64,000 nt of DNA, from NCBI RefSeq assembly GCF_964204865.1, contig NC_135258.1:14694001-14758000 (forward strand), given 5' to 3'. How positions within the stretch are numbered: position 1 is the stretch's first letter; each line of letters begins with the position of its first letter. Under the pieces are notes generated by a model. It made no database searches. It was not told the origin of the DNA and worked only from the letters and a program-made list of their open reading frames with translations. This document shows, one piece after another, positions 1 to 64,000 of this stretch. Source of the DNA: Styela clava (Eukaryota). The position numbers and the translations under genes were made by a program.

Positions 1-401
1 GGTATATAAGATCTTCCACAATGCAATTGATTAATTATTAATATAGATTATAGCAAGTGTGTTTTAAAGCACAAAGTGTCAAGCACCAAGAATATATCAT
101 ATGCTAAATTTAAGTTTGTAAGATTTCAACATAAAACATAATTTTGACGCGAAAACATTGATTATAACAAAAAACTATCTGGAGATGTCTAAACATGTTG
201 AAGTTGCAGGGTAATGATCTCGCATTCACCCCCCCCCCCAACTAATCCAGGACAACGGCTAATGAATATTCAGTTTATTCTAAAATAAAGTAGGTCCCCC
301 CACTGAACGCTGCTTGTAAAACGTAATATTCTGAGAGAAAGCATGAAAACGCATAATAAGAAAAATACTTCAACAAGTGCGAATGATGACACTTTACTTA
401 C

Positions 402-512
402 ATTAACAATCTTTGCTCTCATGAGTTCTAATTTTTCCTTTTCTTTATCTCTTTTTTTCTGCATATGCATTGCCCGTGTACCTTCACTTGCTGCTCCTTT
501 GTATTGCGCCAT
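402..512 (-). CDS. FAM50A: FAM50/XAP5 family protein, first coding exon (gene continues off the left edge)
   Basis: MAQYKGAASEGTRAMHMQKKRDKEKEKLELMRAKIVN matches the conserved FAM50/XAP5 N-terminus (MAQYKGAASE). The 111-nt exon ends at a GTAAGT donor (401-396). An upstream TTATTTTACAG acceptor ends at 561. Confidence 0.9.
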
Positions 513-1849
513 GTTTTTGTTGGATAAATTAACAAAGATTGAATTTACTAGATCAAATCTCTGTAAAATAAGGCTATCAAATGATAATAACTCATATTTA
601 TTAATGATTGCTGGAATTGAGAGCCATGACAATCAACCAAACAAATAGCGAAAATCGTATCACACCATACTAACAAGTCTAAAAGTATTGTAATTCCCCA
701 AAAGATCATTTCTGAACAATACAAACAAAGAACTCTCAGCCAAGCTGTCAGTTTGCCTATGTTGTTAAATAAATTTTGTGTGTCAAAATATGAATAAGTA
801 ACAAAAATAATATATTGATGATTAAAAAGTAACTATTACAAAAATAAACAAATCATTCTCATAGATCGAATGTCTGTCTCCAATATTTTTTCCATGAAAA
901 TTTACTCAAAGCAAGGTCGCAGACACTCACGCAGAAGTATAAACTGACCTTTATATAGAATTATTGGTACATTATTTGGTAGTAAGTAATGATTGAAACG
1001 AGGCTTGAGTTAAAATATTACAATACAGTTGAAAAATCAGTTTTAAAAAAGTTCCTGGAAAATACAGTAGTATGTCATTTAAGGATTCTTATCTGAAATC
1101 AATTTTAATTCATACTTTTTACATTAATTTACTTTGTAAGATTACGCAAAAAAAATTAATAAATAATAAATTTTGGAAATTGTATTTCAAATTTGGAAGA
1201 TTGAACTTTTATATATTTCATATACAATTTGAATACATTTCATATACAGTTTCATCTTTAATTTTCAAATATCACTTACTTTGTGTATTCAAATTTGTAA
1301 CTCAACTTTTTTAAACTGTCAAAAATGTCTTAATGTAATTAGGAAGTATTTAATCTTGTATAGTGTAAAATATTGGACAGCCCAATCAATCAAGATTTTC
1401 AATTTATATGTCTGATGTAGTATACAGATTCTAAGTTTTAAAATCTAGACAGTTCCAAATAAAGAATTTCATCAGTTTGAATTGTATGGAGGTGAAAGAG
1501 AGCAAAAAATAATAGCATACTGAGATGGATAGAATATACTAAGAAACACACATTACAGGGAAACTTCCAAACATAATGCACAAATGCTTGCTGGAAAAAA
1601 GATGATAATTTTTTTTCTACCGAATTCATTAAGGATATAAAGACTGCACAGTTTTAAACTCCATTTTTTCTTCTTAGGTCAGATGACAAGCAGGCTTATA
1701 CCCAATATCTTTAACATACCATCTCAACAAAGTTTAATGATAATATATAAAGTTAACAACTCCTTTGTTTTTTCTTCCTGGGTCAAATGATGGTCATGCA
1801 ACACCAATGGAGTCTTCAATATGTAATGCCAACATACGTGCGTTTAGAC

Positions 1850-2164
1850 CAGAGGTGTGCAACAGGTGCGACGTGGGCCACAACTGAGACCGCTGAGCAT
1901 TTTAATGTAACTCTTGTCAACATTTAAACTATTTCCCGTTAAGCATGAAATTATAATCCGACTGTTATTGTTTTAAAAGTCACTAAGATGAGTAAAGATA
2001 GAAGTTTTTTTGCTTTTTTCGCTGCACTAAATTTTTTGCTGTTTTTCTCGATGCCTTTCATTACTGCAGGGCTAAGCGATAGTCGCATTCTCTTGTTTTC
2101 GTGTGGCCCAGTTAGATTAGATGTTGGTTATGTGGCCCACCGACAAAAATGTTGCACACCCCTG
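1850..2164. mobile_element. Non-autonomous hAT MITE
   Basis: TIRs CAGAGGTGTGCAACA / TGTTGCACACCCCTG. Degenerate 8-bp TSD GTTTAGAC / GGTTAGAT. Confidence 0.8.
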
Positions 2165-2305
2165 GGTTAGATTAATGCAATAACCAATATGACATTTGGA
2201 TATTATGGGATACCAATATCATTTTTTATATATCAATGCTAAATTGCAGAACATGTTTCGAACAAATTCAATGCAGCGTCACTAAAATGGGAACCTATAG
2301 CAATT

Positions 2306-2980
2306 CTAAGAACCTTTTTCTAATTCCCATAGTTCTGCTTCGAGACCATCTTGTTTAGCAATTTTTTCAAGTTGCATTTTATCAGGATTCTCTATTACCC
2401 CAGAGTCTATTTTTTCTTTGAGTTCTTGAATTTGTCTAAGTTTCTTTTTTAGGTTTTTAATTTTTTTCGCACTGTCGTCATCTTGACTTTGACTGATATC
2501 ATTAATTGCAACAGAAGCAAGTTTTTCATTTATACTTTTAGTACCATCTGTAACATTTTCCGTTTTAACCGTTTCATATTGCGCAATAACAGAAGCTTTC
2601 GTCATCTCGTTTTGCTTCTTCTGACGTTGTTCTTTACGTTTCAAGTTCTTTTTCGCTGATTTGGATAAATTTTTATTATCTGCAGAAGCACTTTCAATTG
2701 GAGAACTGAGTTTTTCTAAAGTCGTTCGTTCAGTCGATTTTATCATGGAAACAGGATTGGGATTGGAAGATAAGCCGGGGCATGCTGGAGCATTCGCTCG
2801 GTTTCTTGCTGCTCTGTTTTTGTACCGAGCTACGTCTTCATCAGGGACATAACCATCTTTCACTCGTCTTGCTTTTCTCCATGAACCATCTGGACGTTGA
2901 GTTGCAGGAATGAATGCAAATCCTTGTGCATCACGCACAATTCCTGCAGCTTGTGATACTTCAAATTTTTGTTCCGCCAT
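2306..2980 (-). CDS. PYM1: Partner of Y14 and Mago (PYM1/WIBG), 224 aa, single coding exon
   Basis: Mago-binding motif [23 protein letters not shown], central [11 protein letters not shown] and C-terminal [13 protein letters not shown]...QLEKI. Confidence 0.95.
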
Positions 2981-3240
2981 CGCTGCTGTCTGATTGCTTG
3001 ATTATTATTAGATTATACAGAGCGCCTATGCTATATTCAATAATGAGAAAGTTAATGAAACAGTAATAGGAATCCCAAATTCAACAATCAATCTTAATAT
3101 CATGAGTGTTACTGTTAAGTATTCGGACTCGTACCTCTAGTCAGTCTAGTGGGCGTAGCATAACGATTTTTGTGTCATGTTAATCCTAACCCCCACCTGA
3201 CTCCGCCATCAAAAAATTACGTCACTACTCTAGGCCCAAG

Positions 3241-4445
3241 TAGGATAGGATTTACATATTTATCCCGGGGGAGAGGAAAGTCCATAAGATGGCTTGACCA
3301 TGTAGCGAACCACGGCATCTCGTCCGGTTACCATTCCATGACGGGTATGGGATTAGTTAGTTATTTGTTTTCAGAAGCATGGACTTGATGGTGGAGGAAG
3401 CCGTAATCCCAGGGGTTACGTGAACCACCCTACAGCGGCGAGGAGTCCAGCAATACTCTCGCACATGACCCCCACATGGGATTAGAACAGTGGTTCTTAA
3501 ACTTTTTCGAGCGCGACCCAAATCTGAGTTTTATGAATACTCGCGACCCAATCCTAAAAAACGCAAAATGTGTTTTTAATGTTAGTACAGTTTGACTCAA
3601 ATACAGACAACTATTTATCAGAAACAGTCCATTGACTCAGTGAGATTGATGAAACTGAAATTTACTTTTTCATTATATCTTCAATACACAGCTCTAATTT
3701 ACTTAACGCAATGCGCAAGTTGTCACGGGTATCGAAGCGATTGCGAGCTTAGTTTTGATAACCGTCAGTGCCAAATATCCTCGCTCGCACAAGTGCCTTG
3801 TCGGGAATTGTAGCAGAAAAGGCGTCCGCTGTCCGTCGCAAACACGACATCCTAGCTGGCCTTCGGTATCTCTCGCAATATACAACTTTTTACTCGTCAC
3901 ATGTGCACGCACTGCTTCGTTCGCGGTAAATGGTGCCTCGAGATGAAGTCACATTTTCTCTAGATATTGAATAATCTAATGTCGAGAAGCGAGCTTTTTC
4001 ATTGCGTCGTCTATTACAATTTTCATTACCAAAATGACACCCATTTTTGGTTATTTTAATCCACTAAGACGACATTCCATGCGGTCAACACAACGACAAG
4101 CGACGTGCATGGTTACCGATGCCATAAAAATAATACACGTGACTGGCATATCAGAATTGTGATGTAACAATGAGCTCAAGACAGTTCTTTCCGTGAATGA
4201 AATTTTTTATTTCATTATTTTTAAATACCAGAGTTTAGAAGCTGAATTGAAACATTGGGAAAGCTGAAAATTCGTCCTTCTCCTCTTAGATTGCCCTTGC
4301 ATTGACGACCTTGTCGCGACCCATTTTTAAACCTTCCGCGACCCATGTTTGGGTCGCGACCCATACTTTAAGAACCACTGGATTAGAACCTGCGAACCCA
4401 CGTAAAGTAATTAGAGATGCGGTGGCGAGCGTATTCCTAACGCTT
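3241..4445 (-). mobile_element. tRNA-derived SINE copy interrupted by a hAT element
   Basis: Colinear with the intact copy at 33243-33562 on both sides of the 3488-4380 insertion. (ATCCT)-like tail at 3241. Confidence 0.8.
3488..4380 (-). mobile_element. Non-autonomous hAT (Buster/Charlie-like) element with a transposase C-terminal remnant
   Basis: 14-bp TIRs CAGTGGTTCTTAAA / TTTAAGAACCACTG and perfect 8-bp TSD GATTAGAA. The minus strand encodes LLQFPTRHLCERGYLALTVIKTK, resembling the hAT dimerisation motif. Confidence 0.9.
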
Positions 4446-6502
4446 AGCACAATGAGCCACACCGCACTGGAAAGGACATTAGACAATTACCCAATATTTA
4501 TGGAAGAAATTTTTTCTCTCTGCAATCTCCGAATACCAAATACACTAATATTGAATAATACAAAGAAACAATATACTTTCTGACTTTATGGCCCTTGCCT
4601 TGTTTTACAAGGTTTGTGTTTATTGTATAATATTGTATAGACTATATATTGGCTATATACCGATATATATACTGATATAATATGTACATAATATTTCTCA
4701 TGTTTTGAACTTTTTTAAAGATTTTGCTCGCTTTCTCCTTTTATTTATTTGAGTCTTCAAATAAATCAATCTATCTATTGAAGATCCTGTAAGTCAGTAA
4801 GTAGGCTAAATAGAAAATTCAGACATTGAATTTTCATATTTTACTGTAATTGTTTTTTTTGTATCGAAATAGCGATACTACTAACACACTTCAGCACTTA
4901 GACTAGTTGACACACAGCATACCGGTAGTTACGGTATGCTTGTGATATAATGAGTGATTTATTATCTTTGGTATTTATAATTTATAAGCAAGTTATGTGA
5001 CTACGTCTACTGGTCTACATGCAGACATGAACTGCACTTCACTTCTTTGCCACTAGAAAAACAATGCAAAATACCATTTTTCGCCAAAATAATCCAAATA
5101 TATTTAAATGAATGCTAAAATAATCTAGAAAATATTCTATCATCTAAATGGGTATTTATTACATTTAAATTATATATATATTTTTTTTTATGATTCCACA
5201 ATGTGGATTATGCAATAAATAAAAATCATAATATAATAAACGAATAACAATAATCAGGTATAAATTATACGTAAATTATCTCTCACAAGGCAACACTGAA
5301 ACAGGGTAAGAAATGGAATGGTTGGCTCCATGACCTTCAACCCCAAGAAAATACCCATTTGCGAGATTGTTGTATGAATCTTATTTCGATTCATTCACAA
5401 AAATAAAACAATTTACAGAAAATAAAAAGGGAAAAATAATGAAAAAACAAACAAACTAAATATGAGTTCAGGACTTATTGAACGCGTGCATCCACTAAAA
5501 GAGAAGGAAAACAAATAAACATGAATATGGGCGACGGGTCATTATTCAGGGGTCTCCCTTCGTTATCAGATTAGCTGCAATTTGCTCACAAACCCAACAC
5601 CGTGCAAAATAGCCGTTGCGTGTGTGATAACCAACGACTAACAGGTGATAACTGATTAGTGAGATGTGCAAGTATATGAATATGGAAAATTTATTTCCAA
5701 ATTTAAAGGTACAATTATATATCGGCGTTCCATGTTTAAAAATAAAGAAAACTGTCGAGTGATTGTCATATTATTGTCTAAAACTTCCATTGCGAGTTGT
5801 CAATTATTACGTCTAGGCATTCAAACTTCTGCATATTCACCGAAGGCATGAATCACGTACTTTAGGACTTTAGGTGACTGTTTAGTCACACAAAAGCTCA
5901 GTACTATACTGTATAAAGATGTTGCGGTTGCGCTTATCAGGTTTTGCAATAACCGCATGACAAATGACTTTAGTAATTTCTTATTGCTTCAGACAAATAG
6001 TTGAGCAAATAAAAATTATCACATCAAAAAAAAACCTTGTACCATTTTTCCAAAACCGGTTCTTGCATCGAATGAAGTACTATATAAAGAATCGAGGTGA
6101 ATTCATCTGATGGCAAAATGCCGAAGCAACGAAAAGAGCGTAGCCAAGCCAAGAATTGGGGAGGAGGGCAATGATTTTTCAGGACGAAGTTGACTCGCGC
6201 CTTTCTCTCTAAACAGGAACAAGGACAAGCAGCCACTGATATCTGACGATATTCTTGAAAAAGCTCTCCAAAGACGTATTTTGTTGTCAAGGTCTCCAAG
6301 CTTTTCAAGCGCTCAATTTCATCTAGCTCGGTTGGTTTATTTGGGGAAATAATTATTAGTGAGCCAAAAAATGTCGGGTTATCAGTCTCACGGATGGAGC
6401 ATAATATTGCCAAAAAAAAACGTAAAAGTTTGTATCTTACTGCAAATGCCAAAATACAATATCGACAACCAGAACGCCGCGGGCAGAGCGTTAGCAGTAA
6501 GG

Positions 6503-7345
6503 CAGGGGTCGGCAACCTACGGCCCGCGGAGTAATATAATCCGGCCCGCGACGCTTGACTGAATTATAGTAACAAAACATCTGTTTTGACGATTTTATTT
6601 TTACGTAACTGAATTTATTGTGCGATACGTGCAGACTAAATTATATATATTATAACCTAACAAGTATATAATTCACAATTACTCGTTTAATGAGCCTATA
6701 CTTTAATTATAATTAGACAAATGGCAACAAAACGCAGAAAAGTTGATGCTAAGTACAGAGGGTTCTTCAATGGCGAAGAAATTATTCAAATGGCATTTTT
6801 TGAGAAGCAATGCAATGAGGAAATAAATATACAGTATATATATATATATATATTCCATTCGAGAGATGTATCGCTGCGTGATTTTTGTTATAAAAAGTGT
6901 CTTCTTCATAGTAAACTATATCCAAATTTGACAAACCATTCGAAAAAATTCACATCGATGTTTGGAAGTACATATGGATGCGAACAACTATTTTTGAAAA
7001 TTAACATCAGAAATAACAATCTGAGAACTCGGATTAGTGATTCCCATTTATAAAATGTTTCAATCTTGGCTTCATCCAGTGTCCCATTTAGAAAAGCGTG
7101 ATGCAACATAAAGTGTCACATTAAATGTCATTTGTAATTTTTTTCTTCAAGTGAGACGACCAAGTTGAGTTCACGAGTTGGTGCAGTCTTCGCGCGCTGC
7201 TTAAATTTAACTTCTGATCTGTGTGGAAAAGTATGATTCATCGACCATTCGTTCGGTTTTTATCTTTCTAAAAATATGTGCGGCCCGCTAATGACTTACA
7301 ACTCTTAATTTTGGCTAGCGAGTGACAAAAAGTTGCCGACCCCTG
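6503..7345 (+). mobile_element. Internally deleted hAT element (SPIN/GTF2IRD2-like transposase remnants)
   Basis: TIRs CAGGGGTCGGCAAC / GTTGCCGACCCCTG, TSD CAGTAAGG / CCGGAAGG. ORF 6721-7053 joins N-terminal MATKRRKVDAKYRGF to C-terminal SMFGSTYGCEQLF...LRTRISDSHL. Confidence 0.88.
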
Positions 7346-7876
7346 CCGGAAGGCAAAGGCAAGAGAAGAGAATGCTTTCGCTTAGCCTCAACCCACAGCA
7401 ATAAAGGTACTGGGCAAAGCGGCGGAAGATTTGACGCAGCGAAAAGTGCAAAAACATTATGTGTTTTTACCCATGTGAGCCGCTTGTTAAACATAAACTG
7501 TCAGATTAGGATTTTATCTTTGATGTGGAAAACTATGTTAACAAGTGCCACACTGAATCTAGTTGTGGATGGTGGAACAGGTACATCTTTATTTTTTATT
7601 AACTTTTATTTTTTATTAGTTTTTATTTTTTATCAACTACCAGTATGTAATTTTTCATGTTCCCTTTACTTAATAACTTCTATATGGTTGTGTGTGTGAG
7701 CGTGTGTGAAATATTTCAATTATTTTAGGTGAGTGAATACGTACCACATCTTCTTGGCAAAACCTTCCATCTTATATACATTCTGTACGTTTTAAACCTT
7801 ATCTAAGGTTTTGTTCGCTCTCCTAATTTCATAATCAGTTTTTATTTATTTATTTTTACCATTCATTTTATTGTTT

Positions 7877-8806
7877 TGCTGATTATGGAGTCGAAATAAA
7901 CTTATACTTATAACAGAGGCAGAAAAGATGGGACCACTGCACCTGTTGGAATAGTAGTTGTTCGTGGAAATTTGAAATTAATGTTGAAAGCATTGAAACG
8001 GATACAATGATTTTGAATTGAACTAATCGAAAACGGCAAAAGAACCCGATACCCCAATCCATGATTTGTGCATAGACTGCTATGAAACATTCAATCTATT
8101 TATCGAGCTTGTTTTTTCAGTAACCATTTTTTTGTCACTGTGTTATTTTTGTAAGATTTAATGAAATTGAACTAGGCCTACAGCATCACCGTTTTACGTC
8201 AGCGAGTGTGTATTATTTCAAAGTTTTGTAGGAAAAGCACTGTTGTGTTACACACACACGTCTCACATTTTAAATTCAATTTTAAAGTATTGCCCGATTT
8301 TATATCGTGTTTTTGTTTTATTGTGTTTTGACTGTTTTTCGTGAACGGGCCCTAAACACGTTACTTTAACACGAGTTTAACTTCTTTATTAAGTTATGCG
8401 TGTCCTCTGTATTTTGTTTGTTCGTTTGTTGTTGTTTTGTTTTTCGTTTCTATCAGAGTGACCAAATAAAATTGATTGATTGACTAAACAGCTTGCCCGC
8501 GGGCCGCCTGTTGCACACGGCTGTTCTCATTCTTTTAAATTGTATCTAGTCGTTCCTGCCTTCTCTCAGTTAGTTCCTAACACATATTATTTTATGTTTT
8601 TGCGCTATATATCAATTTTCCCAACAACTTTTATACGAATACGGAACACGGAATTTAAATCCCAAGTTTCATTGCGTCATTGCTGTGGCGCGAACTTCAA
8701 ATTTGTTAGTCAACAGGAGAGAGTATGACGAACAGTGAGCGGCCCTCATATTCTTTTTTATAATAATAAGTATAAGTATAAGTTTATTTCGACTCCATAA
8801 TCAGCA
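7877..8806. repeat. 36-bp perfect inverted repeat (7877-7912 and 8771-8806), LINE 3'-tail-like
   Basis: TGCTGATTATGGAGTCGAAATAAACTTATACTTATA and its exact reverse complement. AATAAA followed by a short tandem tail. Confidence 0.7.
8686..8701 (+). promoter_or_regulatory. Candidate E2F + CHR-like composite element upstream of TRIP13
   Basis: TGGCGCGAA followed by TTCAAA (reverse complement of CHR TTTGAA), about 860 bp upstream of a cell-cycle gene. Confidence 0.4.
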
Positions 8807-9561
8807 TATATTATTGTTCTTCTTTCATAGCTGAATTCTTCGAGACTTCTATGATCGGATATTACTATACTGTACCGTAAATGGTATACAATTGTATGAT
8901 ATTCGGTTCTTTAGCAAAATATGGTAGCTGGTAACGTTAGGTCTATGCCAGCTATGACGATGAGGAAGGCTGAATAGGTTATCACGATTTATTTGTATCC
9001 TAGGCTATTTATTAGTTACCGTACCGTACTGCCCGAACCAGGTACAGTGCAGTGGTTTGGCATCATACCGGTACGGTACATCTTTAACTGAAATACATCA
9101 AGTCTGTACCATATTTGCAACTTTCTACAGTTCTATGTAATCATAATAATTTCGTTCACCACGTACTGGGAGAGGAAAACCCATAGTCTGATAGTGCATT
9201 AGTGAGTTAGGCAACTTAATCATACACTACTGGTACCGGTATCTGACTATACCCGTAAACTACAGCTAGACCATAACTTATAAACTAGCTGTAGTTAACA
9301 CAGTTACAGTGTCACTCCTATTCTGCAATTACAGAATTGAAGTTTCGATTGGGTATGATTAAAAGTTAGTCTACTTCCTGACTTAATAAAATACTCATAC
9401 GAGTCATATTGCTGTAGGCCATTTGTATTCTTTTTGCTAGTACAGTAGTATTCAATTTTCTTAAGTTTTCATATATTTAAAAAAAATATTCGTAACACTG
9501 TACAGCTGTAATTGTGAATTGTTCTATTCTAAGTGACTTAATACAGTATTTGTTTTTTTAG

Positions 9562-10800
9562 ATGGCTCTTGTTCATGTGGAAATTCTTCTTAGACCAGAA
9601 TGTGTAGAGAGTAATAAAACTATTATAGCAGCAGTGGAAAAATATCAACATAATATTGGCTTCGAGTTAGGATCAGAGAAATACAAATTTTCTGATCCTG
9701 TATTAAATCAGAACGTTTTGTCAATATCAACATCAAACCATCAACATACTAATGAAAATGGATATGACATCAGAAATGGATTAAAATATCATTATCATGT
9801 ATACAAGCTATATGATTTGGAAGCAGCTGATGAAATGCTTGAAAATGGTGATGATAAAGACCTTCCTGCTGCATCACATTTGATGCTGCCATCAACAAAT
9901 TTACAAGGGCTTTGGGAAACTCTCAAATTTGACACAGATATTAAAAACAATCTCTTGCGTTATATTGAAACAATATTGTTTTATGCGGATAAAGGTGTTG
10001 ATTCAAATTTAATTTCTTGTAATAGAGTCGTGTTATTACATGGTCCACCTGGTACTGGAAAAACGTCTTTGTGCAAGGCACTTGCTCAAAAAATTTGTAT
10101 TCGATTGTCACATAGATTTCAGCAAGGATCATTACTTGAAATAAATAGTCACAGCTTGTTTTCGAAATGGTTTTCTGAAAGTGGAAATTTGGTCCGAAAA
10201 ATGTTTGCTAAAATAGAAGAACTAGTCCAAGATGGTGACAGTTTTGTTTGCGTTCTAATTGATGAAGTCGAGAGCTTGACTTGTGCCAGGGCTTCTCATG
10301 ATTCTGGTACTGAGCCTTCTGACTCGATTAGAGTTGTTAATGCATTGCTGACTCAAATTGATAAAATTAAGGAATATCCAAATGTTGTTATAATGACAAC
10401 TTCAAATGTTACTGGAAAACTTGACATGGCTTTCGTTGATCGTGCCGACATAAAGCAGTACATTGGATTGCCATCAGTTTCCGCCATATATGAAATATTA
10501 CGTTCTTGTATCCTTGAACTTATAAGAGTGAATGTCATTTTTCCAAGACAATATATTCACCCATTTGACTGGGTTCACCCTGAAGATGTAGATTATGAAA
10601 ACAAGGGATATTCTGAAGAACTGAAAAGAATATCTAAAAAATGTTCTGGACTTAGTGGCAGGGCCTTACGCAAGCTTCCTTTCATTACTCAAGCGATGTT
10701 TATTGAACCAAAAGTCTGTACGATGAAAGTTTTTCTGTCAGAATTATCCAAAGCTGTGGACTTGAAATTTCAAGAGTTGAAAGATTTAGCATACGATTAA
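9562..10800 (+). CDS. TRIP13: Pachytene checkpoint protein 2 / TRIP13 AAA+ ATPase, 412 aa, intronless CDS
   Basis: NRVVLLHGPPGTGKTSLCKALAQK (Walker A), EINSHSLFSKWFSESG, LIDEVESL (Walker B), EPSDSIRVVNALLTQID, AFVDRADIKQYIG, GLSGRALRKLPF. The ATG directly follows a TTTTTTTAG acceptor. Confidence 0.97.
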   Translation: MALVHVEILLRPECVESNKTIIAAVEKYQHNIGFELGSEKYKFSDPVLNQNVLSISTSNHQHTNENGYDIRNGLKYHYHVYKLYDLEAADEMLENGDDKDLPAASHLMLPSTNLQGLWETLKFDTDIKNNLLRYIETILFYADKGVDSNLISCNRVVLLHGPPGTGKTSLCKALAQKICIRLSHRFQQGSLLEINSHSLFSKWFSESGNLVRKMFAKIEELVQDGDSFVCVLIDEVESLTCARASHDSGTEPSDSIRVVNALLTQIDKIKEYPNVVIMTTSNVTGKLDMAFVDRADIKQYIGLPSVSAIYEILRSCILELIRVNVIFPRQYIHPFDWVHPEDVDYENKGYSEELKRISKKCSGLSGRALRKLPFITQAMFIEPKVCTMKVFLSELSKAVDLKFQELKDLAYD

Positions 10801-12078
10801 ACATTGCTTACCACATTGTTTCATAGCAATTGTAGTATAAATAACTTCTATTTGAAGTTCGGTTGATAAAAATTCTATGTTAAAGTCTTGGGAGTAGATC
10901 TTGCTGAGGCAATATATGTAATTCTACCAAAATAAGTTTGTTTCTTTTTTGTAAGAATCAGTGTTGCCTAAAACACTCAGTCCAACAAAATTAGAAATCA
11001 ACCCCAAATTAAAAAAATGCATTTTGCAGGAAATAATATATCAAAACAGTGATACTATGATTTATGTCGAGTTGTGTTGTAGCATCTTAGAAATTTAATA
11101 TGAAAAGTTCATAAAAGGTTATTTATTTGGGCTATTGATTGCCTTCATTACACAATGTTTATAAAGTGTTATGTATGAGTATCCTCCCAAGTTTTAAACA
11201 AGTTGTTTTCGTGTTGTGCATGAAATTAAATGCAAGTGTGATAATTCTGCCTTTGTTGATTCTTTCAAGATATCTTGGTTCCATTTTACTTTACAGTTTT
11301 CTTGCAATCATTAAAATCGAGACCTAACTCGGAAATATATACATGCATTTCTTTTAATAATAAAAAATAACACAATTAAATTGTTATCAAAAAGTATGGA
11401 CAACACTACAATAATAATATGATATACATGGTTAGGTTATACATGCAATAAAGAATTTGTCACCCCCATCATCCATTTTTCCATGATTTCCATAATGTAA
11501 ACATTGTTCATGAAATGTAACTCTTTACATCATACTTAAAATACATGGCACGCCAGTCTAGGTGGGTAACATTTTTGGCCCCTGATCGAAAAAATGTGCG
11601 AACCCCTCAGTTGAGGCTTGTGCTAACGACCCATAACTATTTATTGTGACGGATAAACTTATCAGCTGGGGTTGAGAGACTCTGGAACGTCGAAATCATA
11701 TTGTTTTTCTATGGTTCACAGACTTCCCGTGTTTATGAAACCAATTTTGACTCCTCGAAGTGAATTGTGTATCTTGACTTCAGTCAATAGTGCTTAGTGT
11801 GCGAGAGAGAGATTTTATTTCCACAAAACAATATTGAAAAAGGACCATGGTACATATTTTCATGAAAATACAGTGCAGTGAATATTTAAACATTGAATCC
11901 TGATGGTCAGTATGCGAGACCTTTACAGGTCATCGAGGCTCCGGACTATTTTATTTACGCTCTGATCAAACTGTCAGCATGGATTATCACAATATGAAAT
12001 TATAGAATAAAGACAGAAAAAAAGTCAGGGTAATAAAAATTTTTTTTTCTACTATTCAACACTTTACATCTGATTTAT

Positions 12079-12380
12079 TGTATAGTTCAGAGGGCATGTG
12101 TAAAATTGTAATACTGATCACATCCACAGAACCTGGTTCCATGCGACCCAAGCATTGATCATCCGGGTTCGAATCCCGTGGAGGTAATAGAGCATATGTA
12201 TTCGAAAAGATTGCACGCAATCTAAGCAAAAGCAGTGAAGGTGCACATCTCGAAATGGCTTTGTCGCTAGTTGTCATCCAAGAGCACTGTTCTTCCTCTG
12301 GTAGGTTGGTAACCATGGTCGTTGTCAAACAAGGACAATTGTTACAAAACAGTAGTAACATTTCTTGTTCTGAATATTTC
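12079..12380 (+). mobile_element. Diverged tRNA-derived SINE-like element
   Basis: B-box GGGTTCGAATCCC at about 12164-12176 and weak similarity to the other SINE bodies. Boundaries are approximate. Confidence 0.5.
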
Positions 12381-12816
12381 AGTTTTCTGTAAAGCGGCGA
12401 TTATGCTATGGTATGTTAGACCTCGAATTTTGGTTTTGTAGGTGAGATATTCCGCTTATTAGTTTGCTTTCAATATGCCTATGTCATGATAATAACTTGT
12501 ATTGTAAAGAATAAGGTACATCGTGCTTTGTTAAACGCGTTGACGAAGATATCAAGTTACGGACCAGTGGAATATTAAATACATCGAAGCGTATGGGTAG
12601 TTGCACAACGGGCTAATTTTTTAAAAGCTTAGATTTTATTATTAATGAAATTATCCAATAGAATAAAGCCAAGCATAGAGCAATTTACGGTAACATCGCA
12701 TTCAGACATGAGGATACTTAATAAATTATCCAATATCCTCCACTAATAAAACCTAGTATCCTATTTAGATTCAGACATGAGCATAGCTACATAATTAGGA
12801 AAATACTGTTGAAAAC

Positions 12817-15800
12817 ATGGCGACAAATGGCGTGAATTTCCACGGTACTTCGGAAAGCAGTCTTCTTAAAAACATTCTGAACATCGACGCCAACGAAAAT
12901 GTTGATGCAACACTCGTCGAAATGTACAGAGATTTAATATTCACAGCAGAGAGACTGAAAACTGGAATACAAACAGCGGTGGAACATGATGCAAAGTTGG
13001 CGGCAGAAAGAGCCGAGGAAGAAGAAGAAGAGGAGGAGGAGGAAGAAGAAGAGGAAGATGACGAGAATAGTGAAGAAGAGCTTGATGAAGAGGACGAAGA
13101 TTCTCCTAAACGAAAGGTAAGATGGGACAAGATGAAAATGAAAGGCATAATAAAAAATGCCAACATTTTGTTTCGAAAAATTTAGCACGCAGAATGCTGG
13201 CAGTTTTTAAATTTAAACGACTCCATGGTATTCAGTTATTGGTAATTGTATGAAAAAAACAGCTCCGAATTTTAAAACTTTTTTATGTTCAAATTTATAG
13301 CCTTTGCTCTACCGCTCGCATAATTTACTTTCATCCTCTTCAATTTGTGACATTTATCTTTCTATTGTGTGTGAGAATGATACACAATACGGCCTTCTCA
13401 AGACGAAAAACAAACATCGGTGATAACTGTGTGCTGTACTTATTGGTAAATCATTCGCGAACCTGACTGTTCCGCTTGTCAGAAAAACTTATGACTCATT
13501 TTGTACGTTCACACGCGGGCAGTAGTTGAACCATAATTTACGGATGCGAATCACCTTTGATCCTCATTTTATTAGCTCAACGAATGAGTACACGATCCTC
13601 CTAAATTAAAACACGCAATATTTGAGCAGCGCAAGTCTTTTGTTGCGTTTATATTTCATCAATAAAGCGGCCTGCGCTTTCATGAACAAAGTTTGTCGAC
13701 TGTTACTAACAATCAATACTGGTATTGAAGATTGTTTTTTTTATTGATGATGATTTTTGTGTAAAACCGCCATTTCAAACCCTCTGGTTGACAAGATAGA
13801 ATATCAACCCAATAAAATTGTTGCATTGTCCTATATAATTTGTTCTATTGGAATCTGCCCAAAGCGGTTTAGCCATTTTATTAATATTTAATAATCTCTA
13901 AATATTTGTACTGTATAGTTGACCTATTCGTTTTCAAAGTTTTCTGAACGTACAGTGGAGCAAATATTGGATAAGAATTAATATTTCGAAACGGCCATCA
14001 GTCTGTCGATTTTATTTTGAATTTGAATTGACGTTCGTCGATTTATATTTCCACGTTGGACATCGGGTTTGTTCAAGGAAAATGAAATACATTCTCAAAG
14101 TAATAAACACGCTCATACATAATGGTGCTCGTCGCTCGAGCACATTGAATTAGAGTTCTTAAAAAGACAGTCAGGCATTTCTTTTGGTCATTGAATATTC
14201 ATCCTATTCACGACAACTGTATTATACATATCATTCCAAAATGTCTAAATAATGAAGGAGCTTGAATTGAAAGACCATTACGTTTTCGACATATTAGTGT
14301 TAGTTATAGTTCCATTCTCGTCATATGTATGTAAGTTATTCACAATAAATACTACAATGTGTGTAACAGGATAAAAAGAAGAAAACAAAGAAGCCGTTGT
14401 CCGACATCGCTCAACTGTTGGAAGCTTTGTCTCTTGACAAAAAACAGAAGCAACATCTATTAATAAAGAAAGCTATTTTGCTCAAATTTGAAGAAGCATT
14501 GTTTGGAAACAACAATATTACGATGACGCTTGACTTGAGGTGAATTGAATATTATATCGGCTGAAATGTGCGCAAAGAAAAATAATAATAATGTGAGAGC
14601 CGATTAGGCGCTATTCAGTAGTTTTATGTCAAATTCCCTTGACTTATTTATCAAAAATGGAATTTTCCGACGTTAACGTTAAACAATTAATTTTTGACAT
14701 ATATGTCAACAAAACGCTTTTCGTCGTTTTCCCGCTGGAGGAGCGTTATATAAAATTTGGCATTGACATTGTGTTTTTGATAGTCGATTGGCTTGCTAGG
14801 AAGGTGTTTTTATATCATATTCAGTCCCGAATGCGACATAGATAAGAAACATCGCCGATCGATTAGTGGCTTTCATCTTGCCCAATTAAAATATCCAATT
14901 TTGTTTTCGAGCTGTGCTTAATTATCAACATCCCAGGCCGCTTTAACTTCGATTCAATAAAACTTGGAATGACATTTGTTATTTGATTGGATAACCCGAA
15001 TGGTCATGGCACTGAATCAGTAAACACATGTAACATTATATTTTGGAGAATAAAGATTGTAAATCCACGCTTTTTGTGGTATTAAGTGAATAGCCCTTGA
15101 TTTTGAATGACTTTCAAGGACCCACACTTAAACCGCCATTCATTAACGAGGACTATCTAAAATTCTAAATTAGAAATAAATTTTTAAATAAATCTGTATA
15201 TAATTTTCTGTGGTACATTCGTTAACTTTAAATTGAATTATTGTTTTATACCTTTGTGACGTCACAATTCTTTGACTGCTCTATTTTATTGATATGAGTA
15301 AATACGCATTGTTATATGAGTTGTTAGCACGATAGGGATTACTCGCGTTAAATAATATGCTCACAGGGTGAACATTTAAGTATACTATTGTTGTGTTATT
15401 ACAAATAGGTACATTTTTATTAAGTTCGTTACATACATGCTCCGCTTAACATCTGAACTTTTCAGAAAAGGAAATGAATATACTAGATAGATTTACTTAT
15501 GATTTTGTTTTCCACCAAAAAGTCAATCGATGAAATAGGAAGGAATAAATTAAAACCGCAATTAGAGCGTCAGCAAATTGTATTGACATGAGTAGTATCC
15601 TATTTCTGCTAGCTATTAATAAAATTATTTTGTATCGATACCATTACTATATGACACTATGGCACTCCCACCAGTTATAATAACAATTGTAATCGTTTGC
15701 TGAGCATCGTTGTATTTCAGCCTTTTGTTATGTTCGGCTTCTTTACATTCAATCCATTGTTCATCGTCACAATCGTGTACTTTTGTTGATCTTACAAACC

Positions 15801-18308
15801 CGTAAATGGTTCATATGAATCACGATTCCGTTGAGCCTATTTGAGTTTCATACGTTAGTAACTTATCATTCACATATGCTTATTTCGAAATGTAAATTGT
15901 AATTCTCCAAAAAAGTAAGTATACCGCAGCCCGCGGAACAATCCCAAGCAAAAATATTGGTTACTTATAAATGATATGCGCACTCCAAATATCTTTTGGT
16001 ACATTTTGATGTTTACCAAAGATTGTATTTTGCGCTTTATCAATAGTAGACACGCAGCAACGATAAAATATTCCTTATTTGGAAGAACTGCCAGATTCCT
16101 TATATGAATTTAGAAGCTTCCAATAGAAGTTTCAGTAAGTTCTTCTGATCGCTGTCTGAAAAAACTGATGAATGTAAATAGTCATAGTACAATTTTTAGT
16201 TGTAAGTTGTAGATACTATCTCCAATATACAATATTATTTATTTTTTCAGGCAAGTTGGCGGCGACGGAGAAAAGGATGGAAAACTTGAACAAATTCTAC
16301 AATGCCGAGATTTGACGAAATATATTCCGAAAGTACAAACAGAAAATGGTTGGTTCCTTTAAATATTGAACTTACAATATAGGCTCTCAAACATAACCAA
16401 TGTTTTAGACCGAGAAAGCCGAGACCAAATACATTTTGAAATATTATTTTTTGTTATTGAACGTTAAATATTCTAATTCGCCCATGATCAAGTAAGAACA
16501 GTGCAAATTTTTTCACAACATCTAAAGGTTCGATCTGTAGAACTTCAATCAATTTTAAACACCTTCACTGCTGTGTAGCTCTCTCACTTATAAAGTTTGC
16601 CTGACAATTTACATAGACGTTTTTAATGTTAAATTTTAGTGCACAATACAGCAGGGCTTTGCCCATGAATGGTATACCACCATTTCATTTATCAAGTTCG
16701 CAAAGCCATTCGCGTTTAATAAAAAAAAAACGTTTACTAAAAATTTGAAAATAATACGAAGTACATGAATATCATTTCTTAGCTACAATTAATTTGATCT
16801 GGCATGATCACCGAACATTTTGACATGGGATGGTGGCGGTGTGCTTCGGTTTTACCTGTACGAATGCTCTTATCTTCACAGTAAAGATTTCCTATTTTAA
16901 AAGAGGCCAGCTATAAATTTTTTTTTTCAGCAAAGAGTAAAAATATTTTCATCCGTTTTAGGAAATTCGTTAGAATTTGCCGAAAAAGCAAAACTTCAAG
17001 AATGCGTGAATGTAGCAAAAAATCCAACAGATATTTTAGGAGTCCTGAGACCAAAAACCCCGAAGAAAATTGCTTCAAATTTAATAAAGCAGCAATATAA
17101 TATAAGGTGAGCTGTTTAAAAATTACCAGCCCAAGAATTTGAATTATCAGTATTTTCAACAAACTTTCTGACAAAAAGCAACTGTGGCTTTGTACGGTTT
17201 TTATTCTATGAATTGGAACATGTATAAATCGCCAAAATATAATTGAAATCAATTTCAAAATTAGAAAGTTTAGGCGAAAGCTTTCTAAGCATTTGTGATG
17301 TCATAAATTGAATTCACGATAATTAATATATTATTGTAAAGATTACTGCATCCTGTTATTTGGCGCTGCGCGATTTATTGGAAATGTAATCCGCTTTTTA
17401 TATAATCCAGATGGAATACAAGCTCGGGCGAAGTTGAACCTTTTGATTTCTACAAGCTTGAGAAGCATTTCCGTAAAGGAAATGTACGAAAAGCATACGT
17501 GCAAACTTTATTATACGAACATAAAGTTGTACTCGAAAATTTCCGACAGCGATTAAAAAAAGATGCTGTGGATAGTGAGGATTTCGCACCAAAATGCATT
17601 TACGGAAAGAAAGACCCGTTTGCCGACAAACAAGCAGCGGGCGACGAAGATGTTCCTCCGATCCGCCCAAGAGATGAACCGAAATTCAAATGGCAAAGAT
17701 GGGCTATGCTGGAAGAACAGCACGATGTACTCGGACCAGAATTTCCTCCCGAGTTAAAGTGGATCGATCCCAAAGTAAAAACGCTATTGCGTAAACTTTG
17801 TGAACCTCTAAATGTGAACTTTTCGCCTTACGAAACTCCTAGTTCAATGTATATACTGGTAATAAAGGAAACGACTTCGGAAACCCTTTCTGAAATGGGA
17901 AGTCAGAGTCAGATATACATTGGCGGTGCGGACGAAGGAATCAAAAAGCGGTTTTTAGAGGGAGATGACTGCCATTGTATTAAAATGAGACAAAGCTTCA
18001 ACGAAATAAGTAAAATGGAGGAGTTCAAACCGTCCGCAACATCACTACTTATAGAATTACGATTACTGCTGGCGATTTCGAGGCAAGAACCGTATGCTTT
18101 ATTTGCCGTGAGGACCTTTGAAGATCCACGCACCCTGGGACGCGAAGTTCACGACCTTATTACAAAGGCTTTGTATTTAGATAACGATGAAATATGGGGA
18201 CCAGCAGTCAATATGAAATTTGGTCTTAACGTTAAAGAAGAAATGAAGAAGAGAAGAAAATACCTTCCCGATCATTTTCCAGGTTCTAAACGGAAAAATA
18301 AAAGATGA
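12817..18308 (+). CDS. Uncharacterised 536-aa protein with an acidic tract, basic NLS-like patches and a C-terminal GIY-YIG-like domain. Exons 12817-13116, 14370-14539, 16251-16348, 16962-17106, 17411-18308.
   Basis: All four introns are GT-AG with compatible phases (0,2,1,2), giving one 1611-nt open frame. The last exon has SMY-x21-YIG-x8-R-x7-H...E...GLN. Confidence 0.8.
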
Positions 18309-20059
18309 TTCATTGAATCGTGTTTTGTATTTCATTCCGACCGTCCTTGAATCAAATACTTTATATTTTTGCAATTACCGATGAGATGTATTGAAAATAA
18401 TTTCTATTATCCCGTCATGCAGACTTTTAAGTAGCATTGCACTTTTTGTGCCCAGTTCTGGCTGATGTAGTTTTCCGTCCAATTAGCAATCCCATAAGTC
18501 CTTATTAATGTTCCCTATTTTCGTAACGATGGTACTTCATCTTCAATTTTGCTGATTGTAAAGATTTGCTGAAAATAAGATCTAATTTTTATTCCTCGCA
18601 ATTATTTACTTCGTCAACTTCTAGAATGATTAAATTTGTGTGACATAATATATTATGGCACTATTTCAGCCGTACTTTTTTTTTTCTTTTTCAAATTGAG
18701 ATTCGTGTGGGAGTAACTGCTGGCCTAAAATAGATTAATGTGGTTGATATTATTAATAATTTATGAATTAAGTTAATTTTACCTTTGTTTTACTTTGTCA
18801 CTTTACTACTGCGTAGGTGTAATTTTACGCATTTAACAAACAAAATATTGCCCTTCGCAATTTTTTCAGAAGAAGCATAAGTGTTTAAATATATATTTGT
18901 TTTCACTGCACGATAGTCAATTATAACAACTCATTTTCTGCACTTAAAATTATATACCGTTGTTATATACTGCCTCACAGATGATGCACTCCATGTGGGT
19001 TCAGAAATAATGTCGAATGACAAGTTGCAAGGCAAGGGCTAGAAAACATCTAGTCTATGACGTTTGTAGTATAGCACTCGCGCATGTTAGAGCCAGTTGA
19101 TGATAACTTTCTCATTTCCTTTCGCGAGGAAATTTCAATCGAAGACATATATCAAACTTATTGGATGTATGAATTTTATGGTGATGATGACTAAAGCTTG
19201 AAGACGCAACAATTCGCAATTAGTGACATTATACGTAATAAGTTTTTGTGGTGAGGTATTTGTCATGAAAACTCTTTTAACAGTAGACGAGTAAATTATG
19301 ATGTGCCGTGTGAGCAACTTAACTCACATCTATAGCCTGTTCAAAGTGTTCACGACCAATAATCAACTTGACCGTTCCCATGTTTTTGGAACTTTTGGTA
19401 ATTTCCTTTACATGTATTTGCGACAGTCGGCGTTTGGATGTATATCGGATATCTGTTATTGATATATATGTTGTATTTCTGAAAATACTTCTTTATGGTA
19501 GATATTTGTTTTTTAGAAGATTGTAAAAAACTTGCTTCCCATTTGACCTGCAGAATTTACTTGCATAATTCTATGGTAGAAATAGAAACAGATCTCTGTT
19601 TATTATACTCTTCAACACTGATATAATGTAAATTAATAAGCCTAGTTTACTTTTTGCTTTCCAAAATGTAAGTGGAAATTTTTACCTTATTTGGATAAGG
19701 TTTGCTTACCAAAGGCCGAGTTATTTGTAATCGAAATATCCGTAATCAAAAATAGTGCATGAGCACAAAATTTTCACACTCAGGTTATATTTTAAATTTA
19801 ACCTGAAATACCTCGGTGACTTTGTGGATGAAATTAACGATCGATGTCTAATAAAAATAAGTTTTTCTGCAAAGTACACATTCATTAATCATTTTAATCA
19901 TTCCACGGCTACCCGGCATTATTTGTAACTTATGCAAGGTTGAAGCCTCTCTACTTCAAGTTATGCATGCTCGGCCATCTCGTAACTGTAAGAAATAAAT
20001 TAATTTTGATTCTATGCATCGATTAACTATCAAGCCGCATTGATGAAAGCGGATAGCAA

Positions 20060-20330
20060 CAGGCTTTAATAATGTAGTCAACGACGGCCTCGTAGTTATG
20101 AGTCCGGAATAGTTATAGCCAGTTTATTTATCTGGCGTAATCGTTCCAGATGAAATGGATTTATGGTAAGTGATTAGTAGGCAAACCAACTTCTGGTGGT
20201 CTGAAGTCCAGTAAACCAACCTCTGGTGGTCTGAAGTCCAGCAAACCAACCTGTGATAGAGAGAAGCCTGTCAATTCTCTCGCACTTAATTGTCAACCAC
20301 GTGAATACAATTTGAGAAACCACGCTGCGT
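20060..20330 (-). mobile_element. Degenerate SINE copy containing a 30-bp tandem repeat (20181-20252)
   Basis: Remnants of the SINE body (ACGACGGCCTCG..., CAATTCTCTCGCAC). Unit GCAAACCAACYTCTGGTGGTCTGAAGTCCA is repeated about 2.4 times. Confidence 0.5.
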
Positions 20331-20759
20331 TCCAAAACCAACCTAAATTCCGTCGAAGCTATTTTTTATTGTCGGTTAAATTATTCAGTATTTTTTTCGG
20401 CAAATGCGAAATACACAAGGTAAAGTTTTCAATGCTCTCACGTAAGCCGTTGTATACCAGAACTGTAAAATATTACGGTAAGTTTGTTTGTATCTCATGT
20501 TCAAATCAAATCACCCGCCAAAGAAACATCCCCGCCAACGCTCAAAATAATAAAATTAGTAATTATCCAGTGAACATTTACTAATTTGTTATTTAAAAAC
20601 GTGGCGGAGGTGTTTTTCTCAAATCTCCCATTTTTTGCATTATAGTGGCGGGGATTTGTACAAAATATCCGTTAGTTTCAGTCAAAAGAAATGTTTACGA
20701 GTGTGAAAAACTTTCCCAAGAGATGGGAATTTCAAACGCTAATGTACCATTTATTTTCA

Positions 20760-21000
20760 TGGTGACGTAGGCCCTTCCTTTTAGTTCAGAATCAGATCAA
20801 GAACGCGTTTATGACGATTCGAGACGCACAGGTGTTATTAGTGACGTTTGTTTGCGTCGTTGCCATGTCAATGACGTCAGACAGTGCTTACGGTCGAATA
20901 ATTTCTCTCGCGGGCGTCAGCTGATTTCTGTGAAACGCTTGTCGGCTATTTTGTGCCATTTTCAATCGAGTTCGAAGCTATAAACGGATGACTAATCCTT
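20760..21000 (+). promoter_or_regulatory. Probable Rab11-FIP promoter region with CRE/ATF sites
   Basis: Locally CpG-rich. Full CRE TGACGTCA at 20872-20879, TGACGT at 20763 and 20842. The coding exon has an acceptor at 22245, implying an upstream non-coding exon or outron. Confidence 0.4.
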
Positions 21001-22269
21001 CTGAGGATATTTTATTATCTCTGATAAGACTTAATAGTTCCTGTATGCGATTGTTAGTGTTCCGAGTGAGCTCTTTTATTTTTCGAATGACTTCGCCGGA
21101 AGGCTTAGCAAATAACCAGGGCATCGTGATGAGGCGATATCGGCACATTTTGATTGTTTTGAAGTGGTAGTTTATTTATAGATTTATGGCAGTGTAAGGC
21201 GCGATAACGATTGTAGGCATTTTTGTATGTTATATATGCGAAACTTACTCATTAAAGTGAATGGCGTTGAATTGGCACATTTATGCTAACTGTTAAATAG
21301 AAATTAATATGAACGAACTCGAATGAAACGTTTTTGTGAAAATGCGAAGCTAAATCATGTTGTGTAGTCGCACTAATCAATAACAAATGTATTAGCGGGG
21401 GTTTCGGTTGAGAAAACAGCCGAGTGAAATTATACTTCGGAAGATTCATTACTGAATTGCGTCGATATTGTACGATATTATACAGTTATACGGTATGTTG
21501 TTCGGGCTTGAATGATTGGATCTAGCGCCTTGGGTTTTGTTAAATTTTAACTCGGTGGGAGTGACGACATCTGCCAACCTATTTATAGTTCAGAATTTTA
21601 CTTAGCTTTACTTTGACGTTTTGTATCAGGTGACTGACAGGGATATATCTGTATATAGGATATCGTCTGACCGTTGGGCATAGTAACTCAAGTTTGTTTT
21701 GGGAACACATACAGACAGAGTTTGTACCATACTAATAGTTATAGTCAGTTTTTGTATTATTATTAATTCAGTTTCCTCGTGTAGCAGGTTGATTAAATTC
21801 ATATTTCGGGAGGTTTTAATTTCTGTATAACTATGCACACTTTCAGTTTCCGGTTTTTGCATCTGTACCGTATCTTTTACAGTATTATCATTCATTCAAA
21901 TTGCATTGTTGTTTTATAACTCCTAATTCTGTATGTTTGTTATGGTAGGCATTTGAAGTGGAATGTTCATAGTGTAGTTTGAATTAGTTATTGAAGTGGT
22001 TATTGGTATGGTTTAAAAATTAGGCTTTGTTATTATAGTGTTTCTATTATTATTTTATGTAGAAGTATGGTCAAAACCACAATTTGCTAGTCAGGTGTAA
22101 TAAATACAGAAATAGAAAGGATATACCAATGATATCATATTTAAATATATATTCAGAGAAAGCTATTGGATAATGGAGTGAAGCTTCCTTTGTTGTCAAA
22201 AATATATTATACGCTAACTAACAGTATATTTATTTTACTATTTAGTGTTCTGTATTGTATTGTGTAAAA

Positions 22270-25200
22270 ATGTTTAGTCCGACAGACATATGCGTGATTG
22301 TACATCGTGCCAAAAACCTTTTAATAAAAGGTAAAGGCAGTAATGATGCTTATGCTACAATGGAATTTGAGGGTGAAAAATATGCTACTAATGTAGTTGA
22401 AAAATCTAATTCACCTATGTGGAATCAAGAATGTCAATATGCACTACCCCAAGGTTGGTTTATAATATTGATATACATTTTTTGCATCTTTTTTCTAGTA
22501 GAAATAATCTTGTTTGTATTTACTGCTTGCTATTATCGATATCTTTTAATAAGCGCATCAAAATATGTCTCAACAAAGGTAAAATTGTTTCTATCATATA
22601 CAGATCTGTTGTTGTTTTGTTTTGCCAAACAAAAGATGGTTGTAAAAACATGAATTTCTCTGTTCTGACTCATTAGATTTAGATTTCTTAGCAAAGCAGA
22701 TTAAAATTGAACCATAAACAAACTCGAAAACTATATGTCAATAAATTTTTAAAATGAATAAACCTATTTTGAGAGTTGTAAAGTGAAGAAAATCTGGTAT
22801 TCTGAATATTTTATCTTGGCTGTTGTTCTTGAAAACTTATTTTTTTTCTTCGTAATATTATTGTTTACTGTAGAATTTGGTTTGATTCATAAAAAAATCA
22901 GCGGTGTGTGAAATTTGTTTCAGAATTATATTACAATTGTAAAGATTATAAAATGATTCATACTTTTTGTTTTCAGGTGGAGTGCTCGATAAACTGACGG
23001 TAACAATTACAGTTTACAACAAACAACATGGAAAATTTGGGTTACAAAATGATGATTTCATCGGACTCATCAAAATTCCTCTCAAAGATATAGGCATAAA
23101 TGATCACAAAGAAATTAGGAAGTTAGTATTTTTTTGGTGTTGTCCTCATGAGAGATTCCTTTTTCAAAATTTTCACATATTTTTAATATTTGTTGGCCTT
23201 TGTTCTTCTTTATGCCTGACATCGGAAAGTGAGTGTAATTAAGTCAGATCTACAAATGCACTCATTTTCATTATAATAGGTGAAGTAGCATGTAATATCC
23301 AAACCGTTTTTTTATGCTTCTCAGCTGTTGCTAGATTTGGCATCATATCCTATAAATAAGTGCTCACTTTTCTTGTCTATGAAAGAAAAAATATAGAGAC
23401 ATCACAAATGGGATTTATGACAATTTTCATATACTTAATACTTTATTTGTATGGCTGTTGGTTCCTGACTATATTGTGCTTTGGTCTTGTACTTGCGTTA
23501 TTATCTTATTTACTGTAATTATGCCTGATTATGGAAGTATAATAAGATATTCAATTATTTCTAGATGGTATAATCTTGAGCACAAAAATCCAAAGAAAGA
23601 GAAGAAACAGAGGGGAGAAGTCGAAATTGGATTAAAATTCATATGTAAAGACAGGTTTGTGCTATTATTTTGTGCTTCATGTATTTATATCATAGACTAC
23701 CAGGAAATTTCATTTACATGATTTGATAAGATGCTGCCCGAAAGACACTTGAATAGACAGACTATGGGTGTAAATTTAGTTTGTTACATCTGTAATATAT
23801 ACTATTTAGATAGGAATTAGGACAATAGAAATTACACTCCTATAAAATTTGACATTTTCACAGCTAAATAATATTGATTATTTTCGAATAAAATCCTTAT
23901 TAATGATTGTTCAAATTTATAATTAATTACAAGGCTATAATTATGAACTATGATTAAATATTTGTATATATTCATCTTTATTTGCTAGCTGAGTTGGTTT
24001 CTATGTCATGTAATACTTTAAAATCTTATGGAGCCATCTTGATTCTTACTGCAGTATCCTTGCATTATTATATGCATGTGGATTAACCTACCTCTTTTCA
24101 TATAAGAAGGATGGAAGTTAGTCTTACGTACCCCAATTGATAGTCAAGTTGACCTCATGACAAAAAATATGGAAATAATTTTAAGGTTAAATTATAAGTG
24201 AATTCCTAGTATTTTATCAATGACCAATTTCCATTCAGGTTGAGTCTTCTTCCGGACAAGAAAAGTCCCAAGAATTTACGACAGATAACTTCAAAATTAG
24301 GACAAAAATTACGAAGAAGATCAGAAGATGAAGATTCTGGTGTTGGAAGCGATAGTTTTTCTATGAGAAAAGGTAACAACATTCATTGAGTTTGTATATG
24401 TCGGAAATTTACCCTTTTACACATGTTTACTTCATATGTCTTATGCGAGGATTTCTTATCTCTCCCTGTGTACTGTTTACTCTCTCTCCCAGGGTGGTCT
24501 GTTTGTTTAGAGTCCTGTATTAAATAAATTGGAATGTGTCATTGAAATTTTGCATCGGACATAATCATCAATCTGATTTACTTATGATCTGCACAAGCAA
24601 ACTTGCTTAAAAGTTGGTAAATATAAATTGGAAGGACAGATTTTGATAAAGAAATAGGCATGTTTATTGGAGAGATTAAGAGGAGCATTGGAACATTTAT
24701 TGGAGAGATTTTTGTTTTCTATTTGCTAATGCTCACTTATTACTTTTACTTAGGTATAACTTTTAGATTAAATTAATTTTGATTTCAAATCAGTTATTTG
24801 ATTCATATTCAGGCCAATCTATGGATAATCTACACAGAACACCATCAAGTGCGAGTGACGGAGCTCGAAATAAGAAACGATTTTCAATTGCTGATGTTAA
24901 TCCGGTAGCTTCAGCAAGAGGATTAGTGAAGTAAGCGTCAATGTATTGATTTAGCATTTTTGAAATGTTACTTGATGAGACTGTCCATTGGGAAAGTTAC
25001 AGTTCTTGTAACAGCATTATAGGTTAAAATCTTCGTTTTAAATCCCATGCCCACCGTATCACCCAGTGTGTAATAAAAATTTGATGGGCAATGCCTAATC
25101 GTAAAGATTGTGGTCATTCCAAAATGAAGTAGCATCTTACTTTGGCTGCTTACATAGATCATTGTTCAGAGTGAAATGGAGCTCATTAATTCACTTCCTA

Positions 25201-28200
25201 TACTCAATGTATATTTTTAGATTGTCAAACCGAATTGGTCTTGGCGGTAACAAGAAGGCCACAAGTGTAGAAGTTTTAAACAAACCTGAAATGAGAAAAG
25301 TAGCAAGTGCTTCCAGTTTAAAGAGATCAAGTTCTGGCGGAAGTAAGATTAAAATTTGTTTTAAATTTCGCTGTGAAACTGTGTATTTTGAGTTACTTAA
25401 CCAAGTATTGACAATACTGAAGACTGACTTCCCTCAGGCCTTTTTTCCTCTGGCAAAATGTCTGGTTATAGGGAATTTCCAATCTTCAGTTATTTAGTTA
25501 GAGGTAATCTAATAGGATTATCTTCTTGATTTTAATTTTTCTTTTTGTTATTCTATATTATTTATAAAGATAGAGATTTAATAAATAGTATGTCAAACAT
25601 AAGTGGAATTTTGTTTGTTCCAAAATGGATACATTTTGTTAAATTTATAATTTAGATTTTTGAAATTCTGCAAAAACAATTTTAAAATATCACTAACTTA
25701 ATTAATATAAAATTTCTCACAAGCCACAATTACGAGTAGATGGGGGTATAGTTTTTGATAATTTATATTTTCGAGATTAAAAAACATGTTTTTTGAATAC
25801 CATTTTATTCGGATATAATTCTTTGAAAACTTTATGCTGAAAAAATAAGAAACTGACCTGCTCTTAACATTTCTAGAACGGGGTTGACCTTACATGCTGC
25901 ATAAATTTTTTGTGAATGAATGTGGCAAATTTGGATGGTAGTAAACAAAATACAGACACTTCCGAAATCGTGCTATTTTTTCACACAACAAGTCATGTCG
26001 CTTATTAATCAATAATATTGCAGACATTATTGATCTTTTTATATTCGTCTCAGTGTTTCAAGCGTACTAAAAAAATATCACTTTTAAAGATTTACATTAT
26101 GATTATTATTGTTATAATTCATACTTCTACTAAGTGAATACGATGGTTTTTCTGAGGTATTTCAGAAACAAATTTTCAACCAAATGGTTGAAACATAGAA
26201 GGCAACTTTTTAACAAAAATTTCAAATGAAAAAGCTAAACACACAAATTTTTATTTTCTTGTTTTTTTTTCTAACCATGAGTTCAAATATGGAATGCTAT
26301 GCTTATGTAATGTTCCTCAAATGCTCTCAGTTTGAGTTTCTCAACTACTGTTGTAGCAAAATGATCATATATAAGTTGAAATCATAACCACAGAAAATAT
26401 TTAGATTTTACAAATATAGTATTTCCGTTGAGGACAATATTGAGATTGATATATATTTTGTAAACCCTATATCGAAAGAAAATTTGCGGATTGTAGATCA
26501 TGTTATATAGATCACAATTCATCGTACTTATTACTGGTGATTAAAGGATATCCTGTATAGCTTTATCGTTTCATACGGAATCTAGAATCTGGAAATAACG
26601 ATTTGATTACATCCTGCTATAGCATTTGACTATTCTATAATTATCAGCCAATTTTTTTTTCTGGGCATGAATAAAATTCATGTTTTTAACCGCATAACGA
26701 TACATTCTCCAGTTAAATGAGAATGCTTTGAATAGAAATAGCCTCATTTGGGTCATAAATTCAGATTTACCTAACCATTCCAGCAATGCAAGCAAAGTCT
26801 TTAACGATAATTCTTTTCAAACTACGTTTGAGAGGGTGTAAAAAATTTTGACATATTGGCAAATTTCATCACTTATATCTGTTTTTATTTTAATATCAAA
26901 TCAGAAAATATTTGATATTTGTAATTTCTTGTTTATTCTCCAATTGAGAAGTATTTTATTTCCCTGTTACTATTTTTGTTTTCTCTCATACGTGCATGGG
27001 TGGCATTTCTTTGTTTCTGATTTTGTTTTTCATATCAAAGACATAAAAGTTATGTCTTTTATTATATAGCATGGGATTCACACATTATATGTGCAATATC
27101 ACAATCATATGCTTGGCCGAATGAGCTACTTTTCACTAACATTCATTGCTGCATGAATTGAATGTCACTGCCGCTTGGCTTGTGAGAAATAATGATAATT
27201 TATTCGAATAATTTTTTTATATGGTTTTTATTCACACCTTTCTCTCCAAACGAATACTTATACAAAGAGCCACTGATACCTCACGATATGTAAGGAGTAT
27301 TTTATTTGAAAGGATCGGAATCTTTTTGGTTCTGTATTGACTATACAATTTATTACACTCTGGTTAAGGTGGTGGAAGGAATTATGTTTAGCATTTCATT
27401 TTAACATTTATGTATATGACCCACCAGTGTATGTTTTGATGGAATTTTAATTGGTATAACGGTATTAACTAAATTCATTAGTTTAAAATTCCATTGGGTC
27501 ACACCCACATTAAAATGAATATGAGTGATTAGGGTTAGGTGTGTGAAAAACATACCTAGCCACATTAGAGAATTTAAAATAGGTTTTATGATATATGATA
27601 AATATATTTGTGGCCAAGGTTTCTTGCTATATATTATAATAATAAATAGTACTTTTCTAGTTTTATATCAAGTCCGATGTGTTGAATATGTTGTCATTTC
27701 ACATTATTAAAGGCTTTGGGCCCGCATTCATAACCTAAATTTTTATGATTTTTTTTATATTTTTGTAAATATAATTGTACAGATTTATATGAATATAATG
27801 GAATCACAAATTAGTTAGTCTAATGTCCTGCCTAACCGTGCAGCCTTACTCAGGCTCTAACAAAAATATGCTCACTATGCTGAACTGGTAAGATCCTATT
27901 CAATCTAAACTCAATATCTTCCTTTGTCTAACTGCATTATTTTTTTATGAAATATTATCTTTTCCTTTATTCTACATTTTGCATGTCTCTATCATAATGG
28001 TGTTTTGTTATGCTATGTTCATTGGTGAATATAGGTTAACTTGGTGTTCTAGGTTCACTTGCTACACTCGGCGTTCGAAAACAGCACGTGAGAAACAGAT
28101 CCATGCCTGATTCATCTTTACTTGCTCTAACAGAGCGTGAACGCTCAGCTTCTACGACCAACCCTGTTTGTATTAATGGTCCCCATATTTATATATCAGG

Positions 28201-29934
28201 TGCGGCGTAGTGGTTTTCCTAGTATCAAACTTAATACAAGCATTATCCATTGGAGAAAGCTTTTTCAATGGTCAATGCTTGTTTGAAATTGATAATTTGC
28301 ATGTGTAGTGAGATTCATTTTGCCTTGCTTTATTGAAATCATATTTTTTGTTTGCTTGTTATGTTGTTTACTAATTCAACTTGGATTTAAGTTTTCTCTA
28401 TATTCATTGTTTTTTCACATGTAAAGTCGGGAATGTAATGCTAATTGATTACATTACAGTGATCCTAGCTGTGAATAATAGATATGTTAAATTGCCTGAC
28501 TTTACTTTTTTTTCGAAGAACCGTTACTTTGGCACTTAATAAATATCAAGTTCGAAGCTTTTTCAGAAATATGAAAGATTATCTGCTGTTAACTTGTAAT
28601 GCAATTAAAACAAAAACGTTATTTATAAATAAGCCGCTGTTATGACATCAGTTTGTAATGATTCAGTTACTTGGCATTGAGTTACCTACCTAATACCTAT
28701 TTGTTCACAGAATTGATAGCTGAAATTTATTTTGAACATCCCAACTTTGGAGCGGGCATAAGCCATAATTAGGCATCAAAAAAGAGCAATACTCATATTC
28801 GACTTTGTATAAATAAAACGTTTCATGGGTGTGTTGGAGTGGATTTACCAAACCTTGTTAAATTGTAGTTTATTCATTATTGGTATGACGTGCTCCTAAA
28901 AAAAGGCCAAGGCCAAATAATCTACCATTAGTAATACATTCTGTAATCATATTCTTGAATATGGAATATCAAATTAGGTTGTGTTCAACAGTGAACATGT
29001 AGAAATGTATAACACCATTGTGCTCATATTGTGAAAGATTATTTATGAAATGGAAATATTCCACATTATTTCTAAAATCAAGAATTTAAATATTGAATGT
29101 AATTAGTTTCGAATCTATTTGAATATTCTGTTCATTTTAAAAATATACGAATCAAGCTTTCAAATCTTATGGCAAAAATGCCCCTCCTATTTAATTTTAA
29201 AATTGACTTATTTTGTACGGTAATTTTGAAAACAGAAATTTGAGAACTCAATCTCTAGGGGCCATGGCCCATTTTGATAAATGGATCATTTGATTAATGA
29301 GTTGAATACAATCAATTTTTGACCTCATTCCTGAGGGATACATTTTTTTAATTTTAAATGTAATTTAATACCTGCCTCATATAATTATATATTATACCTT
29401 CTAACGGCATCATTGAAACATTAAATCTGTACCACGGGTGCTGTAAATGATAGGCTGTGTTGCCTTTTTCAAATTACTATTAAAATCCTAAGAGATTGAT
29501 TGTCATTTTATATGACAATCAATTTGGTTTTATGATCAAATGCAACCAAGTCATTAAATATAGATGGCTAAATATATGCCTGTAATATGCCAGGGCATAT
29601 GAATTTTCTTATAATTGCACTTTTTGGCCTCTAGTTTTGTTCAACGTACGTTTTATCCAAGCCTTTTGCAATATAGCTTTGTGGATATCAAAAAAGAATA
29701 TTTGAAATTAATTATTCTATTTTCTGTTATCTCAGGAACTGATTCTGGTAATAACAGTTTGACGACGTCTGCCGAAAATTTGAATAAAACTGGATCATCA
29801 GAAAATCTCGATTTTGGACAATATGAAAACATGGATCAATTACATGCATCACAGTAAGTTGTTTCTCTGCTATATATATTTAGGTTTGAATCTTTTGACT
29901 GCCTTAAATGATTTGTTATAGTCATTTCGAAACC

Positions 29935-29967
<33 letters not shown>

Positions 29968-32900
29968 GTATGGCATGTTTATATGCTTTCTATTCTCAAC
30001 ATATTTTGTGTAAATAGAAACAGAAGCATCAGTTTATTTATATGATAATTAAATTAAATTCATTACATCAATATTTGATTGTAGCGTCATATGCAGTTTA
30101 TTCCATATTCGACTGCTCGGTCGTTGTCCTGTGGGTGTGTCCTTTCTGATGATACTGCACTTATTGACACACCCCCTTGTCAACAGCCTATGATGTATTG
30201 ATTATAAGAAATTATATGGCAGCATCTGATTTTGTAGTACAATAATTGATAGTAATTGAAGTATGAGATTTGAATAGCTAGCTACTGGTTTGACAAGTGT
30301 GTTGCACCTTATTCAAGTGGGTATTAACAAGTTTTAAATATCTAGTGTGTGAGTTGATTAGAGGCTTATAATTTGGTTTAAAGTATTTTGATTATTGCAC
30401 TCAGAAGACGTGAGAGCAATACTGAAATATTTGTATGTTTATGATAAGGCCTTAGAACACAAGGTTTGCTGAAAATTACAGTGGAATAGTATGCCTGAAG
30501 AAAATCTGTTCCTCTTTAATTAAAAAAAAAAGCAAATTTTGGGGTGAATCATATGGTTCCATAGTACCCCAGGAATTTGGACAAAATAAAATAAAAGCTT
30601 GCAAGCAACTTTTTCTACTTCATACACCGGTACCTAATATTTGGTTTGTTGGTTGCAAAAAAAGCGACTTTCCCACAACAAAAAAATTTTAGTAAAATAG
30701 TTTTTATGTACAATCTGTGTCCAGTAATACTTATTCAATATTCTTATTAGCTGTCAGAATAACAGAATTTCTGCATTCAAATTTTCAAACTGTTACATAA
30801 AATCTATCGTAAAATTGGCATTTTCTCCCATGCTAAATTGTATACAAAAATACGAACACTTCTACAATGTACCACAGTATTTCTAACCAAGCATTCCAAG
30901 AAAAGATTTTCATGTGCATGCTACGTCATTCGCAGACAAGCGGTTTTTAGCCTTTCATGATCATGTCCATACTTTCCTACTTGGATTGCGTGGGATGAAA
31001 CAGCTAATTATGTTAGGTTTAAAATGATCGATACACATCTTTAAGTTGAAAATTCCCAACGACTGAGATTTACATATTGATAATGTCAAATATAACAATT
31101 CCTCCGCATAACCGAAAGTGAAACTTGTGGCAGATTGTGATAAAATAAATTGTAGTGTCATCATTAGTTATCAAGTAAAAAATCACATTAGCAATTTTGA
31201 ATGTTCAATATACCAGAAGTTGAAAGTATATATAATCATTCTTGTAAATATTGATTTTTAAAATGTATTAGAATTTTCATATTTGAAGAAATTTGATTAA
31301 GATTTATTGGTAACTGACGTTCAGACTAATACAGGCTTATTTAACTTGTGATAGCTGTATAAATCGATTCAAATATATCACAATTTTTTTTCACCATATA
31401 GTTTATCCATATCAAATATAAAACAATTCCATGACGACTTTAAAAGTATATATGATATAGAAAGTTATTAGTTTTGTCTAATCCTGAAGAGGATTTCACA
31501 TTTATCCAAAGTGTATTTGGTTTGATATTTCAAACTGTTGCCTCGTTAACAGATTAACCAAATGCAACAAAACAAAAAAAATCAGCAACACAAAATCTTG
31601 TGCTAATGTAGAATCAAGATGAATTACTGAACTTTTTAATTGTATATTTTTTCATCATAGCAATGACAACTTCTCAAATTCAAAGAGCCTGAATACATTG
31701 TCAACAAATACAATCACAACACCATCTTCTCTTTCTATTGTTTATAAACCTAAAAGTTATTATAGGCTTGATGTGAAGGAATTATGTAAGGTGAGTGATT
31801 AAGTTTTATTTGTTTAGAACCATTTATTTACAACATGTACTTGATCAGGATTATCCGAAATATACATTGCAGATTACGGCTATTATCAATTTCAAATATT
31901 CCAAATAGAATTATTGGTTTTTGAAGCTTGTCAAAGACATCTGGATTTAGCCTAATTTTATACTAATTTATTATTAGGCAACTTCACGATTCAGACCTCA
32001 GACATGTTATGAAATCTAATTTGTACTTGTCAGTGTCTTTTCATTAACTTTTGACCTTAAATTTATAGGTTTCGCCTATACCAGAAGATCCAACAGCTAC
32101 TTTTCAGCAAATGAGCAGGGAGGAATTACTCAAACTTTGTATCAAACAGCATAACGTACTTTCAAGCAAAAGTGAACAGATTCGGTGAGATGTGTTATAT
32201 ATATAATTAAAACAATCGGACATTTTCACCCAACTCGTATTTTTGATTAGCGTTGGCTCAGCGGTGTGGCGCATCTTGCTAAACGTTAGGGATGCGCTTG
32301 CCGCTTGCCATTGCACATCTGATCACCCAGCATGGGTTTGCAGGTTCAAATCCTTTGAGGGTTAATTATGTGCACAAGGAATGCTGAACTTCTCGCTGTC
32401 GTAGGGTGGTTCAGGTAGCCACTGGTTGGTTTAATGCTCCCTCCACCATCAAGTCCATGCAACCAGAACAGATAAATGGCACACTAATTCCGCACCCGTC
32501 ATGAACTGGTAACCGAATGAAAGGCTGTGGTTCGCCATAAGATTAAGTCGTCTTATTGAACTTACGCTCCCCCAGGATAAAAATGTAAATTCCATCCTAA
32601 ACTAAATTCGATAAATGTGGTTACTTTAATGTATATGCTTATGAGTCAGAGGCGTAGCTAGGGGGTCCCCCCCCTCGAAATGTAAAAAAAAATAATAGCA
32701 TCTTTCTGTATCATACATAGCAATTTTTCGTAGCTTGAAACGCCTTTTAAACTCTCAAGACTCATGAAAACAGTTATTTTCCGGCGCTCTGTCGGACTCG
32801 CCAGCTGTTTCGATCCAACTTGGCAAATAGAATTTTCAGAACCCCCCCCTTCTATGAAAATATCTGGCTAAGTTCCTGGTATGAGTAATATGTTACTTAC

Positions 32901-33743
32901 CACTAAAAGGTCTCAGATTAACCAACTGCTTGGAGATTAGCTATTCTCTTGGGTTTTGTTTTGGCTTACATAGTGTAATCTGTGATAGAATCACATAAAT
33001 TTCTGTGTTATAACACATCACTTAGCCTTTGTAGGATTCATTTTGGGAGAATGTCACATGCACTCACCAAGAAGTAAAAGAAGGTTCTTATCTTGGTAAT
33101 TACACACAAGCAAAATCTGATTGCTGAACAAAGAACTATTCTTCATAGTTGAAGGGAGCAATCATAGAACTGATAACAGCCCCATCTTTCAATTTCATGA
33201 ATGTGCTGTGGGCTGTGGCTACCATATAAAGGGGAATCGATATAGGATAGCATTTACATATTTATCCTGGGGGAGAGGAAAGTCGATAACACGGCTAAAC
33301 CATATGGCGAACCACGGCCTCTCGGTTACCATTCCATGCCGGATATGGGATTAGTTACTTTGTTTTTGGAAGCATGGAATTGATGGTGGGGGAAGCCGTA
33401 ACCGGCCAGCGGTTACGTGAACCACCCTACGGCGGTGAGGAGTCCAGCAATCCTATCGCACATAACTATTCCCGCATGGGATTCGAACCCACGAAGCGTA
33501 ATCAGAGGTGCGGTGCCGAGCCTATTCTTAACGCTTAGCACGCTGAGCCACTCCGCCACGCCAATTTTTTGGATAGTGATATAGTTATTAGGCCTATACG
33601 TAACTCACCAACATATTTTTTTATTATCCAGAGAACTTGAAGACTACATTGACTCTCTACTCGTTAGAGTGATGGTATGCACACCACAAATTCTGGACCG
33701 ATCTTCAAAGAGGTCTGGAAGCCAAAGATCAACGAAATTCTAA
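22270..33743 (+). CDS. RAB11FIP: Class I Rab11 family-interacting protein (FIP1/2/5-like), 471 aa. Exons 22270-22453, 22977-23121, 23565-23654, 24239-24372, 24813-24930, 25221-25342, 28053-28199, 29736-29853, 31661-31790, 32069-32184, 33632-33743.
   Basis: N-terminal C2 domain (FSPTDICVIVHRAKNL..KGKGSNDAY...EKYATNVVEK..WY.L..RGEVEI), internal VCINGPHIY motif and C-terminal Rab-binding domain ELEDYIDSLLVRVM. All introns are GT-AG and in phase. Confidence 0.92.
29942..29967. repeat. (TA)n microsatellite
   Basis: About 13 TA units, intronic. Confidence 0.9.
32250..32599 (+). mobile_element. tRNA-derived SINE copy in the last Rab11-FIP intron
   Basis: tRNA-like head with GGTTCAAATCC B box. The body is the reverse complement of the 33243-33562 copy. 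Confidence 0.8.
32647..32878. mobile_element. Diverged MITE, probably hAT
   Basis: Ends CAGAGGCGTAGC / GCTAAGTTCCTG, with 8-bp TSD TTATGAGT / GTATGAGT. Confidence 0.6.
33243..33562 (-). mobile_element. tRNA-derived SINE, best-preserved copy
   Basis: The minus strand begins GGCGTGGCGGAGTGGCTCAGCGTGCTAAGCG (A-box-like), carries GGGTTCGAATCCC (B box) and ends ...ATATGTAAATGCTATCCTA. Confidence 0.85.
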
Positions 33744-35109
33744 AAGACTTCATATTTTATACTTTACTTTTTGTAAAAAATCAATTTAATTTTTCCCATT
33801 TTTACAAAAATAATAAATAGTTAGATGATATAATACATGAATTTAATAAACTTATTGAAAGATTTGTTACATCCCTAGTGAGATCTATTGTTTAATATAC
33901 CTTTGCCTTTTGAGATCCATGCTTGGTCGACTATATTTTGATGATATAGATATGACTACCGTTAGCAAGTTAATTTTTTTTTTCGAACTAAAATGACTGG
34001 CACAAATTTTTTTGTAATTTAGCCATGATTGGTGTTATTGACTGCATTAACTAATTTTTTATTTATCACACTTGTTTGTGCCATTTCCTACGCCATTTCA
34101 CTTTTTTCCTATCAAGAAATGTTTGCTATTTAGTACACAATATGGGTTCTTATGAGGATTTTTTACTTGCCCAAGAACTTTGCCATGTTTATTGCACAAT
34201 TGGGAGCTCATTACGAAAGTGATCTTTTTGTTGATGATATATAGAGCACAACTGGTGTAAATAAAACTGTATTTTTCCGGGTTTCGAACTTCATAAGGGC
34301 ATCCGCAACATGAATAAAGCTGGCGGTCGCATGCACCGGTTGGTGGTATATATCATTTCAAAAGTGATAACGGTATAAATATAGGATTGAAAGTAATGGA
34401 TAAATGGCTTTCTTTCCTTCTGCCAATATATTTTATAACCTTCTGGTACATATGATTCCGTCCTACCTAGTTATTTTCTTTTTTTTTCAATGTTCCTTAC
34501 CTATGTCGAAATTGATATTGTTTTATATCATATATTAGTTGACAGTGATTGTTGTTTGATCGAATTTTATGCCATAAGTTGTGATTAAGGTAACTTACCC
34601 AAAATTACATGGCCATGTTTTCATTTGCTTTTATTATATGTTGTCTTTTCAATTTTTCTTTGTCTGTTTTTTTTATCTTATTTTTTACTACCTTATGAAA
34701 CATGGTGCACTTTCAGCTATTTGCTCGACCGTAAACAGCATGCTTTGATCGCATATCGGCCTAAGAAAAGACGATTGTCGAATATATTATTCAAGGGTAA
34801 CAATTACTTTTCTGTGGGATATATGATGACAAGCCAAGAGCGTTATAAGCATCTTTTATTATACCTTCTACCATGATATTTTTGTGGGAGCTTTTTGTTA
34901 ATATAATTCTTAACAAAATACACGATGTTCAAACTTAAGGCGTTACCTGGGCACGTTTTACACGATATACATGTATCATAAATTACGTATAGGATGTGAT
35001 TTTACAACTCTCTTGAGGTTGGGGAAAATGAACAGACTGCTTTATGGTGGAAAGGAGTCTCGTTAGTTTGTGGTCCCAAGTCTAGAATGAGAATAACTAA
35101 CCAGTCTTC

Positions 35110-35422
35110 TCGGCGCTGTGGCGCATCGTGCTAAGCGTTTGGATTACGTCCGTCATCGAACCTGTAGATAACTTGCGTGGGTTCGCACGTGGGGGATAAT
35201 TATATGCGAGAGAACTACTGGACTCCTCGCCGCCGGACGGTGGTCTTCCTCGCCGCCGGACGGTGGTCTTCCTCCTCCAAGATCCATGCATCTGAAACAA
35301 ATGACTGGCCAAACCGATACCATACCCGACATGGAGTGGTAACCGGGCTAGAGGCCGTGGTTCGCCATATGATTGAGCTTTCTCATTGTATTTTCTCTCT
35401 ACCGTAACAAATATTTAAATCC
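35110..35422 (+). mobile_element. tRNA-derived SINE copy with an internal 23-bp tandem duplication
   Basis: Homologous to the other copies. CCTCGCCGCCGGACGGTGGTCTT is repeated twice at about 35225-35270. Confidence 0.75.
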
Positions 35423-36301
35423 AGGGCCTTTAAGAACACAAATTGCTGAAGATGGTGGTTCCGACATATACACGTTTATTCATTCAGAAATGCTGATTCT
35501 GGGAGACAATATGGGGCATTATTTCCGGAATAGATAAGTTTTCTCAATCGAACTAGAGTAATTTCAGATAACAGAAAGCTATTTAAAATTATAACTTTAG
35601 TACATGAGTACGAAATATCGGATGGAATCATCTTGACGTAATAAGTTTGACGTGCGGTGGTTATTAGACAAAGGCACGAAACGCGAAATGCTTTGAAATA
35701 TAACCATGTTTTGTAAAGTCTAATTAGCGCATAATATTATTTCGATAATGTCTTTCGCGTATCTACGAAAAATTGTGCCCATTGCGAAGTTTAAAAGTGC
35801 GCCCCCTTAAGGATCCATTAAAGATTGAATGAATAAAATACTTTTTATACATAGCTAGGGGGGAATGAAAAGTTCCAAAATAGGCTAAGAGAGAATGTAA
35901 CAAAAAAGGTTGGAAATCACTGATTTGGGAATGGCGTTGCAGGTAATGGGGACTTGAAGCAGTATACTCCAAAGTGGCCATGGATTCGGAATGGACTAAA
36001 AATTTCATTGCTTCAAAAGCAAGTGAATATAAAATAGGGGCCTGATTTACTATAAAAGGCTTCTAAAACAAACAGGTGAGTCGTAATCAGAGACGTGCCA
36101 AACTTTTCTTCTGCTTTGAGCGAGTTTCTAATCATGCGCCTTATGCCTAACTTCAAAAATAACTCTGTGGGGGTAAACAAATTATAGATGTTGTTATACA
36201 CGAAAATAAATTGAAGGTCAAGTAAGGGTAAAATGTTTGAACTTGACAGACTGATTTGACATTGAAAACATCAAATACGTTGGTATCTGGATTCGCTACA
36301 A

Positions 36302-36738
36302 CAGGGGTCGGCAACCTACGGCCCGCGGATTAATATAATCCGGCCCGCGACGCTTCACTGAAGTATAGTAACAAAACAGCTGTTTTGACGAATATATTCC
36401 TTACGTAACAGAATTTATTGTGAGACACGTGTAGACTAAAATATATTATAATCTAACAAGTATAAAATTCGCAATTACTCGTTCAATGAGACTATAGTTT
36501 GATTATAATTAGACAAATGGCAACATAACGCAGAAAAGTTGATGCCAATGGTTCAATGGCGCTTAAAAATATTCGAATGAAATAAATCTATATTCTATTC
36601 GAGAGATGTATCACTGCTTGATTTTTATTATAAGAAGTATCAACCGTTCGGTTTTCAACTTTCTAAAAATATGTGCGGCCCGTCAATGACTTGCAACCCT
36701 TAAATTTGGCCGCGAGCGACAAAAGGTTGCCGAACCTG
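36302..36738 (+). mobile_element. Shorter deletion derivative of the hAT element at 6503-7345
   Basis: Same TIR and highly similar first ~250 bp. TSD CGCTACAA / TGCTACAA. Confidence 0.88.
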
Positions 36739-37348
36739 TGCTACAACGTGCCGCCCGGAGCGGTCTCTTCCAGGCCAGCCATACTTTAGGTATACAAAAA
36801 TTATATTCTACACAATTTTCCAAGAATAATATTTTTCTATCATCTTCTCTTTCACTATGTAAATGTAGTACACGTCGAACTTTAAATTTATTCAGAAGTT
36901 GAGGCCCCTTTACGTAGAACTATTTCACGATTATCAGTTTAATGAAAAATCATTTATATATTTAAATGCAATCGACATAAAAACGTATTATTTTTGTTAC
37001 TCATCTGTACAAGCTGTATATCAAACTTTGTGTTCAGTAAATTTATATTCAGAATTTTCCAGCACACTATCATCAGAGTAAACACTAAACATTATATTTT
37101 TTGACGCCCATATTCAATATTCAATTGTGCTAATAAAAAATATGAGTCACGGATCCCGAACTCTCGTGGGCCGTTACATTTGAGTAATGTGGCCAAGGCT
37201 TATGCCGACGCTTTGGCTAATGATATTTCTAGAACGTGATGACGTTCGGTTATGAATGAACCGGCAGCTGTTGTCGATCGACGTCATAAAACGAGAGAAG
37301 TGGCGTCTAAGCGAGAATGACCCGGAATTGCTGTGAAAATAGGAGAGA

Positions 37349-37363
37349 ATTCGAGAATTTTCT
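37349..37363 (+). promoter_or_regulatory. Heat-shock element in the Hsp40 promoter
   Basis: Perfect three-unit nTTCnnGAAnnTTCn (aTTCgaGAAttTTCt), about 130 bp before the ATG. A second partial HSE (TTCtaGAA) is at 37227-37234 and AP-1 TGAGTCA at 37143. Confidence 0.75.
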
Positions 37364-37488
37364 ATTTCTTTATTATACAAAACACGCGAGCCCCATGCTT
37401 CTCATTTCAGAAAGAGTGTCGACTAGTTTGGCTGTAGTTATTGTACGTATTTAAAGTACAATTCGTATAAATCTTACCTGATCTGTCA

Positions 37489-38943
37489 ATGAGCAACATG
37501 AAGACTAAAGGACCAAAAGACTTTTATGCTACTCTCGGAGTTTCAAAAACCGCCACAGAAGATGAAATAAAGAAAGCATATAGAAAATTAGCTCTCAAAT
37601 ACCACCCGGACAAAAATAAATCCCCAGGCGCTGAGGAAAAATTCAAGAAAGTTGCTGAAGCTTATGAGGTATTGAGCGATTCCAAAAAGAGGGAAACGTA
37701 CGATCGTCATGGGGAACAAGGACTAAATGGTGGAATGGGTGGCGGAAGTGGAGGCGACGGATTTACTTACACTTATTCAAACGTCGACCCAAGAGCAACA
37801 TTTGAGGCATTTTTCGGAAGCTCGAATCCCTTTGCAAACTTTGGAAAAGGCGGCGGTGGATTTTCAGATATTTTTATGGAAGGCGAAGACATCGGCGGGC
37901 ACTTTGGACCTGGGTTTGGAAGTAGATTTGGCGGTGGTGGAAATACTCAGGTTTTCACAAATATGGGGCACGGAGGACAGTCTTCATTTAATCGTCCAAA
38001 ACCACAAGACCCACCGATCATGCGTGATCTAAAAGTATCTCTTGAAGACATATTGAAAGGGTGCACAAAGAAAATAAAAATAACGAGGAAAAGACTCAAT
38101 CCAGACGGTGCTTCGACGAGACTAGACGAGAAACTTCTCACAATAGACATTAAAAAAGGATGGAAGGTTCGTACTTTTCAAAAAATTAAAACTAAATCAG
38201 GCCTTTATTTCAATATTTTGCACCAAAAAGCTAATCATGTGTGTAAAGCATTTTCAATTATAAGCTATTGGAAAAACTATTTTCAAGCGCTCAATTTGTA
38301 TATGTCGTGCACTACCCTTAAATACGAAATGATTTTATCATAACTGTTTTTATTTATTACAGGAAGGGACAAAAATAACGTTCCCGAAAGAAGGCGACGA
38401 GCGACCTGGTGCTGTTGCATCCGATATTGTTTTTACATTGAAAGATTTACCTCATTCTACTTTCACCAGAGAAGGAAGCAACATTATTTACCACAAAGCG
38501 ATAACTTTAAAAGAAGTAAGTGTACATAATTGTAAATATCAACACTTTGGTAAAACTATCAAAATATTGAGCCAACTTTTCGTCAAATTCGCTGCGTTGA
38601 ATATAATCGACCTTTCAACATTCGTTTACAGAACATTAATGCGAATTTTTGTTGGCTAATTCATATAATTATTTGTTTTCAAGTTTTATTGACCTTATTT
38701 TTTACTCCTTTTCAGGCATTGACTGGAACAACATTGCGAATACCAACACTGGAAGGCCGATATGTCACGCTTAACTGCCATGACGTCGTCAAGCCAGATA
38801 CAGTTAAAATCATCCCAGATGAGGGTCTACCGATACCAAAACAACCACACAAGCGTGGTAACTTAATCGTGAAATATCTTATAAAATTTCCGGACTATTT
38901 GAATTCAAGACAGAAAACGACTTTGAAAGACGTTTTACCGTAA
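37489..38943 (+). CDS. DNAJB: DnaJ homolog subfamily B (DNAJB1/4/5-like Hsp40), about 352 aa. Exons 37489-38166, 38363-38515, 38716-38943.
   Basis: J domain with HPDKNK, G/F-rich linker, C-terminal domain [34 protein letters not shown]. Phase-0 GT-AG introns. The start may be the ATG at 37498. Confidence 0.95.
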
Positions 38944-40333
38944 TTCAGTGTTCTCTTCATTTTACTTTTTATTATATTTTCTACGCACTTTTTTATCTTA
39001 TTTCTTTGTAATCAGAATTATTTTGAAGTCTATCTGTTTCGTTTTCTTTCTTGAATAAAATGCTTTGAAAAGTTGATTCGTACCTGTCGCTTTGAGTTTC
39101 GGGAACATATTATTGTGCGAGGAGAAGTGCAATCCCGTCCGAGACATGAATAACGAAATTACTACGCCTATCGAGAGTCTACTTGCTGAAATCTTCAACG
39201 TTTTTCAGATTAGTGAATTTATACTGTCAGTAAGCGTACGAGCCTACAAAATGTGCTTTTGGTGCATACCCTCCAACCAAAAGCGAATGAAGATGCTTAG
39301 TGTTTTAACCGACCCAGAACAAATGCGTTAGTGTTTGTGATATTATATTACGGTTTCACTGCTGATCGCCAGGTGGTATGAATTCGATACCGAGACTTTG
39401 CGTATTGAGTGCGTATATACTTTTTTACAATAGTGCCACATGATAATCGCTCTTGGATAGTACATCCCAGTAGGTAAATTTTTTTATTATTTGTGTTTAC
39501 CTTATCATGCGATTTGCACTTGAACAGCTGAGCGGTTGGGTAATTTCAATTACCTTCCTTTCTGCTTGATTGGTCGTCATAGGCATTTCATTTGAATGTT
39601 TTGAAAATCACAAGGGCGTCCACACATTGAAATAAAACGGAACAATCTATTAGAATCTGTAAGTAATTAAATTAATATATATACTTCACGTAATGCTGAA
39701 ATGCTCTCATAGGAAATTGTATCTCCACGCAAACATTGAAAAGATTATAAGCCTTTTAATTACATATGAATTTGTTGCATCATATTTGGAGCATTAGCTA
39801 TGTGTTACTACAAAATTTGTAGCAGTGTGTACATTTATAGCTACAGACCATGAAATGAGAGAGATAAAGGGTATACCATTTTCTTTCATGTGTATATTTT
39901 GATGTGTTACGATTTTGTGATGTGGCAGTAGTAATAGTTTGGAATAGGGGTTGTTATATGATGCCGCTATCTGTATGACCATAAAGGAATATTGGTTGCA
40001 ATGGATTACTGATTACGTACAGATTAAACAGGCCATGTGCAAGCGTTATATGAGCGGATAAATAATTTGTTTGTCTTTGCATTCTTGATCATTTCTAATC
40101 GTGATCAACTTGAAAGTTGAATTTTCCCACTACTTCTAGTTTTGATTTCTACTTTCGTCAAATAAATGTAACCTTCATCTTATTCTTATATAGAATTTAG
40201 CTGAATCTATGTGTAGTCTTTATGGAAGATTGAGATATGATTTCGTGGACTTCGTGTGTTCACAGAATCTTTTTGGCTGGATAACCATCTCTATTGCGTG
40301 ATAATTGTTAGAAAGAAACTGTAACGCCTCAGC

Positions 40334-41782
40334 ATGGCTTATCATAACGAATTATCTTCAAAAGTCAGAAGTTTTTCGAATTCATACACACTCGAGACAA
40401 CGGTAGAAAATACCATAGATTCTCAACCTATGTCATCGGATTATACACTTGAGCCTACGAATGATAACAGGCAGACAGAGGACTACGGCACTTTATTCCA
40501 TCACGAAGCTGAAAATATTTTTCACAATACGAACGCGTGGAAAAATGTATGCAATGTATATTGATTTAAATTATTTTTGATAATAGTTTCCATTTGTTAA
40601 ATTCCCAAGAAGTCGTTTGGTAATTAAGATTGAAAAGATAATAACTTCTTATATATATAATAAACTTTACTTCGCTAGCTATTCAGTTATTTGAACTCAT
40701 AAAGTATAATCAAACTTTACGGGTTTGAGGCTCACAGTAACAAGGGCGTTAATTTTATATAACATTTCAAATGAAACGTACAATTATTTGTTGTTTAGAG
40801 TTATTGGTAATGTTACAATACATTAAAATTTATTAAAACTTTGGACCTCCTGAAGTATGCGCACCAAGATGGCGCACAACCTGAACTCAGGTTGTGTACC
40901 AGTTTAGGGTTCAGGTTATGCGACATCTTGGCGCGCATACTTCAGGAGCACCAAAACTTTTTAGACTTCTAACTTTGTAAATATTTTGTATTTTCGCGTA
41001 TCGGAAACAATTCGCTTGCAATTGTCAATGATGTTGTCAGGTATGGCGTCACTAAACTTGCCTATTCAAAAGTTTTCCAGCACAAATAAGACTCATTTGC
41101 AAAAAACGTTGCTCTTTCTGCCTAATATGATTTCATCTGGATTTAATAAATAAAAAATTAAACCAAGAATATGTTTATACGAATCTGGTTACTTACCTTT
41201 TAATATTGATTAATGATGAATTTTGAATTTTTAGCGTTCAACTGGATCTGTTACTAACAGTAAAGCAACACACGATACTTTGACCAAAAATCATGTCTTG
41301 CCGCCACTGCCTTCAAGTCAATATTTACGGCAGCAATCGAGCGTCCCAGCCAGGAGCAATGATATTATCATTTCAAGTACGTATATTGCTTGTTAAGTTT
41401 TTAACCAGCGCGGAGATGAAACTCGGGCTTTCCCAAACTATGTCAGAATGAATACTATTGAGTTTTGAAAAGTCTAAAGGTTAAAGCATACTTGTTCATA
41501 AAATTGTATATATCCAGCCACGTGATCACCAAAATTCAGATGTGGAAAACAGAGAGGACTATTTGATGTACGGAAACATCATTTTCTAATCAAACGTTTT
41601 TATTTTAAGAAAAACAGCAATATTCAATCGTCGGACTATTTGTTATTATTGCATTAATTGCATGTGGAGGATTGGGATTGTCCGTCTACAGAGGATGCTT
41701 TGATATTTTCCCATTTTTAGGTGCTATCACGATTATTGCATTTTTTTCCATTATTGTAATGATTAGTTGTGCTCTTAAATAA
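40334..41782 (+). CDS. Hypothetical 138-aa S/T-rich protein with a C-terminal transmembrane anchor. Exons 40334-40546, 41235-41376, 41721-41782.
   Basis: Three GT-AG-bounded segments join in frame (phases 0,1) and end IIISSAITIIAFFSIIVMISCALK*. Confidence 0.55.
40843..40952. mobile_element. Hairpin MITE, Merlin-like
   Basis: Imperfect inverted arms of about 45 bp, GG...CC termini, perfect 8-bp TSD AAAACTTT (40835-40842 and 40953-40960). Confidence 0.8.
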
Positions 41783-43877
41783 TTATTTCAATGAATTTAG
41801 TCATTCCAAGTTAATATTTTTAATATATATGTTTGCGGCATTTTGAATCGAACTAAATGCTAATAAAATATTGCAATAATATTTATTATATTCAATACGA
41901 TTACCGGAGTGATATATATCGTAAAACAATCAAGCAAGTAAGGTAATGGTATAATCTAAATTTCCGTGTTCGAGTGTTATTATGATCAGCCTCAAATATA
42001 GTGCATAAAAAGGTATTCATAAAAACAAATTTTTTCAAGTGAGCCATCATAATCACATTTTATTGCATGGAAAACAATTTTACGTGCATAAAAATATGTG
42101 TATCAAAAATATGTTTTGTACATTTAAGAACCAGCTCTTGCTTTATCTCGGTGCACAATCGTTTGTTAGTCTATATATTTATATATATACATGTATTTTA
42201 ATGATAAACACAGTATTTCTGGTTTATTCTATTGGTGTAAATACTTTTTATAAAATATTGCTAAAACTTAACTTTTCATGATTTCGGAGGAAAGGTGGTG
42301 TAAAATATGTATTGTAAGATTTGGTAAAAAATATGAGAATCTGCAAGTGCCTTTCATTTGTTTTACAACAAGCATTGCATGCTTGAGTAGATTGCCTGAC
42401 AGTCTATATATATATATTGCAAATGGGAAAGCACATGAACTATGCATAACAATGCAACTCCATTACAGTATATTCTATGGATGGTGGCATGTGGAATTTA
42501 TATTCAAATCTCGGTTTATTATATATTTATATGTATAGCAGTGGCACTTCATAACTAAAGCTACAGTGCAACTGACGAAAAACCCGATTGGTATTGAATG
42601 TATTTCCTTTGGTGTTTATTGTGATCATGTTTTTGGAATCTCAAAATATCTAGAATTGTGCTTGGGGAGCGTTTTTGGCCCGTCTATTCACCGTCTTAAA
42701 TTCTAGAGAATAAATGATCAAATCACACTCCGTAGGATCCGCCAGGCAGGATAGATGGTGTACACTGTGATGATGATATTTCTACTTCTGGAAGGGTTTG
42801 CTCCTTGCTTCAAAATTAGCAAAGATGAAATTATTCGGCATTGAGTAAATAAAAAATAAATTTATATTAATGGGGAAGCATTAATGAAGAAGGTTTACAT
42901 GTGAATACTGTTTTAAAATCAATAATTAATATTAATGTGTCCCATGCAATTATTATATTCATCACAGCTTACTAGAACTTAATATTTTCGAATTTCGCAT
43001 TCGAATCCGGAGCTTTGCCAGTACAGTCAAACTTTAGACAGAGACGATACTTCTCCATGTTTTAGGAAGGTGCCTACAGTCAAACTAGTCTTTGCGATAA
43101 TTAAAATTAGCTTTCGGGAGTACATCTTATTTATTTGTACATATATGTATCGCGAAGCTGTAATTTAATATGTATATATTCAGGATTTTGTATTACAATA
43201 TTTACCAATACATCGACATTTCGGAACCAGTTGTTGGACAACGTAAACAACCGTATAAATGCTTTGTATCACAACAAATTGATTTCGAGATTTAGGAAAT
43301 AATATTTATATTGTTTAATTTCAATCCGATTAATTTTACATTTAAACTAATTTGTCACATAAACACTCCACGACATATTCACGATGCTTCACGTAATAAA
43401 ACAATGGCAAGGGATTATAGTTTTCCCTACTTTCGATTTAATGCCTAGGGGTGAAATATGAGTGGCAACAATATAATCTCCATTATCGACTCATTTGATG
43501 ACAACGAAATCAGAGATGAGAGGCTGTACGTGTTAGAGCCCGTGGTGAGCTTTCTGTTGTGGTAATTGAAGCATGTGATCACAGATTATAGGAGCCGAGC
43601 TATATTTTGGCTCAAGAGTGATCTACATATATAGTTTTATTTTTTGGATTCCTTTTCAAATACTTGAAATTGAAAATAATGACGAATGTTATTTTTTTTC
43701 CATTAGCATACTGCAAAATATGTCCAAAGTATCCAGGTGGCGGTATTTTAATATGTTAAATATAAATATAGTTCACAAGCAAAGTACAAAACCTAACATG
43801 GTAAGGTAATATTATGAGATCGATGTTGTGTATAACAATTTGATTTTTATTTCTGAAGGGTCTCTAATATAACCATC

Positions 43878-45149
43878 ATGAAAGCCAGCTATACCGCAGC
43901 TATAATTTTCTGTTGTTACGTTAGATACTGTGCCGCATATTTATCGTCAGGTAAGATTACATTCAAAATAAAATGAAAGAAACAGGATTTATTCATATAA
44001 AGTAATTTTGTAAAATTTCGCTTTCAGAATGTTCAGACTACCAATGCGCAATGCGGCGAGATCAGAGAAGAGATTGTTCACCAAAGGAAAACAAGAGAGA
44101 CAACTGCTTAGCTCTTGGTTGTTGTTTTGATAACTCAGTTTACGACACGATATGGTGCTTTTATCCGTTGAGTCTCCCACAGGGTTAGTTTACATTCATC
44201 TCTATAAAATCCTTAGTTTTGTTTCTTCTTCCATCACCTTGTATATATATATATCTTTAGGCAGGTGTCCTCATCCAGAATGCCAAGTACTACCAGAAGA
44301 TCGTATGCCGTGTTTTGCTTCACATATTTATGTGTCAAGAAGCATGTGTTCCGGTAACGGTTGTTGCTATGATGAAGATTCGTATGGTGCGCCAAAGTGT
44401 TTCATGCGAAAAGGTTTGTTTACGTTACATTATGAACTTATTCTCTACGACTACGTTAACCAATAACTAATATTTTCTACAGTCAGAGTCATCGCATTCA
44501 CCGGTTTCAGCGTAGGACTGAATAGCGTTTCTCAGCAAAACTGCGATCGTGTGGATCCGTTTCAACGAAAGAGGTGTGGAGGAGTCAGAACAACTCAGTA
44601 AGTTACTATTTCTTTTTGCAGAAGTAGTATGGATATAAGGTATAAACGAATTTTGTTTCGTTGTTGCCGGCTTGTCCAGAAACAAGCAGGCATAATACAT
44701 GAAAGACGATTAAAAACCAATTTACGGTATTTTGTATTGAATATTGTCTCACCAAGAGTGTAATAAGTACTAACAGTTATTTTATTAGAAACCCCTGGGA
44801 CTGACTGATTAAAAACTTGAGAAATGATTTGGCCCGAATAAGCACATTATAATAATATCGATGCGTGTCGAGCGAAGCCGGTCTGCGATACCGATGCCCT
44901 TTATTACAAATTGAGTATTCATTGCTTTCAGCCACGATAGTAACCTTTGTCTACGCGATATATTATAACACCGTGACAGAAACTCTAATGTCAAACTATT
45001 ACTAATATTGCAGAGAGCAGTGCACACGATTCAGATGCTGTTGGGTTGAAATTTGGCTTGCTGGACCTCGGTGTTTTTCGCCACAGCCATCAGCAACAGT
45101 GCGACGTTGGATGCAGCCTTCCACAACAAGACGTCGTTTCTTGTTTTAA
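43878..45149 (+). CDS. Secreted protein with three trefoil (P-type) domains, 210 aa. Exons 43878-43950, 44028-44183, 44261-44413, 44483-44597, 45014-45149.
   Basis: Signal-like exon MKASYTAAIIFCCYVRYCAA. Domains C..RRDC..C..GCCFD..WCFY, C..RMPC..C..GCCYD..PKCF and C..RKRCG..C..RCCW..PRCF. Phases are consistent. Confidence 0.88.
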
Positions 45150-45838
45150 TTGATTCTTATCGTTTTTTCATTTAATTTTATTATTTGTTTCAATATTTTT
45201 ATTGCACCATTATGAAAATAAATTTCACGGTAATGTTTGAAGTCGTAAATTGATTTATTTTTCATAGACAATTCGCGAGTTGTCACAGTCTAAAGTTATA
45301 ATGATCGATACGCGTTTACTTTATATGCTCAATATAATATCATTTGTGCTAGGATTAACAGGGATGTAACAATCCGATTCAATGATTGCTGAAAACTTGG
45401 TAATACGTTATATTATGGAGCTTACCTCAATCCAGCTATAGAGCAGGCCTCTCTTGTCGGCAAGCAATAACTTGTACGCATTGCCATCAATTTGTAATTA
45501 TCCACTGCTATTTGGCTAACATACCATTCCTAGCTTGAAATTTTATTATCCGTTACCCTGAAATTGGTAATAGTCACGTTGACCAGGCGCGAAACTGGCT
45601 TCGAATTACAAACTGTCTTGCTGTCTTTTTCGCGCTGACTCAGCGATTATGAATATGATTTACAACTATCACACGTTCGGTAATTGAGGAGGTGATTGGC
45701 GTCATTGACAACAGTATGTCAAGTTCATAAAATATCGGAAAGAATTACGAACGGTTTCGAAGACTTCATTTGACACAAGGAATTCATTCATTTGAAATTT
45801 GAGCGAGAGTAAGGATTCAGCTTTAAATATTCACGACC

Positions 45839-47627
45839 ATGACGCAGTTTACAGACTTTGGTCCTGGCAGCAGTTTGATTATTTTAGCATTTTTGACCGG
45901 TTTGTCCAGTCTGATTTGTTTTATTTACGTAACACTGACCCCGTGTTGGTATGTTCTATACGCCGAAGCTTCAGTAAGTATTTCCTTCAGTAGTTCCTAA
46001 AGATAACTAAAGATAAAAAATGAAGCTCAGTCGAGATTTGTTCGCTTCCGAGTAGGATTTTATGATCTCGACAGGGAAATTATTTATAAAGATATGAGGT
46101 AACGGTAAAAATATGGGGCAATAAATAAGAAATCGACGAAACTTTGTTATTCTTTATAGGGTGAACCTGTTTTTCATTTTTATTTTAGATATCTCCATAT
46201 GAAAATTGTTATGGATTGTGGACGTTTTGTAGTTCAACCGGACTTTGTGGAAAATGGCTTTCGGGTTCGCTTCTTGGACCCCACGGCGGTAATGAATCAG
46301 AAATAGAAAATTAAATTAAAAAAAAAGAATTGCAAGTTTTTATAATTTCGATGGCTTATGCAATAATATTACTGAATTGTGGATTATTTATGATTGTTTT
46401 AAAAGTTTTCCGATAGCAAACCATCAACTGTATCGAATCAGGGTGTTCAAATATGATATTTTCTGATTGGAGCAATTCTACTGGCATAAAAGTTAGCATA
46501 AAGTTTTCTTCCAAATGACATTAAACCCATTTTGCTGCCTAGCTCAGAGAAATGTATGCAGAGGACTGATGATTGGATCTTGTTTGTTGAGTGGTGCGTC
46601 ATTGTTCTTGCATTGCTTGGCAATGAAGTGCGTTTTGCTGATGAATCTGGATGTAGAAAAAAAGGCTAAATTTGCCAGAATTTCTGCTACACTCTGGCTT
46701 CTATCAGGTTTGTAGACAAATTTTATAGATTAAAATGTTTATTTAGCATCTTCAGCATTGACATTTTTTGAAGAACAAGCTATTGACCGACCGACGTCAG
46801 ATAAAACCTACATATATATTGCCCAACCGATATTTTTAACACAGTATTTTATTTAATATTCTAATATTTATTATTCTACTTATAATTACACTCTCTATGT
46901 AAAATTAGAATTAAATAATTCTTTGGTAGGCACATGCTGCCTTGCCGCAGTGACTTGGTATGCAATCGATGTGTTGAATGCTGTATGGAAAAACGAAATG
47001 CAATCAGAATTTTCCGTCGGGATTTTCACCGGTTGGGGAGCCTCAGTGATGGCGTACATTACTACCGCACTTTTGTTCGCAGGCTCATCGATGGAAAAAC
47101 GGTACATTTTTCGTTTTCGATAATGAAATTATCAATATGTTAGGTAACACACAAACAAATATTAGCAGGTCCAAATAAAATAATAGCTCGTGTAAAAATT
47201 TTATGTGATATAAAAATGCATTAAACAGTGTTTGTTCTCTATAGGCAAACGGAAATTACGTTTCACAAGACATTTTGGTCTTCAAACATTTTAGGGCGAT
47301 TGCTTTTCGAAAATTCTTTTAAAATCTGAGCGTATAATTTGTTATTTTCATTTTAGTGATGTGGCTATTGTAGAATTCAACAACAGTGCAGATCGACAAA
47401 ACACGAATTCCGGCAATTCAGGCAGAAATGAATTCAGTGGCACTAGAAGTGAGTTCCACATCCATTTCACGTTTTTTATGTGTATATATTGACGTAATCA
47501 TATTAACGAATTTCAATTGTTTTCAGATTCGACAAGACCTGCTGACAGTGATGAATTTGTGACTGAAGTGTCTTTTATTGACAGAAATTTTCATACAATG
47601 CCTGATAGAAGAGTTACTTATATGTAA
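45839..47627 (+). CDS. Claudin/PMP22-family tetraspan protein, 254 aa. Exons 45839-45973, 46189-46288, 46543-46707, 46930-47101, 47357-47448, 47527-47627.
   Basis: TM1, then W-x16-GLW-x2-C-x5-C, CRGLM before TM2, AMKC, AVTWYA, EFSVGIFTGW, and a C-terminal ..TYM resembling the claudin PDZ-binding YV. Confidence 0.88.
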
Positions 47628-48259
47628 AAATATCCATACGTCCTCACTGATCATGCTTCTATATTTTGTATTGGTTCCTTGGACAAAGCCAGCTATTTTA
47701 ATATCTCGTATATTCCTTTTTTTTTTTCATTGCAAACATTTTCAGTCTGTTTCAGTATATTTGAATGAATGTTTGTTGACATATTACTTGCTCAGTATTG
47801 GTGCAGTATTTTAATGATATAACTCAAGCAGAGATAAAACCATCATTTAATGCATTAAAAGCGTGCTATAAATGGCTATGGAGAGTATTGTTTTGCAAAA
47901 ACCATTACCAGTTTTTCAATGCTGGAAAAATGCAGACATAACCCAGGAAATGTATTGACTTTATCGGGCTAAATAGGAGACTAAGGGCAAAAGCTTTTCT
48001 TACTCCAATAGCCAATGCTCTCGCTTGCAGAGTTGTGTTTGCACATATTCCAACTGGGTCATAAATCTGTAATCCTGATACAAAAACACAAAAAGACGAT
48101 ATCGCACTTTATTGTTGACGCTAACATAGAAATATACAACTTTTACTATATCTACAATTCTTGGTCGCAATTTCGCCACATTGTCACATTACGAGGTATC
48201 AAGCATTATATTACATAGATTTTTATATAAAAAGCACCAATTTCAAATTAATCTGATAT

Positions 48260-48536
48260 CGTACAAAAACAAGAGAGCAATGCTCAAATGTGAGATGTGA
48301 TCACGGAACCACGGCACGCAATCTTTAATCTTTATGACGCCATCATGCAAAACTTCGAAGTAAAAAACGAATCTCATAGAACCAACAGATATTTGTGAAA
48401 TAAATAAAAGCAATGCCCTTCTAGCGACAGCACTGGAAATTTTAAAGCAATTGTTCCTGCCGTAGAAGAGAAAATCATTTTTTTTACAACAAAAACACAA
48501 TTATAAAACTATCCATTGGGCCATTTCGTGTCCGAT
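48260..48536 (-). repeat. Dispersed repeat family copy. Related pieces at about 50414-50600, 51260-51305, 60760-60825, 62500-62562 and 62970-63058.
   Basis: Shared motifs GGACACGAAATGG, TTCGAAGTTTTG.TGATGACG and ATTTGAGCAnnGCTCTCTTGTTTT occur in both orientations. Confidence 0.65.
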
Positions 48537-48977
48537 AAAAGGCAATCTCCTTTTCATATGGCTTTCAACTTAGCATGGCTATGGGTTTGTACAACGGCTA
48601 TATGCAGTGGGTGTGCATCGATATTTAAGCTGAATTCAGGTAGATTATGTATTTAATTATGACTACTTTGAATAAGGTATTCACGGTATGGACCAAATCG
48701 TCTAAACAACTACCATAGGACAAACACCAGTACTTTGTTTTTGACAAGACAAAAGTTCCGTGGATATGCAGTCCACACCAGTAGTCTGGTAGTCGGCGAG
48801 GTAGGCTATTGCGGAATGTTTGAAATGATAAACATATATCTTGAAATACTCACTCCGGTTTGGTTGACATCTGAATTACAATTGACTTGATCTTCAAATC
48901 TCTGACCTCCATTGCCTGCCACCATACTATCCCGTTCGGACCGTTTCGCACGAGCATACGTTCACGCGATTAATTTA

Positions 48978-51900
48978 TCATCTTTCCGCAATATCAGCAT
49001 GTTCTTGTATCGTGTCAACAGTGACAGTAGGAATGATTAACTTTGTGCATTGTACTGATTCTGGTGCAGACTCACTTCTTGTGATTGGATTTTTCAAAAT
49101 GCCTGTTGGTTTTTTAGCTTCTGTACCAGTAGAAATACTTCGAGATACTGCTGGCCGTTGTCCTAATACGTCAGAGCTTCCTTTTCTAGAGGGACAAGGA
49201 GAATTAGACGCGAGCGACCACATCATAGTACTTCGTCTGTAATCACCACCTTGATAGCTAGAAGCCGTGCTACTAGTCTTTGATACTGGGAGTTTATCGT
49301 GTGAATTTGATCCGCTAGATGACCCCATTGCACTTCTCCGCTTCCATTGAGACATTGACAAACTTTGACGTAATTTCCGGTCAATTTTTTCTTTTTTACA
49401 CAGAAATATTGCCCACATCGCTCGTCGAAAGTGACGATTTCGTATACTGTATATAATACAGTTCCAAAATGAGTTTGAAAGCAGAATACGCGAAGCAACA
49501 TATAAAGTTGACGCCAACCGAACTGATGTTTTGGGAGAATTGTTACTGAAAAAATATAAAAATATCGGGTGTTACATATTCAACTGGCAAGTACTGTGTT
49601 GGACAGTAATAAAAGAACATTTCTTGCACTTGAATAGCCATTGATGGTCAGTACACAAGTTGTGTAGCTGGTATGAAACGTTTTTAATTTTATTACAAAA
49701 CCAAATTTTACAAAACTACAATTAATCAAAACGCTGATGTATCACTTCACTTGACGGCATCGATGTATCCAAATAGCCGAAGGCCGAGCATTTGGTAAAT
49801 AAATCAGATAATATTTTAAGCCGCGACGAAACAGCGCATAAGCCTTCGTTAAGAAGTTGAAATTAATCATTATCACCCATAAACATTGACAGGCAACCAT
49901 TACCGTAGGTTGTTTGATACCGAAGAATACATGGCCGCAATAATAATTCTCCGAAAACAGTATATTTCTTAAAACGATTGAAATTTTTGGAGAAAATTGT
50001 CCGTTGTCAAATTGTACGGTACTGCATGACATTGTGTACCGTACAGTGGAATTAAGCTTAACGCAACATCCTCATGACGCCGCAATCATTTTGCAATGTA
50101 AACATTATAAAAACGTCATAGAGCATAAGTTTGTTGAAAAAAATTCTTAAGATTTATAATGCCAAGTAATTGCAAAAAGATGCTCTTACTACGAAGCATG
50201 AAATAATACGTTACAAAGTCATTAAATCTTATTATTGCACTTTTTAGCATCCTACTTCAACGTTTAAACCTGTAATTTATCAATTACTTCTTGCGACATG
50301 TTGCAAAATAATAAAGTAAATCAAAATTAACTGTTCCTTCTTAGCTGCAATCTAGTCCCGAGAGTTTCTATTTACCGCGCGTAGACGTGTGATAAGTGAC
50401 GTAATTAGTGTGATTATTGGACACGAAATGGACCTATGGATCGTTTTGTTGATATGTTGTTGCTGTGAAAATAATCGTTTTTCTCTTCAACTAGCCTACG
50501 GCACTAATTGTTTTGAAATTTCAGTGGTTAAAGCATGTTGTTGTGGCTATTTATTTATCTGTCGGCTCGTTTTTCACTTCGAAGTTTTGTGTGATGACGT
50601 TTGTTGTGGGTGTCCATATGTTTAAGCATTGCTCGAATATCATCAATTCAATATCAATATTCATCAATTTTTGCTTACCCAGATGCGACGGCATTGGCAA
50701 TCATCGTTGCTATGTTTGGCATTAACGCCAAGGTGAAAGCTCCAATCATTATGGATAGAGTTCGAGCAAGTCTTCTTTCTACACTCGCAGCTGAATTAGG
50801 AATACTGGATTGTCTCGAAAATGGCTTTTTTTGAAATGCTGAAGAAATGTTCCTCCTGCCTCTACTTCGCTTCATGCGTTCAATGATTCCGTCTCCTACA
50901 GTTCCACTCGTACGTTTTTCGTTTTTATGGTAACCAACGCTAGATGTTGACACGTTCCTGAAATATATGAATAAAATTTAATAATATGTTCCTACTAATG
51001 TTAGATGCTGGATGAACAAGTACAGCAACTTTGTTCACGGGCGCAATTTGGTGATTTCCAAACAGGGCCATAACAGAAAACATATATCTGAGAACAGAAG
51101 TTTTTAAAACTCGTTTCAAACCCAGCCTTTACCAATTCAAAAAGATGAAAAGATGGGGAAGGAGTAAGCGCGAAAAAGAGACAATGTCCTTCAGCCTCAG
51201 CGTCTCATGTGTCCGCTTCTATGATTTTCTTGGCCATATCGTATCGGTACCGATAAGTGACCTTCGTCCCTATATGTATATTTGAGCAGTGCTCTCTTAT
51301 TTTGCTTTTACATTATTCATTTAAATAATATTCAAAGTAAAGCAATTTGAGCTGAACAATGAAACGGATATATCCAGCAGGTAACAGAAATTGAATTGAA
51401 ATCCGGTGTTTTGTAAGTATCCAGTTTTTTGAATCTTGTTAATGCTAAACTTCCCATAGCCACAGCAATAAAGCAAACTATAAATTTATATCGGGAAGTC
51501 ATATTATTTCTACCTAATAATGAAACAAATTTGGATGACGACAATTGAATGAAGAAAGTTTCAGAAAACTATAATGCGCTCGCGCGTAAGAAGACTGTCT
51601 GTTTGGCATTTGCATTGAGAATTGACGTTATTCAGTTTCTCTGGAACCAGCACGTAATATCACAACAATTCAGCTTACTACTCGGAGTAATAAACATTTG
51701 CTAATTGTCTTCTAGAAATTATTACTTGTTTGGGTGAAATCTTAGCGTAAATTTGAATATTTCAAATCATGTAAAAAAGGCGAAGCGGAGTCAGTACTGT
51801 GTACGAAACTGACTAATAAGGAGATTTGCAATTCTGAATGAAATTTTGTCTCTGAGACCGGTTTCTATTTCTATGTTTTTCAGGATGTCTGACATTTAAA

Positions 51901-54313
51901 TACTGATTGGAGGACCTCGAAGCAGACCACATGCAATTACGAGCTCGTCAGGTCTGCCATGACGAGGCGCATTGCATGTTATAAGAATCAGAAGCGGGTT
52001 CTCAAGAATTTAAGAACAATAAACGAGTGAGTCAGTGGGCGTGTGTACGTCTACGTGATATATGCTACAGAGCGATATTATTTTACAAAATATTTTTAAA
52101 TAATTCTAAGCTTGTTTTCAAGAAATAATTAAGAATAAATAAATCCTTACCTCGTCACAGTTCTTTTTTCAGTTTGCGAAGTCTCAATTTCCATATTACA
52201 ATCCGTAATTGTTGTAACAGGCGAGTCTGTTGCTTTTTCATTTGTGCTGTCAATTTCGTTTTCTATATGAGAGTTTGAACTTGAACTTTGTCTCTTTTTC
52301 AATGAATGTTGGGGGCTGGCAGAATTCTCTATAACAGATGTAGCCCTGATGCTTCGTCTCTTTTCCCCATCAGCGCAAACTTGCCTCAACATAGCTCCAT
52401 TCAAAAACCATACCGCCAATAGTGGGACGAGTAATGCTATGGCGTATACAATGGAGGATGTGATCCCAGCAGAGAGAATGAGATTGAATGCTGATACACT
52501 GTATGGTTCGTTCGTAAAGAAAGGATATACTGCCACAAGGATTCCGATAAACCAAATAAGAGCAAAGGCGAGTGCACAACGTTTTTTGGTCAGATAGGCG
52601 CCTTGCCTGAAAAATAAAAGTTGAAAAACGTTCATTTTAAGTATTTTATAATTATATTATTTGAACTGAGTGGTGAACTGGTCTGATTACTTGTTGTTTT
52701 TGCAATTTGCAGTGGCGTTTTGAACGTGGCATTTTTTTACTGTAAGGCTTTTTCGCTTTTGAGTGAGTAGCCTATATGCAAACTTGTTCCATACAAACAC
52801 AAATGAATGGGAAATCACTCCAACGTAAGTGAATTTTATCAGTTAGGTGGTTTTTAGTTAAGCACCACATCGATCTATTGTCTTTGCTCCAATGATGTTA
52901 GGTCTTACAATTCAGACACCGCTAAAAAATTAGATGCATTTTGTACGAAGTTCGTTTGAGTTCACCTAGAGCTATCAGAAAAAAATGAACCCTAAATTAT
53001 ATAAAAAATATTACATAGCAAACAAGGTTGCATTACCTGTACTGAAAAGGCTTTGTTATTGCCAGATATCTGTCAATGCTTGCAACAGCCATTGTATATA
53101 TGGACACAGCGAACGATAGAACAACGAAAAAACCCACAAAGTTTATCAGAGGCCGAACCATGTAGTCGCTTAGACTAGGACGTTGTCCTGGGTAGCGGAA
53201 AGGCAAGGGGGCGATGTACATAGTATACGTTGTAAATATACATGTAGGCAAAACGAAGACTCCGACGACGATATCTGCCAATGCAAGTGATATTTTAAAG
53301 TATCCTGGAATGTTTCGCATGATTTTTGTACGGGCAGCAACGCCTAACACCAAGCTGTTTGCAAGGATTATCAAAACAGCGAGAATAGCATCAAAAACAA
53401 TGCTGAATATTACCATCGGTCTGCAATATTTCGGCATACAGTTGTAAACCGTCATAGGTTCCTCCAAATATTTTTCATAAGATATTCCGCACGTAAACGC
53501 TTCACAAAATGGAATAATCGGGAAATACCATTCAGCGAATAGAACGACAGGAACGGTGACATTGTCTTTTTTGACACCCTCTTCAAAATATTTTTCCGAG
53601 TACGCCGATGCTTTCAGATTGAATTCAAAACTTTTTTCAGTGTTTTTATACACTTCATGTCGACTCAACGTCTCCATGTAGTCTTCGATACTTTTACATG
53701 CTTGATTTATCAATCCCAAGTCCTGACCATGGAAAAATTTGGTAACTCGTCTTTCCAGAGACGCAGCGTTGGCAGAATTTTGTAAAGATATTGAGTCTAA
53801 TCCAGACCCCTCGGAACGTATGTTTATATTTTCTTTCAAAAATGGATCTACATTTCTCCAGTTTTTTATTTCTTTCGCGCATACGTTTTCATAAACAAAT
53901 ATATGACAAAACTTTAAATAAGCAACGTTGTAATATTCTGTAACAGCTTCTTTCTTTGTGTCACAAGCGTTTGGTAACCTTTGACCGCCATCTAAAATAT
54001 CACACAATTGAAGTCGGAGGAGATAATTTAAAATTGATTCTCTTCCACGGCGAAATCTATCATTCAAACAAGTTGAATTCCAAGATGGATTTGTCGTTTT
54101 ATTAGCTCTGTTTTCGTTGTTTGTCGACTGAACAATAGGCGTCGATTGCGTTCGAATTATCGTATCGTCATCTTCAATATTTGCTACAGTTGCCACATTT
54201 CTTGTTATCGCATTTTCTTGTCGGTTCTTTGCATTTATGTTTTGTATTGCAAATGAACATATTGAGTCTTCAAAAACGTATATCAAAATTACAATTTGGA
54301 ATAACAGACGCAT
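48978..54313 (-). CDS. Orphan rhodopsin-class GPCR with a ~300-aa Cys-rich ectodomain, 859 aa. Exons 54313-53037, 52606-52151, 50957-50679, 49545-48978.
   Basis: Signal peptide, TM1 ANSLV, TM2 SLALAD, TM3 SIDRY, TM4 W, long ICL3, ERRLARTL TM6 and TM7 NSFWNCIIYS plus helix 8 FRRAM. All three introns are phase 2 and GT-AG. Confidence 0.92.
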
Positions 54314-57300
54314 GTTAAAGAACCTGTCATAAAATCAGATTTTATTTTATTGCTAGAACACCTTTTAGTCAAAATCATCAATACGGTGCATCGACTATCC
54401 AGGAACTGTTGTTATCATACATATGTAGTAATAATATACGGGTAAGAATATTTACGAAATTAAGCATGAGTTAAACTATAAAGTACTGGTTTTCACATCC
54501 GTGATATATACAGTTGGCCATGCGGTCTGCTGCTGCCTCGCACTCTGAATTTAAATAACCATGCTAATAGAAAGAGCCTATGCTATTGTTATTTTTTGTT
54601 GTAGTTGTTTTAAAATATTGTTTTGCCTATCACTCACCATACCACAGCATCATGTTTAATAATGATTAATCAATCAGATCGATGATTGTGATCAACGTGT
54701 AATAAGTTGTAGCACGTTGTCGTAGTAATATTTCTTTTGCTTTTTACTGGACTCGTCTATTTATTTGCATAATATCGTGACTATTCTATGAATATTCTGT
54801 TTTTGTTTGGCATGCGTTGAGACGAACTCAACACCATTTAACCTCACACTGAACTGCAGCTTTTAGAACGTCGGTGGTTATTTTTGACATCACCCCAGCA
54901 AACGAGGTTTGATCATTTTGTTTAAATTCTTCTGACCCTGATTTGGGAAAGTGTTCATACAAATACAAATAATTTGAAAATGCCTAAAATATAGTAACAA
55001 AGTTTGTCTGGCGAACAACGTATTCAAATTAATTTATATTGCTCAATCCATTTGCATTAGAGGGTATTTACTGCTTCTAACAGTTTTATGAATCTAAATT
55101 GATGCTACTTCTTGTTTACGTTCTTGAAGAAAAACAATTTATGAAATATTCGAAAATGACTAATCAGAATATTTTTAATACCCATGGATGAAATAATAAA
55201 ATGCATAACTGTATTTTAAAATTTGGATTCAAATTGGATTCCAGAATGAATAGTAAATAATATAAATCATCTGAAGACATTGTAAATTCATAAAAAATGT
55301 ACATGATTTCTAACAGTGCACTTTCTGTTATTGGACACCAAATTCCGTCGATAGTTCAAGTCGTTTTGGGTAAATTTAAGGCTGTCAAACTAAATCTAAC
55401 ACTAAGCCTGTCCTTGTAGTCATAATTGATTTTTTGTATCCGTAATACACGGAAAAACATGGGGGTTATATGAATTTCGACTAAATGACGTACTACGTCT
55501 AGTGGCCAAGTTTAGTTGAAGATATCGGTTTTTAAACGTATGTATAATTTACAATGTTACGAAATGTTTGTTTGTGGTGAAATAAAAGTCAACGCCATTT
55601 AGAATGAATGGGGATTTTTTAAGTCGACGTAGAAACTACAAATAAATTTTAAATAAGTTGTTCATTATTCATTCTATTATATACAAGCAGTAGCTTATTC
55701 ATAAAATCATTTGGGGGGTGATATGCAAATGTGATGACGCCATTCCTGATGGCACCATTGTTTTAAACAGAAGAATTGTTTTTAAATGCAAATTATCAGA
55801 AATAGAAATTAAACTGAGGCTTGAAAAATAAAATCTGGTTATATTTTCATTTAGAAAAAGGAACAATTTGTCGGGCAGAGATCATTTGTTTCAAATTCAA
55901 TTCAAATCGCCTCTGTTCACCCTCTGAGACTCCCATGTTCTATATAAATTATTAGAATCATTACAATTTTAAATTTTGGTAGAAAAGTGCCTCAAGAATT
56001 TAACAAAGAATATTTTCTCATAACAATATTCTATTCTCCTGTCGTTTCATACATTCGTATCTTCAACATAATCTGTAGCATATATATACATTCCTAAGAA
56101 ATTTAAGTTGAATCAAATTGTATTTTGTAAAAGAATTGAATCAAGTATGAATAACCAGAAAACTATAATCATTCACTAACACTTTCCCGCTGGTAATTCA
56201 ACAACATTGTAATTTTACTAACAAACATTTAATTTATATTTCCTATTTATAGAAATGAAAATTAACTGATATGCGTCATCACTAAATCGGCGTTTTCGAT
56301 TTTTTTCTAAAAAAAGAAACAATTTAATCCCAATGTAACTTTCTTAATTTCGTGTCGGCGAATGATAAAATTTTAAAAATAGAAATGATTTTTTTCGCAG
56401 TTTGGCATTTTGCTATATTACTACTTTATCTTCTCAATTTATAATCTCTGGGTGTAATTCTTCTTGAGTTGAAGTTTTAGAATAACTGTGTGATAAAACA
56501 CCACGTCACATATTTGAAATGTAATAAAATAGGCCGAACCAGAAATACAACAAATAATAACATACAGTACAACAATATGTTATTTTGCTGGAGATGTATT
56601 TTTATAGTCATAATAAAATGAAAAACTGCTTTTCGATTGTCGGCTTCCCATTCATATATCCGTTACAATAAATTAAATTAAGTGATATTTAATATTTTTT
56701 GCTACGCCACAATATGTCACGACTCACAAATATATATATTTTCATCTCAGTATGATTTGTTTGACTAAATTTATAAATGATTACTTTTGCCGAAACTTGT
56801 ATGGTGCGCGTCATAAAAATGTTGTATCACACACAGATTATGTACTAAACAACATACAGAGTTATTCTCCCACTTTTCTCATACTACCAGAACATTTCTC
56901 TTTATTTAGTCAGAAACATCGCGTTATTCTACTCCCTTTCATCTTGGTAATGAACGTAAAAAGTCTAATATTTACATTAGCACTGACTATTTCTCGTTTA
57001 AAAAATTTCTATGTTTCATCAACTTCAGCATGAGTCTTGCATTGCTGCAGAATAATAATTGAGACTGAAACTCACGTGCACGTTATAAATATTACATTCT
57101 GAAAGCAATCTTAAGTGGTTTTTGGAACGATTTCAATTATTGTGTTCTAACAACTTCGTGCTGTTTTCTCTTCTATTTTCTTAGCTACGATTAATTAATT
57201 TATCTATAGCAACGATCGACGACATATACTGTAAGCATACAGTACTTGAAAACTATTAAATTTCCACAATTTGACGCGCGTATTAATTAGACATGGCTAA

Positions 57301-60300
57301 TTCTAACATTACTACAATATCATTTTTTGAAATGAAATTAGTGACAACATTTATACAAAGTTGAACGATTGGTTATTCATAACCTATCTAAATTATCAAC
57401 TCTAGAACTTATCATTTATCAATTTACATAGTGAAAAGCATTCAGATTAAACCTACAATAACCTTCGACAAAAACTTATATATGACCCACAAACTGCCGA
57501 TCGATTTTGGGTAATTATATGTGACTTGCTTCAAACGATTTTCAGCGATACCGATTTGGACAAAAAAACTAAAATTGAATTAAATCTTATAATCTTTAAT
57601 ATTTAATCATTCCCTATCACAAAAGCAGACACTATAGTAAAATACACTGATGTAAATATGATTTCACAGTGTCTAACTTTTAAACATAACACAATATCTA
57701 ATTCTCAGTTGTTTTTTGCGGTTCATGCAATCATTATCTTTGGTTGAAGCTTGGCCAAAAAATACGAGTGAAATATTTTTCAAATAAAAGACTATAGAAT
57801 CTTAAAAAACTTTATTTTTTCAAATCGGGTAATTTAATTATAAAACAAAGAGTTTCGATTTTTGGATTGTAACATGTGGGGTGCAATCGCGCAGTACAAA
57901 AAATTACAGAAAATTCACTACCATAATATAGAAATTGAATGTAGTGCATTAGCACACCAATAAAACTTACATTACGTGCTTTATTCACTGTCGGTACTTA
58001 GGAAATACGGATTTTGCCACAGATTCTAATCTAACCAGCGTTTTATATTTCATAAAATGCAAAATGCAAAAACGTTTTTTGAAATATTTTGTAAATTTTC
58101 TTGTTGCTTTATCTATATAATTGGAGCTTCTAAATTTTTAACGAGCGTGTCATTGCAAAAACATTATGACGACAACTTTGTGCGTGTTGGGCGTCACAAC
58201 TGCATTCAAACAGCACTTAGCGTCGTTTGTAGCACGCAGGAAATTAGACGCAATAACATGATTCCGACCCACGTAATTTCTCAAGAACGAGAAAGCATGT
58301 GATGTGTTTTCTGATAATGAGAAATTTTAAATTGTTTTGACAAGGGTCGCGATACGATATAGGCTTAATGTAATTGTTCAAAACAAATGTACGGACAAAA
58401 TGAGGACATGCTTTCGAAGCTATCAAAAAATTAGAAAATTCTCACATTTTTATGTAGGTTATAAACAACAGAAATTCAGAATTTTTGCTTATTTTTTTAT
58501 GTTTGCTATTACTTAATGTCTTTACATCAGTTCAATTAACTGCTTTTCGAGTTTTATATTTTTTGGAAAGACATAATTTGGGTGTCAACTAATCTACAAT
58601 TAAACAGGTTTAACAAGACTAATTTTACACTTTTTACAATCAAAAAAACTCTCTCTATATATACATGTCATTGTTTGTTTGGAACTTTTTTGGTGAAAAA
58701 ACAGTTCACAAAAAGTCACAAAATATTTCAATAGACTAATAATAATATTACGATAAGCCAAGTTTATTTTATTAAATCTTTATCATCGGAAAACCCATTT
58801 ACACCCTTGTAGTGACAACTAAATTACCGGAAGATAGCTAAATTATGAAACTATCTCGCGAATACATCGTAAGCAAATAAACGCAGCTGCGGTCATTTAT
58901 GGTCGTAATCTTTAAACCAAACCTTTCATTATTGGTAAATAAAAAAGCGTGAACGCGAAATTTTTCACAATCTACCAATCAATGAAATAATAGCTGTATT
59001 TGTTAGGTTTAGTCACGCGTATGTCTAAACTCCATACATAATTAGCTGACAGCGAAGATCAATTACTGCATTTACAGTTGACACTTTCTTGAGTTTTATT
59101 TTTCTGTCATAAAAAATGACTGGTCTTGGCTCAGAAGAAAACTCGAAGTAAACATATAGAGATTGCTTTGACAGCTATTGCATCCAATTATTTGGTAAGA
59201 TCGGACCTTTTCTGTCTTGCTGTAGACACATATATATGTAATATCCAATATAAGCTTTGCTAAAAAGATACATACATGACATTGATTTCTACTCTAATAT
59301 ATATAAATTAATTTCTCCATTTGAACTCCTAGAATAAAACTAATCACAAGTTCTTACGTGACCAAAATTTTGCGTAATAATTGCTATCTTAGTAGGAAAT
59401 GCGTATCTACTGTAGCATAAGATTGTCAAATTAACGATTTTTATTTAGTAGTGATGACGATTTATGGCTTCCACTTTATCAGAAGGTAAAATACGTAATA
59501 ATCAATACTGATGAAAGTAGGACAGGTTTGTGTGTCCTGTAGGTTTTTGCTGACTTTGTATTAACTCAAAAAAAAAATTGAAATATATATCATCGTTTTA
59601 CACATTCAATATTTATGAAAAAAACATATCGTCCTGGTAATCCAAACAACTTAGTTGGCTTTACCAACAACTCATTAGTTCAAATCTAGTAGCTAATATA
59701 GTTTTCCTTTTTCAAACCCTATATTTCTACTTTACACTTTTTTTTTCTATCGTTGTTTTTCATATAGGTGAATAGCCACGTTCAACTCCCCGGCGATAAC
59801 ACTCAAATGATGATTAACTTTCGTCGCACCTTAGTTCGATGAATCATATATTTTATCTTCTTGTTTGAGACGCGGTTTACGCCAGTTTTTCTGTTATCGT
59901 GCGTTTATTTGTAGATATGCGATTACTTGAAATAATGCACCTAGAGGCATAAAGTGAAGAATGTGTCAACAACAATTTAATCATATATTATGTTGCAATG
60001 ACGAGGCATAAGCGTATATTTATCATATTTGTAAACGAATCCTTTGTGGGATGTTATATTGTTGTGAAATATACATTTGGGAATATGTAACACAGCAGAA
60101 TGTTATAATTTGTATTTTGCATAACGAACACATAAAATGTGCCGCTATTCCGTAGGTAATGCCTAATTTCTTGTCAGAACCGGAATTGGATTTGCTTCAC
60201 TTTTCTTTGTATATAAACCGGATAGGAAAAGGAATCGTGTGTACTTGAGAAAATCGTGTAATAGTGACTATTAAACTATGAATTCCAACGTTTTAGTTTT

Positions 60301-63300
60301 TATTTCATTTTCGCCTTTGATGGTCAATGATATGTAAAGAACATATTCTATGGATTTGTATGTAAATATCATAACGACGAGCGTATTCATCGAATTAATT
60401 TGTGAACCCGAAGCATGCGCATATGAATCGTTTTGCTAAAGTCTTATTGTCGTTATCCTACTATTTGTGTTTTTCTTCCTCTTGCGGACAAATCGATTCT
60501 CAATTTTTAGTACTCAAAGGTAGTTGAAGGATGCTGTTACTATCGCCAAACTTTTGACATTCTTTTTATGAATATGGCGCCACCGCGTGACATTGGGCGC
60601 CTCATTCATACCCAAGCCGCTACCCACTGCTCAACTACGGCTTCCCCGATACTAATGTCTGGTTGTGTATTGCTACCGCTGTAAAACTTGATTTTCAGGT
60701 TTGACTTGAAAATTTTGAAGGATAAGATAACGGATTCAATGTATGCCTAGGCTACTGGGACTGCAGTTGATCATTGGCTCTTCGTGTCGATATATTCAAA
60801 CACTGCTCTCTTGTTTTATTGCTGACGATGTGGGTTCTTTTTGAATCCACTCACCCAACTTTTTTTTTATAATTGGATGATGTTTTATGAAGTCTAGAAA
60901 CACGCTTCAATTGGAGAAAACGAGACCAATTAGATGTTGGTAACTCATCCTATTTAACCTAAACAAAATCAAGCAATGTAAATATGGCATAATTTGTATT
61001 GTTATAGTTTATATTTCATGTCTGACATTGTGTGTTTTCTTTCGGTACGAATTACTTTGTATTTGAAAGCGCTATTTTTAGTCCTAAAGAGAAACACTAA
61101 TTAGACGCAAATTGAAACCCTATAGACTTCCTTATCCTCTTGTACCTGGAACAAATGATTACGAACATATTTTTACCTATGGTTAGACTGATCGGTGGAG
61201 AAAGCACCATGATTATAATTTCAACTCTCTTGCAGATAAATTGTGTCTGGTAAGTTTCCGTTGGTCACAGGGCTTCATTAAAACTTATGCATTTTTAATG
61301 AAAATAAAACATGTAATTTGTCTCATTTGTGCCGCTTCATTTTCCTTAAAACATCTGGCAATTTAACATTTTCAGAAAAAGAGTTGTATCGGTATTTCAT
61401 TCCTTATTTATTTTTTATTTTTGCAGCTTTTCGTCTGTTGTAAGCATTTTTTTTTAAATGAACAACATTTTAGCAACTTCATATCAAAGTTACTGGCCTA
61501 TTACCGTCATGCATACTATTTGCTGAGATTCAATTCATTGATATCCTATAAAATATATCACTATACGCAATACATCATTGACAAGGGCGGATTTGATGGG
61601 ATATGATGGCTCATTCGTCAATGGTTGTATATTGAACCCCTTTGAATTTGATAGTGACTTATGCGAAGAGTTTTATATCTACTTATTTCATAGTCAATAC
61701 AATTTGAAAAAAAAGTCAATTGTTCTACACCTGTAAATTATTTCTTCATGGGCATATTCTTGTAATTTTTATAACTCCCAACTTAGTATGTCCTTTAATA
61801 ACTAAAGTTGAACGAAGTCCAAATTTCATACAACAAGCATATTGTATAAATAAACGTATCGCCAGAACTGTAAGTGTATGTCATAATATGGTCATCCAAT
61901 TAAGAAATGAAAATAATTTTTTTGGAGCATCAAAGTATCAAAATCTTTTTGATCTTCTAACTTCTGCTTTATGCTAGCAACTTGAACAGTTTTCACTGTG
62001 TTAACTTTTTTTCATACTTTGGGTTTTTGTGTAATAAATGATAAATTTTTATCCTGATTAACTTTTTATCCTGAACTCTTGGCAGCAGTGCAGAGATGTG
62101 GACCACCAGGTGACTGCACCATTGGGTAGAGAAAACATATAATTCATTAAGTTGGTCGCTCAAAAAGAAATGCTGATCAAAAGGAGAAGAACGCTATCTG
62201 ATTGAGCGTGGCATCATTGTCAAACAGTGTTCAACAACGCCATCTCGCGGAACACATTTATTTATGCTGGTGTTAACAATTTGTGGCATTTGTGTTCAAT
62301 CTAATAAACGGAATCACTTCACCGATCAGTAGGTGTTTCTAGGTATTAGCTTGACTAGATGACTGAATATACTCAAATATATGGACACGAAAGCCAAAAC
62401 GAAGTGGTATCAAATTATTCACGTTACATGTAGTTTTCCCTATTAAAATATTCCTGACTGTTTTGATTTAGTAGCCAGTCAAGTATGTGTTCATTTCTAA
62501 AACAGGAAACAAGAGAGCAGAGCTCAAATATATAGACACAAAGGTCCAATACCCAACCGCAGTGACGGTAACCTACGCGACTGATATGGAAATGTGTCTG
62601 AGCACCGAAATCGCAAAATCGAACTGGAGATATGAAGGATTTAAATTGATTGACGTAAGCATTTGGATAGCATTTTGTAAGATCGAAATAAATCCATAAA
62701 AAATTTAACAATTCAAAGCACTTTAAATTTCTATAAAATTTTATTCAAATCGTTAAACAAAATGGTTGGGGTCAAAAGTCAAATACTAACGTGAGTGTTT
62801 GAACATAAATTACTTATAAATGCAAACATTATTTTGAGTTTAGTTTTTTACCAATTGACTATTTATTGAAAAACAATAAATAAATAAAATTACAATAAAT
62901 AAATAAAATGTGGCTACAAGTTTGCACAAGTGCCGATTAAATCCAAATTTTCAGTGGCTAAAGCTTGTTGTTGTGTGCGATGACGTCATCAAAATTTGCG
63001 CTGTGACGGATTTGCTCCGTGTTCTTATATTTGAGCATCGCTCTCTTGTTTTAGTGCTAATTTATTGTTGAAATTTTTGTATTTTTATCGGAAGATTTTA
63101 ATTCATTAGATTGCCTAATTTTTCTTTTTTGGCTTTTGTCTCGATGCATATTTAATAATTAATTTTCTCTTAATATACTTGTACTGATAAACCTCGTAAC
63201 ACGTGCACAGATCTTTGTCAGATCAATGTTGAGGTAAAATTCAGGTCATTATATATACTCCAGAAAAATTACTTTTATTCTTTGTTGAAAATTTTAACGC

Positions 63301-64000
63301 CTTTCTTTCTTTTAACAGAGGCAGCGTAATATTGAAATAGATGCCCAAATTGAATTAGAATACACAACGAAAATATTCCAAAACAAAAAAGTCACGTCAG
63401 TAATAATCTTCAACCATGTTGTTAGCTGAAAATAATAGAGATGACTTTAGTTCAGCATTATCACAAAACTCATTAATATTCAATACATAATAATTTATGA
63501 TTAAATAATTTTAAGCTATTTTGATTACTTAATAATTAAAAATGCAGTAAAAGGGAGATTTGAGATATTTTAGTAGTCTGGTTTCATACGTATCACTTGT
63601 AAAAACTCATTTTTAGCTTGCTTCACAACGTTTCATTCGTCATTTGATCATGGTGACAAAGTACAAGATGTCAAGATAAATTACATCAGTGACCTCTGTT
63701 TTCTTGCTATGATAGCATGTTACTTTCCCCTTGGGTTGCGTATCTGACAAGACGTTTTGACGTACTTACGGAACGTTATGTATGTTCGCGTACGATGAGA
63801 AGATTTGTTAATTAAAAAATGACGCAGGATGAGTCTGTAACGCGAGACCAAAGACGCGGTACGCTTGGATATAAGTGCAATCATCTTTCGGGGGCTTATT
63901 TATGGGAAGTTGAAAACACACTAAAAACATCCCGTGTATAGTCTCACAAGTATTGTCGTACTTGTTCGCTTATAGTCTATTGGCAACTTTGGAAATTAAC

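Follow-up and report, generated by a model that had tools for sequence, protein, structure and literature searches.

What does an ascidian gene encode when its product is blank in every sequence library? The question is raised by a locus on the plus strand of the 64,000-nucleotide stretch of the Styela clava genome analysed here (the window), where five exons lie downstream of TRIP13. Below, we describe the gene, the predicted fold of its last exon, the family to which it belongs, and the function that these features suggest.

The five-exon gene and its neighbourhood

The coding exons, with GT..AG at every intron, and the features of the amino-terminal half are as follows, together with the upstream neighbour.

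9562-10800, + strand: TRIP13, a single open reading frame of 412 aa (E 1e-117 to PDB TRIP13)
12817..13116, + strand: exon 1, codons 1-100, phase 0; helix-rich N-terminal segment, acidic tract and start of the basic cluster
13015..13101, + strand: acidic tract, residues 67-95, with 27 D/E within residues 61-100
14370..14539, + strand: exon 2; rest of the basic cluster (NLS-like) and the strongly conserved block LLIKKAILLKFEEALFGNNNITMT
16251..16348, + strand: exon 3; conserved block KDGKLExIL.C.DL..Y.PK
16962..17106, + strand: exon 4; octocoral similarity starts here (SP.D...KTPKKIA.NLI.QQYNI)
17411..18308, + strand: exon 5, 299 codons plus TGA at 18306-18308, seen in transcripts and in the match to P0170

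This is a real, expressed and spliced host gene with five exons. Joined in silico for length and frame, the exons give 1611 nt, that is 536 codons plus TGA, and the single 536-aa frame with four introns proposed in the initial annotation is borne out by spliced contigs that link all five exons. Such contigs cross four of the four junctions, including 13116|14370, in runs X1, X3 and X4 (three studies), and the genomic run X10 covers the introns without any such joints. The 3'UTR extends past 18550, and the transcript contigs differ from the window by 10 synonymous and 4 non-synonymous variants. The gene is present in one copy in the 377-Mb genome. We regard its structure and expression as established. 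One further joint in run X1 (17974->18171) is a likely assembly artefact, being non-canonical (TT..CT), with a 23-letter side, in one contig at depth 4, and an antisense poly-Ser open reading frame at 12795-13166 was rejected as the mere complement of the poly-Glu run.

The locus had been described as an unrecognised gene. This holds for its function but not for the gene model, which RefSeq already predicts as the "uncharacterized" protein LOC120339317 (P0170, 537 aa); what is new is the nature of the product. Identity to P0170 is 297/298 in exon 5 and 98/101 in exon 1; P0170 departs from the window in the poly-E run, and the contigs appear cut at 13010-13068. TRIP13 and a C2-domain gene, both ordinary host genes, flank the locus, and the earlier estimate of about 2 kb between TRIP13 and the five-exon gene is close to the measured 2016 bp, with TRIP13 on the same strand. 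An operon with TRIP13 was rejected because of this intergenic gap and because the transcript contigs begin at 12762-12777.

The long E/D tract followed by a basic stretch, reported in the initial annotation, was found at residues 67-95 and, directly after it, in the cluster PKRK|DKKKKTKKP that spans the exon 1/2 junction. All tunicate orthologues are acid-rich at this position, with the actual sequence unconserved. Nothing usable came from an ESM Atlas search with the N-terminal half of P0170. A histone-chaperone or DNA-mimic role for the tract may be considered.

Sequence searches and the predicted fold of exon 5

Significance was reached by no sequence method. Pfam and similar libraries were searched exon by exon, and full-length work was carried out on the database proteins P0005 and P0170. 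Up to E<=10, Pfam was empty for the window protein and its five exon translations, save for low-complexity noise on the acidic exon; PDB sequence searches, whether queried with the protein or a 35-sequence profile, returned nothing relevant; and in PHROGs, NCBIfam and PADLOC the only matches were coiled-coil noise from octocoral inserts. The gathering threshold of PF01541 (22.6 bits) was not reached, the best relative, P0084, scoring 17.7 bits (E 0.0046), and one octocoral relative has a sub-threshold match to PF09517 (RE_Eco29kI) over the hairpin (E 0.054). A genome-wide scan with PF01541 marks at least 88 places, and the five-exon locus is not among them. When the family profile is compared by hhalign with an alignment of Penelope-type GIY-YIG domains of the same genome, 14 columns (YIG..R) align in the right register at E 0.21, with R180 paired to the Penelope Arg. 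A search for a characterised family came back empty: the full-length relatives are all 'uncharacterized' and without Pfam domain, and no paper on the family was found in the literature on GIY-YIG with tunicates, Ciona or octocorals.

Exon 5 contains an accessory region, a nuclease-like core and a basic tail. Residues are numbered within exon 5, to which 238 is added for the full-length number.

17412..17837, + strand: accessory region, residues 1-142 (AF2 model, conservation)
17838..18239, + strand: GIY-YIG-like nuclease core, residues 143-276, full-length 381-514 (structure searches, conservation)
17850-17852, + strand: codon of Y147 (the 'GIY' Tyr)
17916-17918, + strand: codon of Y169 (the 'YIG' Tyr)
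17922-17924, + strand: codon of G171
17949-17951, + strand: codon of R180
17973-17975, + strand: codon of H188
18144-18146, + strand: codon of E245
18228-18230, + strand: codon of N273
18234..18305, + strand: C-terminal tail KEEMKKRRKYLPDHFPGSKRKNKR, bipartite-NLS-like in that some 10 residues separate its two basic clusters

The initial annotation had placed the GIY-YIG landmarks in order in this exon, and all were found where it put them: SMYILV (from 17844), IYIG, KKRF, H188, REVHDLI and FGLN, with Y147 and Y169 separated by 21 residues. In place of GIY, the first motif is MYI or LYW, with Met or Leu where the Gly would stand. The basic clusters KKRRK and KRKNKR noted at the C-terminus are likewise there; they flank a nearly invariant LPDHFPG motif, and the tail could serve as an NLS.

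The same annotation had left the fold to be checked by predicted structure. An AF2 model built from a 121-sequence alignment (pLDDT 85.6, pTM 0.86) has strands at 144-152, 166-173 and 228-236 and helices at 177-181, 188-200, 213-223 and 239-255. This is the alpha/beta core of the GIY-YIG fold, whose three-stranded antiparallel sheet has the GIY..YIG hairpin as its first two strands and helices at its flanks. In a structure search over 48,161 PDB chains, ranks 1-5 are all GIY-YIG (6.8/6.0/4.6/4.4, next rows 2.7), and an identical top four is obtained from a second, independent and shallower model. The I-TevI and UvrC domains are aligned nearly whole (89/92 and 88/89). With Foldseek, neither model matches anything in the PDB at E<=0.001; against BFVD (viral models), where GIY-YIG homing endonucleases predominate among the hits, a phage intron-associated endonuclease is found at E 6.5e-4 and probability 0.99, and about 20 entries in the top 50 bear the name of a GIY-YIG or homing endonuclease. 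In addition, an ESM-Atlas feature search returns a GIY-YIG cluster at 0.90. Thus GIY-YIG matches come from two aligners and two libraries, and the models support a GIY-YIG nuclease fold, albeit a very divergent one, for the last exon. The ranges aligned with I-TevI (model residues 143-276, chain residues 2-93) would put Y147 on Y6 and N273 on N90, which are catalytic residues of I-TevI (PMC1952068).

The accessory region and the core are modelled as one compact body. The accessory region contains many basic and aromatic residues that do not vary (KKDP, R.RDEPKF.WQ.W, ELKWI.PKVK), and structure searches gave no clear match to it up to residue ~119.

Relatives, known systems and alternative readings

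To our knowledge, host GIY-YIG proteins in animals are very few (SLX1, ANKLE1 and the pseudo-nuclease ANKLE2), Penelope-like endonuclease domains aside; ANKLE2 reportedly carries a degenerate GIY-YIG-like domain and is a pseudo-nuclease. The Styela protein lacks the RING/PHD zinc finger of SLX1 (Pfam, window exons and full-length orthologues) and the ankyrin and LEM domains of ANKLE1 and ANKLE2 (Pfam), and its N-terminal half, searched with the Ciona orthologue, matches tunicate orthologues only. An HMM search of 1.84 billion proteins showed no sequence similarity to SLX1, ANKLE1 or ANKLE2, and the range of the Styela family, tunicates and octocorals, also sets it apart from them. The empty Pfam results agree with the earlier remark that RING, ankyrin/LEM and RT partners are missing. 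UvrC, which has an N-terminal GIY-YIG domain (1ycz, 1yd6), contains a C-terminal endonuclease, a helix-hairpin-helix and a UvrB-interaction region that are absent from the Styela protein, and unlike UvrC the Styela family is eukaryotic only.

T4 endonuclease II (2wsh) and the I-TevI catalytic domain (1ln0) share 11-15% identity with the Styela protein, the sequence match being insignificant. Its Y-Y hairpin spans 21 residues, against about 10 in I-TevI; compared with the phage nucleases, it has an extra helix before strand 3 and an Arg-to-His spacing of 8 instead of 4, and it is a spliced animal host gene without the DNA-binding tail or intron context of homing endonucleases. A long spacer between the Tyr residues is shared with R.Eco29kI, in which the pair is Y49 and Y76 (PMC1952068), but the Tyr-to-Arg spacing differs, there is no restriction-modification context, and the PF09517 match is insignificant. 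Penelope-like elements have a domain of GIY-YIG type with Arg 9 residues past the YIG Gly, as here. Their domains, unlike the Styela gene, pass PF01541, have a Cys/His insertion and sit in multi-copy ORFs containing an RT; the Styela gene is single copy, has four spliced introns and no RT domain, and does not belong to these elements.

The relatives that were found form three clades: tunicate clade A, which includes the Styela five-exon gene; tunicate clade B, which Styela carries as a paralogue located on a different contig; and a large clade with many copies, in which those members that are named are octocorals. Full-length orthologues of the same architecture occur in four ascidian genera (Ciona, Phallusia, Clavelina and Styela). 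The gene founds a family not described before, whose members have so far turned up in tunicates and octocorals only. In the 121 relatives, L213, F231, G271 and N273 are invariant, and conservation reaches at least 90% for Y147, Y169, G171, G176, H188 and R180, the last lying in the first of the helices that follow YIG. In the 35-sequence set, Y147 is kept in 33/35 and Y169 in 31/35 (otherwise Phe), and G171 in 35/35. In the helix that follows strand 3, all three clades retain a Glu, which is present in most relatives. This conservation, like the fold, we take as established.

Could these features arise by chance, in a lineage-specific nuclear protein of other function whose small alpha/beta domain merely resembles the fold and whose motifs are coincidental? 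We consider this highly improbable, since a single superfamily supplies the top five of 48,161 chains and the scores then drop clearly, since a second model and an independent aligner and library agree, since two known domains align nearly whole, and since the most conserved positions are the catalytic landmarks in the right order and secondary-structure elements. If the fold is accepted, catalysis may still have been lost or be waning in the tunicate clade, leaving a scaffold that binds DNA or protein, as in ANKLE2. In clade A, R180 is replaced by Lys in 5/14 orthologues and Y169 by Phe in two, Ciona intestinalis has Ala at E245, and the Styela clade B paralogue itself carries Lys at the Arg position; such drift may indicate that catalysis is weaker, or gone, in some of the species. 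However, the Styela protein keeps every landmark residue, six of these (Y147, Y169, G171, R180, H188 and N273) reach at least 90% in the 121 sequences, the R-to-K and Y-to-F changes are conservative, and H247-D248, which adjoin E245 and are invariant in clade A, could compensate. Altogether a pseudo-nuclease seems unlikely, though it deserves some weight.

On a different reading, the family arose from a mobile element or a virus and has kept some of its selfish character; the tunicate gene would be a domesticated copy, and the octocoral copies would be multiplying within an element or as a defence family that evolves fast. The known distribution is patchy (tunicates and a clade with octocoral named members), many octocoral paralogues share contigs, five of them lying on one 269-kb contig, the nearest structural relatives are phage nucleases of homing or host-DNA-degrading type, and the canonical GIY-YIG matches in the Styela genome (at least 88) are of mobile-element type. 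Against this, the tunicate gene is single-copy with four introns, sits between TRIP13 and the C2-domain gene, and is represented by orthologues in four ascidian genera; Pfam finds in it no RT, transposase or other element domain; and its sequence is unlike the Penelope-type domains of its own genome (hhalign E 0.21). We judge this reading to be improbable.

Proposed function and its implications

The reading that we prefer, with a probability of about 0.6, is that this single-copy, expressed ascidian gene encodes a nuclear, metal-dependent DNA endonuclease with a highly divergent GIY-YIG core. Its product is composed, in order, of an N-terminal helical segment, the acidic tract, the NLS-like basic cluster, a conserved middle block, the accessory region, the GIY-YIG core and the bipartite basic tail. 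The core retains the one-metal active-site set of GIY-YIG enzymes (Y147, Y169-I-G171, R180, H188, E245 and N273). Activation of water and stabilisation of the scissile phosphate would fall to the Tyr, Arg and His residues; the metal, presumably Mg2+ or Mn2+, would be held by the Glu, and the DNA substrate by the accessory region and the tail, both of which are basic. Catalysis and substrate are what we infer from the modelled core; the nuclear location is suggested by the basic clusters, and regulation by the acidic tract may be added. A functional link to TRIP13 and domestication from a mobile element are also conceivable.

More tentatively, and with the odds against the proposal in its entirety, the gene may be the founding member of an unrecognised, catalytically active branch of animal GIY-YIG proteins with its own accessory DNA-binding module. 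In tunicates, the acidic tract would mimic DNA within its own molecule or regulate by binding histones, and the branch may have a new nuclear role in genome defence, programmed DNA processing or repair. Its range (two ascidian paralogues, octocoral multi-copy families and none found elsewhere) would then reflect horizontal transfer or repeated loss. Ciona is genetically tractable, and therefore localisation, knockout and active-site mutants are feasible.

The approach used here, structure prediction combined with a family alignment, can classify proteins that sequence libraries leave blank. If the proposed function is true, a conserved and expressed family that is invisible to Pfam and has its active-site signature intact would add an extra nuclease to the chordate (tunicate) toolkit, and the family would offer an entry point to an extensive octocoral gene expansion that is still unexplained.

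A conserved and expressed five-exon gene

Our analysis bears out the 536-residue single frame that the initial annotation had joined from five exons. LOC120339317 is a coherent + strand gene in which every intron is GT..AG:

12817-13116, + strand: exon 1, GT..AG intron after it
14370-14539, + strand: exon 2, GT..AG introns on both sides
16251-16348, + strand: exon 3, GT..AG introns on both sides
16962-17106, + strand: exon 4, GT..AG introns on both sides
17411-18308, + strand: exon 5, ending in a TGA stop

Joined exons (1611 nt; 536 codons plus TGA) were used in scripts only, for frame, length and variant classification; searches were run exon by exon, and full-length comparisons were made via the database proteins P0005 and P0170. 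The latter is the RefSeq Styela clava LOC120339317 protein (537 aa, 'uncharacterized'), to which exon 5 is identical at 297/298 residues and exon 1 at 98/101; RefSeq has already predicted the same exon structure.

Splicing was examined across 12650-18550 in contigs of X1, X3 and X4, probable RNA runs from three studies, and of the genomic run X10. GT..AG skips at 13116/14370, 14539/16251, 16348/16962 and 17106/17411 occur in contigs of X1, X3 and X4, which gives junction evidence, proposed as a check, for all four introns; in X10 the introns are covered and the four exon joints are absent. Run types had been assigned by automatic guess, and the spliced form itself shows that the X1, X3 and X4 contigs derive from RNA. 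Transcript contigs start at 12762-12777 and extend beyond 18550. Their best-supported coding differences from the window, classified by script, comprise 10 synonymous and 4 non-synonymous changes (two at codon 9, S382N and R431K), which fits purifying selection in a small sample. Unspliced low-depth (2.2) contigs at 15733-16081, inside intron 2, were seen in X3 only and could reflect intronic transcription, pre-mRNA or DNA carry-over.

The acidic tract of the initial annotation is present at residues 67-95, followed by PKRK/DKKKKTKK spanning the first exon junction, and the basic motifs KKRRK and KRKNKR lie in the C-terminal tail. RNA-type contigs break at the poly-Glu (GAA/GAG) run, 13010-13068, which differs from the RefSeq protein in G and K interruptions and one residue of length; the run is likely to be polymorphic in length.

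The neighbouring upstream gene had been placed about 2 kb away:

9562-10800, + strand: TRIP13/Pch2 ORF, 412 aa, uninterrupted (E 1e-117 to solved TRIP13 over residues 3-410)

It ends 2016 bp upstream of LOC120339317 on the same strand, and nothing besides adjacency was found to tie the two functionally. The intronless TRIP13, beside a gene with four introns, is possibly a retrogene; alternatively, its lack of introns may be a trait of the lineage. ORF pieces at 22255-23721 (+) resemble a C2 domain (VIVHRAKNLLIKGKGSNDAYATMEFEGEKYATNVVEKSNSPMWNQECQY) and may belong to a C2-domain gene of several exons, about 4 kb downstream of LOC120339317.

A GIY-YIG core in exon 5

Searches of Pfam, PDB sequences and profiles, PHROGs, NCBIfam and PADLOC assigned LOC120339317 to no family at significance, and its domain falls below the Pfam PF01541 threshold. 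The GIY-YIG fold is supported by structure prediction. The first model (12 sequences, pLDDT 72.8) has GIY-YIG nucleases as all four of its top matches among 48,161 PDB representatives. Foldseek gave no PDB match (E<=0.001) for the predicted models; against a viral model library, its best match was a phage intron-associated endonuclease (E 6.5e-4, probability 0.99), and GIY-YIG or homing endonucleases account by name for about 20 of the first 50. In the product of this conserved, expressed host gene, the last 300 residues fold in the model as a single compact unit that includes the GIY-YIG core at exon-5 residues 143-276. Among relatives, one matches PF01541 in the YIG-Arg segment (E 0.0046, sub-threshold) and another RE_Eco29kI (E 0.054); hhalign places YIG..R in register with Penelope domains, and an Atlas feature search scores a GIY-YIG cluster match at 0.90. 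These faint matches point in the same direction.

The landmarks occur in the order initially described (exon-5 numbering; add 238 for full length): SMYILV starting at 17844, 21 residues between Y147 and Y169 of IYIG, KKRF (R180), H188, REVHDLI (E245) and FGLN (N273, 18228-18230). R.Eco29kI, with its long Y49 to Y76 spacer, is a precedent for the 21-residue hairpin. In an alignment of 121 relatives L213, F231, G271 and N273 are invariant, and conservation is at least 90% at a further set of positions that includes Y147, V150, Q167, Y169, G171, G176, R180 and H188. All three clades of the family have a Glu in the helix that follows strand 3 (E245 here, one column off in the octocoral alignment, 'LEQH' in clade B). 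Aligning 143-276 with I-TevI 2-93 places, by range, Y147 on Y6 and N273 on N90; I-TevI Y6, R27, E75 and N90 are important by mutagenesis (PMC1952068).

Within tunicate clade A, five orthologues carry Lys in place of Arg180, two carry Phe in place of Tyr169, and the Ciona intestinalis orthologue has Ala at 245. Such substitutions provide some evidence that full activity may not be kept in every species.

GIY-YIG nucleases use a one-metal mechanism, by which Tyr, Arg and His would orient and activate a water molecule at the scissile phosphate, with Mg2+/Mn2+ held by Glu and the site supported by Asn. Exon-5 residues 1-142, with many invariant Lys, Arg and Trp, may bind DNA together with the basic tail. 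The two basic clusters, above all the bipartite-looking tail, could direct nuclear import, and the acidic tract beside a basic cluster might, more speculatively, cover the surface that binds DNA or interact with histones.

Family distribution and relation to known GIY-YIG proteins

The gene is single copy in the 377-Mb genome. Full-length orthologues of the same layout occur in Ciona intestinalis (LOC144744359), Phallusia mammillata and Clavelina lepadiformis; each is annotated as uncharacterized and has no Pfam domain. Among orthologues the acidic tract keeps its composition and not its sequence, and the blocks LLIKKAILLKFEE.LFGNNNITMT and LPDHFPG are almost invariant.

Among 1.84 billion representative proteins, a profile search returned only 75 matches at E<=1e-3. 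A tree of 116 sequences resolves three groups: clade A, which includes LOC120339317; tunicate clade B (Ciona LOC100183120, Clavelina LOC143470313); and a large clade in which Paramuricea clavata and Dendronephthya gigantea, both octocorals, are the only members with a name. Members of this third clade come mostly from ENA or Logan assemblies, and its apparent taxonomic range is that of the named ones. Many of its paralogues share contigs (P0025, P0095, P0098, P0110 and P0150, for instance, on one of 269 kb); the octocoral proteins P0019-P0162 form a large multi-copy family sharing the nuclease module of LOC120339317, and in third-clade proteins a long coiled-coil insert separates strand 3 from the Glu helix. 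Styela also has a clade B copy (G000:C14:9803678-9807025; loci L014, L015 and L017 of the assembly searched), a distant paralogue orthologous to Ciona LOC100183120, with KIYVGSS, NHC and MRYGMN motifs and Lys at the Arg position.

Canonical matches to PF01541 number at least 88 in the Styela genome, and the LOC120339317 locus is not among them. They include four copies about 21 kb apart at C14:12473966-12557991 and a place at C18:14240445-14246989; some fall within ORFs 900-2870 aa long, from Penelope-like and other elements, and others within 151-aa ORFs set at even intervals.

As originally noted, LOC120339317 lacks partner domains of known GIY-YIG proteins: those that define SLX1, ANKLE1/2 and Penelope elements are each absent. 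The modelled domain has the superfamily's fold-level features that were examined, and no literature on the family was found. We class the LOC120339317 family as a new branch of the GIY-YIG superfamily, distinct in architecture and unusual in its taxonomic range.
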